DNA of 64,000 nucleotides from Candidatus Latescibacterota bacterium (GTDB taxonomy: Bacteria > Latescibacterota > UBA2968 > GCA-2709665), in NCBI GenBank assembly GCA_963662665.2, contig CAXXJS010000040.1, positions 288,001 to 352,000 on the forward strand, written 5' to 3'. Shown piece by piece: positions 1 to 64,000 of this stretch. Every line of letters begins with the position of its first letter. The first letter of the stretch is position 1. The position numbers and the translations under genes are program-made. The notes beneath the pieces are model-generated. The model made no database searches. It worked only from the letters and a program-made list of their open reading frames with translations, and was not told where the DNA came from.

Positions 1-1
1 T

Positions 2-325
2 GAGGAGACCTTTCACGAGCTTGGTTTGCCTGCGCCAAGCCACGACAAGTTGCCCGATTTAGTTTTATTTGAAAAAATAAGGAAACGGCTGTTTCTGATT
101 GAGGCCGTCACTTCTCACGGCCCGGTTTCTCCAAAACGCCACTTCGAACTGGAGGAGACGTTCAAAGGCTGCATTGCGAAGCGAATATACGTCAGTGCGT
201 TTCCTGATTTCAACATCTTTAAAAATTTCATCACCGAAATCGCCTGGGAAACGGAAGTCTGGTTATCCGAAATACCTGACCATCTGATTCACTTCAACGG
301 AGACCGATATCTGGCACCCATTTGA
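2..325 (+). CDS. BsuBI/PstI-family type II restriction endonuclease, C-terminal part (5' end outside window)
   Basis: Frame is open from base 2. Motifs HDKLPDLVL...LIEAVTSHGP and EIAWETEVW...PDHLIHFNGDRYL are typical of the BsuBI/PstI C-terminal domain. Confidence 0.85.
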   Translation, partial: EETFHELGLPAPSHDKLPDLVLFEKIRKRLFLIEAVTSHGPVSPKRHFELEETFKGCIAKRIYVSAFPDFNIFKNFITEIAWETEVWLSEIPDHLIHFNGDRYLAPI

Positions 326-626
326 GACCGTCTAGAGCTCTCCCAAGTGTCTATCCAGTCCACAGGCTTTTAGATAGTAATTCGTAGAAATGTACCACCC
401 AGCTTGTTGCAAAATATGTCGTGAGCAGACTGGTCAAACACCATTACTGACTGGGTGGACATTTCGGTGCTGGCACTGCCCCCGCTCTGGCAGCTTCGGA
501 ACTAGGCCAGATCCACTCCAGTTTCCTGTGGAGACAGCTACAAACGTCGCCTACCTTCCTCCACCGTCTTCAGTTCTTGTTCTCGCCGCCATCCTTTGCT
601 TGCCTCGCCACACTCTCCCTCTCCGG

Positions 627-1329
627 TCAGGCATTCACCTCTCGACACTGAACCAGTACCTGGAACAGAACGATGGGACGGATGTACTCGACGTCATCCC
701 GAGCCCTTTCTGACAACGCGGCGCGGGCGGCTACGGCCCCGTTTTCCAACATCTCCAGGCCCGTTGAGGTCCGTCGCACCCCAGAGAAATGCGGTTCCAT
801 TTGCTCGTTGTGCGCGTAGACCTTGCGTCCCTCGGTGCTCTTCACCCTCAGCGTCTGGATGGTGCCAATTACAATGCAGCACTGATAGCGGATATCGTGC
901 GGTCGGATGTGCGTGAAATCCGCAATGTCAAATGTCCGCACCCTACCTTCAAAGGCCTCGTCCAACACCTGTCGATAAGCATGGCTGGGGCTTTTCAGCG
1001 CGTCGACGGTCTGCCTACGAATGGTATTCGTCGGTACCAGCCAAACACCAGTGGATAGTCCTTCTCAACCCACGCATTGCGCACAACGGATACGGCATGA
1101 GCGGCAAGGATGGTTTTGCCACCGCCTGTGGGAAGGCACAGGCAGACGTAGGGAACGTCCGGCAATTCTATTAACGGCACATCAGCTCCGGCGTAGCCCC
1201 CAGCCGCCCGGCCTGTTCCGGTTCTCTTGTAATCGCCTCGTAGGCGTTCTTGGGTCCGGCTACTCGCGTTTCATCAAAAAATCGGCGCAGAACGGAGAGC
1301 GTGTCGGCTTGATATCGTTTCAGCGGCAT
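627..1329 (-). pseudogene. Type III restriction Res subunit (helicase), fragmented and truncated
   Basis: ATG at 1329 gives MPLKRYQADTLSVLRRFF. After a frameshift (~1195) comes VPYVCLCLPTGGGKT (Walker A), after another (~1045) LVPTNTIRRQT...GRKVYAHNEQMEPHF. This joins directly to YIRPIVLFQ with no DEAH motif; similarity ends near 660. Confidence 0.85.
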
Positions 1330-1351
1330 GGATCGGGTCCGTTAACTCCCT

Positions 1352-1885
1352 TTATGACAAGGACGAGTCTGGCAGCGTGGCGTCTTCTTCAAGGCCGAGG
1401 TCGTACAGCAGAAACCTTGCTTTGTCGATCCGTCCACCCGTCGCTTTGAGAGGCTTGCGCATTTTCAACTCTTCGATGGCCCGCTCAGCGTATCCCTCTT
1501 TCATCAGATAGACAATGGCAGCCGCGAGCTCCAAAACGGTATCCGATGCCTCCGCCATCTTCCGTAATCGTTCACGGGCATCGGTAGCCGAAAGCTCACC
1601 CAGGTTGTCCGGATCGTCATCAGACTCTTTCTGTTTGAAACTCAGATACGAGACATCGTACCGGCCGAGCTTTTCCTCGATTTCAATCCGACCTTCGGCC
1701 TGTGCGTCCTCCCATCCCTCGGCAAGCTCGAAGGAATAAGGACCGCTATAGTGATACGCAAACGAGAGCTCAAATTTCGCCCCGCAACGATCCAGAAGGT
1801 AGGCTTCTCTCTGCAGCCGTGTCTGGCCGTTCAGTTCCCGTCCATTCAGTTTTACCAAATTGACCACGACGTCTCTGGCATTCAT
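1352..1885 (-). CDS. YwgA-like protein (SocA/Panacea-related antitoxin-like fold)
   Basis: GQTRLQREAYLL...FAYHYSGPYSFEL and LELAAAIVYL match the G-R-x-R-L-Q-K...YGPYS...LEL pattern. ATGA overlap with the upstream HD gene. Confidence 0.7.
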   Translation of the reverse strand: MNARDVVVNLVKLNGRELNGQTRLQREAYLLDRCGAKFELSFAYHYSGPYSFELAEGWEDAQAEGRIEIEEKLGRYDVSYLSFKQKESDDDPDNLGELSATDARERLRKMAEASDTVLELAAAIVYLMKEGYAERAIEELKMRKPLKATGGRIDKARFLLYDLGLEEDATLPDSSLS

Positions 1886-3234
1886 GGATTGACCTCCTTC
1901 AAAACTTGACTGATTTCCTCTATCTGGCTTTGTTCCGGTGCGTAAACCCGCTGAATACGCTCCGCGTCACGAAGCGCAGGGACGATTGAGGACACATTGG
2001 CAATGTCCTTCGGTTCTTGATCCTCGGCGCGTGTTTTCACCAAAACTTTATTTAGTGCCGACGAATCGTCAAAATCGTACCATCTGTAGAACACGACCTC
2101 CGCGTCGTCTAATAGAAGGCTGTCATATTCCTTGTAATCGGCTCTCAATTTACGCCGGGAGCGAGTGTATAGATTGCCCTGTGGCTTGTCCCGAATGCCT
2201 ATATCGAAACACTTGTAAAGCCGCCGGTCACGCAGACGGCTTGCCAACTCAGCAATGTTAGTTTGGGATGAAGAAGCAAGAGCCGCCACGGTGGCCCAAA
2301 CTGAGGCATCGTCGAGCTTGAGATACGAACTCAACGAAGACGATTCGGACATAAAGAAATTTAACACTGGATCCTGTTGTACCAATTTATCCTCTCGTAG
2401 ATCCTTCGTGCAGATCCTCAGCAGAGCCTCGAACATTTTCTCAGCGCACCTCGTAGTCTTGTGCATATAGACCGCTTTGTAGAGGCGGAAACGGGCTTCC
2501 AGGTACTCCTCCGCGACCTGCACACCCTTGAGATTGAGATACAGACACTGCACTTCGACCGGTCCATCCATATCAATAGTAACCGGACCGGCCTCAAGGC
2601 AATCAAGCAACCAGCTACAATCGAGATGCGCGAACTCGACTCCAGTCATCAGGCGGTCCCGCTGCAGGTAGTCGAGCCGGTCGGCGTCGAACTGACTGGA
2701 AACAATGGTGGCGTAGATGTCCTTCGGCTCTTCCTCCTTTATAAGCGCGCTGATGTCCTTCGGCAGCCTCGTGTCCACCTCTTGCAATATGCTCTTGACC
2801 TCCGTATCGCCCTGGAGGATCTCCGCACTCCAATCCTCATGGCGTTTGCCCCCGCCGGTCGCCAGAGCCGCGTGTTCGAAGACATGGCTCAATGGACCAT
2901 GCCCGATATCGTGCAGTAGTGCGGCCAACAGCGCCACCCTTGTTCTATCCTCGTCAAACTCCTGGTTCTTTAGACGGCGTCTGATTACGTCAACGATTCG
3001 ACGCGCAATGTGATAGACGCCGACAGCGTGTGCAAAACGGCTATGTGTCGCGCCGGGATATACCAGGTCGGAGAAACCCAAATGACGGATTCGGCGTAGG
3101 CGTTGGAACTCGGGTGTATTGAGCAAACGCCACGCGATCTGGTCCGTCTCATTTTGGGCTTTGTCGTTTCCGTCCCCGAACACAATCAGCCCATGGACCG
3201 GGTCGCGGATGCGCCATGTATTTCTATCGTTCAT
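1882..3234 (-). CDS. HD-domain phosphohydrolase, YwfO/SAMHD1-like (putative dNTP triphosphohydrolase)
   Basis: IRDPVHG, FQRLRRIRHLG, YPGATHSRFAH, ALLHDIGHGPLSH, DADRLDYLQRD, VYMHKT. GGAGG Shine-Dalgarno (SD) before the ATG. Confidence 0.9.
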   Translation of the reverse strand: MNDRNTWRIRDPVHGLIVFGDGNDKAQNETDQIAWRLLNTPEFQRLRRIRHLGFSDLVYPGATHSRFAHAVGVYHIARRIVDVIRRRLKNQEFDEDRTRVALLAALLHDIGHGPLSHVFEHAALATGGGKRHEDWSAEILQGDTEVKSILQEVDTRLPKDISALIKEEEPKDIYATIVSSQFDADRLDYLQRDRLMTGVEFAHLDCSWLLDCLEAGPVTIDMDGPVEVQCLYLNLKGVQVAEEYLEARFRLYKAVYMHKTTRCAEKMFEALLRICTKDLREDKLVQQDPVLNFFMSESSSLSSYLKLDDASVWATVAALASSSQTNIAELASRLRDRRLYKCFDIGIRDKPQGNLYTRSRRKLRADYKEYDSLLLDDAEVVFYRWYDFDDSSALNKVLVKTRAEDQEPKDIANVSSIVPALRDAERIQRVYAPEQSQIEEISQVLKEVNP

Positions 3235-3313
3235 GCAGCCTCCGCTTGAACGCTCGCATATTTTCGTCGGTGTGACGACGATTATGAACCCCGCCCAAGC
3301 GCGAGATCCCCAT

Positions 3314-4375
3314 TTAATTCCTGGTCTTCACGTCGTAGGTTGTCTGCTTGAAGACGATGCCCTCACGGTCGAGTGTTGACGGCGTCAAGCGCGACTGCTC
3401 GCCATTTACCGTCAGCGTACCATCGAAACCCGCATCCTTTCGCGCAATCTCTCTACGAATAATCGGCAGAGTCTTTCGGGTCAAGACATTGCCGTGGCCC
3501 GGTTGCGCGTCGCCGACGATGCCGTTTGTACAGCAGGGCAAAGGCGCGACCATCGTGCAGACCGAGGAATGGAGAGTCTCTGTTCCCGTCCCACGCACGC
3601 CCGGTCTCGCTGAAATAGACGTGGGCGGCCAGCACGGAAAATCGGATATTCGAGCAAATATGCCCTTCCTCGTCGAACACGGGCGGACCGAGGCGATAGA
3701 ACCGAAACCCGCCGCCCTGCTCGCCGTCGATAACTTTCCGCAACCGCGGGACACAATGTGTCATAGCGTGCTTACCCAAAAACGATGGCAGCGGTTACAC
3801 AGTCACAAACTCATTGAACTCGTCCTCCAGGGCGTTGAATTTCAGGACGGAGACATCAAAGCCGCCGCTTAGTCCATCAGGATGCGCTCGCTACCATCCA
3901 CAACATTTGACAATATACGCGGTTCGGATTATTCCGGGAGATGTCGATCATTTTTCGGGTCTCTTGACCTACGCCATCATAAGCCGGCGGGACCGGCTGA
4001 ACCACCCTGTCTGCATTGTCTAGCACGAATTCGTTAAGGTGAATTACTATAGTACCCGTCGGCGCGAGCAAGTCACGTAACAACTCAAGGCGGGCGTACA
4101 TCATACCAAGCCAAATTGAGTGTTCGACATTGTCATCATAATGCTGAAACGCCTGACCCGTGTTAAATGGCGGGTCTATGTAAATACATTTCACTTGACC
4201 TGCATTGAACGGAAGCAGCGCCTTCAGTGCTTCCAGATTGTCCCCCTGGATGAACATGTTACCGTCGTCCAATTCGCAGGTGGAAAGGTCGGGGGCTTCT
4301 TCCAACAGCCGAAAGGGTACCCGCGCGGCAGCCTGGATGTCGGCCTCTCGTGTCAACCAGTTCAAGGGTTGGCAT
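3314..4375 (-). pseudogene. Type III R-M Mod subunit (N6-adenine methyltransferase), fragmented
   Basis: N-terminal IQGDNLEALKALLP...VKCIYIDPPFNTG (motif IV). C-terminal THCVPRLRKVIDGEQGGGFRFYRLG...GIVFKQTTYDVK. Frameshifts near 4366 and 3525, internal deletions, no FxGxG motif, IS remnant inside. Confidence 0.85.
3776..3918 (+). mobile_element. IS256-family remnant (transposase C-terminus and right end)
   Basis: QKRWQRLHSHKLIELVLQGVEFQDGDIKAAA* (stop at 3872) resembles IS256 transposase C-termini. It is followed by CACAACATTTGACAATAT, resembling an IS256-type terminal repeat. Confidence 0.65.
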
Positions 4376-5628
4376 CAGCTATCGTCCTCCTGAATTCCCG
4401 ACATCGCTTCGTCGTATTCCGCAATCCATTCTTCGGCTTCTTCCTCAGTGTAGGCCCCGGTAAAGATATGGCTGAATCCCGTCGGCAGTTCATTGCTTTC
4501 CGGCGCGATTATATGCGATTCCAGTTTCCTTCGTAACTTTTTTGCTTTTTCGTTAGACAAGCCTTCGACCAGGGAGTCCACCTCTTCTCGACTCAGTCCC
4601 CCTGCGAATACTATTCCCGACAGATCGGTTTCTTTGTCAATCTGCTGACGGATGCGATCAGCAAATGCGTCAGGGGCTATCGCACTATTGACACCTTCCA
4701 AATGGGCATGTGAGAGATCGGCCCCTTGTAATTTCACACCGCCAAGCCAGGCACCTTGCAAACATGTATGATAAAGCCTGGCGCCCTGCATCTGCGCGCT
4801 GAAAAGCTCGGCCCCATGTAGACACGCCCGGAAAAGCTGAGCCCCCTGCATGTGCGCCTCAATAAAATCAGCCGCCTGCAGGTGTGCCACTTCAAGATTA
4901 GCCCCTTGCAGACGGGCCTTACAAAAATTGGCTTTTTGCAGGTGTGCCTTATAGAAAATGGTGCCTTGCAGATACGCATTGGCCAAGACAGCCTTTTCCA
5001 AATGCGCTCCCCTGATATCTGCACCGTTCAGCCAACTTCCCTGCAAGTTGACGTGGAGACGTTTGAAAACTTCGTGCCGTTGTACGAACAACAACGTCAA
5101 CAGGCTTTGTACTTCTTCCGAGGGGTTCGAACTTTGCTTTTCGCGATACGCATCTTCGCCTGTCGTCTGCCGAATATGTGCGCAAAGAATGTCCAGCACG
5201 GTCTGTCGCAACGCCTCGGTATCTTCCGCCAAATGAAACAGTTCGTATGCTCCTCCAAGGCGAACAGAGTCAGACTCATGTCCGAGGTGTTCGATGGCGT
5301 TCTTCATTCGCTCCTGACGCTGTCCCTCCTCCGTCTTAAGCACGGCGCTGGCTTGGGTATTGGCGGTTTCCTCCATCGCTTTAGCCCGTTTGTAGGACAT
5401 CAGTGCTTGCAATGCGACAAGAACGCCTCCCATACCAATTCCCACGAACTTTAGTGCCTCGTGTTTTGTTTCCTCCCCTTCGGCTAATCCCAGCAACTCG
5501 AAAATCCACTGGGGCTCCCTGGACCACATTGCGATGGCGAATACCGAGATCATCACGACCAAAAGTGCAACTAATCCGGTCTGGAATATCGAAAAGAGGT
5601 TCCGCCTAATCGTATAGTGAAACTTCAT
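4375..5628 (-). CDS. Membrane-anchored pentapeptide-repeat protein (paralogue 3)
   Basis: Two N-terminal hydrophobic helices, ERMKNAIEHLG...VRLGGAYELFHLA, then A(H/Y/R)L(Q/E)G repeats and C-terminal GAYTEEEAEEWIAEY. Confidence 0.9.
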   Translation of the reverse strand: MKFHYTIRRNLFSIFQTGLVALLVVMISVFAIAMWSREPQWIFELLGLAEGEETKHEALKFVGIGMGGVLVALQALMSYKRAKAMEETANTQASAVLKTEEGQRQERMKNAIEHLGHESDSVRLGGAYELFHLAEDTEALRQTVLDILCAHIRQTTGEDAYREKQSSNPSEEVQSLLTLLFVQRHEVFKRLHVNLQGSWLNGADIRGAHLEKAVLANAYLQGTIFYKAHLQKANFCKARLQGANLEVAHLQAADFIEAHMQGAQLFRACLHGAELFSAQMQGARLYHTCLQGAWLGGVKLQGADLSHAHLEGVNSAIAPDAFADRIRQQIDKETDLSGIVFAGGLSREEVDSLVEGLSNEKAKKLRRKLESHIIAPESNELPTGFSHIFTGAYTEEEAEEWIAEYDEAMSGIQEDDS

Positions 5629-5721
5629 CGCTTTTCCTCAGAAACGAACAGTCCGAATTCCGAAGGAACCGCCGCTTAAGCTAGATTACCGCGTCCCGGA
5701 TCAATCAGATCTGGTTCTGCA

Positions 5722-7076
5722 TCAGCCTTCGTTCTCCGACGCCTCTCCCGTCGCTTCTTCATATTCGTCGATCCATTTCTCAGCTTCTTCTTCGGCATAG
5801 GATCCTATCATGGCGCCGCTATCTTTCGGCAAATCATTGTTCGCCGGCCTGCCAACATGACTGATCATTTTCTTTCGTAACTCAACTTCCGCCTGTTGTA
5901 GCTCATCTTCCTTGTAGAGCAAACCGCCTGCTTCTTCTCTCGGAAAGTTACTCAAAAAGGAGTCGACATGCTTTTGGCACACACCTCCTTCGAAAATCAC
6001 AGAAGACAAATCACTTTTTCGTTCGATCGCGTGCCTTATCTGTTGTGAGTACGATCTATCTAAATCAACCTCGCGTTGGATCCCGTGCAGCTGTGCATGC
6101 TTAAGTACGGCTCCTTGTAGCTGCACGTCCATAAGAACGGTTCCCTGCAATTGTGCCTTAGCGAGATTAACCCCTTGCATCTGTGCATACAAGAAAACTG
6201 CCCCGCGCAGCTGTGACTGGCCAAGATTAGCTCCTTGTAACCGAACTTCGTAGGTATGGACACCATTCAATTCTGCTTTTTCCAAATAAGCTCCGCGCAT
6301 CTGCGTACAATAGAGCACAACACCATTTAGTTTCGCACTAGATAAATTAGCTCCCTCAAGATGCGCCTCGTACATGTGGGCTTGAGTTAAGTTCGCATAT
6401 GCTAAACCGGCTCCGTTCAGCCAGCTTCCATTAAGGTTGATATGGAGTCCCTCGAATAATTCTGTCTCGCTTCCGAATAACAAATCCAATATACCTTGTA
6501 CTTCCGGTGAGGGCTTAGACGTGTGCTTTTCCCTATATCCGATTTCGCCAGTCTTATGGCGAATGTGAGAGCAAAGAATATCCAATACTGTCTGTTGTAA
6601 ATGTATGGCTTCATCCGCTGAAGTAGTGTCTCTCGCCAGATGAAATAGCTCGTACGCCCCTCCCAGTCGCACGGATTCGGAATCATGCCCGGAGATGTTC
6701 AATTGCGTTTTTCATGCGCTCCTGACGCTGTCCTTTTTCCACGTGTGCGACAGTATCCTCCACGGCTTGTGCTCGTCTTTGGGTAGCCAGAGCCTGAAGG
6801 GCAACTAGAATTCCACCCATAGCAATTCCAACGAATTTCAGGATTTCCGCCTTTCCGGACAGGCTCCTAGCAAGAAAGTCACGTGCTCCTCGATATTTAC
6901 GGAAAACACTACACCCACAAATACCGTGAATCCTCCAACAAGCAGGAATATGAGGAGGAGTTGAAACAATAGGAAGAGGTAGTGTGTAAACTTAGCATAA
7001 AAACCCATCTCGAATTCCCTCCAATTGTTGTCAGGGTCTTTTGCCAAAAACGATGGCTTTCCGATTTCTTAACCAT
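5722..7076 (-). pseudogene. Membrane-anchored pentapeptide-repeat protein (paralogue 2), frameshifted in its 5' part
   Basis: ATG at 7076 overlaps the upstream TGA. TM fragment 6838-7047, then ILKFVGIAMGGILVALQAL...GQRQERMKNAIEHL in a second frame, then a frameshift near 6693 into 5722-6702 (GHDSESVRLGG, repeats, SYAEEEAEKWIDEY). Confidence 0.8.
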
Positions 7077-8338
7077 CAGCTCTCATCCTCCCCCGCCTCT
7101 CCCGTCGCTTCCTTGTATTCCGCAATCCACTTCTCGGCTTCTTCTTCGGTGTAGGCGCCGATAACCGCGCCGCTTTGTTCAGGAAGTTCGTAGGTCCTGC
7201 CCTTGCCGACGTGGGGCGTCAGCTTTTCCCTTAACGCGTTTGCCGTTTCGTGGTACATCCCATCCAGAACCGATTCCACCTCCTCCAACGTCAATCCGCC
7301 GCCGAAGACGGCCCCGCTCAGGTCGGTCTCCTCACCGATTGACTGCGTCACCCGCTGAGCAAAGGAATCGGGGTAATCAACGTGACTCCTCACGCCCTGA
7401 AGCTGCGCGTCATTGAGGTCCGCCCCCTGCAGATTCGCTCCCACGATAAAGGCGCCCTGCAGATGCGTCCGGGAAAGCGAGGCGCCACGCAACATCGACC
7501 GCGCAAGGTCGGCCCCCTGCAGATTCGCCCTGGAAAGGCCCGCGGCGTCGAGGCGCGCGCCGACCAGGTCCGCTCCCTGAAGCCTCGCCCAGGAGAGACC
7601 GGCCACCTGCAGATGCGCCCATGACAGGTCCGCGCCCTGGAGCTGCGCGCCCACAAGGTCCGCGCCCTGAAGCCTCGCCTCCGCAAGATTGGCTCCGCAA
7701 AGGTACGCGGTGCATAGCGTCGCACCGTTCAACCAGCTTCCCTGCAGGTCGATGCGAAGGCCTTTCCAGATTCCGTCGGGCGAGGTGAACAGCAGGTTCA
7801 GCAGGCCCTGGACCTCCTCCGATGGTGTCGACATGTACCTTCTACGATACGTGTCCTGGCCCGTGGTGCGTCGGATGTGCGCGCAAAGAATGTCCAGCGC
7901 CGGCTGGCGCAATATTTCGGTATCCTGCGCGAGGTGGAAAAGTTCGTAGGCGCCGCCCTGGCGCACCGCCGCCGAGTCGTGGCCAAGGTGTTCCACTCCG
8001 TTATGGAGGCGTTCATGCCGCCGCCCCACTTCGGCGTCTCGGCTGGCCCGCGCCTGCTCCATTGCTGCCCTGGCCTGCTCGCCCGCAGCGTCGGCCTGCG
8101 CTCTCGCGACGCCCTCCAGTTCTCGAGCGCGTTTATGGGATATCAGGGCGTTCAGGGCTACCACGATACCTGCCGAGCCGATCCCCAGGAATTTGAGTGC
8201 TTCGGAATTCCGGTATAGACCCAGAAGCGCGGATAAATAAATCCCGAAGGACGGGAATAACAGGAGGTACAACAGCGCCGCCAACGCAATGACGAGCAGG
8301 GCAACCAGAACCGTCTGCAAGATCAGAAAGTGATTCAT
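7076..8338 (-). CDS. Membrane-anchored pentapeptide-repeat protein (paralogue 1)
   Basis: ATG at 8338 with GGAGG SD. TM helices, GVEHLGHDSAAVRQGGAYELFHLA, ARLQG/ADLxG repeats, GAYTEEEAEKWIAEY. Confidence 0.9.
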   Translation of the reverse strand: MNHFLILQTVLVALLVIALAALLYLLLFPSFGIYLSALLGLYRNSEALKFLGIGSAGIVVALNALISHKRARELEGVARAQADAAGEQARAAMEQARASRDAEVGRRHERLHNGVEHLGHDSAAVRQGGAYELFHLAQDTEILRQPALDILCAHIRRTTGQDTYRRRYMSTPSEEVQGLLNLLFTSPDGIWKGLRIDLQGSWLNGATLCTAYLCGANLAEARLQGADLVGAQLQGADLSWAHLQVAGLSWARLQGADLVGARLDAAGLSRANLQGADLARSMLRGASLSRTHLQGAFIVGANLQGADLNDAQLQGVRSHVDYPDSFAQRVTQSIGEETDLSGAVFGGGLTLEEVESVLDGMYHETANALREKLTPHVGKGRTYELPEQSGAVIGAYTEEEAEKWIAEYKEATGEAGEDES

Positions 8339-8522
8339 CGGACCCTCCGGATATGGTGTCAACGTTTACAATCAGGAATCAATGGTCTGCCGGCGCCTGC
8401 AATATACGCATTGCCGCCACCGCACGTCAGATGTTACGTGCAACCTGAAATATCCCGCCACACCCCTGCTTTGGCAAACACATTCGTGCCGCCGGGCTTT
8501 CCCGATTCGCAACCTAACGATT

Positions 8523-11054
8523 TCACGCCAGCAGATCGTCGCGCCCCAACTCCGTCGCCGGCGTCCGGCTGGCGCGGACCGCCGGATAGAGACTTGCCAG
8601 CACGGCCGCGCCGAGTATGGCCGCAGCCTGCTGAAGGATGGGTCCCCAGGGCCAGTATACCTGAATGGTCCACCCGAAATACGCCCTGTTGATCTCAAAA
8701 ACCAGGACCCCCGCCAACAGCACGCCACCCAGGAGCCCCAGACCCAACCCCAGCAATCCGAAACCGATGCCCTGGCCCAGAAACACCCGGAAGACCTGAC
8801 TGCGCTTCGCGCCGATTGCGCGGTACAACGCCAACTCGGAAACCTGCTCCCGGACCAGTACAAGCAGCATCAACAATATGCCGCACACGGCAATCAGCAG
8901 ACTCATCCCCTGCAGTATCCGCGTTACCAGAAACGTCTGATCGAAAATCCGGATTACTTCGTCTCTAAGCCGTCGATTGCTGCGTATTTGAAGGGGCGCC
9001 TCCGAAAACCGCGCCTTCAAACCGTCTATGACGGTGTCACCGTCCCAACCTGGCTTCAGAAAGAGTGCAGCGCCGTTGACCGGTCCGGGGCCGAAAGCAG
9101 TCTCCATTGTCTTCAGATCCATCACGACCGCGCCGCCGCCGGTATGGTAGTCATAGTACACGGCAGCCACGGGAAACCGGATCTCGCCTTCCGGCCCGGA
9201 GACGGGGACTTCGTCGCCGGTCCACTTATTGATCGCCCGGGCGAGCGTTTCCCCGACAAACACCGCTCCCTCCTCCCGCACCAGCCGGTACGCCTCATCC
9301 ACGTCCCCATCCAGCAGCGGAAAGCGCGCCTCGCCGCCCGGGAGCGCCATATCCACGCCGGCAACTCCTATCTGGCGGTCGCCGGACCAGGCGGGGAACC
9401 CGCGGAGGCGGTCCAACGCCGCCACGCCCGGATGAACGAACAACGTTTCTATCAGGTCATCCTCCAGAACACCCTCGGCACCCCGCCCCCGCCACGAAGC
9501 CGGCGAAATATACACGTCCGCCCGGATCGACGCATCGATCCACACCTCAAGCGTCCGCCGGAAACTCCCGATCATCAGGGTGATGCCCACCAGCATGCTG
9601 ACCGCGATGGCCAGAGAAGCCACGGCAAAAGACGTGGTGCGAATCCGAACGGCCAGTCCCCTCAGACTGTACCCCGGCCCGAATCCTCTTACCCGCACTC
9701 GCCCGCAAACCTGCCGGATTGTGAATGGCGCGCAAAGCGGCAGTCCGATCAGGAGCGCCACGCATAGCACAAACCCCGCGTGTTTCCATTCCCTACCCCA
9801 CACCAGGTACCAGATTCCAGCCGCTGCAAGAATGCCCACACCCGCTGAAAGGAGCCTCAATGCCAGCGAACCCGTCCGCTCCGGAAGCGGAAACGCCGAA
9901 AGCAGGGCGCGGGTATCCCGGCGGCTCATATCCAGCGCCGGCGCCATAGCGCCCGCCAGGGCGCCGCCCATTCCAATTGCCACGCCCAACCCGTACAGCC
10001 ACCGCGGCAACGCCAGGGTCGAGATCTCCTCCAGCAGGTAGAGATTGGTGAGCGTCGCGCTCACAATCTCCAGGTTCGCTTCGGCGGCCCAGTACCCCAG
10101 CGGCAACCCAAGCAGCACGCCCATCGCGCCCAGAAGCGCCACCTCCCCCAGAATCAACCCGAGGACCTGAGACCGCGTGGCGCCCAGAGAGCGCAATAGC
10201 CCGAATTCCGCTCGCCGCCGTACCAGCCCCGCCTGAGTACTGCTGTAGACCAGGAAGAGCCCCACGAACAGGCTGATGAGACTCATCGCGGTCAGATTCA
10301 GGCGAAATGCCGAAAGCAACCCCTCCGCCTGCCGGGACCGCTGCCCGGGCGTCGCCACGCGCACGCCGGGGCCAAGCCGTGTCTGCAACCGTCTCCTGAC
10401 GCCCTCGGCACTGGCGCCCGGGGCAGTACGTACGTCAATCTGGTGAAGCTCACCGCTCCGCCCCAGCAGCGCCTGCGCCTGCGCGATATCCATTACCACG
10501 AGTTTCCGGCTGGCCAGCGGGCTCAGTTCCTGGAAATCCACCAGCGCCCCAACGCGCAACCGCACGCGTCGAACCCCACTGTGAACTTCGAACGTATCTC
10601 CCACGGCCCAACCGAATTGCCCCGCCAGGGCCGGCGTTACCGCGCTCCATCCATCACCCGCCAGCGCTGCCGGGACGTCGCCGCGGCCGTCCCGCCAGGG
10701 TATCCGCATCGGCGTGAAAAAATCGACCCCCAGCACCTCCAGGAAAAAACGGTCGTGGTCCGTCAGCGCAACGTCCACCCGATAGAGCGGCCAGGCCGCC
10801 GCGACCCCCTCCGAGGCCAGCACGTTGGCGTACAAACGCTCCGAAAACGCCGGCGTTCTTCCCAGCACACTTAAATCAGCCTCCCCGCTCACCGCCCGCA
10901 CGGTTCCCTCGAACGCGGCCAGCGCGTTGTAGTTGACAATCTGAATGGAGAGCACCGACGCAACGCCAAGCGCCACGCCGAATACCGTCAGAAAATACAG
11001 GCTGCCTCCCCCGCGAAGTTGGGCGCCCAGCGAATTTGTGAAGTAGCGGACCAA
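8523..11054 (-). CDS. FtsX/MacB-like ABC transporter permease (two-repeat, AttF/G or YbbP-like)
   Basis: 843 aa with two MacB periplasmic + FtsX units (RRRAEFGLLRSLGATRSQV; ELALYRAIGAKRSQV). Confidence 0.85.
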   Translation of the reverse strand: MVRYFTNSLGAQLRGGGSLYFLTVFGVALGVASVLSIQIVNYNALAAFEGTVRAVSGEADLSVLGRTPAFSERLYANVLASEGVAAAWPLYRVDVALTDHDRFFLEVLGVDFFTPMRIPWRDGRGDVPAALAGDGWSAVTPALAGQFGWAVGDTFEVHSGVRRVRLRVGALVDFQELSPLASRKLVVMDIAQAQALLGRSGELHQIDVRTAPGASAEGVRRRLQTRLGPGVRVATPGQRSRQAEGLLSAFRLNLTAMSLISLFVGLFLVYSSTQAGLVRRRAEFGLLRSLGATRSQVLGLILGEVALLGAMGVLLGLPLGYWAAEANLEIVSATLTNLYLLEEISTLALPRWLYGLGVAIGMGGALAGAMAPALDMSRRDTRALLSAFPLPERTGSLALRLLSAGVGILAAAGIWYLVWGREWKHAGFVLCVALLIGLPLCAPFTIRQVCGRVRVRGFGPGYSLRGLAVRIRTTSFAVASLAIAVSMLVGITLMIGSFRRTLEVWIDASIRADVYISPASWRGRGAEGVLEDDLIETLFVHPGVAALDRLRGFPAWSGDRQIGVAGVDMALPGGEARFPLLDGDVDEAYRLVREEGAVFVGETLARAINKWTGDEVPVSGPEGEIRFPVAAVYYDYHTGGGAVVMDLKTMETAFGPGPVNGAALFLKPGWDGDTVIDGLKARFSEAPLQIRSNRRLRDEVIRIFDQTFLVTRILQGMSLLIAVCGILLMLLVLVREQVSELALYRAIGAKRSQVFRVFLGQGIGFGLLGLGLGLLGGVLLAGVLVFEINRAYFGWTIQVYWPWGPILQQAAAILGAAVLASLYPAVRASRTPATELGRDDLLA

Positions 11055-11141
11055 GGGACCTGTCCTGATCTCAAAAATAACCGCGGAATACGGCGCCCGC
11101 GGCGCTGGTCACGCGGGGGCGCGAGACAGAGGCGGAAGGCT

Positions 11142-11238
11142 TAACAGCCCGTCGAAAAAGTCCATCCGGGCTGCGTCCGGCCCTTGTGGCCGAATGACTC
11201 GGCCTCGCCTGCAGAGCGACTTTTTCAACGGACTGTTA
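11142..11238. mobile_element. 97-bp MITE-like element with 21-bp terminal inverted repeats
   Basis: TAACAGCCCGTCGAAAAAGTC (11142-11162) and GACTTTTTCAACGGACTGTTA (11218-11238) are inverted repeats with 2 mismatches and TA at both ends. One end recurs at 60942. Confidence 0.75.
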
Positions 11239-11902
11239 TCTCTCCGCTGTGCAGTTCCAAGATCTCGTCGGCCAGCGACGCGAATTCCCGGCTGTGGGTC
11301 ACGTATACCAGCGTTGCATCCTCACGCGCCACGAGGTCCATCATTATGTTCATCACCCGCCGCCCGTTCTCGTCGTCGAGATTACCGGTGGGTTCGTCCG
11401 CAAGCAACAAACCGGGACGGCGCAATAGCGCCCGGCAGATGGCCACCCGCTGCTGCTCGCCTCCCGACAGCTTCTGAACCGGGTCCGCGGCGCGATCGGC
11501 CAGTTCCACGCGTTCCAGCAACTCGCGGACCCGCGGCCTGTAAGTCCGCGGCTTCTCTCCGGCGATCATCGCCGGCAGCGCGACGTTATCCGCAACCGGC
11601 AGGTGCGGCATCAGATAGAAAAACTGAAATATCAGTCCGACCTCATCCCGTCTCAGCAACGTTCGCGCTTCTTCCGACAGTGCGCTCACGTCCTGCCGGC
11701 CCACGCGCACCACCCCTTCGGTGGGAACGTCGATGCCCGCTGCCAGGTGCAACAACGTGGACTTGCCGCTACCACTGCGCCCCACGACCGCCACCTTCCG
11801 GCCCGCGTCCACGACAAACGACACGTCGCGCAGCGCATACCGTGCGCCGCTGCCGGCATCGTAAGCTCTGGAAACCCTTTCAAACGAGAGCGCTGGCGCC
11901 AT
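11225..11902 (-). CDS. ABC transporter ATP-binding protein (LolD/MacB-like)
   Basis: GRSGSGKST, LSGGEQQRVAI, LLADEPTGNLD, VTH. Likely ATG at 11902. Confidence 0.9.
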   Translation of the reverse strand: MAPALSFERVSRAYDAGSGARYALRDVSFVVDAGRKVAVVGRSGSGKSTLLHLAAGIDVPTEGVVRVGRQDVSALSEEARTLLRRDEVGLIFQFFYLMPHLPVADNVALPAMIAGEKPRTYRPRVRELLERVELADRAADPVQKLSGGEQQRVAICRALLRRPGLLLADEPTGNLDDENGRRVMNIMMDLVAREDATLVYVTHSREFASLADEILELHSGEITVR

Positions 11903-12068
11903 GTCGATTTCTCCATTCTTCAAGACCGCACGGCCGAACCACGTATAGAATCGCATGGACGGGACCGACGCTCCCGTGCACGAATGGATTGGTGTTGCGA
12001 TCGGGGTCCTTTTCGCGTATCTATTTCAGCACCGATCGCGATGCGTGGCAACTCCAGGAGGCATCCCG

Positions 12069-13127
12069 GTGTTTTCTTTCAGTAAAAAAAAATATACGCT
12101 CACGGGCCTCGCGCGAACCTGCGGCTGAGCGGCCAAAATCAGTCCGGTCGGACTGAAGAAGCTCCTTGACCGCCTGCCTCAAAACGCCGATCCGAACCTG
12201 ATGGTGGGATTTCAGACCGGAGACGACGCCGGGGTCTACCGGATGGACGATGAGACCGCCCTGGTGCTCACCGCGGACTTCATCACGCCGCCGGTGGACG
12301 ATCCCTACGTTTTCGGTCAGATCGGTGCGGCCAACGCCCTCAGCGACGTCTACGCCATGGGCGGACGGCCCATCGCATGCCTGAACCTTATCGGATTTCC
12401 TTCCCGGCGCCTCGGGCCCGAGATCCTGGAAGGCATCGTCGAGGGCGCACTCAGCAAGATCACCGAAGCCGGTGCCGTCCTGGCGGGCGGACACACCACC
12501 GACGACGAGGAGCCCAAATTCGGGCTATCCGTAACCGGCGTCGTGCACCCCCAAAAATACTGGCACAACGCCGGCGCCCGTCCGGGCGATACACTCATTC
12601 TGACCAAACCCGTGGGCAGCGGGGTGCTGTTTAATGCAAACCTCAAGGGATGGGTCTCGGACGCTGCGATGCAGGAATGCCTGAGCACCACCGCCGCCCT
12701 CAACAAGACCGCGGCAGGTGTTCTGGCCGGGTTCGACGTCCACGCGGCTACCGACGTCACCGGCTTCGGTCTGGCAGGCCACGCCCTGGAAATCGCCGTT
12801 GCTTCCCGCCTCACGCTGGAGATTTCGGCCACCGACGTGCCAATAATGTCTGAGGCCATTGACATGTACGAAAGAGGCATGAGCACCGGCTCCAATGACG
12901 CCAACCGGGAACTTATCCGGGACGCAGCCCGTTTCGACGCAGCCCTTCCTGAACGATACGAGGAAATATTCGTCGACCCCCAGACCAGCGGAGGTCTCCT
13001 GGTTTCGGTACCGGCCGATCAGGGACGGCGGCTCCTGACCGCCCTGCACGACGCCGGCGAGAGCCGGGCGCGCATCATCGGGTCCGTAAGGCCGGCGGAT
13101 GACGACGCGCGGATCGTCTTCGTATAA
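12069..13127 (+). CDS. selD: Selenide, water dikinase SelD, selenocysteine-containing (UGA at 12126-12128)
   Basis: AGGAGG SD then GTG at 12069 in frame: MFSFSKKKYTLTGLARTCG-U-AAKISP...GDDAGVY...DFITP...ANALSDVYAMGG...TDVTGFGLAGH...DPQTSGGLL. Confidence 0.93.
12139..12156 (+). promoter_or_regulatory. Bacterial SECIS-like hairpin
   Basis: TCAGTCC-GGTC-GGACTGA, a 7-bp stem with a G-first loop, beginning 10 nt after the in-frame UGA. Confidence 0.8.
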
Positions 13128-13189
13128 ACGATGCGTCCCAACGCCATATGGCTGGCAGGCGCAAACCGCCGGCCCCAACGGCCCGGCGT

Positions 13190-14200
13190 CTACCGGCCGA
13201 TGGCGCTCTCGGCCACCCGAAGCCCGGAACCCAGCGCCAGCACCATCTGCCCCACCTTGCCTACCGCCTGCTTCACCCCCCAGGTGGGCCGTGGCTGTCC
13301 GATCGGCGACAATTTAACGAGCACCCGATTTGGCGGGCGCTTGAGAACCAGAACGCCGAAGTGCTGGGAGAATGCGCCCTCCTTCACCATCGTCTCCACC
13401 AGACAGTCCCCATTGCGGTCGGTATAGACGGCAACCAGCTTGATCACCACGGTCACCCCGCGGTGATCCGTCCGCCACGAACCGGGCTCGAAACCCGCCG
13501 GCAATCGGGTACGGTCGTACTTTCCTTCCAACAGCATATTCGGCATCGGTCCGACCTTTTCAACGGGTTTCGGGAGGGAGGCGCGGGTATCCCTCCGCCA
13601 GACGAAATAACGAACGGGCACGCCGGCATCCAGGGCTTTCCGCTCGTACTTGGTGGGCTTCCGCCCGGGCAACCCCGGCACCGACGCCGACGGGAAGCCG
13701 GACCGCAGTAACGGCTGCGCTTCCAGCACCTCGGAAATCCACGAGGCATAACCCCCGTGATCCGTCGCAACGGTCACGGTGCCGTCCGGCTTCAGTCGCT
13801 CCGCCAGCGCCCCAATGAAGTCCGATTGGATCAGCCGTCTGCCGTGATGCCGTTCCTTGGGCCAGGGATCGGGAAAGTTGATATAAATCTGTGCGACGCT
13901 ATCCACGGAAAAGAGGCGCTCGAACACAACATCCGCCCCGCCGTGAACAACCCGCACGTTTGTGGGGCCGCCCCGGTCCAACCGCCTGAATAACCTCTGG
14001 ACGGACACCCAGGATCGTTCGACGCCGACGAAATTCATATCAGGACTCGCCCGGGCCCGATCTACCAGAAACTCGCCGGTGCCGAAGCCTATTTCCACGA
14101 CCAGCGGCCCGGAACGGCCGAAGATCGCCGCCCAGTCCGGCGGCCAGTTCGCCGTAATCCAGGGGACCATGTGGTTCCGGATGGCTTCGCTAAGCGGCAT
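13190..14200 (-). CDS. trmB: tRNA (guanine-N7)-methyltransferase with C-terminal extension
   Basis: VEIGFGTGEF, INFPDPWPKERHHGRRL, ATDH, TKYERK. Start uncertain (14200-14224). Confidence 0.88.
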   Translation of the reverse strand: MPLSEAIRNHMVPWITANWPPDWAAIFGRSGPLVVEIGFGTGEFLVDRARASPDMNFVGVERSWVSVQRLFRRLDRGGPTNVRVVHGGADVVFERLFSVDSVAQIYINFPDPWPKERHHGRRLIQSDFIGALAERLKPDGTVTVATDHGGYASWISEVLEAQPLLRSGFPSASVPGLPGRKPTKYERKALDAGVPVRYFVWRRDTRASLPKPVEKVGPMPNMLLEGKYDRTRLPAGFEPGSWRTDHRGVTVVIKLVAVYTDRNGDCLVETMVKEGAFSQHFGVLVLKRPPNRVLVKLSPIGQPRPTWGVKQAVGKVGQMVLALGSGLRVAESAIGR

Positions 14201-14596
14201 GGCTGCCATAACACCGCTCCACACGGGGAATCAGATCCGGTGTAGAATACATACACGGGACGGACGGTCACCCGTTCTCTCTGGAATCGCGCAAAGGGCC
14301 GCGGGGCTTCATCGGCCGGTGGGCGGACGCGCCGCCCCGTTGAATTTAGTGGATAAGGGAACCCGAATCAAGCGGCGCGTCTCACCGCGCCCGACGCCGT
14401 GAAATACCGTTGACATCGTAGTTAACGGGCCGCATGTTTGGTCCCGTCTGCGGAGGCGGAATTGAAGATGAACCAAGTCTCCGCTTCAAGAAACCAGGCA
14501 GTTTCAATAGACAGTGAACGCCGCGGGAGGACAGACAACGGACCGTTCACGTCCGGGGTATTCGAAGGACAACGGTCTTCGAGAGGAGGTATTACA

Positions 14597-15238
14597 ATGA
14601 ACGTGTTGATCCTGTCGGGAGAGAATCACGGATTTGATCAGTGCACAGGGATGATCAGGGGGTTTCTGGATGCACAATCCGATCTGTCAGTGGAACTCAG
14701 CGAGAACATGGACTTGCTGGCGCGCGGGATGGACCGTTACGACGTTTGCGTGTTCGGAACGGGATTTACACGTACCGTAAGGCGAAAGGACGGTTCGATT
14801 GCCCGTGAACCGGACCTGACCCCCGCGCAGGAGGATGGCCTCTTCGGGTTCGTGGCGAGCGGGAACGGTCTGGTGGGGATTCATGGAACGGGATGGTGGA
14901 TCGGCGGTCGGGCGGCGGACCTCCTGGGCGGGCATGCCAACTGGCACCCGCCGGGATTGACGTTTACCGTAAACGTGGAAGATCAGGACCACCCGGTAAT
15001 GGAGGGCATCCAGGACTTTGAGGTGGACGACGAGATCTATATCTCGGCGTATGAACCTCAATTGAGAATTCTGGCGTCCGCGCAATGGCTCGGCGGAACC
15101 TTTCCGATTGCGTGGGTGAAAGCTTACGGATCGGGTCGGGTATTCTACACTGCGCTCGGCCACGGGCCGGGGACGTTTGCGCGGCCGCCGGTTCAGGCGA
15201 TGCTCTGCCAGGGCGTACGGTGGGCCGCGGGTGGTTAG
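14597..15238 (+). CDS. ThuA-like (class I glutamine amidotransferase-like) domain protein
   Basis: GGAGG SD, GLVGIH, DHPVMEG...DEIY, GSGRVFYTALGH. Confidence 0.8.
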   Translation: MNVLILSGENHGFDQCTGMIRGFLDAQSDLSVELSENMDLLARGMDRYDVCVFGTGFTRTVRRKDGSIAREPDLTPAQEDGLFGFVASGNGLVGIHGTGWWIGGRAADLLGGHANWHPPGLTFTVNVEDQDHPVMEGIQDFEVDDEIYISAYEPQLRILASAQWLGGTFPIAWVKAYGSGRVFYTALGHGPGTFARPPVQAMLCQGVRWAAGG

Positions 15239-15364
15239 CCGGGGGCCGAGAAATCCACCGGGACGCGGACAGCCCGCTCGACGTTGTGTGGATCCGACCA
15301 CGATTGCGTCCCGTCTCCAAAGGCTGGTTCGACAACACGGCAAATCGAACGAAGGAGGGATGAG

Positions 15365-16150
15365 ATGCTGGACTTGGATCTATCCGGGCGGGTGGCGCTC
15401 GTAACAGGCGGCAGCGAGGGCATTGGCAAAGGGATCGCACGGAAGTTGGCTGACGAGGGATGCAGGGTTGCAATATGTGGGCGCCGGCAGGACGTTCTGA
15501 CTCGCGCCGCGGAGGCCATCAGGTCGGAATCCGGCGCCGAGGTACTCCCGGTGGCGGCGGACGTCACGATTGCCGCGGACGTGGAACGGTTCGTAAACGA
15601 GGCGGCGTCCGGATTCGGCGGTATCGATATCCTGGTCAACAACGCGGGCCGTTCCGAAGCCCATCACTTCGAGGATGCGACCGAACCCGTGTGGCAGGAG
15701 GATTTCAATCTGAAGTTCTGGGCGGCGGTCCGCGGTTCAAGGCTGGCGATTCCGCACATGAAGACGCGTGGCGGGGGCAGCATCGTGAATATCACGCATC
15801 CGGGAGGCAAGGCGCCCGGGCCGGGTTCGGTCCCCACGTCGGTGAGCCGCGCCGCGGGAATCGCATTGAGCAAAGCGATGTCAAAAGACCTGGCGCAACA
15901 CCGGATTCGGGTGAATACGGTCTGCCTGACAAATATCCGGTCCGCGCAGGCAAAACGGGCCTGGACGGCCTCCGGCAGCGACATGGATTTCGATGCCTGG
16001 TGTGAAGAACTGGGAAAGGACGTGCCGCTGGGGAGGATGGGCGAACCCGGAGAGGTGGCCGATCTGGTCGCGTTTCTGGTGTCCGAGCGGGGTGCCTTCA
16101 TTACAGGCGCGGCAATTAACTTCGACGGCGGATCCGGGGAAACGGTTTAG
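15365..16150 (+). CDS. Short-chain dehydrogenase/reductase
   Basis: TGGSEGIG, DILVNNAG, VPLGRMGEP...FITGAAINFDGG. Confidence 0.9.
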   Translation: MLDLDLSGRVALVTGGSEGIGKGIARKLADEGCRVAICGRRQDVLTRAAEAIRSESGAEVLPVAADVTIAADVERFVNEAASGFGGIDILVNNAGRSEAHHFEDATEPVWQEDFNLKFWAAVRGSRLAIPHMKTRGGGSIVNITHPGGKAPGPGSVPTSVSRAAGIALSKAMSKDLAQHRIRVNTVCLTNIRSAQAKRAWTASGSDMDFDAWCEELGKDVPLGRMGEPGEVADLVAFLVSERGAFITGAAINFDGGSGETV

Positions 16151-16156
16151 CGAGGT

Positions 16157-16930
16157 TTAAACTGCCAGCTGATGAGCCCGCGTGAAGCAGCGGCGGCGGA
16201 CGACGTGTACGACAACGACGGAGCCGATGGCCGTGGCGGCAACAATCATCAGCATTACGATTATCTGATACTTGATGGCGGTCATCGGATCCGAGCCGGC
16301 AAGGATCTGACCTGTCATCATCCCGGGAAGCGACACGAGGCCAACGGTCATGAGGGCGTTGATAGAGGGAATCATGCCGGCTTTCACCACGTCGCGCAGA
16401 ATGGTGGCGGTGGCTTCCTGGTAGGTGGCGCCCAGACAAAGCGCGAGTTCAATCTGGGCCCGCTGTTTACGCAGGTCGGAGAAGAGACGTTCCAGTGCGA
16501 TCGTGACGGCGTTCATGGAATTACCAATGATCATCCCGCCAAGGGGGATGAAGTACTGTGGCGTGTACCAGGGTTTGACCTGAACGATTACCCCTGTTAC
16601 CAGGACGGACACGGTGGTATAGCTTGCGACCATGGAAATAAAGGTGGGCACAAAGTAGGCCACCTCCTTTTCCTTTACCCGGCCGCGAATGGCGTGGGCG
16701 GCCCAAAAGACCATCCAGACGAAGAGGATGAGAATCAGGTACGGGTTGTTGATCTGGAAGATGTACTTGAGAACGTAGCCGACGAGGAAGAGTTGGGCGA
16801 ACGTACGCACCGTGCCCCATGCGAGGTCCCGTTCCAGGTTGAGCCGGAAGATAACCGAGCCGGCGCCCGCAATGAGGACGAAGACGAGACACAGCAGCAG
16901 TTGCAGCGGAGAGAACTCGATCAGGTTCAA
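16157..16930 (-). CDS. fetB: FetB/UPF0014 ABC transporter permease
   Basis: IPLGGMIIGNSM, GLVSLPGMMTGQILAG...AIKYQI. Confidence 0.85.
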   Translation of the reverse strand: MNLIEFSPLQLLLCLVFVLIAGAGSVIFRLNLERDLAWGTVRTFAQLFLVGYVLKYIFQINNPYLILILFVWMVFWAAHAIRGRVKEKEVAYFVPTFISMVASYTTVSVLVTGVIVQVKPWYTPQYFIPLGGMIIGNSMNAVTIALERLFSDLRKQRAQIELALCLGATYQEATATILRDVVKAGMIPSINALMTVGLVSLPGMMTGQILAGSDPMTAIKYQIIVMLMIVAATAIGSVVVVHVVRRRCFTRAHQLAV

Positions 16931-17589
16931 GCGGAGACCTCCTGAAGATCGCCGTCGAGCCGGTAGCGCCGGACGCCGGCCCGATCGGGCGTGAAATCCA
17001 TATGCGTGACCTGGACAACGCCTATGTTCTGTTCCAGCGCGAGTCGTTCCAGCCAGGTTTCGACCACGGATTTGGAGTCGGGGTCGAGGGCGGAAGTGGG
17101 TTCGTCGCAGAGGAGGAAGCTGGGCTCGGACAGAAGCGAACGGATCAGGGCGATCCGCTGTTTCTGGCCCACGGAAAGGGTTTCCGCGTCGTCGTCGAGA
17201 TCCACGTCCTGAAGCAGGAAATCGTCCAAAAGGGCTCGGAGCCGGCCTTCGTCGGGCAGCTGCCCGTCCCCTGCGGCTTTGAACGTGAAGGACAGCGTCA
17301 GGTTGTTGCGTACGGCGCCGGCGGCCATTGCTGGTGTTTGCTGGACGTAACCGACCTTTCGCCGCAGTTCCGGGACGTGGTGGCCCGTCACGGGTTTGCC
17401 GTCCAGCAGGATGTCGCCCGAGGAGGGTTCCTGCAGCCGGTTGGGCAGCCTGAGGAGGCTGGATTTGCCGCTTCCCGAAGGTCCGTGAATAAGAATGTAA
17501 TCGCCGCTTTCAACTGTGAGATTCACCCGTTGAAACAGCGGTTTTTTTTTGCCGTATCGAAGTGATAGGTTCCTGATCTCGAGGCGCAT
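16927..17589 (-). CDS. fetA: FetA-like ABC ATP-binding protein
   Basis: GPSGSGKSS, LSVGQKQR, DEPTSALD. Overlaps the fetB start. Confidence 0.75.
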   Translation of the reverse strand: MRLEIRNLSLRYGKKKPLFQRVNLTVESGDYILIHGPSGSGKSSLLRLPNRLQEPSSGDILLDGKPVTGHHVPELRRKVGYVQQTPAMAAGAVRNNLTLSFTFKAAGDGQLPDEGRLRALLDDFLLQDVDLDDDAETLSVGQKQRIALIRSLLSEPSFLLCDEPTSALDPDSKSVVETWLERLALEQNIGVVQVTHMDFTPDRAGVRRYRLDGDLQEVSA

Positions 17590-17613
17590 GGCTGTCCGGA
17601 TTTCGGAGGATGG

Positions 17614-18999
17614 TTACGCATTTTCGAATATTTCGAGCACGTCGATGATACTCAGGCCGGTGTGGTATCCCGGATCCGCGTCCGCGGTGGCGGGAATGAC
17701 CGGCGCGACCCGACCGGATTCGTCGCGTGTCTGATACGCCATCAGATGCAGGTCCGGTCGGACGAAGTGCCGCGTGAACGCGTTGTGGCAGGCGCAAAAG
17801 ATGCCCAGCGCGTTCTCCCGCTGTACGTTGGATCGGGCGATGGAATAACAATACGCGGCGGCCCGCAGCGTCTCGGGCAGGTTCCACCACGGCATGTCGG
17901 TATTGGCGGGTGTGCGGGAGACCAGATCGAAAACCTTGCAGATACCGCCGGCACGTGGCTGGAAACCCCCGGCAAATGTATGTTCCAGCAGTGCGGACAT
18001 ATGGGCTTCAACGCCGGCGATTTCCTTCAGTTGTCGGGGACCCGCCAGGGCGTTAACCCTTACGGCCGAGGTGTATTTCAGCGTCAGGCCGATGAATTCG
18101 AGGACGTGGCCCGGATCGGAAAGGATCTTTCCGTTCTCCTCGAAAGGCCGTCCGTCGTCGTCCACTGCTTCCCAGAAGTCGTACTCCCGGAGCCCGGGAG
18201 CCCGCCCGTTCAGATTGACGTACGTCCGAAATTCGTGCCGAATGAGGCGCATCCCCATCTCCACGCTTTCGGGAATGCCGTGTTCGGCCAGCAGGGCCGC
18301 GGCGCCAATCTGAATCATGAATGCGCCGTGGGGGTGGCGGCCCGGTCGGGGCGCGGTGGGATTCCTGGGATCCAGAGAGATCTGATCGGTGATGAAACGG
18401 CCCCGATGAATCGAATCGTCCACGCGACGGCAGTATTCCATCGCTTCGGTTTCTGCATCCTGCAGCTCAAGGTATCGTGCTGCGGCGACCATACCCTTGG
18501 CGGCAAACAGATCGCTGAATCCGTAGCTCGATTCCTTCGTGAGCTTCAACGGCCTGGTCTCGCCATGCTCGTCCAGTGTAAACGGATTTCCCTGCGGGGA
18601 CATGAAAAAGGAAAGACGACCGGCGTTTCTGGCCCGGATTTCACCCAGCTTCGCCAGCACGTCGGCCGCGATGCGTTCCAGGCGACAACGCAGTTCCAGT
18701 GCCAGGTCGTGGCGGCGCATCCAGAGACAATGCCCCGCAAGGGACTCCAGACCGCGCCCCTGGATCCAGCCATAGACCGCGTTCCGACCCTTCAGCGGAT
18801 CGTTGTCGCCGAAGTCCTCTCCCGTGATGAGGTCAAGTTTGGTGTCGATGAAGGGATAGTCGGGCGTGCGTTCGTACCGGTCCGCGATGACGGCCATCAC
18901 CGCGAGCAACATGGCGCGGTAGTCGGAAAGAACGGACCGGACGTCGTCGGGGACAGGACGTTCGGGCAGGAGAATTCCCCGGTACAAGACTTCTGGCAT
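17614..18999 (-). CDS. Hypothetical protein, probable N-acylglucosamine 2-epimerase (AGE)-like alpha/alpha barrel
   Basis: WIQGR, DPGHVLEF, PWWNLPE and C-terminal GYH resemble AGE-family motifs. ATG at 18999 has a GGAGG SD. Confidence 0.5.
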   Translation of the reverse strand: MPEVLYRGILLPERPVPDDVRSVLSDYRAMLLAVMAVIADRYERTPDYPFIDTKLDLITGEDFGDNDPLKGRNAVYGWIQGRGLESLAGHCLWMRRHDLALELRCRLERIAADVLAKLGEIRARNAGRLSFFMSPQGNPFTLDEHGETRPLKLTKESSYGFSDLFAAKGMVAAARYLELQDAETEAMEYCRRVDDSIHRGRFITDQISLDPRNPTAPRPGRHPHGAFMIQIGAAALLAEHGIPESVEMGMRLIRHEFRTYVNLNGRAPGLREYDFWEAVDDDGRPFEENGKILSDPGHVLEFIGLTLKYTSAVRVNALAGPRQLKEIAGVEAHMSALLEHTFAGGFQPRAGGICKVFDLVSRTPANTDMPWWNLPETLRAAAYCYSIARSNVQRENALGIFCACHNAFTRHFVRPDLHLMAYQTRDESGRVAPVIPATADADPGYHTGLSIIDVLEIFENA

Positions 19000-19085
19000 C
19001 GCGGCGCCTCCCGGAATCCGGCCCCGGTTTCCTTTCAAGGAACAGCGAATGAACGCGACAGAACCCAACGCGCTCCCTGATAGTG

Positions 19086-19922
19086 CTACGACCAGACGTA
19101 GATCTCGCCGTCGTCGTCTGAATAGCCGATGAAGACCGCCAGGACAATTCTGGGATCGCTGCCCGCCACTGCGGGGACCTCGTGGATGCATCGGGTATTA
19201 AAGAAGTAGAGATCGCCCGGCTCGAGGTCAACGCGGCAGCGTTCGACGTTGTTCAACCTGGCGTATTCGTGAAAAGCATTTGCGGCAACATGGGACTCAA
19301 CGTCTTCCGTCCACAGGCAGCGATGCAGGATGGCCTGGGATGCAGGTCCTGCCTGGGCCGCGTTCTGGAAGCAGAGTACGCCCGCGAACTGGTGCTCGAA
19401 TCGGGAGACCTCGTAATTGAAGCGTCTTTCGCGCAGCGTGACGTGGTCGATGTGCGGCTGGTAGGCGTGATGGGTGTAGTGGACGCGGAAGATGGCGGGC
19501 CCGTAAAGGCGGCCGTCCGGTTCGCGCGCCGTCACCACCCGTTTGCCCGCGGCGAGGGCAGTGAGGCTGTTGTAGATAACGTCTACCGGGTTGTCGAAGC
19601 CGTCGAATAGGTGTTCGAACAGGTCACGGGTCTGTACGGCGTGTTCGAGAAAATCCTGCTGGTCGTTACCCCTGTTTCCGAGGCTGGTGCCGATGTCGAT
19701 TCGGGTGCGGGTATCGTCGGATTCCACGTCAGCCGGATCCCGCATCAGGCCCCGGTCGATGAAACGGCCGATAAGCCCCGCACAGTGGACCGGGTTGTAG
19801 GCCTGTCTCAGAAGGATGGCCGGTATCTCGGCCGTTGACAGGGCGTGGAGCGGGTTTTCGTACCTCGCGTTGACGGCTTCCAGGTCCGGACCAACCGGCA
19901 GCCATGATTCGGCGGCTGGCAT
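19086..19922 (-). CDS. Putative 2-oxoglutarate/Fe(II)-dependent oxygenase
   Basis: PHIDH (HxD), GDLYFFN..CIHEV (distal His), R-I-V-L motif. Confidence 0.6.
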   Translation of the reverse strand: MPAAESWLPVGPDLEAVNARYENPLHALSTAEIPAILLRQAYNPVHCAGLIGRFIDRGLMRDPADVESDDTRTRIDIGTSLGNRGNDQQDFLEHAVQTRDLFEHLFDGFDNPVDVIYNSLTALAAGKRVVTAREPDGRLYGPAIFRVHYTHHAYQPHIDHVTLRERRFNYEVSRFEHQFAGVLCFQNAAQAGPASQAILHRCLWTEDVESHVAANAFHEYARLNNVERCRVDLEPGDLYFFNTRCIHEVPAVAGSDPRIVLAVFIGYSDDDGEIYVWS

Positions 19923-19954
19923 ATCGGTTTCCTCTCTGAAGCTGTTTTATATTC

Positions 19955-20449
19955 TCAGGCCAGGTCCCTGAATTCGATGTGCAGGTGTTCTCTGTGCCCG
20001 GTGAGTTGACGGTAGTCGACGCCGGCGCTGTCGAACATGCGTTTGGATGCCCTGACGGAATCGGTTTCCGCGTACTTGTCCGCCAGGTAGATCACTTCCC
20101 GAATGCCGGATTGAATGATGACTTTGGCACATTCGTTACAAGGAAAATGGGTGACGTAGATCGTACAGTTGTAAAGATTGGTGTCGATCTTGTTCAGGAT
20201 CGCATTGAGTTCGGCGTGACAGATATACGGGTACTTGGTGTTGAGAAAGTCGCCTTCTCGTGCCCACGGGTATTCGTCGTCGGAACAGCCGATGGGCAGG
20301 CCATTGTAGCCGATGCCCACGATTTTCTTCTTCCCGTTGATGATACATGCGCCCACGCGGGTGTTGGGATCCTTGCTCCTCAGGGCGGATAGCAGTGCAA
20401 CGCCCATGAAATATTCGTCCCAGGAGAGATAGTCTTCGCGTTTGTTCAT
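19955..20449 (-). CDS. dCMP deaminase
   Basis: SWDEYFM, RSKDPNTRVGACI, HAELNAI, PCNEC zinc motifs. Confidence 0.92.
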   Translation of the reverse strand: MNKREDYLSWDEYFMGVALLSALRSKDPNTRVGACIINGKKKIVGIGYNGLPIGCSDDEYPWAREGDFLNTKYPYICHAELNAILNKIDTNLYNCTIYVTHFPCNECAKVIIQSGIREVIYLADKYAETDSVRASKRMFDSAGVDYRQLTGHREHLHIEFRDLA

Positions 20450-20727
20450 GCCAATTCCAGGTGATGCAGAAACGCGGGTCGCGCGGGGGCGGACCGCCTG
20501 TCCCGGGGGCGGAGAGCATCTGGAGTCCCGGTACTCACATGGTTGCGCGGCTTCTCGCGAACGTCGTCAATACCCGGAGTTTAAAACGATTGACGGTTTC
20601 TTCCTCTGCTATTGAGGAGGGTGTGAACCGCAGGTTGCTCCCCGTAATAATATGCCGTTCGATAATTGAGATTGCAACGCTTTCCTCGGCCGTACCGGTA
20701 TAGCTCCCATTGCAGTGAAATAACCAA

Positions 20728-20764
20728 GCAAAGGGCATCCGACCGACTGGCGGATGCCCTTTGC
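20728..20764 (-). terminator. Intrinsic terminator after the TonB receptor gene
   Basis: Perfect 14-bp inverted repeat GCAAAGGGCATCCG / CGGATGCCCTTTGC, followed by T-rich sequence on the minus strand. Confidence 0.75.
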
Positions 20765-20788
20765 ATGTTCGTACAGGAAAATGGGAGG

Positions 20789-23700
20789 TCAACGTCCCAG
20801 TTGATACGTAACGGCCAGCTTCAGGCGCCTGCCCTTGGGATCGTGGGTGAATCCGTCATAGGCTTGCTCGATGTTCACAAGCGGCGGCATTGTATCCAGC
20901 AGATTCATCCCGGAAAGCGCGATGTTCATCCCGTTGGGCATGTTCCACAGGAACGTCACGTCCCAGGTAACAAACGATTCGATGGTACCGAAAATACTCT
21001 TGATCTTCGAATTATCGGAACCCATCGAGCCCCGGTCCTCGTACGAAGAAATATAGTTCAGATAGCTTGCGACGCTGTAGTCCTGCCAATAATAGGTGCC
21101 CGATAACCGGCCCTTGAACTTGGGAAGCGACGTCGCAATGGGATTGCCGAAATTCAGGTAGCCGGCGGCATCCGCCTCCTCCTGAAGCACCAGGCTGCCC
21201 AGCGTCAGGGCCTTTGTCTCGTACGCCAGCGTATAGGTGCCGTCCAGGCTCGCCGCGAATCTCCCTGTTCCCCCCTGTGTTCGCGCGCCCAGATGCAAAT
21301 CGAGTCCCGAGGTCTTGACCCCCGGCCAATTGACGATATCGACCTGCACCCGCTCAAGTTCGGAGGCCGCGCACGTGCCGGTACCTATCCCGTCCGGGCA
21401 GACGATGAATTGCTTCAGGGCGTCCTTGTTCGCTTCATCGGCGTACAATGCGGTAATCGCGCCGTGGGGCATGGAACCGATCACGTCGCTGAAATCGTAA
21501 CTCCAGTAGTCGAGCGTCGCTTCAAATCCCGCCTCGGTGACCAGGGCGAGGCCCGCGTTGTAGGTAAACGCCCGTTCGGGCTTGAGGTCCTTGCTGCCGA
21601 ATCTGTCCACCGTCTGGTAGGCGCCGGTCTCGTTGATCCACTCGAGCGTCGACAGCGGGCTTTCATTCACGTCGTCAAGCGCCGGCGTGCGGAACGTGGT
21701 CTGCACCGAGCCGCGCAGGAACAGGGACTGAGCCGGGTTTTCCACCATCTGATAGCGCCACCCGATCTTGGGGTCGAAACTGCTCGCCACGTCGTGGAAT
21801 TCGTAGTTGGCGGCGAGCTGCAAGTCGAGCCGTTCTCCCAGACTCAGGGGAGTTTCGGCAAATAAGCGATGCACCGTTTGAGATTCATCGTAAGGCCGAT
21901 GCACGTTCGTGAACGCGTAGGGCCCGAACCTGTCCTCCGCCGAGCAGTTGTTATCGCCCACAACCGGACAGGGGTTGATCGTCACGTCCCCTTCGTTATT
22001 CGGGTCGCCGCTGGCGTTGAACTGACGGAACTGGTAGCCAGCCGCGTAACTTGCGACGTCTTCGACCCAGGTTCCGGTCAGTGTCGCCTCAGCGACCAGT
22101 ATATCGGCGGTGCTTTGCAGATCTACTTCCTGGTTGAGCCACTGCCGCAGTTCGGGGCTGTTGGCAAGGTTGGCGCGGTAAGTGGGGTTCGCCCGGGTTG
22201 CATAATTCGAGCCATGTTGATCCGTGAACTCGATGGCATTGCCGAAGGGATTGTAGTATTGGCAGTCGCCCTGGCCCGCCACCTGGCCGCTCAGCGGACC
22301 CAGCCGCATCCCGGCGAGGGAACTGCGATCCGCCTCCACGCGAACGCCGCAACGAGGCCCACCGAAGCCCCGGAAGCCGAGGAAAAGCCGTTCGATGTAC
22401 ACACCCGGCAGGTTGTAGTTACCCTCGGTTCGGGAATAGGTAAGACCCACGTCGAAATGCGCGTCCCTCCCGCCGAATGCCTCGAAGTCGCCATTCGCGG
22501 AGGCCGCCACCCGCCACGTGCGTGAGTCCCGATCCAGTGTGCGCCCGGGGCCCGAGTTTCCGAACGGACGACCGTTGAAATACCAGTTCTCGCCACCCTG
22601 GCACGCCTCGTAGTACGGGTCGGACGGATCGGCGCCGTAGTCCGCGCAGAATGCCCCACGGCCCGGGTGGCCCGGCGCCACCTCCATGATACTCGTGTCC
22701 GTGAGGGGGAACGGGGGATACGAAGGCGTGGTGTACCAATCGTCAATCCTGGCCAGGGCCCACAGGCCCTCGATGTGATACTCGGTACCATTGTCCAGCG
22801 TTCCGTTGAGCTCGGCGAAAGCGCGTGTATGGCTCATGTCCTCGATCAGATTCTCGTACTGCTGATAGCGGAAACGGCATGTCCAGGACTCACGGAAGCC
22901 TCCGAATTCCTCGCATCGCGGTGCGTGGATCGCGGCGGTCCACGGGGCGGGGGCCCCGATGGCGAAGGTCCCGGGATTTCCCAGGCTGGACCATCCCAGG
23001 CGCTGCCCGCCGCCGTGCCACGGTTGCAGCAGGTAATCCCTCTCGGTAGCCGGTAACGCTTGCCGTCCCCTCCATTCCGCGGAGACAACCGCGTGGGCCT
23101 TGCCGAGTTTTCCACCCCATATCGCACCGCCGTTGGTATCCCCGGCGCCCGGGAAGTATTCGTGCGCAGCGGAGACTTCGAAGCCCTCGAAGTCGCTGCG
23201 CGTGAGGAAGTTGGCCACGCCCGCCACTGCATCCGACCCATAGATGGCGGAAGCCCCCTCCTTGAGCACTTCAACCCGGTCAATGGCGATGGAGGGGATC
23301 ACATTGACATCGACAAAGCGCCCGCCGATCAGGCGCGCGGGCACGTAGGTCTGGCGGCGGCTGTTGATCAATACCAGGGTGCGCGAAGCGCCCAGGCCCC
23401 GCAGGTTGACGTTCGCGATGCTCTCCGTAAGAGTGGCGGCCTGACCAGCGTTGTACCAACTGCTCCGCTCGCCGATCACGCCGTGGCTTGCGCCCAGGTT
23501 TTTGAAGAAATCGACGGCCTGCGGAGACCCCTGCTCGGCCATCTTTACGCGTCCCACCACGGCAACCGCGTAGGGAAGATTGATGGGGGATTCCTTGAAG
23601 GCCGAGCCGGTCACAACCAGTTCGTCCATGTAGAGCATGACAAGTTCCATCTGCAACGTGACGGTCAGCGTCGCTCCGGCAGCCACGTTGATCGTGCGGG

Positions 23701-23965
23701 TCACCGGCGGGTAGCCGATCAGGTTGGCCTTCAGTTCGTGGGCGCCCGCCGGCACGTTCTGGATGGTAAACCGGCCCTGCGCGTCGGAAACGCCAACCAG
23801 GCCCAGGATTGCGATGGACACGTCCACGCCTTCCAATGGGTCCCCGCTTTCCGAGTCGACCACGGTACCCGTTACGGTCCCGGTCGATTGTCCAACCGCC
23901 GCGGGGGCATGGAGAAGCATCGCCGCACATATCAGAAACGAAATATGCAAGCCTCGGAAACTCAT
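20789..23965 (-). CDS. TonB-dependent receptor with N-terminal carboxypeptidase-regulatory-like domain
   Basis: Signal peptide, GTVVDSESGDPL, plug motif NLRGLGASRTLVLIN...IDRVEVLKEGASAIYGSDAVAGV, barrel LKPERA. Confidence 0.92.
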   Translation of the reverse strand: MSFRGLHISFLICAAMLLHAPAAVGQSTGTVTGTVVDSESGDPLEGVDVSIAILGLVGVSDAQGRFTIQNVPAGAHELKANLIGYPPVTRTINVAAGATLTVTLQMELVMLYMDELVVTGSAFKESPINLPYAVAVVGRVKMAEQGSPQAVDFFKNLGASHGVIGERSSWYNAGQAATLTESIANVNLRGLGASRTLVLINSRRQTYVPARLIGGRFVDVNVIPSIAIDRVEVLKEGASAIYGSDAVAGVANFLTRSDFEGFEVSAAHEYFPGAGDTNGGAIWGGKLGKAHAVVSAEWRGRQALPATERDYLLQPWHGGGQRLGWSSLGNPGTFAIGAPAPWTAAIHAPRCEEFGGFRESWTCRFRYQQYENLIEDMSHTRAFAELNGTLDNGTEYHIEGLWALARIDDWYTTPSYPPFPLTDTSIMEVAPGHPGRGAFCADYGADPSDPYYEACQGGENWYFNGRPFGNSGPGRTLDRDSRTWRVAASANGDFEAFGGRDAHFDVGLTYSRTEGNYNLPGVYIERLFLGFRGFGGPRCGVRVEADRSSLAGMRLGPLSGQVAGQGDCQYYNPFGNAIEFTDQHGSNYATRANPTYRANLANSPELRQWLNQEVDLQSTADILVAEATLTGTWVEDVASYAAGYQFRQFNASGDPNNEGDVTINPCPVVGDNNCSAEDRFGPYAFTNVHRPYDESQTVHRLFAETPLSLGERLDLQLAANYEFHDVASSFDPKIGWRYQMVENPAQSLFLRGSVQTTFRTPALDDVNESPLSTLEWINETGAYQTVDRFGSKDLKPERAFTYNAGLALVTEAGFEATLDYWSYDFSDVIGSMPHGAITALYADEANKDALKQFIVCPDGIGTGTCAASELERVQVDIVNWPGVKTSGLDLHLGARTQGGTGRFAASLDGTYTLAYETKALTLGSLVLQEEADAAGYLNFGNPIATSLPKFKGRLSGTYYWQDYSVASYLNYISSYEDRGSMGSDNSKIKSIFGTIESFVTWDVTFLWNMPNGMNIALSGMNLLDTMPPLVNIEQAYDGFTHDPKGRRLKLAVTYQLGR

Positions 23966-24055
23966 GGAACTACCTCCTCTTGTGGATTCACGCGAAGTTG
24001 GATAACGTCCTGTTTATAACGCTTCGGTGACGGCATTCACAACCGCCCGTCGAAT

Positions 24056-25609
24056 CTATCCTGGACGGGTCTCGCTCCGGAGTCCCTTCCAGAGGCAGAA
24101 CGCCATTGCCAACAGGACGATGGCGAATGGTAAACCGGTTGCCAGGGAGGCGGCCTGCAACGCCTCCAGTCCGCCGCCAAGCAATAGCGCAATCGCCACC
24201 AGCCCCTCGATTGCACACCAGAAAACGCGCTGTGCAACAGGCGCGTCAACCCTGCCGCCGGCCGCGATCGTGTCGATAATGAGCGATCCGGAGTCCGACG
24301 AGGTTACGAAAAAGACGATGGTCAGTAGCATCGCGACAGATGAAAGCAATGTCGAAAACGGGAGTTTGTCAAGCATTTTGAACAATGCAATTTCAAGCTT
24401 CCACGCCTCGACGTTCGCGGTTACGCCGGTATAGCCCTCTACGATGTGCTGGTGGAATGCGGTGCCGCCAAAGGCGCCGAACCACAACAGACACAGGAAC
24501 GTGGGCAACAACAACACAAAGACAACGAATTCGCGTACCGTGCGCCCCTTCGAAACGCGGGCGATAAACGTACCCACGAAAGGCGCCCATGCGAACCACC
24601 AGGCAAAATAAAACGTGGTCCAGTCCTGTACGAATCCGGTATCCTCACGCCCGATCCAGTTACTGAGGGGTACGGCCGTTGACAAATACCCGCCAATGCC
24701 GGCAACGATACTGCTGATCGCGTAACTGGATGGTCCCAACAAAATCACGGCCAGCAGCAACAGGAGCGCGAGAATAACGTTGAACTGGCTGAGACGCTTG
24801 ATCCCCACGTCGATACCGGTTAACACCGATGTCAACGCGATGGACGTGATGACCACGATCAGGACCACCATCGTCGTATTGTTCGCGGGGATTCCGAACA
24901 GATAGTTGAACCCGGACGTGACCTGTTGAACGCCCAGACCGAGGGAGGTGGCAAGCCCGAACAACCCGGCAAATATGGCAAAGGTGTCGATGACGTGCCC
25001 CGGCCAGCCCCAGACGCGGTCGCCCAAAAGGGGATGGAACGCCGAGCGGATGGTCATCGGCAACCCGCGGTTGTACGCGAAGTACCCGAGAGCGAGTCCC
25101 ACGACCCCGTAGATCGCCCAGCCGTGCAGCCCCCAGTGAAACGCGGTCGCCGCGATCCCCGTGATCGCGGCTTCATCCGTCCCCGGGGCGATGCCCAGAG
25201 GCGGGTTCCGGAAGTAGTAAACCGGTTCCGCCACCCCAAAAAACAGCAGACCGATCCCCACGCCGGCCGCGAAGAGCATGGCAAGCCAGGTTGAATTCGA
25301 GTATTCCGGTTTCGCGTCTGCCCCTCCCAGACGCACCCTTCCAAGCGGCGAAACGGCGATATAGAGGCAGAACAGCACGACGAGATTCGCTGAGACGATG
25401 AAAAACCAGTCGAGATTGGCAGTCAGCCACTCGCGCGTCGTCTTGAAACCTTCCGTCGCGGTTTCCCGGAAAACAAGGGAGCCAACAACAAAGGCGACGA
25501 TGGTAATACCTGAAATCACGAAAACGGGCGTCAGATAGATTTCCAGACCGAACAGCCTGCGGTATTGCCGGACGTCGGCTGGCGGCTGCTGTTTTCCCTC
25601 TGCAGACAT
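24056..25609 (-). CDS. BCCT-family (betaine/choline/carnitine) transporter
   Basis: WLAMLFAAGVGIGLLFFGVAEP, FHWGLHGWAIY, WWFAWAPFVGTFIARVSKGRT, FFVTSSDS. Confidence 0.92.
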   Translation of the reverse strand: MSAEGKQQPPADVRQYRRLFGLEIYLTPVFVISGITIVAFVVGSLVFRETATEGFKTTREWLTANLDWFFIVSANLVVLFCLYIAVSPLGRVRLGGADAKPEYSNSTWLAMLFAAGVGIGLLFFGVAEPVYYFRNPPLGIAPGTDEAAITGIAATAFHWGLHGWAIYGVVGLALGYFAYNRGLPMTIRSAFHPLLGDRVWGWPGHVIDTFAIFAGLFGLATSLGLGVQQVTSGFNYLFGIPANNTTMVVLIVVITSIALTSVLTGIDVGIKRLSQFNVILALLLLLAVILLGPSSYAISSIVAGIGGYLSTAVPLSNWIGREDTGFVQDWTTFYFAWWFAWAPFVGTFIARVSKGRTVREFVVFVLLLPTFLCLLWFGAFGGTAFHQHIVEGYTGVTANVEAWKLEIALFKMLDKLPFSTLLSSVAMLLTIVFFVTSSDSGSLIIDTIAAGGRVDAPVAQRVFWCAIEGLVAIALLLGGGLEALQAASLATGLPFAIVLLAMAFCLWKGLRSETRPG

Positions 25610-25702
25610 ACGGTTGTATTCCTTGCGATTGTTTACAAGGCGACGTCCAACCGGGAGACGCACACCGTGCGAAATCCCGTCGGTTCGTCGTGAAGCCCTT
25701 CA

Positions 25703-25716
25703 TTACATTAATGTAA
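25703..25716. promoter_or_regulatory. Palindromic candidate operator upstream of the BCCT gene
   Basis: Perfect palindrome TTACATTAATGTAA overlapping a possible minus-strand -10 (TTGCCG-16 nt-TACATT). Confidence 0.5.
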
Positions 25717-25834
25717 GCCATTAGTGGCGTTCGGCAAGTCAAATAGACGGGATATCGACTGATCTTGCAGGTGGTCAGCCGGTCGTCCGGGTCTGCCAGT
25801 GTCGGCGAGCGGCGTTGTCGAACACCGTCGATGA

Positions 25835-27151
25835 TCAGGCCTCCCGGGTCTCGCCGGCGCGTGTCAGCGCCTGTTTCATCGCGATGGGGCCGATCAACTG
25901 ATTTACCGCGATAACGGCGACGATCACCGTCACAAATGCTTCTCCCCAGCCCGGAAAGCGCCGGGTGACCTCCAGCGCCAGTCCCAGGCTGACCCCGGCC
26001 TGCGTGAGGTAGGCCATCCCCGCGATACGGTTGAAGCGCGGCGGGGCGCCGCCGAGGCGCCCTCCGGTGTACGCCCCCATGTAGATGGCGGCGGCTCGGA
26101 CGCCGACAAGCAAAACGGCGATGGTCCAGGTCTGCATCAGGGCGTCCAGGTTCAGGCCCGCTCCGGCAAGCGTGAAAAAGAGTACGTACACGGGAAGGCT
26201 GACGGACTCGATTGCTTCAATAAAGTGAGAACCATGGCGCGAGACGTTCTGCACGGTGAAGCCGGCCGTCACGCAGATGAGTAACGGTTCCGGGCGGATG
26301 GCAAGGTTGTGGACCTCTTTGAGGTAGCCCGCGAATCCGTGTGAGATGCTGGTCACCAACAGGGCCGTGCCCAACAGGAGAAGCGGAAGGTTCGCCCGCA
26401 CGCGGTCGATGTAGAAGCCCAGAGCCAGTCCAACGACCACGCCCGCGCCGATACCGAGGAGGACTTCGACGCTCAGGGCGGCAATGAACCCGAGATCCAG
26501 GGAGGCGGCGGGGGACATCATGACCTCGCAGAAGGAGATCGCTGCCGCAAAGAGCACGATGACGAAAACATCCATTGCGACCGTGACGCCGAGTGCGGTC
26601 TCCGTGAAGGGACCCAGTGCCCGGGTTTCGTTGATAATGGCGATGGCGCTGGACGGCGACCGCGCGACGGCAAGTACCCCGAAGAGCATACCCACCGCCA
26701 GCACCTGGAGACTCGAAAAGGCGGCGGTGAACGGTAGCATTGATCGCATTAACCAGACGAACAAGGTGATGACGGTAAAAACGATGGCTGTGAGCGAAAG
26801 TATCGTCAGGAGGATGACTTTCATCCGGTCCTTCAGATCGGCAAGTCGCAGTTCGCCCCCTGCGGCCAGGGCGATGAAGGTCACCGCCAGTTCGTTCAAA
26901 AACCCCAATTGGCCAACGGCTTCCCGGGTCAGGAAACCGAGCAGGTACGGTCCCGTGAGCATCCCTACGCAAAGGTATCCCGTGATCCGCGGCAGGCGCA
27001 GCCGGGAGAGAACGTGGCCTGCCACGTAGCCTGAGAGGAGGAGGAGCCCCACGACAAGGGTGGTGTATGCGCCGGGAGCGTCTCCGGGAGGGGTGACTCC
27101 GGCCCACGCCATGAGCATGCTCAGCGCGACGAAGACGAGAATCATCCTCAT
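25835..27151 (-). CDS. Cation:proton antiporter (CPA2-like), subunit B
   Basis: LPRITGYL, FIALAAGGEL, SPSSAIAII, QAGVSLGLA. ATGA overlap with the upstream antiporter. Confidence 0.85.
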   Translation of the reverse strand: MRMILVFVALSMLMAWAGVTPPGDAPGAYTTLVVGLLLLSGYVAGHVLSRLRLPRITGYLCVGMLTGPYLLGFLTREAVGQLGFLNELAVTFIALAAGGELRLADLKDRMKVILLTILSLTAIVFTVITLFVWLMRSMLPFTAAFSSLQVLAVGMLFGVLAVARSPSSAIAIINETRALGPFTETALGVTVAMDVFVIVLFAAAISFCEVMMSPAASLDLGFIAALSVEVLLGIGAGVVVGLALGFYIDRVRANLPLLLLGTALLVTSISHGFAGYLKEVHNLAIRPEPLLICVTAGFTVQNVSRHGSHFIEAIESVSLPVYVLFFTLAGAGLNLDALMQTWTIAVLLVGVRAAAIYMGAYTGGRLGGAPPRFNRIAGMAYLTQAGVSLGLALEVTRRFPGWGEAFVTVIVAVIAVNQLIGPIAMKQALTRAGETREA

Positions 27152-28335
27152 CGAAAGCTTCCCAGGAGGCGCCGCGTGGAGGCTGGCGCGATGAGTTCGC
27201 TGACGATGATGCCCAGCAGGACGATGGAAATCACCGCGTCGGTGAGCTCGGAGCGGTGGATCTGGTGCAGGTTGACGACGATGGCCACCGCCATTCCGCC
27301 ATGAGACAGAAGCCCCATCCCCAACCCGTTCAGCGCTCGGGATTCGGGCAGAAAGAGACGGACCGAAACAAAGCCCCCGAGGGTCTTGCCCAGGATTCGC
27401 ACGAGGATATAGACCGGCACCAGCGTCAGAAGCCAGACGGATTCGATGGCCCATCCCGCGCCCACCAGGATGAGAAAGATGATGTAGATGGAGTGTTCGC
27501 CTCTCAAGAGCACATTGCGAATGCCCGCTCTGGCTCGTTCTCTTGCCATGTTCGCAATAATGACGCCCGCAATGAGATTGACAAGGAGGGGAGAAAGGCT
27601 GAGATACAGCGCGAGCCCTCCGGAGAAAGCGATGGCGCCCATAACCACCACCAACGTCTCATCGTCCTTGAGCCGATACGCGGTGAGCGCGACTACCAGC
27701 AGTCCAACGGTGAGGCCCAACCCGGCGGAAACGCCGATCCAGACAATGGTTAATGTGCCGGGATGCAAAACGGCCAGGCAGGATATGAGACCGAAGGCGG
27801 TAAGGCCGACGAGGTCGTCGATATTCGAAACGTTCGTGAGAAGCCGCATGAGGGGCCGCGCCGGAGACGGCGTATTTCGGGCAAACAGCGTCAGACCGCT
27901 GGAAGCTGTGCCCGACGCCGCGGCCGCCAGCGTGACGGCGCCGATCAGCAACAGTTCCGTTTCATGCGAGTACAGGACGCGGAACAGCAGGAAAAAGGGA
28001 ACGGCGACTACAAAGACGGTAATCAGACTCTGGACAAGCGCAACGCCGAAGACCCGTCTGGGAATATGGCTCAGCCGCCTGAATTCCCATTGAACGCCAA
28101 AGAGCATGCCAATCCAGGAGAGGCCCATGCCCATGAAGGGATACAGACCGTCGAGGGTCTCCGCGTCGAGCAGGTCAAGCACGGCGGCGCCGAGCAGCAG
28201 GCCGACCACAACGTATTCTATACCGGTAAGAAAGAGATTTCTGACACCCAGTGGCAGCCGGATATGGACGAAACTGAGGCGGGAACCGACAAAGGCGATA
28301 ACGACGACGAGGATGGCTGCGGAGACCAGTTTCAT
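27148..28335 (-). CDS. Cation:proton antiporter (CPA2-like), subunit A
   Basis: Multi-TM protein, NIDDLVG, YLSLSPLLVNLIAG, RILGK..GG. Confidence 0.75.
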   Translation of the reverse strand: MKLVSAAILVVVIAFVGSRLSFVHIRLPLGVRNLFLTGIEYVVVGLLLGAAVLDLLDAETLDGLYPFMGMGLSWIGMLFGVQWEFRRLSHIPRRVFGVALVQSLITVFVVAVPFFLLFRVLYSHETELLLIGAVTLAAAASGTASSGLTLFARNTPSPARPLMRLLTNVSNIDDLVGLTAFGLISCLAVLHPGTLTIVWIGVSAGLGLTVGLLVVALTAYRLKDDETLVVVMGAIAFSGGLALYLSLSPLLVNLIAGVIIANMARERARAGIRNVLLRGEHSIYIIFLILVGAGWAIESVWLLTLVPVYILVRILGKTLGGFVSVRLFLPESRALNGLGMGLLSHGGMAVAIVVNLHQIHRSELTDAVISIVLLGIIVSELIAPASTRRLLGSFR

Positions 28336-28667
28336 GGAGGCTCTCCGCTTTCCGGACCCAGACAGAAGTCGACGGGCAGCAGAAACAGCCGGCCGACGTC
28401 GTTCTGCCTGAAGTCAACGCCTGTTTCTCTGAAGAGCCGGATGAGTGGGTCGAGAAGGGTGCGTTCCTTAACGGGTGCGACGATGGCGCAGGACCGGCCC
28501 GGTCCGGCCTGTAGCAGCCCCGCGAATATGGGCACATCCTCGGAAAGGATCCGCTCCATGGCGGTCCCGTCCAGCACCGTTGCGCCGGTAATTTCCATCT
28601 CTACGAGACCGGAGAGGACTTCGTCCAGAAGGTCCTCCCGGTAAAGTGTGATAAAAAGCAGATGCAT
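28332..28667 (-). CDS. PII/GlnB-like small protein
   Basis: 111 aa, LDEVL...ITGATVLDG..M...VPIFAGL...GRLFLLPV pattern. ATGA overlap with the antiporter. Confidence 0.65.
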   Translation of the reverse strand: MHLLFITLYREDLLDEVLSGLVEMEITGATVLDGTAMERILSEDVPIFAGLLQAGPGRSCAIVAPVKERTLLDPLIRLFRETGVDFRQNDVGRLFLLPVDFCLGPESGEPP

Positions 28668-28760
28668 GGCTATAGCAAGTCCGCCAGAGCTTGTGGCCGC
28701 CGGACTCCGATCGGGGATTCGGCGGTCCGTTTTTCTTTATTCCGTGCCCTGCCCTGGACG

Positions 28761-29219
28761 CTAAAACGGCTCCTGTGTGCGAATGATTTCAATTATCTCT
28801 GCGGAAGACGCGGCCCCGAGTACCTGCCGCCGGTTCTCCTCGCGGTCAAAAATGCGGGCGGTTCGGCTCAGTACACTCAGGTAAGCCGGCAAGGACGCTT
28901 CGGAAGAAAGAATAAGGAATACAAGGTGTACGGGCTGCCCGTCCAGACTCTGAAAGTCGATGCCATTTCGTGATATTCCCAACGCCGCGACCACACCCTG
29001 GATGTCGTCCGACCGGGCGTGAGGAATCGCAACGTCCTGGTCCACGCCGCTGGTCTTGATGGCCTCCTGTTCCAGGATGAGCCCAAGCAGCGCGGTCGGG
29101 TCGGGCAGATTGACCGACCGTCCCATCATTTCGATCATTTCGCGGATGGCACCGTCCCGATCGGGACTGACAAGATTGCGTTCGATGCGGTCGGTGGACA
29201 GTGCGTCGCAGAGTTTCAT
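28761..29219 (-). CDS. PTS EIIA domain protein (Ntr/Fru type)
   Basis: TSGVDQDVAIPHAR (phospho-His), GIDFQSLDGQPVHLVFLI. Confidence 0.88.
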   Translation of the reverse strand: MKLCDALSTDRIERNLVSPDRDGAIREMIEMMGRSVNLPDPTALLGLILEQEAIKTSGVDQDVAIPHARSDDIQGVVAALGISRNGIDFQSLDGQPVHLVFLILSSEASLPAYLSVLSRTARIFDREENRRQVLGAASSAEIIEIIRTQEPF

Positions 29220-29235
29220 AGGTCCGGTTTCCAAT

Positions 29236-30471
29236 TTACTGAATGCCAACGGTGGTGGTGCGGCGTTGCGGATCGAATGCGACGTACGTTGCGCCGTTCT
29301 CCTCGTAAAAGGTCTGACTTCCGAAAGCGGCACGGGCGTGCACGCGGTGAACCGGCGCGCCGTCTACGGAAACAGAATTGATCTCTCTGCCGGTGAAGCA
29401 CAGCGTCAACTCCGGCGTACGCACGGGCAGGTCGAGAGTGACGGAGCTGTCTTCAACAGCGAGTTCCGCCATCTCCCGCATAATGGCGTAGGTTGTAATC
29501 TCGCTGCACTTGCGCCATCGGGTACGTTCTCCTGCCGGATCGCGTTCCTTCAGCCGGCGTACCACGGTCTTGAAGGCGTTGAATCCCCGGCGGTCGGCGT
29601 CATGAAGTCCGTAAAAGCCCTGCCAGTGGCTGATGAGGACGGCGGGATCCCCCGCATCGATGAGGGCCGGCAATCGCCCGCCTTGAAGGTCGGCCGTGAT
29701 GTATTTGTCCGGGTTAACTTCCCCGTAACCCGTCCACGATCCCGTCCAGTCGCCCGTGCCGGCGATAATCTCGCCCATGGCTGTTCCGGCGTTTCTGTCG
29801 GGATACCACACAGGGGTCTCAACCGCGCCATTGGACACACGTTTGAACAGGTAGGGCGTGGGGTTGCCGGTGACGCGGCGGCAGGCGGTCTCGGCACATT
29901 TCGCGTAGAAGTCGAGCGGATTCCCGAATCCGCCGGGCGAGGTGACGCCATCGGGCGTCAGGCCGACGTTGTGGAGAATTTCACAGGCGAGTGCGATGTA
30001 GTCGGTAACCAGTTCCTCCCGGTCTGTGGGCAACCGGTTCCATCCCCACTGTTCCCAGAGGTTGGGATCCACCGGCTGCAGGGTCTCGAGGTCCACCACA
30101 AATGTGTGTGTAATCATTTCCGGTGTGATGTCGTAGTTGGGTACGATGAATTCGCGGCACATATCCAGCCAGCTTTCCTGCTGGGCCTTCCCGAATAGCG
30201 GCAGACCGTGGTCGATCCGTCCGAGGGCCGCGGGACACGGCACGACGCTGAATTTACCCTTGACGCCCTCGTCGAGGCAGTATTCGGCGAATTCCCTGGT
30301 GAAGGACTCGGGGTGAACGACGGGCACGTCTTCCCAGCGGCGGTGCTGGCCGTCGATCGGGTTTCTGTCCCTCATGAAGAAGTAATTCAGATTGACCAGC
30401 AACGTGGAATCGTCGAAGATGATCGAGAGGGGCACACGGTCAAGAGGGTGCCGGGCGATTTCAACGCGCAT
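29236..30471 (-). CDS. Conserved hypothetical protein (possible polysaccharide-deacetylase-like barrel)
   Basis: 411-aa ORF with SIIFDD, ITPEMITH, GVTSPGGFG, SHW motifs. Fold assignment is tentative. Confidence 0.55.
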   Translation of the reverse strand: MRVEIARHPLDRVPLSIIFDDSTLLVNLNYFFMRDRNPIDGQHRRWEDVPVVHPESFTREFAEYCLDEGVKGKFSVVPCPAALGRIDHGLPLFGKAQQESWLDMCREFIVPNYDITPEMITHTFVVDLETLQPVDPNLWEQWGWNRLPTDREELVTDYIALACEILHNVGLTPDGVTSPGGFGNPLDFYAKCAETACRRVTGNPTPYLFKRVSNGAVETPVWYPDRNAGTAMGEIIAGTGDWTGSWTGYGEVNPDKYITADLQGGRLPALIDAGDPAVLISHWQGFYGLHDADRRGFNAFKTVVRRLKERDPAGERTRWRKCSEITTYAIMREMAELAVEDSSVTLDLPVRTPELTLCFTGREINSVSVDGAPVHRVHARAAFGSQTFYEENGATYVAFDPQRRTTTVGIQ

Positions 30472-30540
30472 GCGGGGCTCCTTGAGGCTCTGTCTCCGTG
30501 AGGTTTTATGGCCGGGTCTAACAGGGACCCGGTCGCAACC

Positions 30541-31656
30541 CTAGGCTGGCTCCGCGGCTTCGAGAACCTGTTTCAGGCGACGGGCGACAATGACTTCCTC
30601 GTCGTCTTCCATCATATAGGGCATGACTTCCACGCCGCTCCCGGTGTGAAAAAGCTCGATGCGCGGGTCGGCATTGGAGAGCTGACGTCTGGCCTCCTCC
30701 GGCGTGATGCGGACGGTTTCCCGATCCCAATTGACGGCCAGCACGGGTGCGACGTTGGACCGGCCGGGTTGACGGATGGCGGTTGTCAGGGACTGGATGT
30801 GCGCGATCGCGCCCGCGATGACTTCAAGGCGGCGCTCCCATTCTTTCCACTCCCCGGCATGGTCTCGTCTGACCCATTGTTCCACGGCCGCGAGCAGGCC
30901 CATCACCTCCTCCTTTCCCGCCTTCATCGGGCGCGCGAGCGCATGGTGCGGGGCGCCGTTCATAAAGGCGGCGTGGAGGACGTCCTTTCTGCCCAGAACC
31001 AGGCCGGACGCCTGGGGACCCCGAAGGCACTTGCCCCCGCTGTAGGCAACCACGTCCACCCCATCTGACAGATAGGGATTCGGCACGTCCGGGCGTTCGG
31101 CGGCAGCGTCGACGAAGGTCGGGACGTTGTATTTCCTGGCAATGGCGACCATGTCGGGCACAGAGATGGTGCCGCGGTCGGCCGCGTCACCGAAGATGGC
31201 GATCATGGCGGTGGATTCGTCAACGGCAGCCTCCAATTCGCGAGGGGTTTCGACCTCGACGATTTGTACGCCCACCATGCGGATGGCGTGGTCATAGACG
31301 TGCCTGTGAGAGGGCTGCGTGATGACCCGGTTCTTCATCCCCGTCGTATCCGGCAGACGTTTCATTTTAGCCGGATCCAGGCCGGCCACGCAGGCGGCCG
31401 TGACCTGGCACAGCGCCGCGGCGCAGCCGTTGGTGACCAGGCCCCATTCGCATTGCATGAGATCTGCGATCCTGGCGCCCACTTTTTCCATCAGTTCGTC
31501 CAGATGCACGTACGCCTTCGAGGCATCGTGTATTGCCCACCGGACCTCCGGCAGCATCAGGGAGCCGGAGATGATCGTATAGGTCCCCATGCAATTGATC
31601 AGGGGACGGACGCCTATGGATTCGTACGTGGGGTGGCGCGCGGACAACGTGGACAT
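30541..31656 (-). CDS. SelA-related PLP-dependent enzyme (DgaE-like)
   Basis: IGVRPLINCMGTYT...GS, VDAAAE, YSGGKCLRGPQASG, RPMKAGKEE. Lacks the N-terminal domain of true SelA. Confidence 0.8.
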   Translation of the reverse strand: MSTLSARHPTYESIGVRPLINCMGTYTIISGSLMLPEVRWAIHDASKAYVHLDELMEKVGARIADLMQCEWGLVTNGCAAALCQVTAACVAGLDPAKMKRLPDTTGMKNRVITQPSHRHVYDHAIRMVGVQIVEVETPRELEAAVDESTAMIAIFGDAADRGTISVPDMVAIARKYNVPTFVDAAAERPDVPNPYLSDGVDVVAYSGGKCLRGPQASGLVLGRKDVLHAAFMNGAPHHALARPMKAGKEEVMGLLAAVEQWVRRDHAGEWKEWERRLEVIAGAIAHIQSLTTAIRQPGRSNVAPVLAVNWDRETVRITPEEARRQLSNADPRIELFHTGSGVEVMPYMMEDDEEVIVARRLKQVLEAAEPA

Positions 31657-31869
31657 GGCCGGTTTTCCAGGGAAGGACAATGCAGGAGACGTGCGTCGTT
31701 GTTTTGGGCCCGTGCCGGGTGGCCGTTATCAAGAGTCTACAACAACACCGCCTTGATTGCAAGCCTGATATCGCCCTTGGTTTCCGGGGGCTTTCCCGCG
31801 ACTCGTAACAACACGCCTTTTTCTTTTCGGCAACGAATCTGCAGGATAACGTCACGGCAACGCAGCGCA

Positions 31870-32112
31870 AATGTGATACCTGTAATGGATGTCTGTTGCT
31901 CTGAGGGTGTGACGCTGGAGGCTGGGTTGTGGGGTCCGCCGGCGATCGGTGCACGCATCAAGGGAATTCGTGACGTGTTCCGCGATGGCGAGAACGGACA
32001 CCTGGTGGAAAGCGGTGACGCGCGGGCTTCAGCGCTGGCGGTGAAGCAATACACCGGGGGCCGAATTCTTCTTGAGCGAATATCAGAAGCGAACCACGCG
32101 AACCCGCCTTGA
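31870..32112 (+). pseudogene. Glycosyltransferase (GT4-like) C-terminal remnant
   Basis: LEAGLWGPPAIGARIKGIRDVFRDGENGHLVESGD resembles the GT4 LEA..G.PV...GI.D....NG.LV motif. No N-terminal domain. Confidence 0.5.
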
Positions 32113-32119
32113 GGTCTGC

Positions 32120-35100
32120 CTATGCCAGACGCAACCGTGATCCGCACGGCTGGAGGGTACAGGGGTCGATGGTGAGGGTCAGCATGCCGGATGATTGGTC
32201 CGTTTCCAGTTCCGTCCGCGTGCCGTCTTCGTTTTCGATGAATGCGCGACGGTGCGGTGTCCGGATCGAGAGCCGGGCCGGGGTTGTGGCGCGTACCTGG
32301 AAGGCGTTCTCCGAGGCCTGTTCGATGGAGAACAGAGAGGGAATCTGCCAGGCGGCGCCGGCGTTGAAGGGGAACTCGTCCACGTCGATCCGGCCTGCGG
32401 CCGCGGACCTGATGCGGTAAGCCGTCCAGCAGTCCTGTTCGGGATCCCGGACCCGCACGAAATGGTCCGCAAGGGCATCGGGATACTGGAGGGTATCGTC
32501 GATACTGAACCCGCCTTTGTCGAAATCCACGATCTTCCCCTCAATCGAGGCAGCCTCCAGGGCCACGGCCACGTCGGGGGAAGCAAAACGGGACGCTTCC
32601 GTCAGAAAGAGCGATTGCCTGCCATCCTTGCATCGGGTGTAAACGGCCACGCGACCGGCAAACGTGACGTCGTCGTACGTGCGATCGCGCTGATCCAGCG
32701 TCTGGATAACCGTATCGTCGCCGGTCCGACGGCCGATGCGAAGCGCCACCGGACCGCTGGCGTCATTGGGAAGACAAAGCGGTTGAACGTCTCGGACGTC
32801 GGGGTTGTTCCGGAAGTGATCGATCACGGCGACATACGTGTTTCCGTTCCCGGATTCGGCCTTGCGGGCAAACAGATAGTCGTTTCGGGCGCCGATTTCA
32901 GAATGGTGCCGTTGCCCGGGGCCTTCACCCACGATGATTTCGTCCACTGGCGACACCATCCGCGCGCGCATGGTCATCCCGCAGTCGGTCCAGGACACGG
33001 TCCACCGGCCTTCCGGAACACCAGCGCGGAGTCTCTCGATATCCCCGCCGAGCACGCCCGGACGTTCCTCCAGCGGAATCGGACCGCTATCGGCGGGTGA
33101 CGCGCTGATGCGGCCCTCCCCGTGGATGGCGTAGTCGTGGACGCTGCCTCCCATGACGCGGAACACGTCAACGAGGTAGGCCGGGCCCGCTCCGGAGTGA
33201 ATCATCACGCAGCAGCGGCGATACGTTTCCGCCTGATCATAGGCTGCGCAGTCGGCTTCGATCACCTTCGTCGCCGGCGATGCGGCCAGAAGTTGGAGAT
33301 TGCCCGGAGGCCGCCGGTCACGCGGGAGTTGCTCCTGTTCGTCAACAACCACGAGGTTGTGTTTGAGTGTGCTTCGGATACTCGCGTTCAGAGGGTGGTC
33401 TCCAATGTATCCCAGGTCGGAAAGGACTTCCACCCCCTCCACGTTCATGGCGATGTTGAGGGCATCCGGGTGGTCATGGCCTTCAGGTTGGTAGAAATTC
33501 ATCAGGAAGGTGGCCGTTCCGGTGAGATCGGTCGGGAACATACCAGCGTAGCCGGCATTGAAGATCGCCAGGAGCCAGCCGGGAAAGAACCGGTCGCGTA
33601 CGGGCGGCGGCGCAGCGGGTTGGAGTTCCGCGGGCCGGTTGAAGAGGGCGAACGCGTCCCCCGTATCCAGCCTGACAAATGGAGCGAAGTCGTCGCCCAG
33701 TCGCACGAGACCCAGGTTATGAATCCACGCGGGATCGGGCCAGTCTGAAGTCCCTTCTCGTGCGTCGGCGGTGTGGGGCAGGCGGCCGTCGGGCAAGGTC
33801 ATAAGCGTCCGCGCCCGCAGGACGGTGTGGTAGGGGCCGCCGCGGGCATACAGGTCGAGATTGTCGTACCGGTCGCCGCCGCGATACGTCGGCGGATCGG
33901 AGTACCCGTGGGCGACTTCGGGCAGATTTCTCACGTTGGCCACAGCGTAGAGGTAATAGCTGGAGCCTTCAGCAGTGCTGCCGTCGAACTTGAAGAAACC
34001 CTTCAAGTACGGTTCAAAACCCGCCACACCCCGGTGCACGTACTCCGGGACGCCCAGGAAGCGCCCGAGAGCGACTTCGCCCTCGCGGCAACCCGCTACT
34101 TTGTTGTTGATACCCTCCCAGTGGGTGAACGTGAAGAGGCCCTCGACGAGCAGGTCTTTCACAATGCGTTCGCGTTCCTGATCTGACAGGTACAGGCGCC
34201 CCCGGCCGTCCTTTTCGTCCCAGAGCAGATCCAGTGCCTCGGCGAGCATGCAGATGAAATGTGCCTCGGACTGAACGCCGCCGCCCGACAGGCGCCCGCA
34301 GCCCCAGAACGTCTGTATGAGTCTTCCGCTCTTCATGGGTGAGCGGGCGTTCTGGTCCGGACACGGGTTGACTTCGTAACTGGCGATGTCCCTGTCCTGC
34401 GCCATGAGTTCGCAGGCGTAGAGTGGATCGCAGTCCATGTAGGTATTCCAGTAATCACGGAAGAGATAGGTGGGGTACACGGCGGCGAAGCGTTTCAGAA
34501 TGGCCGCCGCCGCACGCGCATAGCGACCCTCGCCTTCCATGCGATAGAGGATAGCCAGATTGCGCGCAACCGCCGGCATGCGATGGATTTTCTGCTGCCG
34601 GACAGCGCCGGCGTACGAGGAATGGACCCGGCGCCCGGCCCAACTGAAGGCATTGCTGCCGGTAGTGAATTCAGGATCGTTCTTTTCTTCCGGACGGATG
34701 TAATAGGTGAGCGTCTGGCGTGATCGCGGCAGTTCGAGGCGTCCCTCTTCGGGAAAAGCCTCGTCGGTCATGGTGGCGTCGCAGTGGAAACAGACCAGTT
34801 TGTCGGGTTCACGGTCGATCCATCGCATGTTGTAGGTGTTGTCCGCATCACAGACCGGGCAGAACGTCCCGTAGATCTGCGCAGGGGTCAGACCCGGGAC
34901 CATGTGGGCGATCCAGGCATCGGAGCGATCCGCATAGTAATCCCCCAGATCGAACAGGCCCTCGTATTGCGCTTTCGCCCAATCATGGCGCCGGATATTG
35001 GCGCGGGCGATATCGAGGTTGTCGTCCCTTACACCAAGGCATGGATGTTCCACGCGTCCGGCGCCACGGTAGTAATTCTCCTTCTCCTTTTCCAGTCGAC

Positions 35101-35140
35101 GCCTGCATTCTCTCTCTTCGTCGCTGCTCCAGGCCGGCAT
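32120..35140 (-). CDS. Heparinase II/III-like polysaccharide lyase family protein
   Basis: DGSTAEGSSYY, GHDHPDALNI...DLGY, STLKHNLVVVD, YLVDVFRV.GG..HDY. GGAGG SD; no signal peptide. Confidence 0.75.
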   Translation of the reverse strand: MPAWSSDEERECRRRLEKEKENYYRGAGRVEHPCLGVRDDNLDIARANIRRHDWAKAQYEGLFDLGDYYADRSDAWIAHMVPGLTPAQIYGTFCPVCDADNTYNMRWIDREPDKLVCFHCDATMTDEAFPEEGRLELPRSRQTLTYYIRPEEKNDPEFTTGSNAFSWAGRRVHSSYAGAVRQQKIHRMPAVARNLAILYRMEGEGRYARAAAAILKRFAAVYPTYLFRDYWNTYMDCDPLYACELMAQDRDIASYEVNPCPDQNARSPMKSGRLIQTFWGCGRLSGGGVQSEAHFICMLAEALDLLWDEKDGRGRLYLSDQERERIVKDLLVEGLFTFTHWEGINNKVAGCREGEVALGRFLGVPEYVHRGVAGFEPYLKGFFKFDGSTAEGSSYYLYAVANVRNLPEVAHGYSDPPTYRGGDRYDNLDLYARGGPYHTVLRARTLMTLPDGRLPHTADAREGTSDWPDPAWIHNLGLVRLGDDFAPFVRLDTGDAFALFNRPAELQPAAPPPVRDRFFPGWLLAIFNAGYAGMFPTDLTGTATFLMNFYQPEGHDHPDALNIAMNVEGVEVLSDLGYIGDHPLNASIRSTLKHNLVVVDEQEQLPRDRRPPGNLQLLAASPATKVIEADCAAYDQAETYRRCCVMIHSGAGPAYLVDVFRVMGGSVHDYAIHGEGRISASPADSGPIPLEERPGVLGGDIERLRAGVPEGRWTVSWTDCGMTMRARMVSPVDEIIVGEGPGQRHHSEIGARNDYLFARKAESGNGNTYVAVIDHFRNNPDVRDVQPLCLPNDASGPVALRIGRRTGDDTVIQTLDQRDRTYDDVTFAGRVAVYTRCKDGRQSLFLTEASRFASPDVAVALEAASIEGKIVDFDKGGFSIDDTLQYPDALADHFVRVRDPEQDCWTAYRIRSAAAGRIDVDEFPFNAGAAWQIPSLFSIEQASENAFQVRATTPARLSIRTPHRRAFIENEDGTRTELETDQSSGMLTLTIDPCTLQPCGSRLRLA

Positions 35141-35517
35141 ATGACCTCCTTTTCGGGAACGACCGCGCGCAAACCGCAACCCGTTCGCAGGGCCGAATTG
35201 ACGGAAATCAGCGGGATTCCGGATGTCCGGGTGAAACTCGTTTGATCCACATGAAGCGCTCAAAAAAACGAAAATGGAGGACGAACCCGCGTCTGTCAAG
35301 AGGAAAGAACGATTCGGGCGAATTCGATGAACCCGATGGCGTCCGGCCACGAACCCGGTACCGAAATTTGCGGATATATGGACATATCATTTTTATAAAC
35401 AATATTATAAACGATATTTTGTGCGAATATTTCGAGGCGCTGGCAGCACCGGACTCCACAGTCCGGTTGCCCAGGAACAGAATGGAATACGCGGGCGGAA
35501 AATCGGACTAAAAAGGG

Positions 35518-35546
35518 TTGACAATTGAACAAAAAAGAATTATTAT
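35518..35546 (+). promoter_or_regulatory. Sigma70-type promoter of the cold-shock gene
   Basis: TTGACA (35518-35523), 17-nt spacer, TATTAT (35541-35546). Confidence 0.75.
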
Positions 35547-35689
35547 GCATCAATTGGAAGCATGAAGTAGAAGGATGAAGTTTCTGTCTCCTTAGCAGTC
35601 CTGTTGTGCGTCTGGCAAGGATCAGAAGTTCCGGTCCTTGCCCGTTTTGGTTTCATCAGGTTTCTAACGCTGAAAGGTGGTGAAGCACT

Positions 35690-35899
35690 GTGCCAGAAGG
35701 TCGCGTAAAGTGGTTCAACGACGCCAAGGGTTACGGCTTTATCGAAAGGGATGAGGGCGAAGATGTCTTCGTGCATTTTTCGGCTATCCAGGGCGAAGGA
35801 TTCAAGTCGCTAGCCGAAGGTGAAGCGGTTTCATTTGAAGTGGTGCAGGGGCCCAAGGGCTACCAGGCTGCGGACGTCGTAAAGGTGGGGCAGTCCTGA
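35690..35899 (+). CDS. cspA: Cold-shock protein (CspA family)
   Basis: [15 protein letters not shown]...[17 protein letters not shown]. Confidence 0.93.
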
Positions 35900-36015
35900 C
35901 AGACCGTTGAAGAGTTCCATTTTTCCCACATGTGACTTCTCAATCGATACGTTCGGCGGGCGTCGGTTCAAGAATCGGCGCCCTTTTTTTAAAACCACAA
36001 ACAGAGTCACGCTTC

Positions 36016-37383
36016 ATGGAAAACCATTACGACGTCATCGTAATCGGGAGCGGGCCGGGCGGCGAGGGGGCGGCGATGAAGGCGACCAAAGAGGGGAAGC
36101 GGGTCGCCGTGGTGGATGACCGGTCCCTGGTGGGCGGAAGCTGCACCCATCAGACCACCATTCCAAGCAAGACCCTGCGGCACGCCATCCAGAAGCTCGT
36201 CGATACCGGTCGATACAGCGACTCCCGATTTCAGGACCTGCTGCGGACCGCGGAGGACGTGATACGTCAGCAGGTCGACTTACGCAAGGGGTTCTACACC
36301 AGGAATTTTGTGGACGTGATCCACGGGCGCGCCGCGTTCGAAGACAGTCATGGCATTCAGGTCCGAATGGCAAACGGCGGCGTGAGACGTTATCAAGCGG
36401 ACGGATTCGTCATCGCCACCGGCGCAAGACCATACCATCCGCCGGACGTGGATTTTTCCCATCCCCGCATTGTAGACAGCGATTCGCTGCTTGAGTTTCA
36501 TGAACATCCAAGGACCGTGACAATCTACGGTGCGGGCATCGTCGGCTGCGAGTATGCGTCCATATTCAGGGGCTTGCAGATCAAGGTGAATCTGATCAAC
36601 AGCCTGGACCGCCTGCTGGCGTTCCTGGACGACGAAATTGTGGATGCGCTGAGCTATCATCTGCGTGAACAGGGCGTACTGATCCGACACAACGAGGAGT
36701 ACGAACGGGTTGTGGCGGACGGTCACGGTGTCCGCCTGCACCTCAAGTCCAAAAAGGAAATCCTCAGTGACTGCCTGTTCTGGGCGCAGGGCCGAACCGG
36801 GAACTCCGATGGGATGGGTCTCGAGGAAATCGGCATCCGGCGAGACCACAGGGGCACCGTTGTCGTAAACGGGTATTACCAGACGGCTCAGAGCCACGTC
36901 TACGCGGTGGGCGACGTGGTGGGGTACCCCAACCTCGCCAGCGCGGCATACGACCAGGGGCGTTTCGCGGCCACCCATCTGATCTTCGGAGAATGCGAGG
37001 CTCAGCTGGTCAAGGACGTCCCCACCGGGATTTACACACTACCGGAAATCAGTTCGGTGGGGCTGACAGAGCAGGAGTTGACCTCGAAAAGGATTCCCTA
37101 CGAGGTTGGACACGCGTCGTTCAGACACCTTGCGCGGGCGCAGATTACGGGCAGGACCACGGGGATGCTGAAAATTCTGTTTCATCGGGAAACGCTGGAG
37201 ATTCTGGGCATTCATTGTTTCGGATCGGAGGCATCGGAAATTGTCCACATCGGCCAGGCGATTATGGCGCAGAAAGGCGGGGGCAATACGTTGATGTACT
37301 TCATCAACACAACGTTCAACTATCCGACAATGGCCGAAGCATACCGGGTTGCGGCGCTTAACGGGCTGAACAGGGTGCGATAG
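36016..37383 (+). CDS. sthA: Soluble pyridine nucleotide transhydrogenase
   Basis: [50 protein letters not shown]. Confidence 0.93.
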
Positions 37384-37468
37384 CGTTCTGTTCCTGAAAT
37401 AGGTTGCCCAAAATTCGGCCGTCCAGAAGCAGCAAACACAATTATCAACGGTCGCGGTCGCGGGACAT

Positions 37469-37570
37469 CTCCCCCCGGCCCCCTCTCCCGGGGGAGAGGG
37501 AGAGAAAAACGAAATGACGTCAAGCGATGACAGCTCCCCCTTCCCTTGCGAAGGGGGACAGGGGGTAGGT
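37469..37570. repeat. Pair of CCCTCTCCC/GGGAGAGGG-type palindromic repeats
   Basis: Hairpins CCCTCTCCC-GG-GGGAGAGGG (37481-37500) and TCCCCCTTC...GAAGGGGGA (37535-37558). Confidence 0.6.
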
Positions 37571-37702
37571 CACGCTCGACCGCACGTTCTTTCCATTCAA
37601 GCGTCCGGTGGCAGACTGGGGAGTTTTCGGGGGCAGGACACCGCACCAGACGGCAGAGATACAAACTGTCCTGATAGACGATGGATAAGGATATTTTCGA
37701 CT

Positions 37703-38377
37703 ATGCGATCCAGTCCGAAATCTTCCCCGGCAACTCTGGACGTCATCTACGTCGACAACCACCTGCTGGTGGTCCGGAAACCCGCGGGAACCCTTGTACA
37801 GGGAGACCGCACGGGTGACGTGTCGCTTCTGGAATACGGAAAGGCGTACGTGAAGGCGGCGTTCAACAAACCGGGCGACGCCTTTCTTGGGCTTGTCCAC
37901 CGGTTGGACCGGCCCACGTCCGGCGTGATGGTTTTTGCCCGGACGTCAAAAGCGGCGGCCAGGCTTTCGGAACAGTTTCGGGCCCAGACGATCGGAAAGG
38001 TCTACTGGGCGCTGGTGCAGGGAAAGACGCCCCGGGAGGGCCGCATGGCGGATGCGCTGTTGCGTTCCGGACCTTCAAGTAAGGTGTCCGACCGGGGACA
38101 GGAGGCGTCGCTCGGGTTCCGCCGATTGGGGTTCGAACGTGGAATCTCGTGGGTGGAGGTCAGACCCGGGACGGGCAGGCATCATCAGATACGGGTGCAG
38201 TTTGCGCACCGCGGGCATCCCGTACTCGGCGATTTCCGGTACGGATCGAGAATCGGATTTCCAAAGAAAAGCCTGGCGCTCCATGCGCGAACGCTTACGC
38301 TGCTGCATCCGACCCGGAAGGAGGAGATGACGTTCAGCGCGGCGCCCGAGGCGTTCTGGCCGTCGAGATTTCGGTAG
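37703..38377 (+). CDS. RluA-family pseudouridine synthase
   Basis: VHRLDRPTSG, TGRHHQIRVQ, HPVLGD..YG, LALHA. Confidence 0.92.
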   Translation: MRSSPKSSPATLDVIYVDNHLLVVRKPAGTLVQGDRTGDVSLLEYGKAYVKAAFNKPGDAFLGLVHRLDRPTSGVMVFARTSKAAARLSEQFRAQTIGKVYWALVQGKTPREGRMADALLRSGPSSKVSDRGQEASLGFRRLGFERGISWVEVRPGTGRHHQIRVQFAHRGHPVLGDFRYGSRIGFPKKSLALHARTLTLLHPTRKEEMTFSAAPEAFWPSRFR

Positions 38378-38431
38378 TGTAAACCCTCGGGACAATAGCC
38401 ACAAGAAGCACAGAAGGCACAAAACGGATAT

Positions 38432-38561
38432 GAAGCTGTTCTAAAATTCCTGGTGCGTTGCCGAGCACGAGCGAAAAAGTGACGGTCAAGGCGGGTATGA
38501 CCAACGCCGACCGGCGCTTTTGCAGCCGTGCGAAGACCGCTGGGGATTTTGATACAGATTC
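38432..38561. mobile_element. 130-bp long-hairpin MITE-like element
   Basis: Imperfect terminal inverted repeats GAAGCTGTTCTAAAATTCC / GGGATTTTGATACAGATTC enclose complementary arms GCACG..AAAAGTG.CGGTC..GGCG and CGCC-GACCG.CGCTTTT..CGTGC. Confidence 0.55.
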
Positions 38562-38694
38562 TCGGGCAGTGTGGTAAAGACCGCAAACCGGTCGCAGGTT
38601 TCACGGGAAATCAGCAAGCGACCAGGTCGCCAACGGCCAGGATTAAAACCGATTTTGGTCAGGTGTGAATCAATACGTTGAAAGGAGATTGTTC

Positions 38695-39090
38695 GTGAAC
38701 CGGAACGAGCAGGAGCCGTTGAACGAGATACAGGTCGATCGGAACAACCTGTACCGCGAAGAAAACTACACGGACCTGAAGGTGGCGTCGATTCGTAGAT
38801 TGGTGCCTGTTAGTCCGGACGGATCGCCCGATGCGACCCGGCGCCAGAAATTTATCGGACAGACGCATCTCATGTCCCAGGTCGGCCCGCTGCCCGTACA
38901 ATGCGACATCGAGGCCGCAGACCTGGAAGAGGCGCTCCGGAAGTTTCCGCAGGCGCTGGCGCGGGCGGTAGAGGAGATGATGGAGGAGGCCAACGAGAAG
39001 CGGCGCCAGGAATCCTCCCGGATTGTGGTGCCGGGCGCAGGTGGACTGCCGGGTGGGCCGCCGTCGGGAGGTACGATTGGTCTGACGTAG
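38695..39090 (+). CDS. Conserved hypothetical cytoplasmic protein
   Basis: AGGAG SD before GTG at 38695; NLYREENYTDLKVASIRRLVPV.PDGS.D..R. Confidence 0.7.
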   Translation: MNRNEQEPLNEIQVDRNNLYREENYTDLKVASIRRLVPVSPDGSPDATRRQKFIGQTHLMSQVGPLPVQCDIEAADLEEALRKFPQALARAVEEMMEEANEKRRQESSRIVVPGAGGLPGGPPSGGTIGLT

Positions 39091-39207
39091 GATACGACAG
39101 GCGCGAGCCGTCAGGCACATCCAGCCAACGGTTGGACGTCGATGCCGACGGAAGGGAGTCCCGCCGTGCTACTTCTGCTGCCAGGGCGCATAAAAATGCG
39201 CCCTGAT

Positions 39208-40080
39208 TCAATTTTGCAATGGCTCCATGGCCTCTCTGAGTTCGGCCAATTCGATTTCCGTGAGTGGCTTTACGGGTTTGCGGCACGGACCCACCGGTCT
39301 GCCGGAGAGATTGGTGGCGGCCTTGACGGATGCGTTGTAAACGTGGGTCCAGAAAAAGCGGTTGGCGGGAAACATGCGCCGCCAGAGGTCACGGGCCTCG
39401 GTGAGATTACCTGAGGCGACCAAATTGTAGAGATCGACGGCTTCTTTCGGCATGGCGTTAACCGCTCCCCACACGCAACCGGGGCACCCGGCAACCAGGC
39501 TGAAGAAGGCGATGGGATCCCCGCCGTTGAGGACCCGGGCGCCAACGGCCAGGAGTTCCTGGATGCGCAGAAGGTCTGCCATGCTGTCCTTGATGTACCG
39601 GATGTTCTCGATTTTCATAAGTCGCTTGAAAAACGCCGGCGTGATATCGATTCCCGTGTGTACGGGGATGTTGTAGACCATGATGGGCGTATTTACCGCG
39701 TCGGAGACTTCTTCATAGTGGGCGTAAACGCCTTCCATGTCCGGTCCCTCGAAGTAGGGCGGCAGCACGAGCAGGCAATCCGCACCCGCGCCTTCGGCGT
39801 GCCGGGCGGATTCGATCGTCTCCGAAGTACTCACCGCGGAGGCCATGGCGACAAAGTCGGCCCTGCCGTTTATGTGTCCGGCAGCCAGTTCGGCAAGCCG
39901 TCTGCGTTCCTCCGGTCGCAGACAGGCGAACTCGCCCGTGCCGCCATTGATGAGGATGCTATGGACCCCCGCGTCGAGCATGGAGTCGATATGGTTCCTC
40001 AACGCGGATTCGTCGATCCGCTCGCCGTCGTCTGTAAACGGGGTGCATAGAGCCGCGCAGATGCCTTCGAGTTCCTTCAT
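39208..40080 (-). CDS. Dihydrodipicolinate synthase-family aldolase/lyase
   Basis: GGTGEF, LPPYF, MVYNIP, YIKDS (Schiff-base Lys). Confidence 0.88.
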   Translation of the reverse strand: MKELEGICAALCTPFTDDGERIDESALRNHIDSMLDAGVHSILINGGTGEFACLRPEERRRLAELAAGHINGRADFVAMASAVSTSETIESARHAEGAGADCLLVLPPYFEGPDMEGVYAHYEEVSDAVNTPIMVYNIPVHTGIDITPAFFKRLMKIENIRYIKDSMADLLRIQELLAVGARVLNGGDPIAFFSLVAGCPGCVWGAVNAMPKEAVDLYNLVASGNLTEARDLWRRMFPANRFFWTHVYNASVKAATNLSGRPVGPCRKPVKPLTEIELAELREAMEPLQN

Positions 40081-40475
40081 TCCGGTCTCCTCTATTTCAT
40101 CATTCAAACCCCGCAACAGGGATCACCACCTGTGGACAAGGCGTTGCCGGGGGGTCGTTTGAAGGGCGTTTTGCGAAGGTAAGATGAAATCCCACTATCT
40201 CCAAGAACGCTTTCCGGAGGGCGACGGGATCCGCGGTTCAGCGGGCGAGAACGGCCTTGACACTTCCCGGGGAAAAATCAATATTGCGCGGAAGCGCAGG
40301 AACGGGTACACGTGCGCGTCCGGCCCGCGCGTTACCCTTCCTTACACTCCCGGCTGAAACCTGAGCGGAATCAGGGTACCGGATGTTTCGAATCCACGCC
40401 CTTGTCCCGCGGTCCGGACGTCCGGTACTGCGTTACGCATGGGCTCGAATTGTCGGTTTTTCGGAGGAGGTTGAC

Positions 40476-42275
40476 ATGTCGCAGGTGAGGGAAGTTGGCA
40501 TTCCGGTTCGCGCGGTGAATCGAGCGGCGCTGTATGCGGGACGAAACGGTGCCGGCGAGCCGTGTCTGTATGCGACCATGTCGCAGCAGGCCGCGAATCT
40601 GTTTGTATTGCAAATCGATCCGGAGACGGGCAGGTTGCGTCAATTCTGGGCGGACGTCCCTGAATCCAATTATACCACGGCCGTGTATCAGGCGCGGAAC
40701 GGACGCCTCTATATCGGGGCGGCGCACTCGGGGCAACTTTACTGTTTCGATCCCGCGCAGGACGACCTGGTAAATTTCGGCACCATAAACGCCGGTGCGG
40801 CGATTTTTCCATGCAGTATCGACGAGGATTCACAGGGACTGATCTGGATTTCCAGCTATGGCACGGCGGATCTGACGAGTTTCAATCCGGAAACCGGTGA
40901 ATTTACCCGGTACGGACGGTTGGACGAAGTGGATATGTACGCCTACTGTCACGTGAATACGGACGATACGATCGCGTCGATGATCATGCAGACCCGGCCG
41001 CACGTGGTGGTTCTGGACCCGAAGACCGGTGAAAAAAGGACGGTAGGGCCCGTCGTCACGCGCGGCGACGGAACGCTGACTCTACACCGGGGGGCGGACG
41101 GCAACCTCTATATCGAATCGAGCGAGGGGAATTATCGCGTGGAGGGCATGAACGCCGTTCCCGTGGAAGAATCCGTTCCGGCGAAAACTGCCGCACCCGC
41201 CTTGCCGGACGGCAGCACCTTTCGGTTCGTGGACGCGGTGGAGCAGACGTGCCGGATTCTGGAGGTAACCGGCCCGGACGGCGCGGCGAAGACCTTCAAT
41301 ATTGAATTCGAGGCTGCCGGTACCGATATCTTCTGTCTGCACGGCGGCCCGGACGGTTGCGTGTACGGATCCAGCGTCCTGCCGGAGCGGTTGTTTAATT
41401 ATAACCCCGGAACGGATGACCTGAAGGACCTGGGCATCTGTTCGACGGCCACGGGCGAGGCGTATTCAATGGCGAATCTGGACGGGAAAATCTACATCTC
41501 GTCATACCCGGGTGCCAGAATATCCATTTACGATCCTTCGCGCCCGTACCGTTTCGGAGAGGACCGGGGCGGCAATCCATGGGACATCGGGCGGGTGGAC
41601 AACATATCCTACCGGCCGCGTTCCACGCTGGGAGGTCCCGGCGGGAAAGTCTGGCTGGCATCCATCCCGGACTACGGAAGGTGGGGCGGGCCGCTTTCAT
41701 ACTACCACCCGGAAACACAGGAGAAAAAGGCGTTCTATCGGATTGTGGGGGACGCAAGCTGTTATACGCTCGCCCATCTGGAGGCGGAGTCATTGATCGC
41801 CGTCGGCACAACCATCAGCGCAGGGAGCGGGACGCAACCCCGGGTGGACGAGGCGGTGCTTTTCCTCTTCGACTACGAAGAAGAAGAGAAAGTCTGGGAG
41901 GGTACGCCGGATCCGCCGGTGAAGATCTTCAATGCACTCGTTGCCGTTCCGGACGGGCGGCTTCTCGGGACGTTCAGCGGCAACGAACGGGGATCCGAGC
42001 TTTTCGTGTTCGACCCCGGGACGCGGGCGTTTACGGACCGGATCGCCGCGCCGGAGGGCGGCCCGGTGGATAACGGGTTGCAGCTGGGTCCCGACGGGAT
42101 GATCTATGGCCTCACCCACACCCTCATCTATCGGCTGGATCCCGGTTCCCTGACATTTAACGTGATCGTGGAATTCGATGAGAAGTTGACCGGCCACGCG
42201 GCCGCCGGGCCGATCATTGGGAACGACGTATATTTCTCCTCGGGACACCGGCTTCTTGCGGCGGAGATATTGTAG
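40476..42275 (+). CDS. Hypothetical beta-propeller repeat protein
   Basis: GGAGG SD. Repeated G.LY.G...G.L..FDP motifs; no signal peptide. Confidence 0.7.
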
Positions 42276-42376
42276 CGAAGCCGGACGTAAACGTGCGGGA
42301 TGAGGAAATGTACGGCCTCGTCCACGGGATGCGGACCGTGTTTTCGGCTGTACGCTGGAACTCAAAGGAGGCCATT

Positions 42377-42778
42377 GTGGCGGAAAAAGTCGAAAAGACC
42401 GATGACGAATGGCGGGAGATGCTCACGCCTGAACAGTACCATGTCACGAGAAGAAGCGGTACGGAGCGGGCATTTACCGGCAAATATCACGAATTCAAGG
42501 GTGAGGGGATCTACCTCTGTGTGTGTTGCGGCAACGAATTGTTCCATTCGGAAACCAAATACGATTCCTGCACGGGATGGCCGAGTTTCTGGGCGCCGAC
42601 CGATGCCACAAACGTTGAAACGGAAACGGATTCGGCCTACGGAATGGTGCGCACGGAGGTGAAGTGCAGCCGGTGCGACGCGCATCTCGGACACGTGTTC
42701 GACGACGGACCCCAACCGACAGGATTGCGGTACTGCATGAACTCCGCGGCGCTGGACTTTGAGGAGAAGGATACGTAA
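42377..42778 (+). CDS. msrB: Peptide methionine sulfoxide reductase B (Cys type)
   Basis: [36 protein letters not shown] start after an AAGGAGG SD. Confidence 0.95.
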
Positions 42779-42879
42779 AGAAAGGGATTGAACAGCCAGC
42801 CGCCCGGGTTAATCGCCTCACAGCGTGCGGACGGTTTGAAAACCGACCGGAAGACACCCCGTCTCTGGAGGAACCATCG

Positions 42880-43341
42880 ATGAGTTTGAATTTCGCCATC
42901 CGAGATATCGAGTCCCAGCCTATCGTCGGCATCCGCGCCACAACCTCTATGGAAGAAATCACCCAGGTCATCGGCGCCCTTTTCGGCGAGATTATGGAGT
43001 ACCTCACCAGGAACGGCGTCGCGCCGGCGGGGATGCCGTTTACCATTTACCACGAGATGGACTCTGAAAAACTGGATATGGAATGCGGGATGCCGGTGGC
43101 TTCGCCCGTTGAGGGCACCGAACGCGTTCGGCCGGGCGACTTGCCCGCCGGGAAGGTCGCGACCGTAACCCACATGGGTCCCTACGAACAGTTGGGGAAA
43201 ACGTGGTCGGCATTGATGAAATGGATGGAGGAAGAGGGCCTGCAGGCGGCGGGCGCGCCCTGGGAGGTGTACGTGACGGATCCCGGCGAGGAGCCCGATC
43301 AGTCCAAATGGCGCACCGACATCTTCTTCCCCGTGCGCTGA
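42880..43341 (+). CDS. GyrI-like small-molecule-binding domain protein
   Basis: HMGPYEQL...W...PWEVYVTDP...WRTDI. Confidence 0.85.
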   Translation: MSLNFAIRDIESQPIVGIRATTSMEEITQVIGALFGEIMEYLTRNGVAPAGMPFTIYHEMDSEKLDMECGMPVASPVEGTERVRPGDLPAGKVATVTHMGPYEQLGKTWSALMKWMEEEGLQAAGAPWEVYVTDPGEEPDQSKWRTDIFFPVR

Positions 43342-43450
43342 ACGGCGGCGCATGTACACGAGTTTCGGTGGAATCCCGATGGGACGATGGCGACCGGGCA
43401 TAGGCCGTTGACGAACAGACGTCGGTTAATCCTGATGTAAGGAGTTGAGA

Positions 43451-44263
43451 ATGAAATACCGCTTTGCCGAAATGATCTGGTATGAAATCAAGGAGGCCGC
43501 GGAACAGGACCGTGTTGCGGTTCTGCCGGTGGCGACGTACGAGGACCACGGTCCCCACCTTCCGGTGGATACCGACGTCGTCCTCTGTACGGAGATCTGT
43601 GAACGGGCCGTGTCGCGGATCCCGTCCGAGGCCGTCCTGGCGCCGCCGATCCCGCACGGGTACAGCCCGCACCACATGGATTTTCACGGGACGCTGACGA
43701 TCACGTGGGATACCTTCATCCGATACGTCAAGGATGTCTGCTGCAGCCTCGCCCACCATGGCTTCAAGCGGATTCTGGTGGTGAACGGCCACGGAAGCAA
43801 TACGTCGCCATTGGACCTGGCAACCCGGCTTTCGGTCATCGAATACGAGGGCAGGATTCTGTGCGGCGCCGTGAATCACTGGGGGCTCCGGATGGTGAAA
43901 GAGGTGGGACGCGAACTGAGGGAGTCGGACTACGGCGGGACCTCCCACGGCGGGGAGTTCGAGACGTCGCTGTATCTGGCTTTGAAGCCGGACCTGGTGG
44001 ACATGAGCAAGGCGGTCGACGAACGGTCGCCCCTGTCGAACAGCTTCCAGTCCGACCTTCTCGCGGGCGGCCACCCGGAGGGGTCCAGCGCGAATTTTAC
44101 GCCTTACTGGAGTACGAAGACGGCCAGCGGCGTGATGGGAGACGCGACAAAGGCCAGCCGGGAGAAGGGGGAGCAATTCCTGGAGGCGGGCATCGAGGGA
44201 CTGATCGAACTGGTTCGGGAACTCAGGGCAACGGAAGTCATGGACCGGCGCGACCAGCATTAG
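43451..44263 (+). CDS. Creatininase-family amidohydrolase
   Basis: [37 protein letters not shown]. Confidence 0.9.
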
Positions 44264-44282
44264 CGGACGAAAGGGCGTTTCC

Positions 44283-45284
44283 GTGAAAACGCACGTGTTC
44301 ACCAGCGGACGGGATGGGTACCACACCTACCGGATTCCGGCTGTGCTTGTCGCCCCGGACGGATCGTTGCTGGCCTTTTGCGAGGGCCGTCGGAACGACC
44401 GGAGCGATCACGGAGATATCGACCTTCTGGTGAAGCGCTCGGGTGACGGCGGAAACACATGGTCGGCCCAACGGGTCGTGTATAGCGAATCGGGAGAGAT
44501 TACGATCGGCAATCCGTGTCCCGTGGTGGACGTTGAGACCGGCACGGTCCGGATGTTGTTCTGTAGAGATAATGTCGACGTGCTGGTCACGCACAGTTCC
44601 GATAACGGTCTCACGTGGTCCACTCCGGTAGACATCACGCGGGACGTAAAGAAAAACGCGTGGACCTGGTACGCGACGGGCCCGGGGGTGGGCATTCAGC
44701 TCCGAAACGGAGTGCGCAAAGGGCGGCTCCTGATTCCCTGCGACCACCGAAACCCGGAAGCGCATGACTGCGGTTCCCATTCCGTCTACAGCGATGACGG
44801 TGGCGCGTCCTGGCGGTTGGGCGGTTCGGTCCGGCCTGGGGCCAACGAGTGCCAGTTCGGCGAACTCGCTGACGGAACCGTGGTTATGAACACGCGAATG
44901 CAGACGCACAGCGAAGGGTATCGCGGGGTCGCGTTCAGCAGGGATGGAGGGGAGTCCTGGGACGGGTTCACACACGACCGCAACCTGCCCTGCCCCAAAT
45001 GCCAGGCCAGCCTGGTTGAAGGCTCAGCCGAAGACAGCCTGTTGTTTTCGAATCCCTCGGCGCCCGCTTTGCCAAAGACCCGCGGGGGAGAGCGCGTGAA
45101 CATGACCGTCCGCCTGAGCAACGACGGAGGCAGGACCTGGCCCGCGGCGAAACTGCTGCACGCGGGCCCGTCGGCGTATTCCTGCATTGTGTTGCTTTCG
45201 GGCGGCGCGGTCGGCTGCCTGTACGAAGCGGGATTGGAATCTCCGTACGAGCACATTGTTTTCGAACGTTTCCGGATGGAATGA
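44283..45284 (+). CDS. Sialidase (GH33), no signal peptide
   Basis: YRIP motif and Asp-boxes [40 protein letters not shown]; GPSAYS. Confidence 0.9.
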
Positions 45285-45293
45285 GAAAAGGCC

Positions 45294-46619
45294 ATGGTTG
45301 AGACGTCGACCGAATGCGGACCTGCGGTGGAGGAACGATACCGGGCGGGCAGCCCGCGTTCCGGGGCCGCTTTCGAACGCGCCAGAGCGGTCATGCCCGG
45401 CGGGGTGAAAGGGGCGTATTTCTACAACCCCTATCCGCTGACCGTCGATCGGGGCGAGGGCTGTTATATCCATGACCTGGACGGCCGGAAACTCGTGGAC
45501 TTCAACAATCACCATACGGCGCAGATTCTGGGCCACAACCATCCGGCGGTCGTTGCGGCCGTGCGGGAGCAGGTTTCCAGGGGGATTGCGTTGAGCGCGC
45601 CCGCGGGCGTGGAGACGGGACTGGCCGAGGAGATGTGCAGGCGTGTGAAGTCCGTGGAAAAGATCCGGTTCTGCAATTCCGGCACGGAAGCGACCCTGCA
45701 CGCCATCCGACTGGCGCGGGGCGTCACCGGAAAGACGAAAATTGCCAAGTTCGAGGGCGGATATCACGGAAGCCACGACGTGGTGGAGGTGAGTGTGGCG
45801 CCGCCGCTTGACAAGGCCGGGCCCGCGGCGGCGCCACATTCGGTTTCCACGGCGGGGGGCGCCTCGCCGAATGCCGCCGGCGAAGTGGTGGTCCTGCCGT
45901 ATAACGATGAAAACGCCGTAGAGAGACTGCTCGCGCGGTACAGGAACGAACTGGCATGCGTGATATTCGATCCGCGGGCGGGAATTCTCGCGCAGCGCCC
46001 TGAGTTTGCGCAGTTCGTATGCGACATGGCGCGGCGGCACAACGTACCGGTGATATTCGACGAGATTGTGGGATTCCGGGTCGGTACCGGAGGTCTGCAG
46101 GCGCACTATGGCATCGAGCCGGATCTGACGACGTTTGGAAAGGTCATCGGCGGTGGATTTCCGGTGGGCGCCTTCGGAGGCCGGGCCGACCTGATGGATC
46201 GCTTCGACTCATCCCGGGGGCCGACAGGTTTCTTTCAAAGCGGCACGTTCAGCGGGCATCCCGTGGCCATGGCCGCGGGTCTGGCGACCATGAACCAGCT
46301 GACGCCGGACGTGTTCGCGCACCTGAACCGGCTGGGAACGCGGCTCAGGAACGGGTTGAACCACCTGTTTGCAGAGCGTGACGTGGATGCGACGGCGGTG
46401 GGCGTGGGATCGCTGTTCAGCATTCATTTTTCAGATGAAGCGATGTTGAATTACCGACACCTTGCCGGAACGGACAAGGCGGCGGCGCACCTTCTGCTTC
46501 TCGGTCTGATCGAACAGGGATATTTCCTGGGAAACGGACTGTTGATGTGCGCCGTCTCCGCGCCGATGGATGAAGGCCACGTGGATGGATTGATCGAGGC
46601 GGTTGGACGGGCGATCTGA
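45294..46619 (+). CDS. Class III aminotransferase (glutamate-1-semialdehyde aminomutase-like)
   Basis: NSGTEA, GGYHG, FDEIVGFR, TTFGKVIGGGFPVGA, SGTFSGHP. Confidence 0.88.
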   Translation: MVETSTECGPAVEERYRAGSPRSGAAFERARAVMPGGVKGAYFYNPYPLTVDRGEGCYIHDLDGRKLVDFNNHHTAQILGHNHPAVVAAVREQVSRGIALSAPAGVETGLAEEMCRRVKSVEKIRFCNSGTEATLHAIRLARGVTGKTKIAKFEGGYHGSHDVVEVSVAPPLDKAGPAAAPHSVSTAGGASPNAAGEVVVLPYNDENAVERLLARYRNELACVIFDPRAGILAQRPEFAQFVCDMARRHNVPVIFDEIVGFRVGTGGLQAHYGIEPDLTTFGKVIGGGFPVGAFGGRADLMDRFDSSRGPTGFFQSGTFSGHPVAMAAGLATMNQLTPDVFAHLNRLGTRLRNGLNHLFAERDVDATAVGVGSLFSIHFSDEAMLNYRHLAGTDKAAAHLLLLGLIEQGYFLGNGLLMCAVSAPMDEGHVDGLIEAVGRAI

Positions 46620-46742
46620 GACTCCGGCCAGTTGTGTCCAAACGGGTTTCCGCTTTGCGCGGCGCCGTTCACTTTCGCCTGTCTGGTTGCTGCTGAACAA
46701 CGGGAAGCCGCGATCGGGACGTTGTTTCAGGAGGATATTGAA

Positions 46743-47510
46743 ATGCGATACATCGACACGCACGCCCATCTGGGGCCGTGGTTTGACGAAATCACGACGT
46801 TTTCAGCCGAGGGCTTCGTGGCAATGCAGGAACGGGCAGGCATCGAGCGCACCGTGGTCACGTCCGGGTCCGCCCTGTTTACGGAATTGATTTATGGCAA
46901 TGAATGGACCATTCAACAGGCGGAGGCACTGGAACACCTGCTCGTCTGGCTCGTGCTGAATCCGTTGAAAATGGGCGAATCGCTGGAGTTGCTGGACCGT
47001 TTCAAGGACCATCCCAAGGTCGCGGGCTTCAAGATCCACCCGGTCCAGCACAAGTACCCGGCGGACATCAAGCCCACCTTCCGGCTTTTCGAAAAGCTGG
47101 AGCCGCTCGGGCTTCCGGTGCTTTCCCACGGAGAGAACGAGTCCTACGCGGCCCCGGCCCGGTTGCGGAGGCTGGCCGAAGCCTTTCCGTCCATAACGGT
47201 AATCACCGCGCATTTCGGCGCGGGTCAGCCGGGCCAGACCTACGAGGCCATCGACGCGCTCCAGGACTGCAAAACGGGAAACCTTTACACGGATATGGGT
47301 ACGGCAAGGGCGATTCGCACGGGCATGATCGGTCTGGTGGTGCGAGAAGTGGGGGCGGACAGGGTGTTGTTCGGTACGGATTCGCCTCTGTACGAACCGA
47401 TGGCGTTCCCCGCGCTGCTGGCCGCGGCGGATATAACTGACGACGAACGCGAACAGATCGCCTACAGGAACGCGGAGCGGCTCGTGCTGGCGCCGAAGGG
47501 ATTGTCGTAG
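46743..47510 (+). CDS. Amidohydrolase family protein
   Basis: IDTHAH, GFKIHP, AHFG, RVLFGTDSP. GGAGG SD before the ATG at 46743. Confidence 0.85.
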   Translation: MRYIDTHAHLGPWFDEITTFSAEGFVAMQERAGIERTVVTSGSALFTELIYGNEWTIQQAEALEHLLVWLVLNPLKMGESLELLDRFKDHPKVAGFKIHPVQHKYPADIKPTFRLFEKLEPLGLPVLSHGENESYAAPARLRRLAEAFPSITVITAHFGAGQPGQTYEAIDALQDCKTGNLYTDMGTARAIRTGMIGLVVREVGADRVLFGTDSPLYEPMAFPALLAAADITDDEREQIAYRNAERLVLAPKGLS

Positions 47511-47555
47511 ACACTGTCGACGTTGTTGAGGTCATGCGTCCGGAGGAATCGACTG

Positions 47556-48908
47556 ATGAAACTGGATGGTCGCCGGCGGCGGCTGCTTGAACGGACATTT
47601 CTGGATTATCAGCAGACGTCGGCCTTCATGGAGCATCCGTTCATCGTCAAGAGAGCGCACGGACTTCACTATTGGGATACGGACGGCAAGCGTTATTTCG
47701 ACGGTATCGGCGGCATTTTCGTGGCCTCGCTCGGACACGGGCATCCCAGGGTTCTGGAGGCCATGCGAAGGCAGGCGGAGACGCTGGGATTCTCGCCGCC
47801 AATGCACGGGCTTTCGGACGTTGCGCTGGATTTCGTCGAGAAACTGAGCGAGGTGACGCCGGAGAATCTGAATTTCATCAAGTCCTACAGCGGCGGGTCC
47901 GAAGCGGTCGAATCCGCCCTGAAGTTCACCCGGCAGTATTTCAGGCAAAACGGGCACCCGGGCAAGTACAAGTTCGTCAGCAGATACTTCGGGTATCACG
48001 GCGCCACGTTCGGCGCGATGGCGGCCAGCGGGACGGGAAAACGCAAGACGCCGTTCGAACCCCAGGCGGGCGGATTCCTGAAAGTATTCCCGCCAACCTA
48101 TTACAGAGACCGTTTTGCTTCCTGGGAGGAATGCAATCGTTTCTGTGCGCAGATGTTCGAGGATGTGATCGTCAACGAAGACCCGGATACGGTGGCGGGC
48201 GTCATTCTGGAACCGATCGGCAATACCGGCGGAATCATCACACCCACCGGGGAATATTTCCGGATTATCCGTGACGTCTGCGACCGGCACAACGTAATGT
48301 TGATCTACGACGAGATCATTACGGGGTTCGGCAAAACCGGCTCGATGTTCGCCGCCCAGACGTTCGGGGTCACTCCCGACATTATCTGTGCCGGCAAGGG
48401 GATCTCGAGCGGGGCGTATCCGGTGGGCGCGATGGTGGCGCGGGAAGATATGGGAGACGTGTTTCTCGGTCCGGTGGAGGCCGACGTCAACTTTGCGCAC
48501 GGGCATACGTTTGCGGCCAATCCCGTCGCCTGCGCCGTGGGAATGGCCGTGATCGACGAAATCGTGGAACAGGAGCTGGATCGCAAGGCCGGGGAACTCG
48601 GCCGATATCTGGCATCGAAGCTTGAAGGGTTGAAGGACCTGGGCGTGGTGCGCGAGGTGCGGGGACGGGGGTTGCTGCAGGGCGTGGAACTGGTGAGGGA
48701 TACGAAGACTATGGCCCCGTTTCCTGAACTGGGCCGGGCGCTGAAGAGGACGACGCTGGAGAACGGGCTGCTGATCCGGATCGACCCCACGTGGTTTGCC
48801 GTGAGCCCGGCGTTGATCGTGCAGCGCGAGGACATCGACGAACTGTGCGATCTCGTCAGGAAGAGCCTGATTGAGGCGCTGGAGCAGGTTAAATCGGGAA
48901 GACCTTGA
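47556..48908 (+). CDS. Class III (omega-amino acid) aminotransferase
   Basis: SGGSEAVE, GYHGAT, DEIITGFGKTG, GKGISSG, HGHTF. Confidence 0.9.
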   Translation: MKLDGRRRRLLERTFLDYQQTSAFMEHPFIVKRAHGLHYWDTDGKRYFDGIGGIFVASLGHGHPRVLEAMRRQAETLGFSPPMHGLSDVALDFVEKLSEVTPENLNFIKSYSGGSEAVESALKFTRQYFRQNGHPGKYKFVSRYFGYHGATFGAMAASGTGKRKTPFEPQAGGFLKVFPPTYYRDRFASWEECNRFCAQMFEDVIVNEDPDTVAGVILEPIGNTGGIITPTGEYFRIIRDVCDRHNVMLIYDEIITGFGKTGSMFAAQTFGVTPDIICAGKGISSGAYPVGAMVAREDMGDVFLGPVEADVNFAHGHTFAANPVACAVGMAVIDEIVEQELDRKAGELGRYLASKLEGLKDLGVVREVRGRGLLQGVELVRDTKTMAPFPELGRALKRTTLENGLLIRIDPTWFAVSPALIVQREDIDELCDLVRKSLIEALEQVKSGRP

Positions 48909-48920
48909 AAGGAGGCGCAG

Positions 48921-49586
48921 ATGACGACAATGAGAACGACGGCACTCTTGTGTTTCCTGCTGCTGGCGGCACCGGAGATGATATGTGCCGGCGTAATGGA
49001 AAGGCGGTCCCGGATTGAACTCAGGATGGGACTGCGGAATCACGGTGGAACAACAGGCGCAACGACAAGCGTTGGTCCATTGGGCGTTGAAACTACCGCT
49101 GGAGCGAATGACGTTTCTTTCTCGTTGGGCTACTCGCACTGGTTGAGGGGCAACGTTGCCGGTCACGCCACGCTGGGCGTCCTGTCAGTGGAGGCGAGTT
49201 CACGCGCCGGGCCCCTGGGCGTCTCCCAGCAGGCGGCGGTTATCTGTCCCATGATTGTCGGCATGAGATACTATCCGCGCAAGCTGTCGCTCGAGACCAC
49301 GTTCAGGCCCTTTCTGACTGCAGGCATAGGGCTCATCACCGGGATTCAATCCAGAAGCGACGTCGGTTTACAGGTTGTGCAGGAATCAGGCGCCATGACA
49401 ACGTTCGGAAGCAGGGCCGGAGTGGGGTTCGACCTGGGGATGGGTGGATCTTTTGTGGCGATTGCAGACCTCGGATACAACCTGATGACGGACTTTTCTC
49501 ACGAGATAGGCGGCCGGCGCAACTACAGCGGGCTTGAATTCGGTCTGGGGATTGGCTGGCAATTCGGGGCGCGCGCCAATCAATGA
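48921..49586 (+). CDS. Outer-membrane beta-barrel protein
   Basis: Signal peptide, amphipathic strands, C-terminal GLGIGWQF. Confidence 0.7.
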   Translation: MTTMRTTALLCFLLLAAPEMICAGVMERRSRIELRMGLRNHGGTTGATTSVGPLGVETTAGANDVSFSLGYSHWLRGNVAGHATLGVLSVEASSRAGPLGVSQQAAVICPMIVGMRYYPRKLSLETTFRPFLTAGIGLITGIQSRSDVGLQVVQESGAMTTFGSRAGVGFDLGMGGSFVAIADLGYNLMTDFSHEIGGRRNYSGLEFGLGIGWQFGARANQ

Positions 49587-49618
49587 GCAGGATGCATTAA
49601 AGCACAAGTAACGCGCCG

Positions 49619-49833
49619 GACCGCATCAGCCGTCGCCGGCCCCTTCGACAGGCTCAGGGATCGGCTCGGCTTCTGCGACTCCCCCTCAAGGGGGGAGTGA
49701 TTAAACCTTCAAACGGGCTCGCCCGATCATTGCCACCTGTTTGGTTGCGGCTGAGCATAGCGAAGCCGCGCTGGGTATTGATACTTTGAAACTGCTCCTG
49801 GTTTCCAATCCTGCTTAATCCTGTAAATCCTGA
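49619..49833. repeat. Cluster of several small palindromic and tandem repeat types
   Basis: CCCTTCGACAGGCTCAGGG (49641-49659), ACTCCCCCT..AGGGGGGAGT hairpin (49678-49698), GCGGCT..AGCCGC (49747-49769), AATCCTG x3 (49807-49832). Confidence 0.65.
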
Positions 49834-49868
49834 TCGGTTTTTGAATTAACGAGATCCAGGAGGTCGTA

Positions 49869-50969
49869 ATGGCGAATTACCGCGTGGCGATCATCGGCAC
49901 GGGTCGCGTGGGATACCAGTTCAGTTTCGGGGATCTGCCGGACAACCACGCCGATACGTTGCGGCAACATCCAAACTGCGAACTGGTGGCGGGTGTGAAC
50001 CGCGGGCGCGAAAAACTGGATATTTTCGGGAAGCGCTACGGGATAGACGCGCTTTTTCACGACTACCGTCGAATGCTGAACGAAGTCAGGCCGGATATCT
50101 GTATTGTGGCCACACATCCGGAATTGCATTGCGAAATGGTGGAAACATGCGCCGCGGCGCCCGAGACGAAGGCAATCATCTGCGAAAAACCGATGGCGCT
50201 GTCCCTGGAGGAATGCGACCGGATGATTAACGCCTGCGACAACGCGGGCATCCTGCTGCAGGTCAATCACAACCGCCGGTGGTCTCCCGAGTGGAATCTG
50301 GGACTGCGGCTGCTGCGGGACGGCGCGATTGGCAAGCTGAACCACATCTATTGCTATATGGACGGCGGCAAGCCGGACCCTTCGTGGCGAAGCGAAAACG
50401 AGGGGCCGTTTCTGCACGACTTTACCCACTACTTCGACCTGATGGATATGTACGCCGGGGAGGTGGCCTGGTTGTGCGGGATGGCGGAGCAGCGGATGCG
50501 TCCCTGGGCCGTGGAGGACTTCGGCGCGGCGATCATGAAATTCAGGAACGGTGCGACGGGTCTGGTCCATGGCGCCGAGTTGACATCCTATACGGACAAT
50601 GCGTTCGAGTTGCGCGGGACGGAGGGCGTGATCCGTTTTCTCGGTGAACGGGTCCATTTCTACCGCGCGGTGGAGGACGACTACGAACCGGACAGCGGGT
50701 TTCAGTGGCATTCCCTTCAGCACACACCCGTCGACCATCCATCGCCCGCGTCTACGTACGTCGTCGCGCTGAACGAACTGGTCGATGCGCTGGAGGGCCG
50801 AGGGGAATTGCAAAGCGACGGACGGGTAGGGCTGCGATCATTGGAGATGGTAATGGCGATCTACCAGTCCCAGCTGGCGGGGAACCGGCCAGTCGATTTC
50901 CCGCTCCAGGCGCGCGGCTCGGGTGTGGCGGCCCTGCGGGATGCGGGACAGTTTGTCGATCGGCAATGA
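49869..50969 (+). CDS. Gfo/Idh/MocA-family oxidoreductase
   Basis: IIGTGRVG, ICEKPMA, NHNRRW, HDFTHYFD. Confidence 0.9.
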   Translation: MANYRVAIIGTGRVGYQFSFGDLPDNHADTLRQHPNCELVAGVNRGREKLDIFGKRYGIDALFHDYRRMLNEVRPDICIVATHPELHCEMVETCAAAPETKAIICEKPMALSLEECDRMINACDNAGILLQVNHNRRWSPEWNLGLRLLRDGAIGKLNHIYCYMDGGKPDPSWRSENEGPFLHDFTHYFDLMDMYAGEVAWLCGMAEQRMRPWAVEDFGAAIMKFRNGATGLVHGAELTSYTDNAFELRGTEGVIRFLGERVHFYRAVEDDYEPDSGFQWHSLQHTPVDHPSPASTYVVALNELVDALEGRGELQSDGRVGLRSLEMVMAIYQSQLAGNRPVDFPLQARGSGVAALRDAGQFVDRQ

Positions 50970-50997
50970 GTGTCATTCAGCAGAGAAGAGGATTGCA

Positions 50998-52833
50998 ATG
51001 GCGGAGTCCGAAGTGCGGGGATCGTGGATCGAATACGACGTAGTCGTCCGGCGGAACGTGATGGTGCCCATGCGGGACGGCGTGAAGCTGGCGACGGACC
51101 TGTATTTCCCGGCGAAGCACGGGGCCATTGTTCCGGGCGCATTTCCCGCGGTGATCGAGCGCACGCCGTACGATAAGGAATCGAAATTCAGCGAGGGTCG
51201 GTATCTTGCGCGGAGAGGCTACGTGGCCGTCCGGCAGGACGTCCGCGGGCGGTTTGAATCCGAGGGCCTGTGGCATCCGTTTGCAAAGGAGGCGCCGGAC
51301 GGGTACGATACCGTGGAGTGGGTGGCCGCGCAGCCCTGGTGCGACGGAAACGTGGGCACGATGGGCGGGTCCTACTGCGGAAGCGACCAGAGCGCGCTTG
51401 CCACCCTGAATCCGCCCCACCTGAAAGCCATGGTCGTCGCGGTGGGCACGTCGAACTATCACACCAGTTCGATGCGGCAGAACGGCGCGCTGGAATTGCG
51501 GTTCATGATCTATGCGTTCAGGATGGCAACCACAAGCAAGGAGGCGCTGGGGGATGCGACGCTGAAGGCCGCATTGGACGCTGATTTCGCGAGGGTCGGC
51601 GAGTGGCTGACGCGGACGCCCTACAGGAAGGGATCTTCCGCACTGCGGCATCTACCATCTTATGAACAGTGGGTCCTGGATCTTCTGGGAGAAGGAGATT
51701 TCAACGACTATTGGAAGCAACGCGGATACGCAATCGACCACTACTACGACGAGCACGCGGACGTGCCCACGATATATCTGGGCGGGTGGTACGACACATA
51801 TACCCGCGGGACCACCGCTAATTACGTGGCGCTGTCGAAGCGGATGAAGTCCCCGCAGCATCTCTTTATGGGCCCGTGGACCCACGGCGGTTGGGGCAAT
51901 TCCTTCGCGGGAGACGTGGACTTCGGGTCGGAGTCCGTCCTGGACGATTACGACGGATACCGGCTTAGCTGGTTCGACCGGTGGTTGAAGGGAATGGACA
52001 ACGGCGTGGACCGCGAAAAGCCGGTACGTATATTCGTGATGGGTGGCGGCGACGGACGCAGGAACCGGGAAGGGCGACTGTCCTATATGGGGGTCTGGCG
52101 CGACGTGGAGGACTGGCCGCTGCCCGGGACGCTGTTTACGCCGTACTATCTTCACCCGGACGGCGGAATCGGAGAGGACGTACCGGTAGCTTCCGAGCCC
52201 AGTCGATACACGTTCGATCCCCGGGACCCGGTTCCCACGGTCGGCGGCAATCTGTCCGCCGGGGATCCGATTCTCGTGGCCGGTGCGTACGATCAGCGCG
52301 GCGATTCGCGTTTTTATGGATGCAGGGACAGCCTGCCGCTATCCGCCCGGAGCGACGTCCTCGTCTTTCAGACGCCCGAATTGAAGGAACCCCTGGAAGT
52401 GACCGGGCCGTTGACGATGAAATTGTGGGTATCTTCCTCCGCAGCGGATACAGACTTTACGGTGAAGCTGATCGACGTTCATCCCCCGAATGAGGATTAT
52501 CCCGACGGCTTCGCTCAGAATATTACGGACAGCATCGTCAGGGGGCGTTATCGGAATTCGCGGGATAATCCGGAGTTGATGTCGCCGGGCGAAATCTACG
52601 AACTGGAGATCGTAATGTATCCAACCTCCACCGTATTCGACGCGGGCCACCGGATCAGGGTGGACGTCTCAAGCAGCAATTTCCCCAGGTTCGATGTCAA
52701 TCCGAATACGGGCGGTACTTTGGGCCGGGACCGCCGGGTTGTGCTGGCGGAAAACGTGATCTATCACGACCCGGATCACCCCTCTCATATTGTCCTTCCC
52801 GTTATTCCGGAGTCCCGGCAGGAAAATGGATAA
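50998..52833 (+). CDS. CocE/NonD-family serine hydrolase
   Basis: MRDGVKLATD, QDVRGRFESEG, GGSYCG nucleophile, GGWYD, GPWTH, SSSNFPRFDVN. Confidence 0.92.
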   Translation: MAESEVRGSWIEYDVVVRRNVMVPMRDGVKLATDLYFPAKHGAIVPGAFPAVIERTPYDKESKFSEGRYLARRGYVAVRQDVRGRFESEGLWHPFAKEAPDGYDTVEWVAAQPWCDGNVGTMGGSYCGSDQSALATLNPPHLKAMVVAVGTSNYHTSSMRQNGALELRFMIYAFRMATTSKEALGDATLKAALDADFARVGEWLTRTPYRKGSSALRHLPSYEQWVLDLLGEGDFNDYWKQRGYAIDHYYDEHADVPTIYLGGWYDTYTRGTTANYVALSKRMKSPQHLFMGPWTHGGWGNSFAGDVDFGSESVLDDYDGYRLSWFDRWLKGMDNGVDREKPVRIFVMGGGDGRRNREGRLSYMGVWRDVEDWPLPGTLFTPYYLHPDGGIGEDVPVASEPSRYTFDPRDPVPTVGGNLSAGDPILVAGAYDQRGDSRFYGCRDSLPLSARSDVLVFQTPELKEPLEVTGPLTMKLWVSSSAADTDFTVKLIDVHPPNEDYPDGFAQNITDSIVRGRYRNSRDNPELMSPGEIYELEIVMYPTSTVFDAGHRIRVDVSSSNFPRFDVNPNTGGTLGRDRRVVLAENVIYHDPDHPSHIVLPVIPESRQENG

Positions 52834-53731
52834 CGACTCCGGGATTTCCTATCGCGATCGAAGGTCCGGACGGACGATAACGGAGCCGCTGTCTTACGCT
52901 TTTTTTCAGCGCGTGTTCCACGCTTCTTTCGTCCTGGGGCTCTTCCACCTGCTGCTGAATAATTCGGTTTTCTGCCGGTTGTATGGCTGGATGCAGGCGC
53001 GCCCGGGAAGTGTCCGGAAGATTTCCCGCTTTGTCGGCAAATACGGCATTGACCTCGAAGAGATCGAATTTCCCCTGGATCGATACAGGAGTTTCAACGG
53101 GTTCTTCACCAGGCGGCTGAAACCCGATGCCAGGCCGTTTGCCCCGGAACCCGACACGTTCCCCTGTCCCGCGGACGGCAAGGTCCTTGTCTATCAGCAA
53201 CTCGAGGATGGCGCCCTGATCCCGGTAAAAGGGGCATCGGTTCCACTGCAACTCCTGCTGGATTCAGAGGACGAGGCGGGTACGTACCGCGACGGTTCGG
53301 CGCTGGTTGTGCGGCTCGCGCCATACGACTATCACCGTTTTCACTTTCCGGATTCGGGAAATGCCGGACCGGCGCGCGTGGTTGCCGGCCGTTACTACAT
53401 TGTGAATCCGTTGGGCCTTGCCCGGGTGCCCGGCGTATTCTGGCGGAACAAGCGCGCGATCACCAGTTTCGATTCAGACCGGTTCGGAAGGATCGCATAT
53501 CTGGAAATAGGCGGTTTTGCGGTTGGCAGCATCGTTGAGACGTACACGCCGGGCGCGGTCGACCGGGGTCAGGAGAAGGGTTATTTTCAGTTCGGCGGGT
53601 CCACGATTGTGCTGCTGTTCGAGCCGGGAACGGTTGTCTTTGACGACGACCTCACGGCAGACTCGGTGCGTGGAATTGAGGTGCACGTTCGGGCGGGCAG
53701 CGGGATCGGCAGGCGAATTCAGGATCAGTGA
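52826..53731 (+). CDS. psd: Phosphatidylserine decarboxylase proenzyme
   Basis: SFNGFFTRRLK, PADG, RLAPYDYHRFH, GYFQFGGST (self-cleavage motif). Confidence 0.88.
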   Translation: MDNDSGISYRDRRSGRTITEPLSYAFFQRVFHASFVLGLFHLLLNNSVFCRLYGWMQARPGSVRKISRFVGKYGIDLEEIEFPLDRYRSFNGFFTRRLKPDARPFAPEPDTFPCPADGKVLVYQQLEDGALIPVKGASVPLQLLLDSEDEAGTYRDGSALVVRLAPYDYHRFHFPDSGNAGPARVVAGRYYIVNPLGLARVPGVFWRNKRAITSFDSDRFGRIAYLEIGGFAVGSIVETYTPGAVDRGQEKGYFQFGGSTIVLLFEPGTVVFDDDLTADSVRGIEVHVRAGSGIGRRIQDQ

Positions 53732-53760
53732 CGCGGATCGCGTCAGCCCTGAGCTTGCGG

Positions 53761-53778
53761 TCCCTGAGCCTGTCGAAG
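53761..53778 (-). repeat. Second copy of the CTTCGACAGGCTCAGGGA repeat
   Basis: TCCCTGAGCCTGTCGAAG is the exact reverse complement of 49643-49660. Degenerate partial copies lie nearby (53747, ~53831-53860). Confidence 0.7.
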
Positions 53779-53942
53779 ATCCGGCGAAGGGACGTCGACT
53801 TGCCCCTTAAGGATAGTGAAACGCGGGCAATTCGACATTTCTGCAAGCTCAGTGCAAGCAGCGCAGGCAATGATCACGTTTCACCGAGACGGGATGAATC
53901 GGCGGGAGAATGGTGAGATATTTCCGGAACAGGACACCAGAT

Positions 53943-53980
53943 CGGGGTGAGGCGCAATCCGGCCTCACCCCGTTTCTTCT
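53943..53980 (+). terminator. Hairpin terminator between convergent genes
   Basis: CGGGGTGAGGC-N8-GCCTCACCCCG followed by TTTCTTCT. Overlaps the stop codon of the minus-strand gene. Confidence 0.6.
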
Positions 53981-56025
53981 TCCGGCCCCAGGCAGACGAA
54001 TTCCCGTGGATTCGCAAAGTTTTGATTGGTGGCATCGATCCACTGCTCCGTTCGAGCGGTGGTCGAGACACGTACTTCCTCGATTTCACCCTGAAACGGC
54101 GCTCCGCCGCCTGCGAGGCGCCCGACGGAGACCGGTGTATTGCCTGACTGAACATGACCGCTTGCTTCGGTGGAAGCCACGGCCGCACCGTCAATGTAGA
54201 GCGTTACCCGTTCACCGTCGTATACGCCCGCAAGGTGATGCCGGCCGGGAGCGAGCGTCCTGTTTGCGCGCACGCTTCGGGTGCCGTCTTCCGTGTCAAT
54301 GGTGAAGGTCGGTCCCGGCAGCGATGCGCAGAGGCCGCCGTTGTGACCGCATTCCGCGTATTTGAGTATGAACGAAGCGTCGTCCACCGTATCGTAGCGC
54401 AGCACCTTTCCGTGCGGTGTGTACTCGCGATCGTCGTTTTCATCGGGGTCTTCACGCCATGGTGCAAAATACACGTACCGGCCGTCGAACGCGCCCCCAT
54501 TGAATCCGCCGGGGTTCGGCGGATAGGTAAAGACGCCTCCGTCGGCGGCATCCCACGCGGCCTTGTCGGTAAAGTTCATGCAGGTGTTGTAACGCAGCAC
54601 GCGACAGTGGAAACCCCGTTGGGGCTCGTCGCCCTCGTAGAACGGGATGTAGTAGACGTACTGGCCGTCGAAGGCCGCGCCGTCGTAGCCCTTTGTGTGC
54701 AGGCCGGACGTTCCGGCTGCATCGTACGCTTCCCAGGCCTCGGGATCCTTGAAGTCCCCCCGAGTATCGTATCTGACGGCGTTGCTGTGTGCGTAAGGGA
54801 CGTAATAGACGTAGCGGCCGTCGAAAACGGCGCCCACGCACATCCCCATGCCATGAACGCTGGCATCCAGGGCCTGCCAGGCGGCCGGATCGTCAAACCC
54901 GACGCGGGTATCGTGGCGGAGCACAATTCCGCGTTCATTGAGTGGCGAGTAATAGACATAACGTCCGTCGAACGTCGCCCCGTCGTAGTTCTTCGAATCC
55001 AGTCCGTCGGTATTCCCGGCATCGAAAATCACATAACTGTCAGGATCCTTGAAGCCGCCCCGGGTATCGTAACGGAGGGCTTTCCCCGTTTCACCGGAAT
55101 CGCCCTCATATCCCGGCGAGAGGTAGATGTATCGACCGTCGTAGGCGGCGCTCTGGCAGGCCATGGTTCTCCCGACGTCGTACGCCTCCCAGCTGCCGGG
55201 ATCCCGGAATTCCCCGCGCCGGTCAAATCGCAGGATGCGGCTGTGCAGGGTCACGCCGTCGGTACGCGGGACAAAATAGATATGGTCCCCGGCGTGTACG
55301 ACGCCGTAATACCCTTTCGTGTTGAGGCCGTCCGTACACCCGGCGTCGTATCCCTGCCAGCTTTCAGGATCGTTGAACCCACCCCGTGAGTCGTATCGCA
55401 GAACCTGGCCGTGGCGCTCCTGTGAAGCATTGCATTGCGGCGCGAAGTAGACGTAGCGGCCGTCCGAGACTGCGCCGAAATAGCCCTTCGTGTCCAGGCC
55501 GTCGGTTTCCCCGGCATCGCAGGACTCGAACGCATCCATCGTGGATCGCAGCGACCACCTGGACACCAGCACCTGGAAGGCGTCCGTATTGACCTGGTCG
55601 CTTTGGACCCAGGCTTCAACGGTCAGGGATTCAACGCGGTCGAGCGGTTCGGACCGGATCGCGTCACCATTACATTGAACCAGCGCATAGTGCGAATCCC
55701 AGACCGGATCCGGGCATGAGACCGCGTCCGCTCCATAGCACAGGTATAGCGTCGTGTCCGCAGACAGCGAGGGAACCCTCACGCGTGCCCTCAGGGCGCC
55801 GTCTTCGGGGCAGTAGGACTCGATACGGTACGCCAGCGCGTCGCCTTCGCCGGACAGGAAGTGGATGTCGCTCCCGTCTTCCCTGAGAACATGGCCGCCC
55901 TTCCCGGTTGATTTCAGTCCGTCGTCCCGGATGACCACGAGAAGCGGAAAGTCCTGAAGATGCGGAACCTTCCCGTCAGGGTTGACGCTAAGTTGCCGGC
56001 GGATGGGTTTCCCGGCTGTTTCCAT
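53965..56025 (-). CDS. DUF2341-like + LamG/ConA-like lectin protein with seven inserted FDGRYVY repeats
   Basis: N-terminal DFPLLV...DGSDIHF...VRVPSLS. LamG parts LTVEAWV and HHLAGVYDG...LYIDG...FQGEIEEVRVS flank seven ~50-aa repeats. Confidence 0.75.
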   Translation of the reverse strand: METAGKPIRRQLSVNPDGKVPHLQDFPLLVVIRDDGLKSTGKGGHVLREDGSDIHFLSGEGDALAYRIESYCPEDGALRARVRVPSLSADTTLYLCYGADAVSCPDPVWDSHYALVQCNGDAIRSEPLDRVESLTVEAWVQSDQVNTDAFQVLVSRWSLRSTMDAFESCDAGETDGLDTKGYFGAVSDGRYVYFAPQCNASQERHGQVLRYDSRGGFNDPESWQGYDAGCTDGLNTKGYYGVVHAGDHIYFVPRTDGVTLHSRILRFDRRGEFRDPGSWEAYDVGRTMACQSAAYDGRYIYLSPGYEGDSGETGKALRYDTRGGFKDPDSYVIFDAGNTDGLDSKNYDGATFDGRYVYYSPLNERGIVLRHDTRVGFDDPAAWQALDASVHGMGMCVGAVFDGRYVYYVPYAHSNAVRYDTRGDFKDPEAWEAYDAAGTSGLHTKGYDGAAFDGQYVYYIPFYEGDEPQRGFHCRVLRYNTCMNFTDKAAWDAADGGVFTYPPNPGGFNGGAFDGRYVYFAPWREDPDENDDREYTPHGKVLRYDTVDDASFILKYAECGHNGGLCASLPGPTFTIDTEDGTRSVRANRTLAPGRHHLAGVYDGERVTLYIDGAAVASTEASGHVQSGNTPVSVGRLAGGGAPFQGEIEEVRVSTTARTEQWIDATNQNFANPREFVCLGPEEETG

Positions 56026-56048
56026 GGTATCCTCTCAGATAAGTGATA

Positions 56049-56077
56049 GTCGGGGCAGGTTCGAAACCTGCCCGTAC
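56049..56077. repeat. REP-like palindrome
   Basis: GTCG-GGGCAGGTT-CGA-AACCTGCCC-GTAC, resembling GTAG-type REP sequences. Confidence 0.55.
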
Positions 56078-56107
56078 GGATTGGTCATCGACATGCGCTT
56101 CGTCCCA

Positions 56108-57199
56108 TCACGGCTCAAGCGTTACCTTGATTGAACGGTCACCCGTCGCGACGAGATCGATGCCTTCCTGGAATCTCTCGAGCGGCAGGCGATGGGTCAC
56201 GATACGATCCATTGGCAGGAAAACCTTTTGGATCATATCGATCGCAACGGGATAACATCCGGGCCCCAGGTGGGCGCCGTGGATGTTGAGTTCCTTGGTG
56301 TCGCCGATGATGGTCCAGTCCGTCGTCACCGGCTCGCGAAGCACGCTGAATTCGACAAACGTGCCGAGCTTGCAGATCAGGTGCAGACCCTGTTCCACGG
56401 CGGCCGGATGCCCGGTCGCTTCGATATAAACGTCGCAGCCATACCCGTCGGTAAGGTGGCGTACTTCCCGGATGGCGTCCGTCTTACCGGGATTGAAGAC
56501 CAGGTCCGCGCCACAGGCGCGCGCCACGTCCAGGCGGTCGTCGTTGAGGTCCAACGCAATTAACAGGCGGGGATTCTTGAGCCGGGCGGCTGCGACCATC
56601 CCCAGCCCCAGCGGTCCCGCGCCGGCGATGACCACGGTGTGGTCCAGTTCGATTTCGCCCCGCTGCACGGCGTGGATTGCGCACGCCAGCGGCTCGATGT
56701 ACACGGCCTGTTCGGGTGGAATGCGCGAGGGAACCTTATAGTTGAGGGCGTCGGCGGGAAAACGCATGTATTCGGCCATTGCGCCAAATGTGTTCTGCCG
56801 GAAGCCGTAGATGTCGTGCCGCATACACATCCAGTACTGCCCGCGCCGGCAGTAACGGCACGCGTGACAAGGGACGATCTGTTCCGAAATCGCCGTGTCC
56901 CCGATGGCGAGTCCGTATTTCTCGCCGGCGCCCGGTCCGAGAAGAACCACCTCGCCGATGAATTCATGGCCGGGGATTACAGGGGCCTGGCAGTATCCCT
57001 CGCGCTGTTCGTCTCCCCAGAAGAGCGGGGCGCCCAGATAACATTTGAGATCGCTGGCGCAGATACCGGCCGACTTGACTCGGACGACAACCTCCTCCGG
57101 TCCCGGACGCGGCACGGGGTGTCCTTCAAGGCGGTAGTCCCCGGGTCCGTGGCAGACAACCGCCGGCATGTTCGCCGGAAGTCCGGTATGCGGTGTCAA
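56108..57199 (-). CDS. Zn-dependent polyol dehydrogenase (erythritol/L-threitol dehydrogenase-like)
   Basis: GICASD, PGHEF, CHACRYC..GQYWMC, GAGPLG, DWTIIGDTKELNIHG. Confidence 0.85.
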   Translation of the reverse strand: MTPHTGLPANMPAVVCHGPGDYRLEGHPVPRPGPEEVVVRVKSAGICASDLKCYLGAPLFWGDEQREGYCQAPVIPGHEFIGEVVLLGPGAGEKYGLAIGDTAISEQIVPCHACRYCRRGQYWMCMRHDIYGFRQNTFGAMAEYMRFPADALNYKVPSRIPPEQAVYIEPLACAIHAVQRGEIELDHTVVIAGAGPLGLGMVAAARLKNPRLLIALDLNDDRLDVARACGADLVFNPGKTDAIREVRHLTDGYGCDVYIEATGHPAAVEQGLHLICKLGTFVEFSVLREPVTTDWTIIGDTKELNIHGAHLGPGCYPVAIDMIQKVFLPMDRIVTHRLPLERFQEGIDLVATGDRSIKVTLEP

Positions 57200-57495
57200 T
57201 GCAACGCTCCTTTGACGCGTAGGATCGGTGGGCTCGCCCCTTTTCGGACAACGCTGAGTCGTCCCCGGGCCGGGAAGGAGACCGCGGGTTCCTCTACAAC
57301 ACCAGACGGTCGAATCCGTACTTTGGTGACAACCGCGCGCGTGCCGGAGACATCAAGATAGGACGAAACAAAACGGATGGCAACCGAATCGAATGGATCG
57401 GCCGCCAGGGTTTTTTCTTGTGTCCGACTTCCCAACCTGTATACATTGCGGGTGCCTATGTACGTAATTCCTGTTTCAACCGAGAGGAGTGATTG

Positions 57496-60400
57496 ATGGA
57501 CCGTCGTGATGCGATGTGGCTGCTGGTTTTCGTTGTACTGGGCGTGGGCGGGCTGGCGGTATTTCTGAATTTCTATACCGAGGCGATTCCGTCTGCGTCG
57601 CTGGATTTCAAGTTGAGCCGCGACGAAGTACACCGCAGGGCGCAGGGCTATCTGGAGGACCAGGGATACGATCTTGCTGACTACGAGAGCTCCCAGATAT
57701 TCTCAAGCAGCCAGATGCAGCAAGTTTTCCTGGAGCAGACGCTGGGTCTGGAGGAGACGAGCCGGCTGGCGAGGGAATGGCTCTCGGTCTGGTCCTGGAG
57801 CGTGCGGTGGTTCAAGCCGATGCAGAAGGAGGAACTTCGGGTGGGGCTTGATCCGGGCGGACGAATTGTCGGATTCTCCCACCGCATTCTCGAATCTGAC
57901 GAAGGCGCAAGCATTGCGCAGGACGACGCCCTGATCATTGCATCCGATTTCCTGAGGGATATACAGAGGTACGACCTTGACGCCTACGAGTTGATCGACC
58001 GGTCCAGCACGGAACGCAAGGCACGTGTCGATCACAGGTTCGCCTATCGGAAGAGAGATTTCACGGTGGGCGACGACGGCCACTACCGGCTGGACGTGGT
58101 GGTTCACGGGGACCGTGTCGGACAGTTCGGCGAGTACCTGAAAGTACCGGACAGTTTCTCCCGGAGTTACCGGGAGGTACGTTCAAGGGCGAATCTGTTG
58201 ACGCAGGTTTTTCTGCCGTTCTGGCTTGCGTTGGGCGTTGCCATGCTGGTGATTCTGGTGAAGAACTATCGCCGAAAGCGGTTGCACTGGCAGGCCGGGC
58301 TGATCGTCGGAACGCTCGTGGCCCTCGCGTGGCTTGCGGCAAACGTCAACGCCCTGCCACTTGCGCTGTATAATTTCGATACAACTGTTTCCTACGGCGC
58401 CTTTCTCGTGCAGCTTCTGTTCAGCGCGGTTCTGGTCGCGGCGCTTTACGGCGGAATCGTTTGCCTGGCCGGGACGGCTGGCGGGGTTCTGGAAAGGGAC
58501 GTGTTGTCTGAGGGACGCGTGAGCCGGCTGGGGCGCCTTTCGCTTGGAGGGTTGTTTTCTGCCGGATTCCTGCGGTCCACGGTTGTGGGTTACGGCGCCG
58601 CCGGGGCCGTTCTTGGATACGTCGCCGTGTTCTATCTGCTGGGCGGGCGGTATTTCGACGTCTGGGTGCCCGCGGACGTCAGCGAGTACGACAACGCGTT
58701 CAGCACGGCCATTCCCTGGATTTACCCGCTGCTGGTAGGATTGTCAGCCGCGGCGGTCGAGGAGTTTTTCTTCCGTCTGCTGGCGATCCCCCTGCTGATC
58801 AGATGGTTGAAACGACCGTGGCTGGCGGTGTTGCTGCCGGCGATCGTGTGGGCGTTCCTGCATTCGAACTATCCGCATGAGCCCATATACATACGTGGCA
58901 TCGAGATAACCGTCATCGGTATCGTCTTTGGCATCCTGTTCCTGCGTTTCGGGATCTGGGCGCCCATCATTGCCCACTATGCGATTAACGCCTTCATCGT
59001 GGCGTTGCCGATGGTGAAATCATCCAGCCTTTACTTCCAGGTGTCCGGTGTGCTCGTGATCGGAATCCTGCTGGTGCCGGCAATCCCCGCGGCGTTCGCG
59101 GTACTGACCGGAAGGGCCAGACCTCCGGAAGTCGACGACAACGTCGATGAGGAAGCGCCTGATGAACCGGCTGAAACGGAGGAACCGGCGCCCGCGCCGG
59201 TACGTTCGGACGTGATTCAGAAGGGACCCGATGCCTATATGCCGGATAAGAGGAGATGGATTGTCGCCGGCCTCTGCGCCGTTGCGGGAATCGCGTTGAT
59301 GGTCGGATTCCGCGCGGACCGGTTCGGCGCCCGTTCGCTGAAGCTTGAGGTGACTCGGCATCAGGCCGCAAGTATCGCGGAGACCTTCAGTACCGAACTT
59401 GGATTGGACGTGTCGGATTACCGCAGGTCGATCCAGTTTCGCAGCGGGGTCGGGTCCTCCCATTACACGCATCTGATCCGAAACGCGGGGGTCGCGCATG
59501 CGGATTCGCTGATGGTGGAGAACACATCGCCGTGGTACTGGCACGTGCGATGGTTCAAACCGATGGAGAAGGAGGAGATCCAGGTCCGCGTGGACGCGTC
59601 CGGGCGCGTCGCGGGATTCAACCACGTCATACCTGAGACACGTGCAGGACCCGCGCTGGAGACGGAAGACGCTCGCGCGAAGGCGGAGGCATTCGTGACG
59701 CAGAGATTCTCCCGGTCCGTTACGAATACGGCGCAATACAAGCTGTTGGAAGCCCGTTCAGAAAAAGAAAAAGACCGGATGGACCATCATTTCGTGTGGG
59801 AGCGGATCGACAGGAAGATCGAGGATGGCGAGTTCCGGCTGAACGTACGCGTGCAGGGCGACGAGGTGGGATTCTTCAGCACGCAATACAGAGCGCCGGA
59901 GGAATTCCTTCGATCGCTCAAACAACGGGGCGCAAGGCAGGAATTGGCCTCGATCATGCCGGTTCTCCTGTTGCTGGCGACATTCATATTGGCGGGGATC
60001 TATTTCTTCCGTCAATACCGGGCAGGGGAAATCCGCTGGAAGCTGCCGATCGTCATCGGCATTGCGGTTGTCTTATTGACCCTGTTGGACGGGATCAATT
60101 CCCTGCCGACCTTCTTCCACGGTTACGATACGAGCCAGGCGATGATGACCTATCTGGGCATCCAGGGCGTCGGCCTGCTGATCGGGACACCGGTGATGGG
60201 GCTCGCAATAGCGGCGATGTTTGCGCTGATGATGGCGATGAAAAGGTCGCTCTATCCGGAGGAGATGGGCGCCGGCAGATGGCTGGGACTCCTGCGGATG
60301 AGGGAAGGCGGCCTGCGTTTCTGGGCGGGCACGCTGGCTCTGGCGGCGGCGTTTCTGCTTCTTTGGAAGGGTACGGAAAGTTTCGCAATGTACGTGAAGT

Positions 60401-60906
60401 ACAACGGCCTGACGGAGTATCTGGAGGCGGGCGGATTCAACCTGCCGCGAGTCAATACCTATCTTCCCTTCTTCGACGCTGCGTGTGACGCGGCCCTGGA
60501 GTTGGTCAGTCCATTCGCCGTGTTGGCAATTCTGCTGGTATGGAAAACCGGCGTCAGGCGGCCCTGGTTGATTGTGGCCGGATTCGCTGTCGCCCTGTTG
60601 TCTGAGGATGCGATCGCGCCGGCCAGGAGTCTCTATCATTTCGCCGTTCTGGCCGGCCTGGAACTTTTCGCTCTCGGTGTTGTGGTTTTCCTCGTCGTCT
60701 GGCTGATCCGGTTCAATCTGATGGCCTATATTGTCGCCCTCTGGTCCAGCCAACTCATCCTGGACCCGGGAATCGCGTTCATTCAACGGACAACGGATTC
60801 CACCTATCAATGGAACGGCGTCGCAATGGTCGTGCTCGGCCTGGCGCCGCTGCTGTTCCTGCTGGCTGCCGGTCTGCGTGAGCGGCGAGCGCGGACGGAT
60901 GGATAA
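57496..60906 (+). CDS. Large membrane protein with central CPBP (CAAX-protease/Abi) domain and a duplicated extracytoplasmic domain
   Basis: AAVEEFFFR, WAFLH, AHYAIN motifs. VRWFKPM.KEE...D..GR..GF.H...R.DH.F occurs twice. Confidence 0.8.
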   Translation: MDRRDAMWLLVFVVLGVGGLAVFLNFYTEAIPSASLDFKLSRDEVHRRAQGYLEDQGYDLADYESSQIFSSSQMQQVFLEQTLGLEETSRLAREWLSVWSWSVRWFKPMQKEELRVGLDPGGRIVGFSHRILESDEGASIAQDDALIIASDFLRDIQRYDLDAYELIDRSSTERKARVDHRFAYRKRDFTVGDDGHYRLDVVVHGDRVGQFGEYLKVPDSFSRSYREVRSRANLLTQVFLPFWLALGVAMLVILVKNYRRKRLHWQAGLIVGTLVALAWLAANVNALPLALYNFDTTVSYGAFLVQLLFSAVLVAALYGGIVCLAGTAGGVLERDVLSEGRVSRLGRLSLGGLFSAGFLRSTVVGYGAAGAVLGYVAVFYLLGGRYFDVWVPADVSEYDNAFSTAIPWIYPLLVGLSAAAVEEFFFRLLAIPLLIRWLKRPWLAVLLPAIVWAFLHSNYPHEPIYIRGIEITVIGIVFGILFLRFGIWAPIIAHYAINAFIVALPMVKSSSLYFQVSGVLVIGILLVPAIPAAFAVLTGRARPPEVDDNVDEEAPDEPAETEEPAPAPVRSDVIQKGPDAYMPDKRRWIVAGLCAVAGIALMVGFRADRFGARSLKLEVTRHQAASIAETFSTELGLDVSDYRRSIQFRSGVGSSHYTHLIRNAGVAHADSLMVENTSPWYWHVRWFKPMEKEEIQVRVDASGRVAGFNHVIPETRAGPALETEDARAKAEAFVTQRFSRSVTNTAQYKLLEARSEKEKDRMDHHFVWERIDRKIEDGEFRLNVRVQGDEVGFFSTQYRAPEEFLRSLKQRGARQELASIMPVLLLLATFILAGIYFFRQYRAGEIRWKLPIVIGIAVVLLTLLDGINSLPTFFHGYDTSQAMMTYLGIQGVGLLIGTPVMGLAIAAMFALMMAMKRSLYPEEMGAGRWLGLLRMREGGLRFWAGTLALAAAFLLLWKGTESFAMYVKYNGLTEYLEAGGFNLPRVNTYLPFFDAACDAALELVSPFAVLAILLVWKTGVRRPWLIVAGFAVALLSEDAIAPARSLYHFAVLAGLELFALGVVVFLVVWLIRFNLMAYIVALWSSQLILDPGIAFIQRTTDSTYQWNGVAMVVLGLAPLLFLLAAGLRERRARTDG

Positions 60907-60941
60907 CCTGCTGCCCGCTACGCCACGTTTTTCAATTCCGC

Positions 60942-60979
60942 TAACAGTCCGTTGATAAAGTCGCTCTGCAGGCGAGGCC
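60942..60979. repeat. Partial copy of the 11142-11238 MITE end
   Basis: TAACAGTCCGTTGATAAAGTCGCTCTGCAGGCGAGGCC matches the reverse complement of 11201-11238 with one mismatch. Confidence 0.8.
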
Positions 60980-60995
60980 GTCGGCTGAAATGACA

Positions 60996-61032
60996 ACCCC
61001 CCTCCGAAGGACAACGGAGGGGGGTATTTTTT
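60996..61032 (+). terminator. Intrinsic terminator
   Basis: ACCCCCCTCCG-N8-CGGAGGGGGGT followed by ATTTTTT. Confidence 0.7.
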
Positions 61033-61204
61033 GATTCTGTCCCATCCTGGAACGTCATGGCAGCGGCCGTTCCACCTCCACGCGCTTCCCGGTTTCTTCC
61101 GCCATTGTGATGGCGTCCGAGACGGCCACGGCGGTATGGTTCGGGGCCTTCAGACAACTGACGGATTGGATGCCGGTCCCGAAGACGTGGAAGAATGGCC
61201 TGCG

Positions 61205-61573
61205 CTACAATTCCAGCGCGTCGGCGGTGCGAATGACGAAATATTTCCTTACCGGCTGTATTACGTGCCAATGGGTCTTGAGCCCCGCTGGAAAGTGCAC
61301 GGTATCGCCCGGCCCCAGGGTGTAGCTGTCGCCGCCGTCTTCTTCAATGGCGACCCTTCCCTCGAAGACGTGCGCGAACTCGTCCCAACCAAAAGTCCAT
61401 TCGAACCTGCCTTCGCTGCATTGCCAGTAACCGCTTGACACCCGCTTGTCCGCGCTCTGGGTAACGATGGCGCCGCGGGCCGTTGGTTCGCCTTCATGAA
61501 TCCAGTCCGGGTCGATGGGCATGTCGGGCAGATGATCCGGCATTGCGACCGTGTTCATCTTTAATTCGCTCAT
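61205..61573 (-). CDS. Cupin protein (DUF861/EutQ-like)
   Basis: SGYWQCSEGRFEW..DEF..V.EG...GPGD...FPAG....W....VRKY. Confidence 0.85.
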   Translation of the reverse strand: MSELKMNTVAMPDHLPDMPIDPDWIHEGEPTARGAIVTQSADKRVSSGYWQCSEGRFEWTFGWDEFAHVFEGRVAIEEDGGDSYTLGPGDTVHFPAGLKTHWHVIQPVRKYFVIRTADALEL

Positions 61574-61603
61574 TGCACGCTCCTTTCCTCTATCGGAATT
61601 GAA

Positions 61604-62614
61604 TTACAACGCCAGGATTTCCTGCCAGCGGTCCGCTTCAACCGGGATTCCCAGCACCAGGTTCTCCTCCCGGGTCCTGAACATGCGCTCGCCGGGATAG
61701 GACACCGGGTCGCTCCCTTCCAGGGGCTGCGCGGCACGAAAGTCGGCGAGGGTCTGGTCCACGATTTCACGCATCCGGTCGCCGGCGACAGCGTCGGCGT
61801 GGATGGCGATAAAGACCTGTGAGACACCGTATTCGGCTTCCTCCTGAGCGATCTGGTACGTGGAACGCCCCCCGGACAGCAGTGAGGCAACCAGATCCAG
61901 CGACATTGCGAGGCCGATCCCCTTCCAGTAACCGATAGGCAGCGGGCGGCGGGCGGCCTGGATGGCGCCGGCGTCGTACGACAGGTTTCCGCTGTCGTCG
62001 AAACCCCCGGGGACCGGAAGGCGCCGGTTTGCAAGGCGGTACACGTCGAGTTTCCCGTGGGAGTACTGGCTCATCGCCATATCCAGCAGAAAATGACGGC
62101 CTCCCGGACGGGGTATGGAGACAACCAGGGGATTGTTGCCTACCTTGCGGTCGGCGGAACCGAACGGAGGAATAAGCTGGGTGGTATTGGTCCAGCAGAT
62201 ACCTATGCAGCCCACGTCGGCGGCCCTCAGACCGTATGTTCCGGCCCTCATCCAGTGGTTCGTGTTTCTCAGGGCCACGCAACCCATTCCCTGTTCCTTT
62301 GCGACTTCAACGGCGCGGTCCATGCTCGCGCAGGCGTTGAGGATACCGGGGCCCAGTTTTCCGTCCCACTGTTCCAGTACGCCGAACGCGGCCGATCTTT
62401 CGGGCTCGGCGTGGAGGTCCATGCCTTCGCCTGAACGGGCGTGCCTGATAAACGGCAGGAACCGGTTGACCCCGTGGGAATAGACGCCGTCGCGCGTGGT
62501 TTCAGTGAAGATTCTTGCAAGACGTTGGGCGCGTTCGGTCGTGAAGCCGGTTTTTAGCAGGGCGCGGCTCAGTTCCGCCACCATAATGTCGAAGTGGATC
62601 CGGTGCATTTCCAT
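61604..62614 (-). CDS. yiaK: 2,3-diketo-L-gulonate reductase (3-dehydro-L-gulonate 2-dehydrogenase)
   Basis: DGVYSHGVNRF, LRNTNHWMRAGTYG, ICWTNT, GNNP, LDMAMSQYS, PIGYWKG. Confidence 0.9.
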   Translation of the reverse strand: MEMHRIHFDIMVAELSRALLKTGFTTERAQRLARIFTETTRDGVYSHGVNRFLPFIRHARSGEGMDLHAEPERSAAFGVLEQWDGKLGPGILNACASMDRAVEVAKEQGMGCVALRNTNHWMRAGTYGLRAADVGCIGICWTNTTQLIPPFGSADRKVGNNPLVVSIPRPGGRHFLLDMAMSQYSHGKLDVYRLANRRLPVPGGFDDSGNLSYDAGAIQAARRPLPIGYWKGIGLAMSLDLVASLLSGGRSTYQIAQEEAEYGVSQVFIAIHADAVAGDRMREIVDQTLADFRAAQPLEGSDPVSYPGERMFRTREENLVLGIPVEADRWQEILAL

Positions 62615-62621
62615 CTTTCGT

Positions 62622-63029
62622 CTAATCCCTTTCGGTGTACCCCAGGACAACGAGCAGGCAGGGGCCGCCCGAGATCACGCCGATGCCCGCTCGTCCAGCT
62701 TCGTCGACGGCCGCCTCGCTCTCCGCGCCGGGTTGCATCCAGATGTATTCAATTCCGGAGTCCGCTGCGTCGGCCACGATCTTTTCCGTAACTTCGGGCG
62801 GAGTGATCACGGAAATGCGCGCCACGGGTTCGGGAAGTGCGGCCAGATCGGGAAATGCTCTCTGACCTTCGATTACTGCGGCACCCGGATTGATCGGATA
62901 CGCCTTCAGATCGTGCTGCAAATAACACCTTAGAACCTTGTTGCCGTATTTCGAACGGTCGTTGGACGCACCAACGACGGCATATGGGCCTGTCTGCAGG
63001 AATGCATCGATTTTCTCATCGAGTGTCAC
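62622..63029 (-). CDS. CoA-binding protein (YccU-like)
   Basis: AVVGASNDRSKYG, YPINP, IWMQPGAES, GPC. Confidence 0.88.
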   Translation of the reverse strand: MTLDEKIDAFLQTGPYAVVGASNDRSKYGNKVLRCYLQHDLKAYPINPGAAVIEGQRAFPDLAALPEPVARISVITPPEVTEKIVADAADSGIEYIWMQPGAESEAAVDEAGRAGIGVISGGPCLLVVLGYTERD

Positions 63030-63064
63030 GCGTTTTCTCCCTGACGGTGTGGATTCGTGAATGG

Positions 63065-63517
63065 CTACAGATCTTCATATCGTGGTAGAGAATGCAGAAA
63101 TCGGTAGCTGCGCTCCTTACGGTCGAGGGAGTAGCAGTAGTGCGTGATGCCATTGGTAACCAGCAGATAATTCGTCCCCACGGACGTGTTATAGCGGGCG
63201 ATCTGATCGAACGCTTGCTGTCTGATTTTCACGCCGGGCGCCTTGCATTCTGCCATGAGAACGGGTTCTCCCCTGCCATTGTAGACGATAACGTCGGCGC
63301 GGTGCTGCATACCCCCGTACGCAAAAGCCGATTCGACCGCGGTTCGACCCGCCGGAAACCCCAGGCCATGGACGAGGTGCTGTATCAGGTTCTGGCGGAC
63401 CCATTCCTCGGGCGTGAGGCGCACGTGTTTCCGGCGAAGCGGATCGAAAATGGTCCTTTTTTCGCCGGCGGTGCGAATATCAAAGTCGTACTGGCAAGGA
63501 AAATTCAGACGTTGCAT
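63065..63517 (-). CDS. Stand-alone HsdR N-terminal-like (PD-(D/E)XK) domain protein
   Basis: IFDPLRRKHVRLTPEEWVRQ, RADVIV, AECKAP, QIARYN, LLVTNG. Confidence 0.8.
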   Translation of the reverse strand: MQRLNFPCQYDFDIRTAGEKRTIFDPLRRKHVRLTPEEWVRQNLIQHLVHGLGFPAGRTAVESAFAYGGMQHRADVIVYNGRGEPVLMAECKAPGVKIRQQAFDQIARYNTSVGTNYLLVTNGITHYCYSLDRKERSYRFLHSLPRYEDL

Positions 63518-63601
63518 AGAAGTCGATTGCAAAGCACAGGGCAGCGGCGGCAAAAGCCCGAAAGACGGGCCTCCATCTGATTCCCGGCGACACCGGTATT
63601 C

Positions 63602-64000
63602 TCACCCGCGGACGCCTTTGTTCTGGCGAGAGTACCAGAGTGCCGGACGTTCCACGTGGCCGCGGATCGTGTCCAGGAATCGGGCGGCCGGACCGCCGTC
63701 GACGACCCGATGGTCGAAGGTGAGGCTCAGGGCGACCATGTCCCGGGGGACGACCCGGCCCTGGTATACCGCCGGCCTGGAGACGATCCGGCCCACGCCC
63801 AGAATGGCGCACTGCGGCAGGTTGACGATGGGCGTAAAGACGTCGATACCGTACGCCCCCAGGTTCGTAATTGTAAACGTACCCCCCAGAAGGTGCTCCG
63901 GTTGGAGGTTTCCCTCCCTGGCTTTCCGAACGAGGTCAGCGGTTTCGCTGGCGAGATCAGGCAGGTCTTTGGCGTTAACGTTGGTTATTACCGGAACCAG
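63602..64000 (-). CDS. 2-oxoacid dehydrogenase E2 acyltransferase, C-terminal part (5' end outside window)
   Basis: LVPVI...GGTFTITNLGAYG...FTPIVNLPQCAILGVG...LSLTFDHRVVDG. Confidence 0.92.
   Translation of the reverse strand: MVPVITNVNAKDLPDLASETADLVRKAREGNLQPEHLLGGTFTITNLGAYGIDVFTPIVNLPQCAILGVGRIVSRPAVYQGRVVPRDMVALSLTFDHRVVDGGPAARFLDTIRGHVERPALWYSRQNKGVRG

Follow-up and report, generated by a model that had tools for sequence, protein, structure and literature searches.

Depletion of dNTPs is an antiviral strategy common to animals, in which it is represented by SAMHD1, and bacteria, in which it is represented by dGTPase and Clover. In the DarTG system, the C-terminal domain of DarG binds and blocks the toxin DarT. 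In Bacillus subtilis, the HD gene ywfO and ywgA are presumably neighbours, and the parts of the literature searched yielded no functional study of either one. In Clover, according to passages of one report, the dGTPase CloA is toxic unless its partner CloB restrains it (PMC12265719). Passages of a 2026 paper describe homology between the Panacea domain and the C-terminal domain of DarG (PMC13621843), passages of another state that PanA neutralises many unrelated toxins through binding (PMC8832971), and the title of a cited paper calls the DarG C-terminal domain an ssDNA mimic. Effectors nested in restriction-modification (R-M) loci include PrrC-EcoPrrI and RonA-HsdMS, as given in passages of a further source (10.1101/2023.04.06.535777).

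The window (the whole stretch of 64,000 nucleotides analysed, from a Candidatus Latescibacterota bacterium) carries a two-gene pair in the remains of a type III R-M operon, with the following features:

2..325, plus strand: C-terminus of a BsuBI/PstI-type nuclease (Pfam BsuBI_PstI_RE, 2.1e-36), cut by the window start
636..1329, minus strand: type III res remnant, about 230 of 886 residues left, in several frames
1352..1885, minus strand: partner gene, a 177-aa ORF, stand-alone and resembling the DarG C-terminal domain, with a winged helix and four helices
1882..1896, minus strand: stop and start codons overlapping as ATGA, preceded by a GGAGG ribosome-binding site within the 3' end of the HD gene, indicating translational coupling
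1882..3234, minus strand: HD-domain dNTP triphosphohydrolase-like gene of the EF1143/SAMHD1 type, a 450-aa uninterrupted ORF
3323..4365, minus strand: type III mod remnant that keeps its N-terminus and has frameshifts and an internal deletion

The original prediction had placed a 450-aa HD gene and a 177-aa partner, overlapping by ATGA, between mod and res, and the ORFs, the junction and tblastn searches agree with it. The junction reads CCATGAATG, in which the HD stop TGA and the partner ATG share 4 nt and GGAGG lies 8 nt upstream of the partner ATG; among 27 related loci whose HD gene is intact, 23 retain such an overlap (ATGA or GTGA) with a Shine-Dalgarno site. The pair is intact between frameshifted and truncated type III genes, and the claim that it sits full-length in a dead operon was likewise confirmed by mod and res fragments in several frames. 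The N-terminus of mod corresponds to the ORF 3877..4365 on the minus strand (PADLOC MTase_III, 6e-42), and tblastn with the mod pieces of the relative G009 recovered residues 4-115, 1-41, 51-145 and 143-213 only, in several frames from 4365 to 3323. A query with the intact Res of G009 (886 aa) recovered residues 1-44, 51-96, 96-200 and 285-320 only, again in several frames (1329-636). The res gene is intact in G009 and G001, an intact relative's res (L013:6004-8664) matches PADLOC REase_III at 1.5e-172, and mod and res are adjacent without an insert in L063, L066 and L068.

Analysis of the HD protein revealed Pfam matches to HD (2.6e-12) and HD_assoc_2 (2.2e-13). Its residues 31-435 align with the solved dNTPase EF1143 (2o6i/3irh/4lrl, E 1.9e-46), which upholds the earlier description of a SAMHD1-like HD hydrolase, and SAMHD1 entries match at about 1e-17 over the N-terminal core. 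The protein shares with EF1143 and SAMHD1 the fold family, this alignment and the H..HD..D metal ligands, which are invariant in 29/29 HD homologues; among these, little or no variation is seen at H64, H69, H108, D109, H112, H117, D183, D185 and D188. It differs from them in carrying HD_assoc_2, in always occurring with a small partner, and in its identity of at most about 39% to the housekeeping-type paralogues of the same genome. Such paralogues, two per genome and partner-less, are present in all 41 close relatives, and in the HD tree a branch of length 4.26 divides them from the clade of the pair. Models for dGTPases match weakly and partially (PADLOC, 1e-5, residues about 62-122 only), and the curated cut-offs were not reached (19.8-26.1 bits vs 152-439, NCBIfam NF041026/NF003701). 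As judged from sequence, the HD enzyme most likely cleaves dNTPs into deoxynucleosides and triphosphate.

Early erosion of the HD gene had been suspected from three motifs (IRHLG, GPLSH and RLQRE), and this suspicion is not supported. RLQRE is frequent within the HD family, H51 and L115 lie at non-catalytic positions, where most homologues have Q (26/29) and F (25/29), respectively, and the metal ligands are conserved throughout. Furthermore, the proposed comparison with relatives gave dN/dS values that are not near 1 (0.17-0.25 for the HD gene and 0.23-0.35 for the partner, against congeners, pairs with dS > 0.1). Both genes are under purifying selection, and a pseudogene or erosion reading of the pair was rejected on the dN/dS range of 0.17-0.35 together with residue conservation.

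The partner matches no Pfam family, and no relevant family was found in 23 members of its family or in 46 wider relatives. The PADLOC DarG model matches it with E 1.8e-7 at model positions 165-303 of 329, which is the C-terminal domain only, and the NCBIfam DarG model gives E 1.5e-4 at 21.2 bits, far below its 250-bit cut-off. The top fold match of the AF2 model (pLDDT 89.7) is DarG (7yk3 chain B, TM 0.64/0.61, probability 1.00); chain D of the same entry aligns with 152/177 residues (Z 11.9, rmsd 3.4), and the second-best PDB entry (Z 8.0) covers the winged helix only. Searches against PDB sequences, with the single sequence and with a profile, gave no significant match. By profile and modelled fold, the partner represents a stand-alone copy of the DarG C-terminal, DarT-binding domain. 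DarG has a macrodomain (ADP-ribosyl glycohydrolase) at its N-terminus, whereas the 177-aa partner has none. DarT adjoins DarG in that system, whereas here an HD hydrolase gene lies directly upstream of the partner in 39/39 partner-seeded loci; the order of darT-darG, with the toxin-like enzyme first and DarG second, is the same as that of the HD gene and the partner.

Like PanA, the partner is a small stand-alone domain. However, PanA is promiscuous, while the partner keeps to a single enzyme family and has no match to PF13274 (DUF4065/SocA_Panacea; 0/23 members of its family at E up to 1, and 0/46 wider relatives at E up to 0.01). In this way, the resemblance to the DarG C-terminus put forward in the original prediction was supported, and membership of Panacea/DUF4065 was not. 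In one ESM-Atlas cluster of look-alikes (rank 18, score 0.91), 13% of the members carry PF13274. Neither of the two Panacea/NetFlax papers searched mentions an HD or dNTPase toxin in its main text, although such pairs may appear in the supplementary tables, and no description of the HD-partner pair was found in the titles and passages covered. One homologue of the partner (P0028) is named 'uncharacterized protein YwgA' by JGI, and the likeness to ywfO-ywgA of B. subtilis lies in this name and in the adjoining HD gene. In total, 1326 cluster representatives of the partner family were obtained (E up to 1e-3), nearly all of about 165-180 aa and stand-alone, with no Pfam match among those scanned. 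A role for this large family, for which Pfam has no model, would therefore annotate many genomes.

The pair is intact in a dead restriction system and recurs in other restriction operons, which makes it a plausible candidate for a new anti-phage module. The reading that we tentatively prefer is a toxin-antitoxin-like, dNTP-depleting module that is often carried in R-M operons. The partner would bind the dNTPase and hold it inactive, and this restraint may be lost when, for example, the partner is degraded or titrated during phage infection. The freed enzyme would then empty the dNTP pool, and replication of both phage and cell would stop, resulting in an abortive or bacteriostatic, toxin-antitoxin-like defence. 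A precedent would be Clover, in which CloA depletes dNTPs and is checked by the product of an adjacent gene, both of which are predicted for the HD-partner pair. CloA is a Dgt-type dGTPase, whereas the HD protein is of the EF1143/SAMHD1 type; restraint in Clover comes from the nucleotide p3diT made by an NTase, whereas the neighbour here resembles the DarG C-terminal domain and has no enzymatic domain (an NTase domain is absent by Pfam and fold search), and there is no CloB. The pair has the type II toxin-antitoxin trait of translationally coupled genes with a patchy, mobile distribution, and its first gene, at 450 aa, exceeds typical type II toxins in size. Prediction of the HD-partner complex gave scores of 0.26, 0.33 and 0.14 (median 0.26 vs a mark of 0.32), which speak neither for nor against binding. 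Were this reading true, it would add a protein-based restraint for dNTP-depleting enzymes that reuses the DarG toxin-binding domain. Such a restraint, paired with the bacterial enzymes closest to SAMHD1, would bear on how cells keep these enzymes harmless.

The distribution of the pair bears on an alternative that we regard as unlikely, in which a regulated dNTPase (like EF1143/Dgt) serves nucleotide-pool housekeeping with a regulatory subunit or winged-helix transcription factor, and R-M neighbourhoods result from hitch-hiking and carry no functional meaning. The strict and ancient pairing fits this alternative as well as the preferred reading. The partner is found in 9/9 genomes of the phylum that hold the HD orthologue, and the HD homologue adjoins it in 12/13 alphaproteobacterial genomes with a partner hit (in the 13th the two are split over contig ends). 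Pairs in the wider family, with its 1326 representatives, reach down to about 41-46% HD identity. Additionally, three small alphaproteobacterial genomes have a sister HD lineage without partner (43-45% identity, with convergent downstream genes), so such enzymes can be tolerated alone. The N-terminal half of the partner is a winged helix that matches winged-helix regulators at Z 7-8, and this half of the model is compatible with a DNA-binding regulator. The housekeeping-context check suggested in the original prediction came out both ways. Of 42 loci, 26 are not inside R-M operons, most of them with ordinary neighbours; PADLOC gave no match at 20/25 scanned non-R-M loci (three nearest ORFs per side, 133 ORFs), and Pfam on a sample of such loci revealed ordinary metabolic neighbours. 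However, the other 16/42 loci lie inside R-M operons of two types, with the pair in the same relative position. The pair is also sporadic, the partner being present in 5/41 close relatives, 11/168 genomes of the phylum and 13/401 Alphaproteobacteria; two other HD paralogues already exist in every relative, and the pair crosses phyla in the HD tree. The pair is an accessory, horizontally spread two-gene module. Searches of plasmids, phages and IMG/VR viral contigs with the partner as query obtained no match.

Decay is also uneven between the two genes. Of 37 assessable loci, 10 have a broken HD gene, and 9 of these 10 retain a whole partner, although searches with the partner were what located these loci, which is a real bias in this count. 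No intact close HD orthologue is without the partner (0/7 in the phylum and 0/3 in Alphaproteobacteria). Loss of the HD gene only is as expected for a toxin and its antitoxin, and it is hard to explain for a harmless housekeeping enzyme.

The R-M settings themselves raise a further alternative, modelled on PrrC and Ronin, in which the pair is wired to the methyltransferase complex and fires dNTP depletion when phage anti-restriction disables that complex, the pair in the window being an orphaned remnant. We consider it improbable. The pair lies between type III mod and res in 7/42 loci, and between type I hsdM and hsdS (hsdR-hsdM-[pair]-hsdS) in 9/42. The order mod-HD-partner-res is seen again in four congeners and in two further phyla, which is more than chance. 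The R-M-embedded pair is always behind a methyltransferase gene (directly behind mod in seven loci and hsdM in eight, with 3.6 kb between in L047), and the cassette tends to lodge directly behind the methyltransferase gene of R-M operons. Flanking type I genes are mostly uninterrupted (by ORF lengths, with Pfam on L025 and L053 only), and L032 keeps the partner alone between hsdM and hsdS; the slot behind the methyltransferase gene and these last two observations would suit a guard of the R-M complex. The R-M embedding itself also counts for the preferred reading. As precedents, passages of the Ronin source describe PrrC-EcoPrrI and RonA-HsdMS, in which a non-R-M effector gene likewise lies between R-M subunit genes (10.1101/2023.04.06.535777). 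The effectors differ, being an anticodon nuclease and a 61-aa membrane protein there and an HD enzyme with a partner here. Dependence on the R-M complex was demonstrated for those effectors, whereas the pair persists after decay of the R-M genes: in the window, G007 and G011 it is intact and under purifying selection though mod and res are broken. This persistence argues against obligatory R-M dependence, and since the type III genes have decayed while selection keeps the pair, the pair would act on its own, apart from the type III system. The 26/42 loci without flanking R-M genes also count against a guard, and the HD tree needs just two clustered R-M associations, which could represent two capture events followed by co-transfer. 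Under the preferred reading, PrrC and Ronin would be joined by a second clear case of effectors riding inside restriction operons, in which one cassette occupies the same position in two R-M types.

A more specific version of the restraint, which strikes us as doubtful, treats the partner as a nucleic-acid-mimicking clamp on the SAMHD1-like dNTPase and the pair as a back-up for R-M, expressed together with it from its place behind the methyltransferase gene: anti-restriction or phage DNA-binding proteins would capture the mimic, and the freed dNTPase would starve the phage. The window partner is acidic (pI 4.8, net charge -10). Net charge was rejected as a test of DNA mimicry, since it is not diagnostic in this family (median net charge -4, 5/23 members basic). 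If the clamp were real, it would define a new class of protein-restrained nucleotide-depleting immunity common to type I and type III R-M operons, and a SAMHD1-family enzyme would have its first described antitoxin-like partner.

A pure addiction cassette or decaying cargo without host benefit, whether a selfish toxin-antitoxin-like element or a pair nearing pseudogenisation, is very unlikely: the small size, the patchy distribution, the transposases adjoining the pair at L018, L041 and L048, the IS inside mod of G009 and the broken HD genes would all suit it, but decay is excluded in the window's lineage by dN/dS and the invariant catalytic residues, addiction alone leaves the repeated R-M operon placement unexplained, and the cassette was absent from the plasmids and phages searched.

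A consensus scan for promoters and terminators over 1000-4600 gave counts at shuffle level. Both genes of a relative at about 95% identity are covered by RNA contigs that come from two libraries of a single study, and one of these contigs bridges the gene junction; as DNA carry-over is possible, this is a weak hint of expression, and no meaning is attached to window stretches without RNA-contig cover. The BsuBI/PstI-type nuclease adjoins the locus as originally described and is context only, outside the pair; its counterpart in the congener G007 (L011:12085-14934) is a 949-aa fusion of HTH, methylase and nuclease.

HD, the gene for an EF1143/SAMHD1-type hydrolase, and its partner, the gene for a protein resembling DarG-CTD (the C-terminal, toxin-binding domain of DarG, antitoxin of the toxin DarT), are both uninterrupted in the window:

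1882..3234, minus strand: HD, uninterrupted ORF, 450 aa
1352..1885, minus strand: partner, uninterrupted ORF, 177 aa

The pair is translationally coupled: ATGA is common to the stop codon of HD and the ATG of the partner, with GGAGG 8 nt upstream, and the overlap (ATGA or GTGA) is conserved in 23 of the 27 loci having an intact HD. In a Pfam search HD matched the families HD and HD_assoc_2. PDB sequence comparison aligned its residues 31-435 with EF1143 (2o6i, E-value = 1.9e-46), a characterised dNTP triphosphohydrolase of Enterococcus faecalis, and many SAMHD1 entries matched at ~1e-17, which bears out the SAMHD1-like hydrolase of the original prediction; judged by its sequence, HD carries an EF1143/SAMHD1-type catalytic core. 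A Dgt-type anti-phage dGTPase was ruled out as its identity, since such models align with residues ~62-122 only and score far under their cut-offs.

The partner matched no family in the Pfam search and no entry in PDB sequence searches. The PADLOC DarG model matched it through its C-terminal part (positions 165-303 of 329, E-value = 1.8e-7), and the NCBIfam DarG model did so weakly (E-value = 1.5e-4, 21 bits, cut-off 250). AlphaFold2 with 23 homologues as input gave a confident model (pLDDT 89.7, pTM 0.86), in which a winged helix is followed by four helices. The top PDB fold match by Foldseek was the DarG chain of 7yk3, the DarTG complex of M. tuberculosis (TM 0.64/0.61, probability 1.00, E-value = 6e-3); a second structural aligner placed 152 residues on the same DarG at Z 11.9, and its remaining entries (Z ≤8.0) covered the winged helix only. 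Because of these DarG matches, with DarG also the best fold match, the partner is predicted to be a stand-alone relative of the DarG toxin-binding domain. DUF4065/Panacea proteins are stated to be homologous to that domain in the available text of a 2026 paper (PMC13621843). PF13274 was matched by 0/23 partner-family members and 0/46 wider relatives in the Pfam search, so we call the partner DarG-CTD-like, and Panacea-related at most. Of the proposed YwgA-like protein resembling the DarG C-terminus and SocA/Panacea, the DarG part therefore stood but the PF13274 part did not; one source labels a homologue "uncharacterized protein YwgA". The family comprises 1326 cluster representatives at E ≤1e-3, 387 at 1e-10 and 50 at 1e-30, stand-alone proteins nearly all of 160-185 aa. 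One 378-aa protein from this search (P0162) joins an HD/HD_assoc_2 N-terminal part to the partner's C-terminal half (positions 90-170) and probably arose when a deletion fused two adjacent genes of this kind.

Our preferred reading, held tentatively, is that HD would deplete dNTPs, that the partner would bind and restrain it, and that its release would halt phage DNA synthesis. In DarTG the DarG C-terminal domain restrains DarT, and in Clover, according to the available text (PMC12265719), the product of CloB restrains the dGTPase CloA, which is otherwise toxic; the partner may act on HD in an analogous way. Nucleotide-depleting defence, antitoxin-like restraint and cargo embedded in restriction-modification (R-M) operons are known kinds. 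Neither a dNTPase paired with a DarG-CTD/Panacea-like protein nor such a pair inside R-M operons was found in the accessible text of the literature, including the Panacea, NetFlax, Clover and octameric-dGTPase papers, whose supplementary tables might list such pairs; the combination appears new, with its function proposed as here.

Decay runs in the direction expected of a toxin and its antidote, in small numbers. Among 39 partner-seeded loci, HD was uninterrupted in 27, broken in 10 (L017, L019, L023, L028, L030, L032, L037, L040, L041 and L052) and cut by contig ends in two (L043 and L050). The partner was whole in 9 of the 10 loci with a broken HD, a count biased by its use as the search query. 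HD-seeded searches, free of this bias and small in number, yielded no intact close HD orthologue without a partner (0/7 in the phylum, 0/3 in Alphaproteobacteria). HD carries an internal deletion in L028 and L030. At L032:8977-9537 the partner alone remains between the type I genes hsdM and hsdS, HD being almost fully deleted and recognisable over ~85 residues only (41% identity). In the gammaproteobacterial locus L037:6787-7989, a ~1.3-kb insertion with a 400-aa ORF, presumably an IS, splits HD into residues 1-124 and 118-449.

The pair is co-inherited, and its distribution is accessory and crosses phyla. The 39 partner loci come from scanning one genome per species and are spread over Latescibacterota, Acidobacteriota, Spirochaetota, Rhodothermota, Alpha- and Gammaproteobacteria; an HD sequence lies directly upstream in 39/39. 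HD orthologue and partner are confined to one set of 5 among 41 close relatives, all 41 of which hold two other HD paralogues (~39% identity). In 168 genomes of the phylum the HD orthologue (E ≤1e-80) was present in 9 and the partner in 11, including 9/9 of those with HD; two of these nine (G101 and G102) have a truncated HD and a whole partner, and G103 and G141 hold partner fragments only. A partner-family match occurred in 13 of 401 sampled alphaproteobacterial genomes, adjoined by an HD homologue in 12 and split across contig ends in the 13th (G366). Three small alphaproteobacterial genomes hold a 43-45% identical HD without the partner, their downstream genes being convergent, so a partner-less sister lineage exists. 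In a quick IQ-TREE tree of 30 pair-linked HD proteins and two paralogues, the pair-linked clade was set off from the paralogues by a branch of 4.26, and phyla were mixed within it. The spirochaete genome G170 (source of L024) has two separate partner copies, at C1:2144135 and C1:3964808.

Neighbourhoods were compared at 42 loci (the window, L012, L014 and the 39 scanned loci). The pair repeatedly follows the methyltransferase gene, in R-M operons of two types. It lies between the type III genes mod and res in 7/42 (the window, L012, L014, L015, L016, L017 and L020); G101 is an eighth case, known from coordinates alone. An intact res is found in G009 (886 aa) and G001 (881 aa). The context is type I in 9/42, assigned by BLAST clustering with Pfam confirmation on L025 and L053 only:

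L025, L029, L032, L038, L039, L042, L049, L053: hsdR-hsdM-HD-partner-hsdS
L047: hsdR-hsdM-HD-partner-hsdS, 3.6 kb extra after hsdM

The type I ORFs around the pair are mostly uninterrupted. In the HD tree all loci of type III context fall in one subclade, and those of type I context are dispersed over the other; at least two independent R-M associations are needed, not necessarily many more. The window's type III family, whose Res orthologue occurs in 35/168 phylum genomes, lacks the pair in many relatives. There mod and res adjoin tightly in L063, L066 and L068 and are separated by other inserts of ~1.3 kb in L059, L064 and L065 and of ~0.6 kb in L060-L062, so this slot is a variable cargo site. 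One such insert is a ~320-aa ORF on the opposite strand without a Pfam match.

The other 26 loci belong to neither R-M set. PADLOC, run on 25 of them with three ORFs each side of the pair (133 ORFs), matched a C5 methylase in L022, candidate PDC-M03A/B in L028, L030 and L031 and hsdS fragments in L048, and nothing in the other 20; Pfam on a sample gave metabolic genes and some transposases. The defence surroundings originally expected are thus found at the 16/42 loci inside R-M operons, but not near the pair at 20/25 scanned non-R-M loci. In the Rhodothermales loci L028, L030 and L031 the pair is followed by an MgsA/RarA-like AAA+ gene and then the two-gene candidate system PDC-M03, whose A protein carries a HipA_C domain. 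That HD serves housekeeping, with the partner as its dedicated regulator, is rather unlikely: the metabolic neighbours are to be weighed against an accessory distribution. A guard of R-M in the manner of PrrC/Ronin (10.1101/2023.04.06.535777, available text) is less probable still, the 16 R-M loci standing beside 26 others.

In the window the pair has persisted after its R-M genes died, and the broken type III operon with a BsuBI/PstI nuclease nearby was confirmed. Upstream of HD only the N-terminus of mod is readable (PADLOC MTase_III, 6e-42), the rest being deleted or frameshifted; downstream of the partner, residues 1-44, 51-96, 96-200 and 285-320 of the 886 of Res are left in different frames. 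The nuclease C-terminus lies at the window start, and its counterpart in the congener G007 is a 949-aa HTH-methylase-nuclease fusion.

The pair itself is not decaying and is under purifying selection. By the Nei-Gojobori method against four congeners, HD had a dN/dS of 0.17-0.25 and the partner one of 0.23-0.35 wherever dS was >0.1; the sole higher values (0.54 and 0.46) came from the nearly identical G007-G011 pair (dS 0.03-0.05). The metal-ligand motifs of HD are invariant in 29/29 homologues, H51 and L115 are minority variants (Q in 26/29 and F in 25/29, respectively), and RLQRE is common within the family, so the suspected early erosion is contradicted, and a purely selfish or decaying cassette, for which the ten broken HD copies might speak, is very unlikely. 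RNA-library contigs from a ~95% identical relative (two libraries, one study) span both genes, one bridging the junction, a weak hint only of transcription there because such libraries can contain DNA.

Three tandem paralogous pentapeptide-repeat genes also lie in the window:

4375-5628, minus strand: pentapeptide-repeat gene, 417 aa
5722-6820, minus strand: pentapeptide-repeat gene, 326 aa
7076-8362, minus strand: pentapeptide-repeat gene, 428 aa

The full-length copies start with hydrophobic segments, and the middle one seems frameshifted, with its N-terminus lost (fragment 6683-6820). In the congeners G009 and G007, too, the locus has similar genes at its flanks. In G007 (L011:8221-8571, L015:7047-7352) mod is almost wholly gone, replaced directly upstream of the pair by genes for a RelE-family toxin and an HTH/MqsA-like antitoxin. 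In G009 (L013:12209-14281) an IS with a DDE_Tnp_1_4 transposase sits inside mod, res of the same locus being intact, and yields a 690-aa ORF that joins the mod N-terminus to the transposase.
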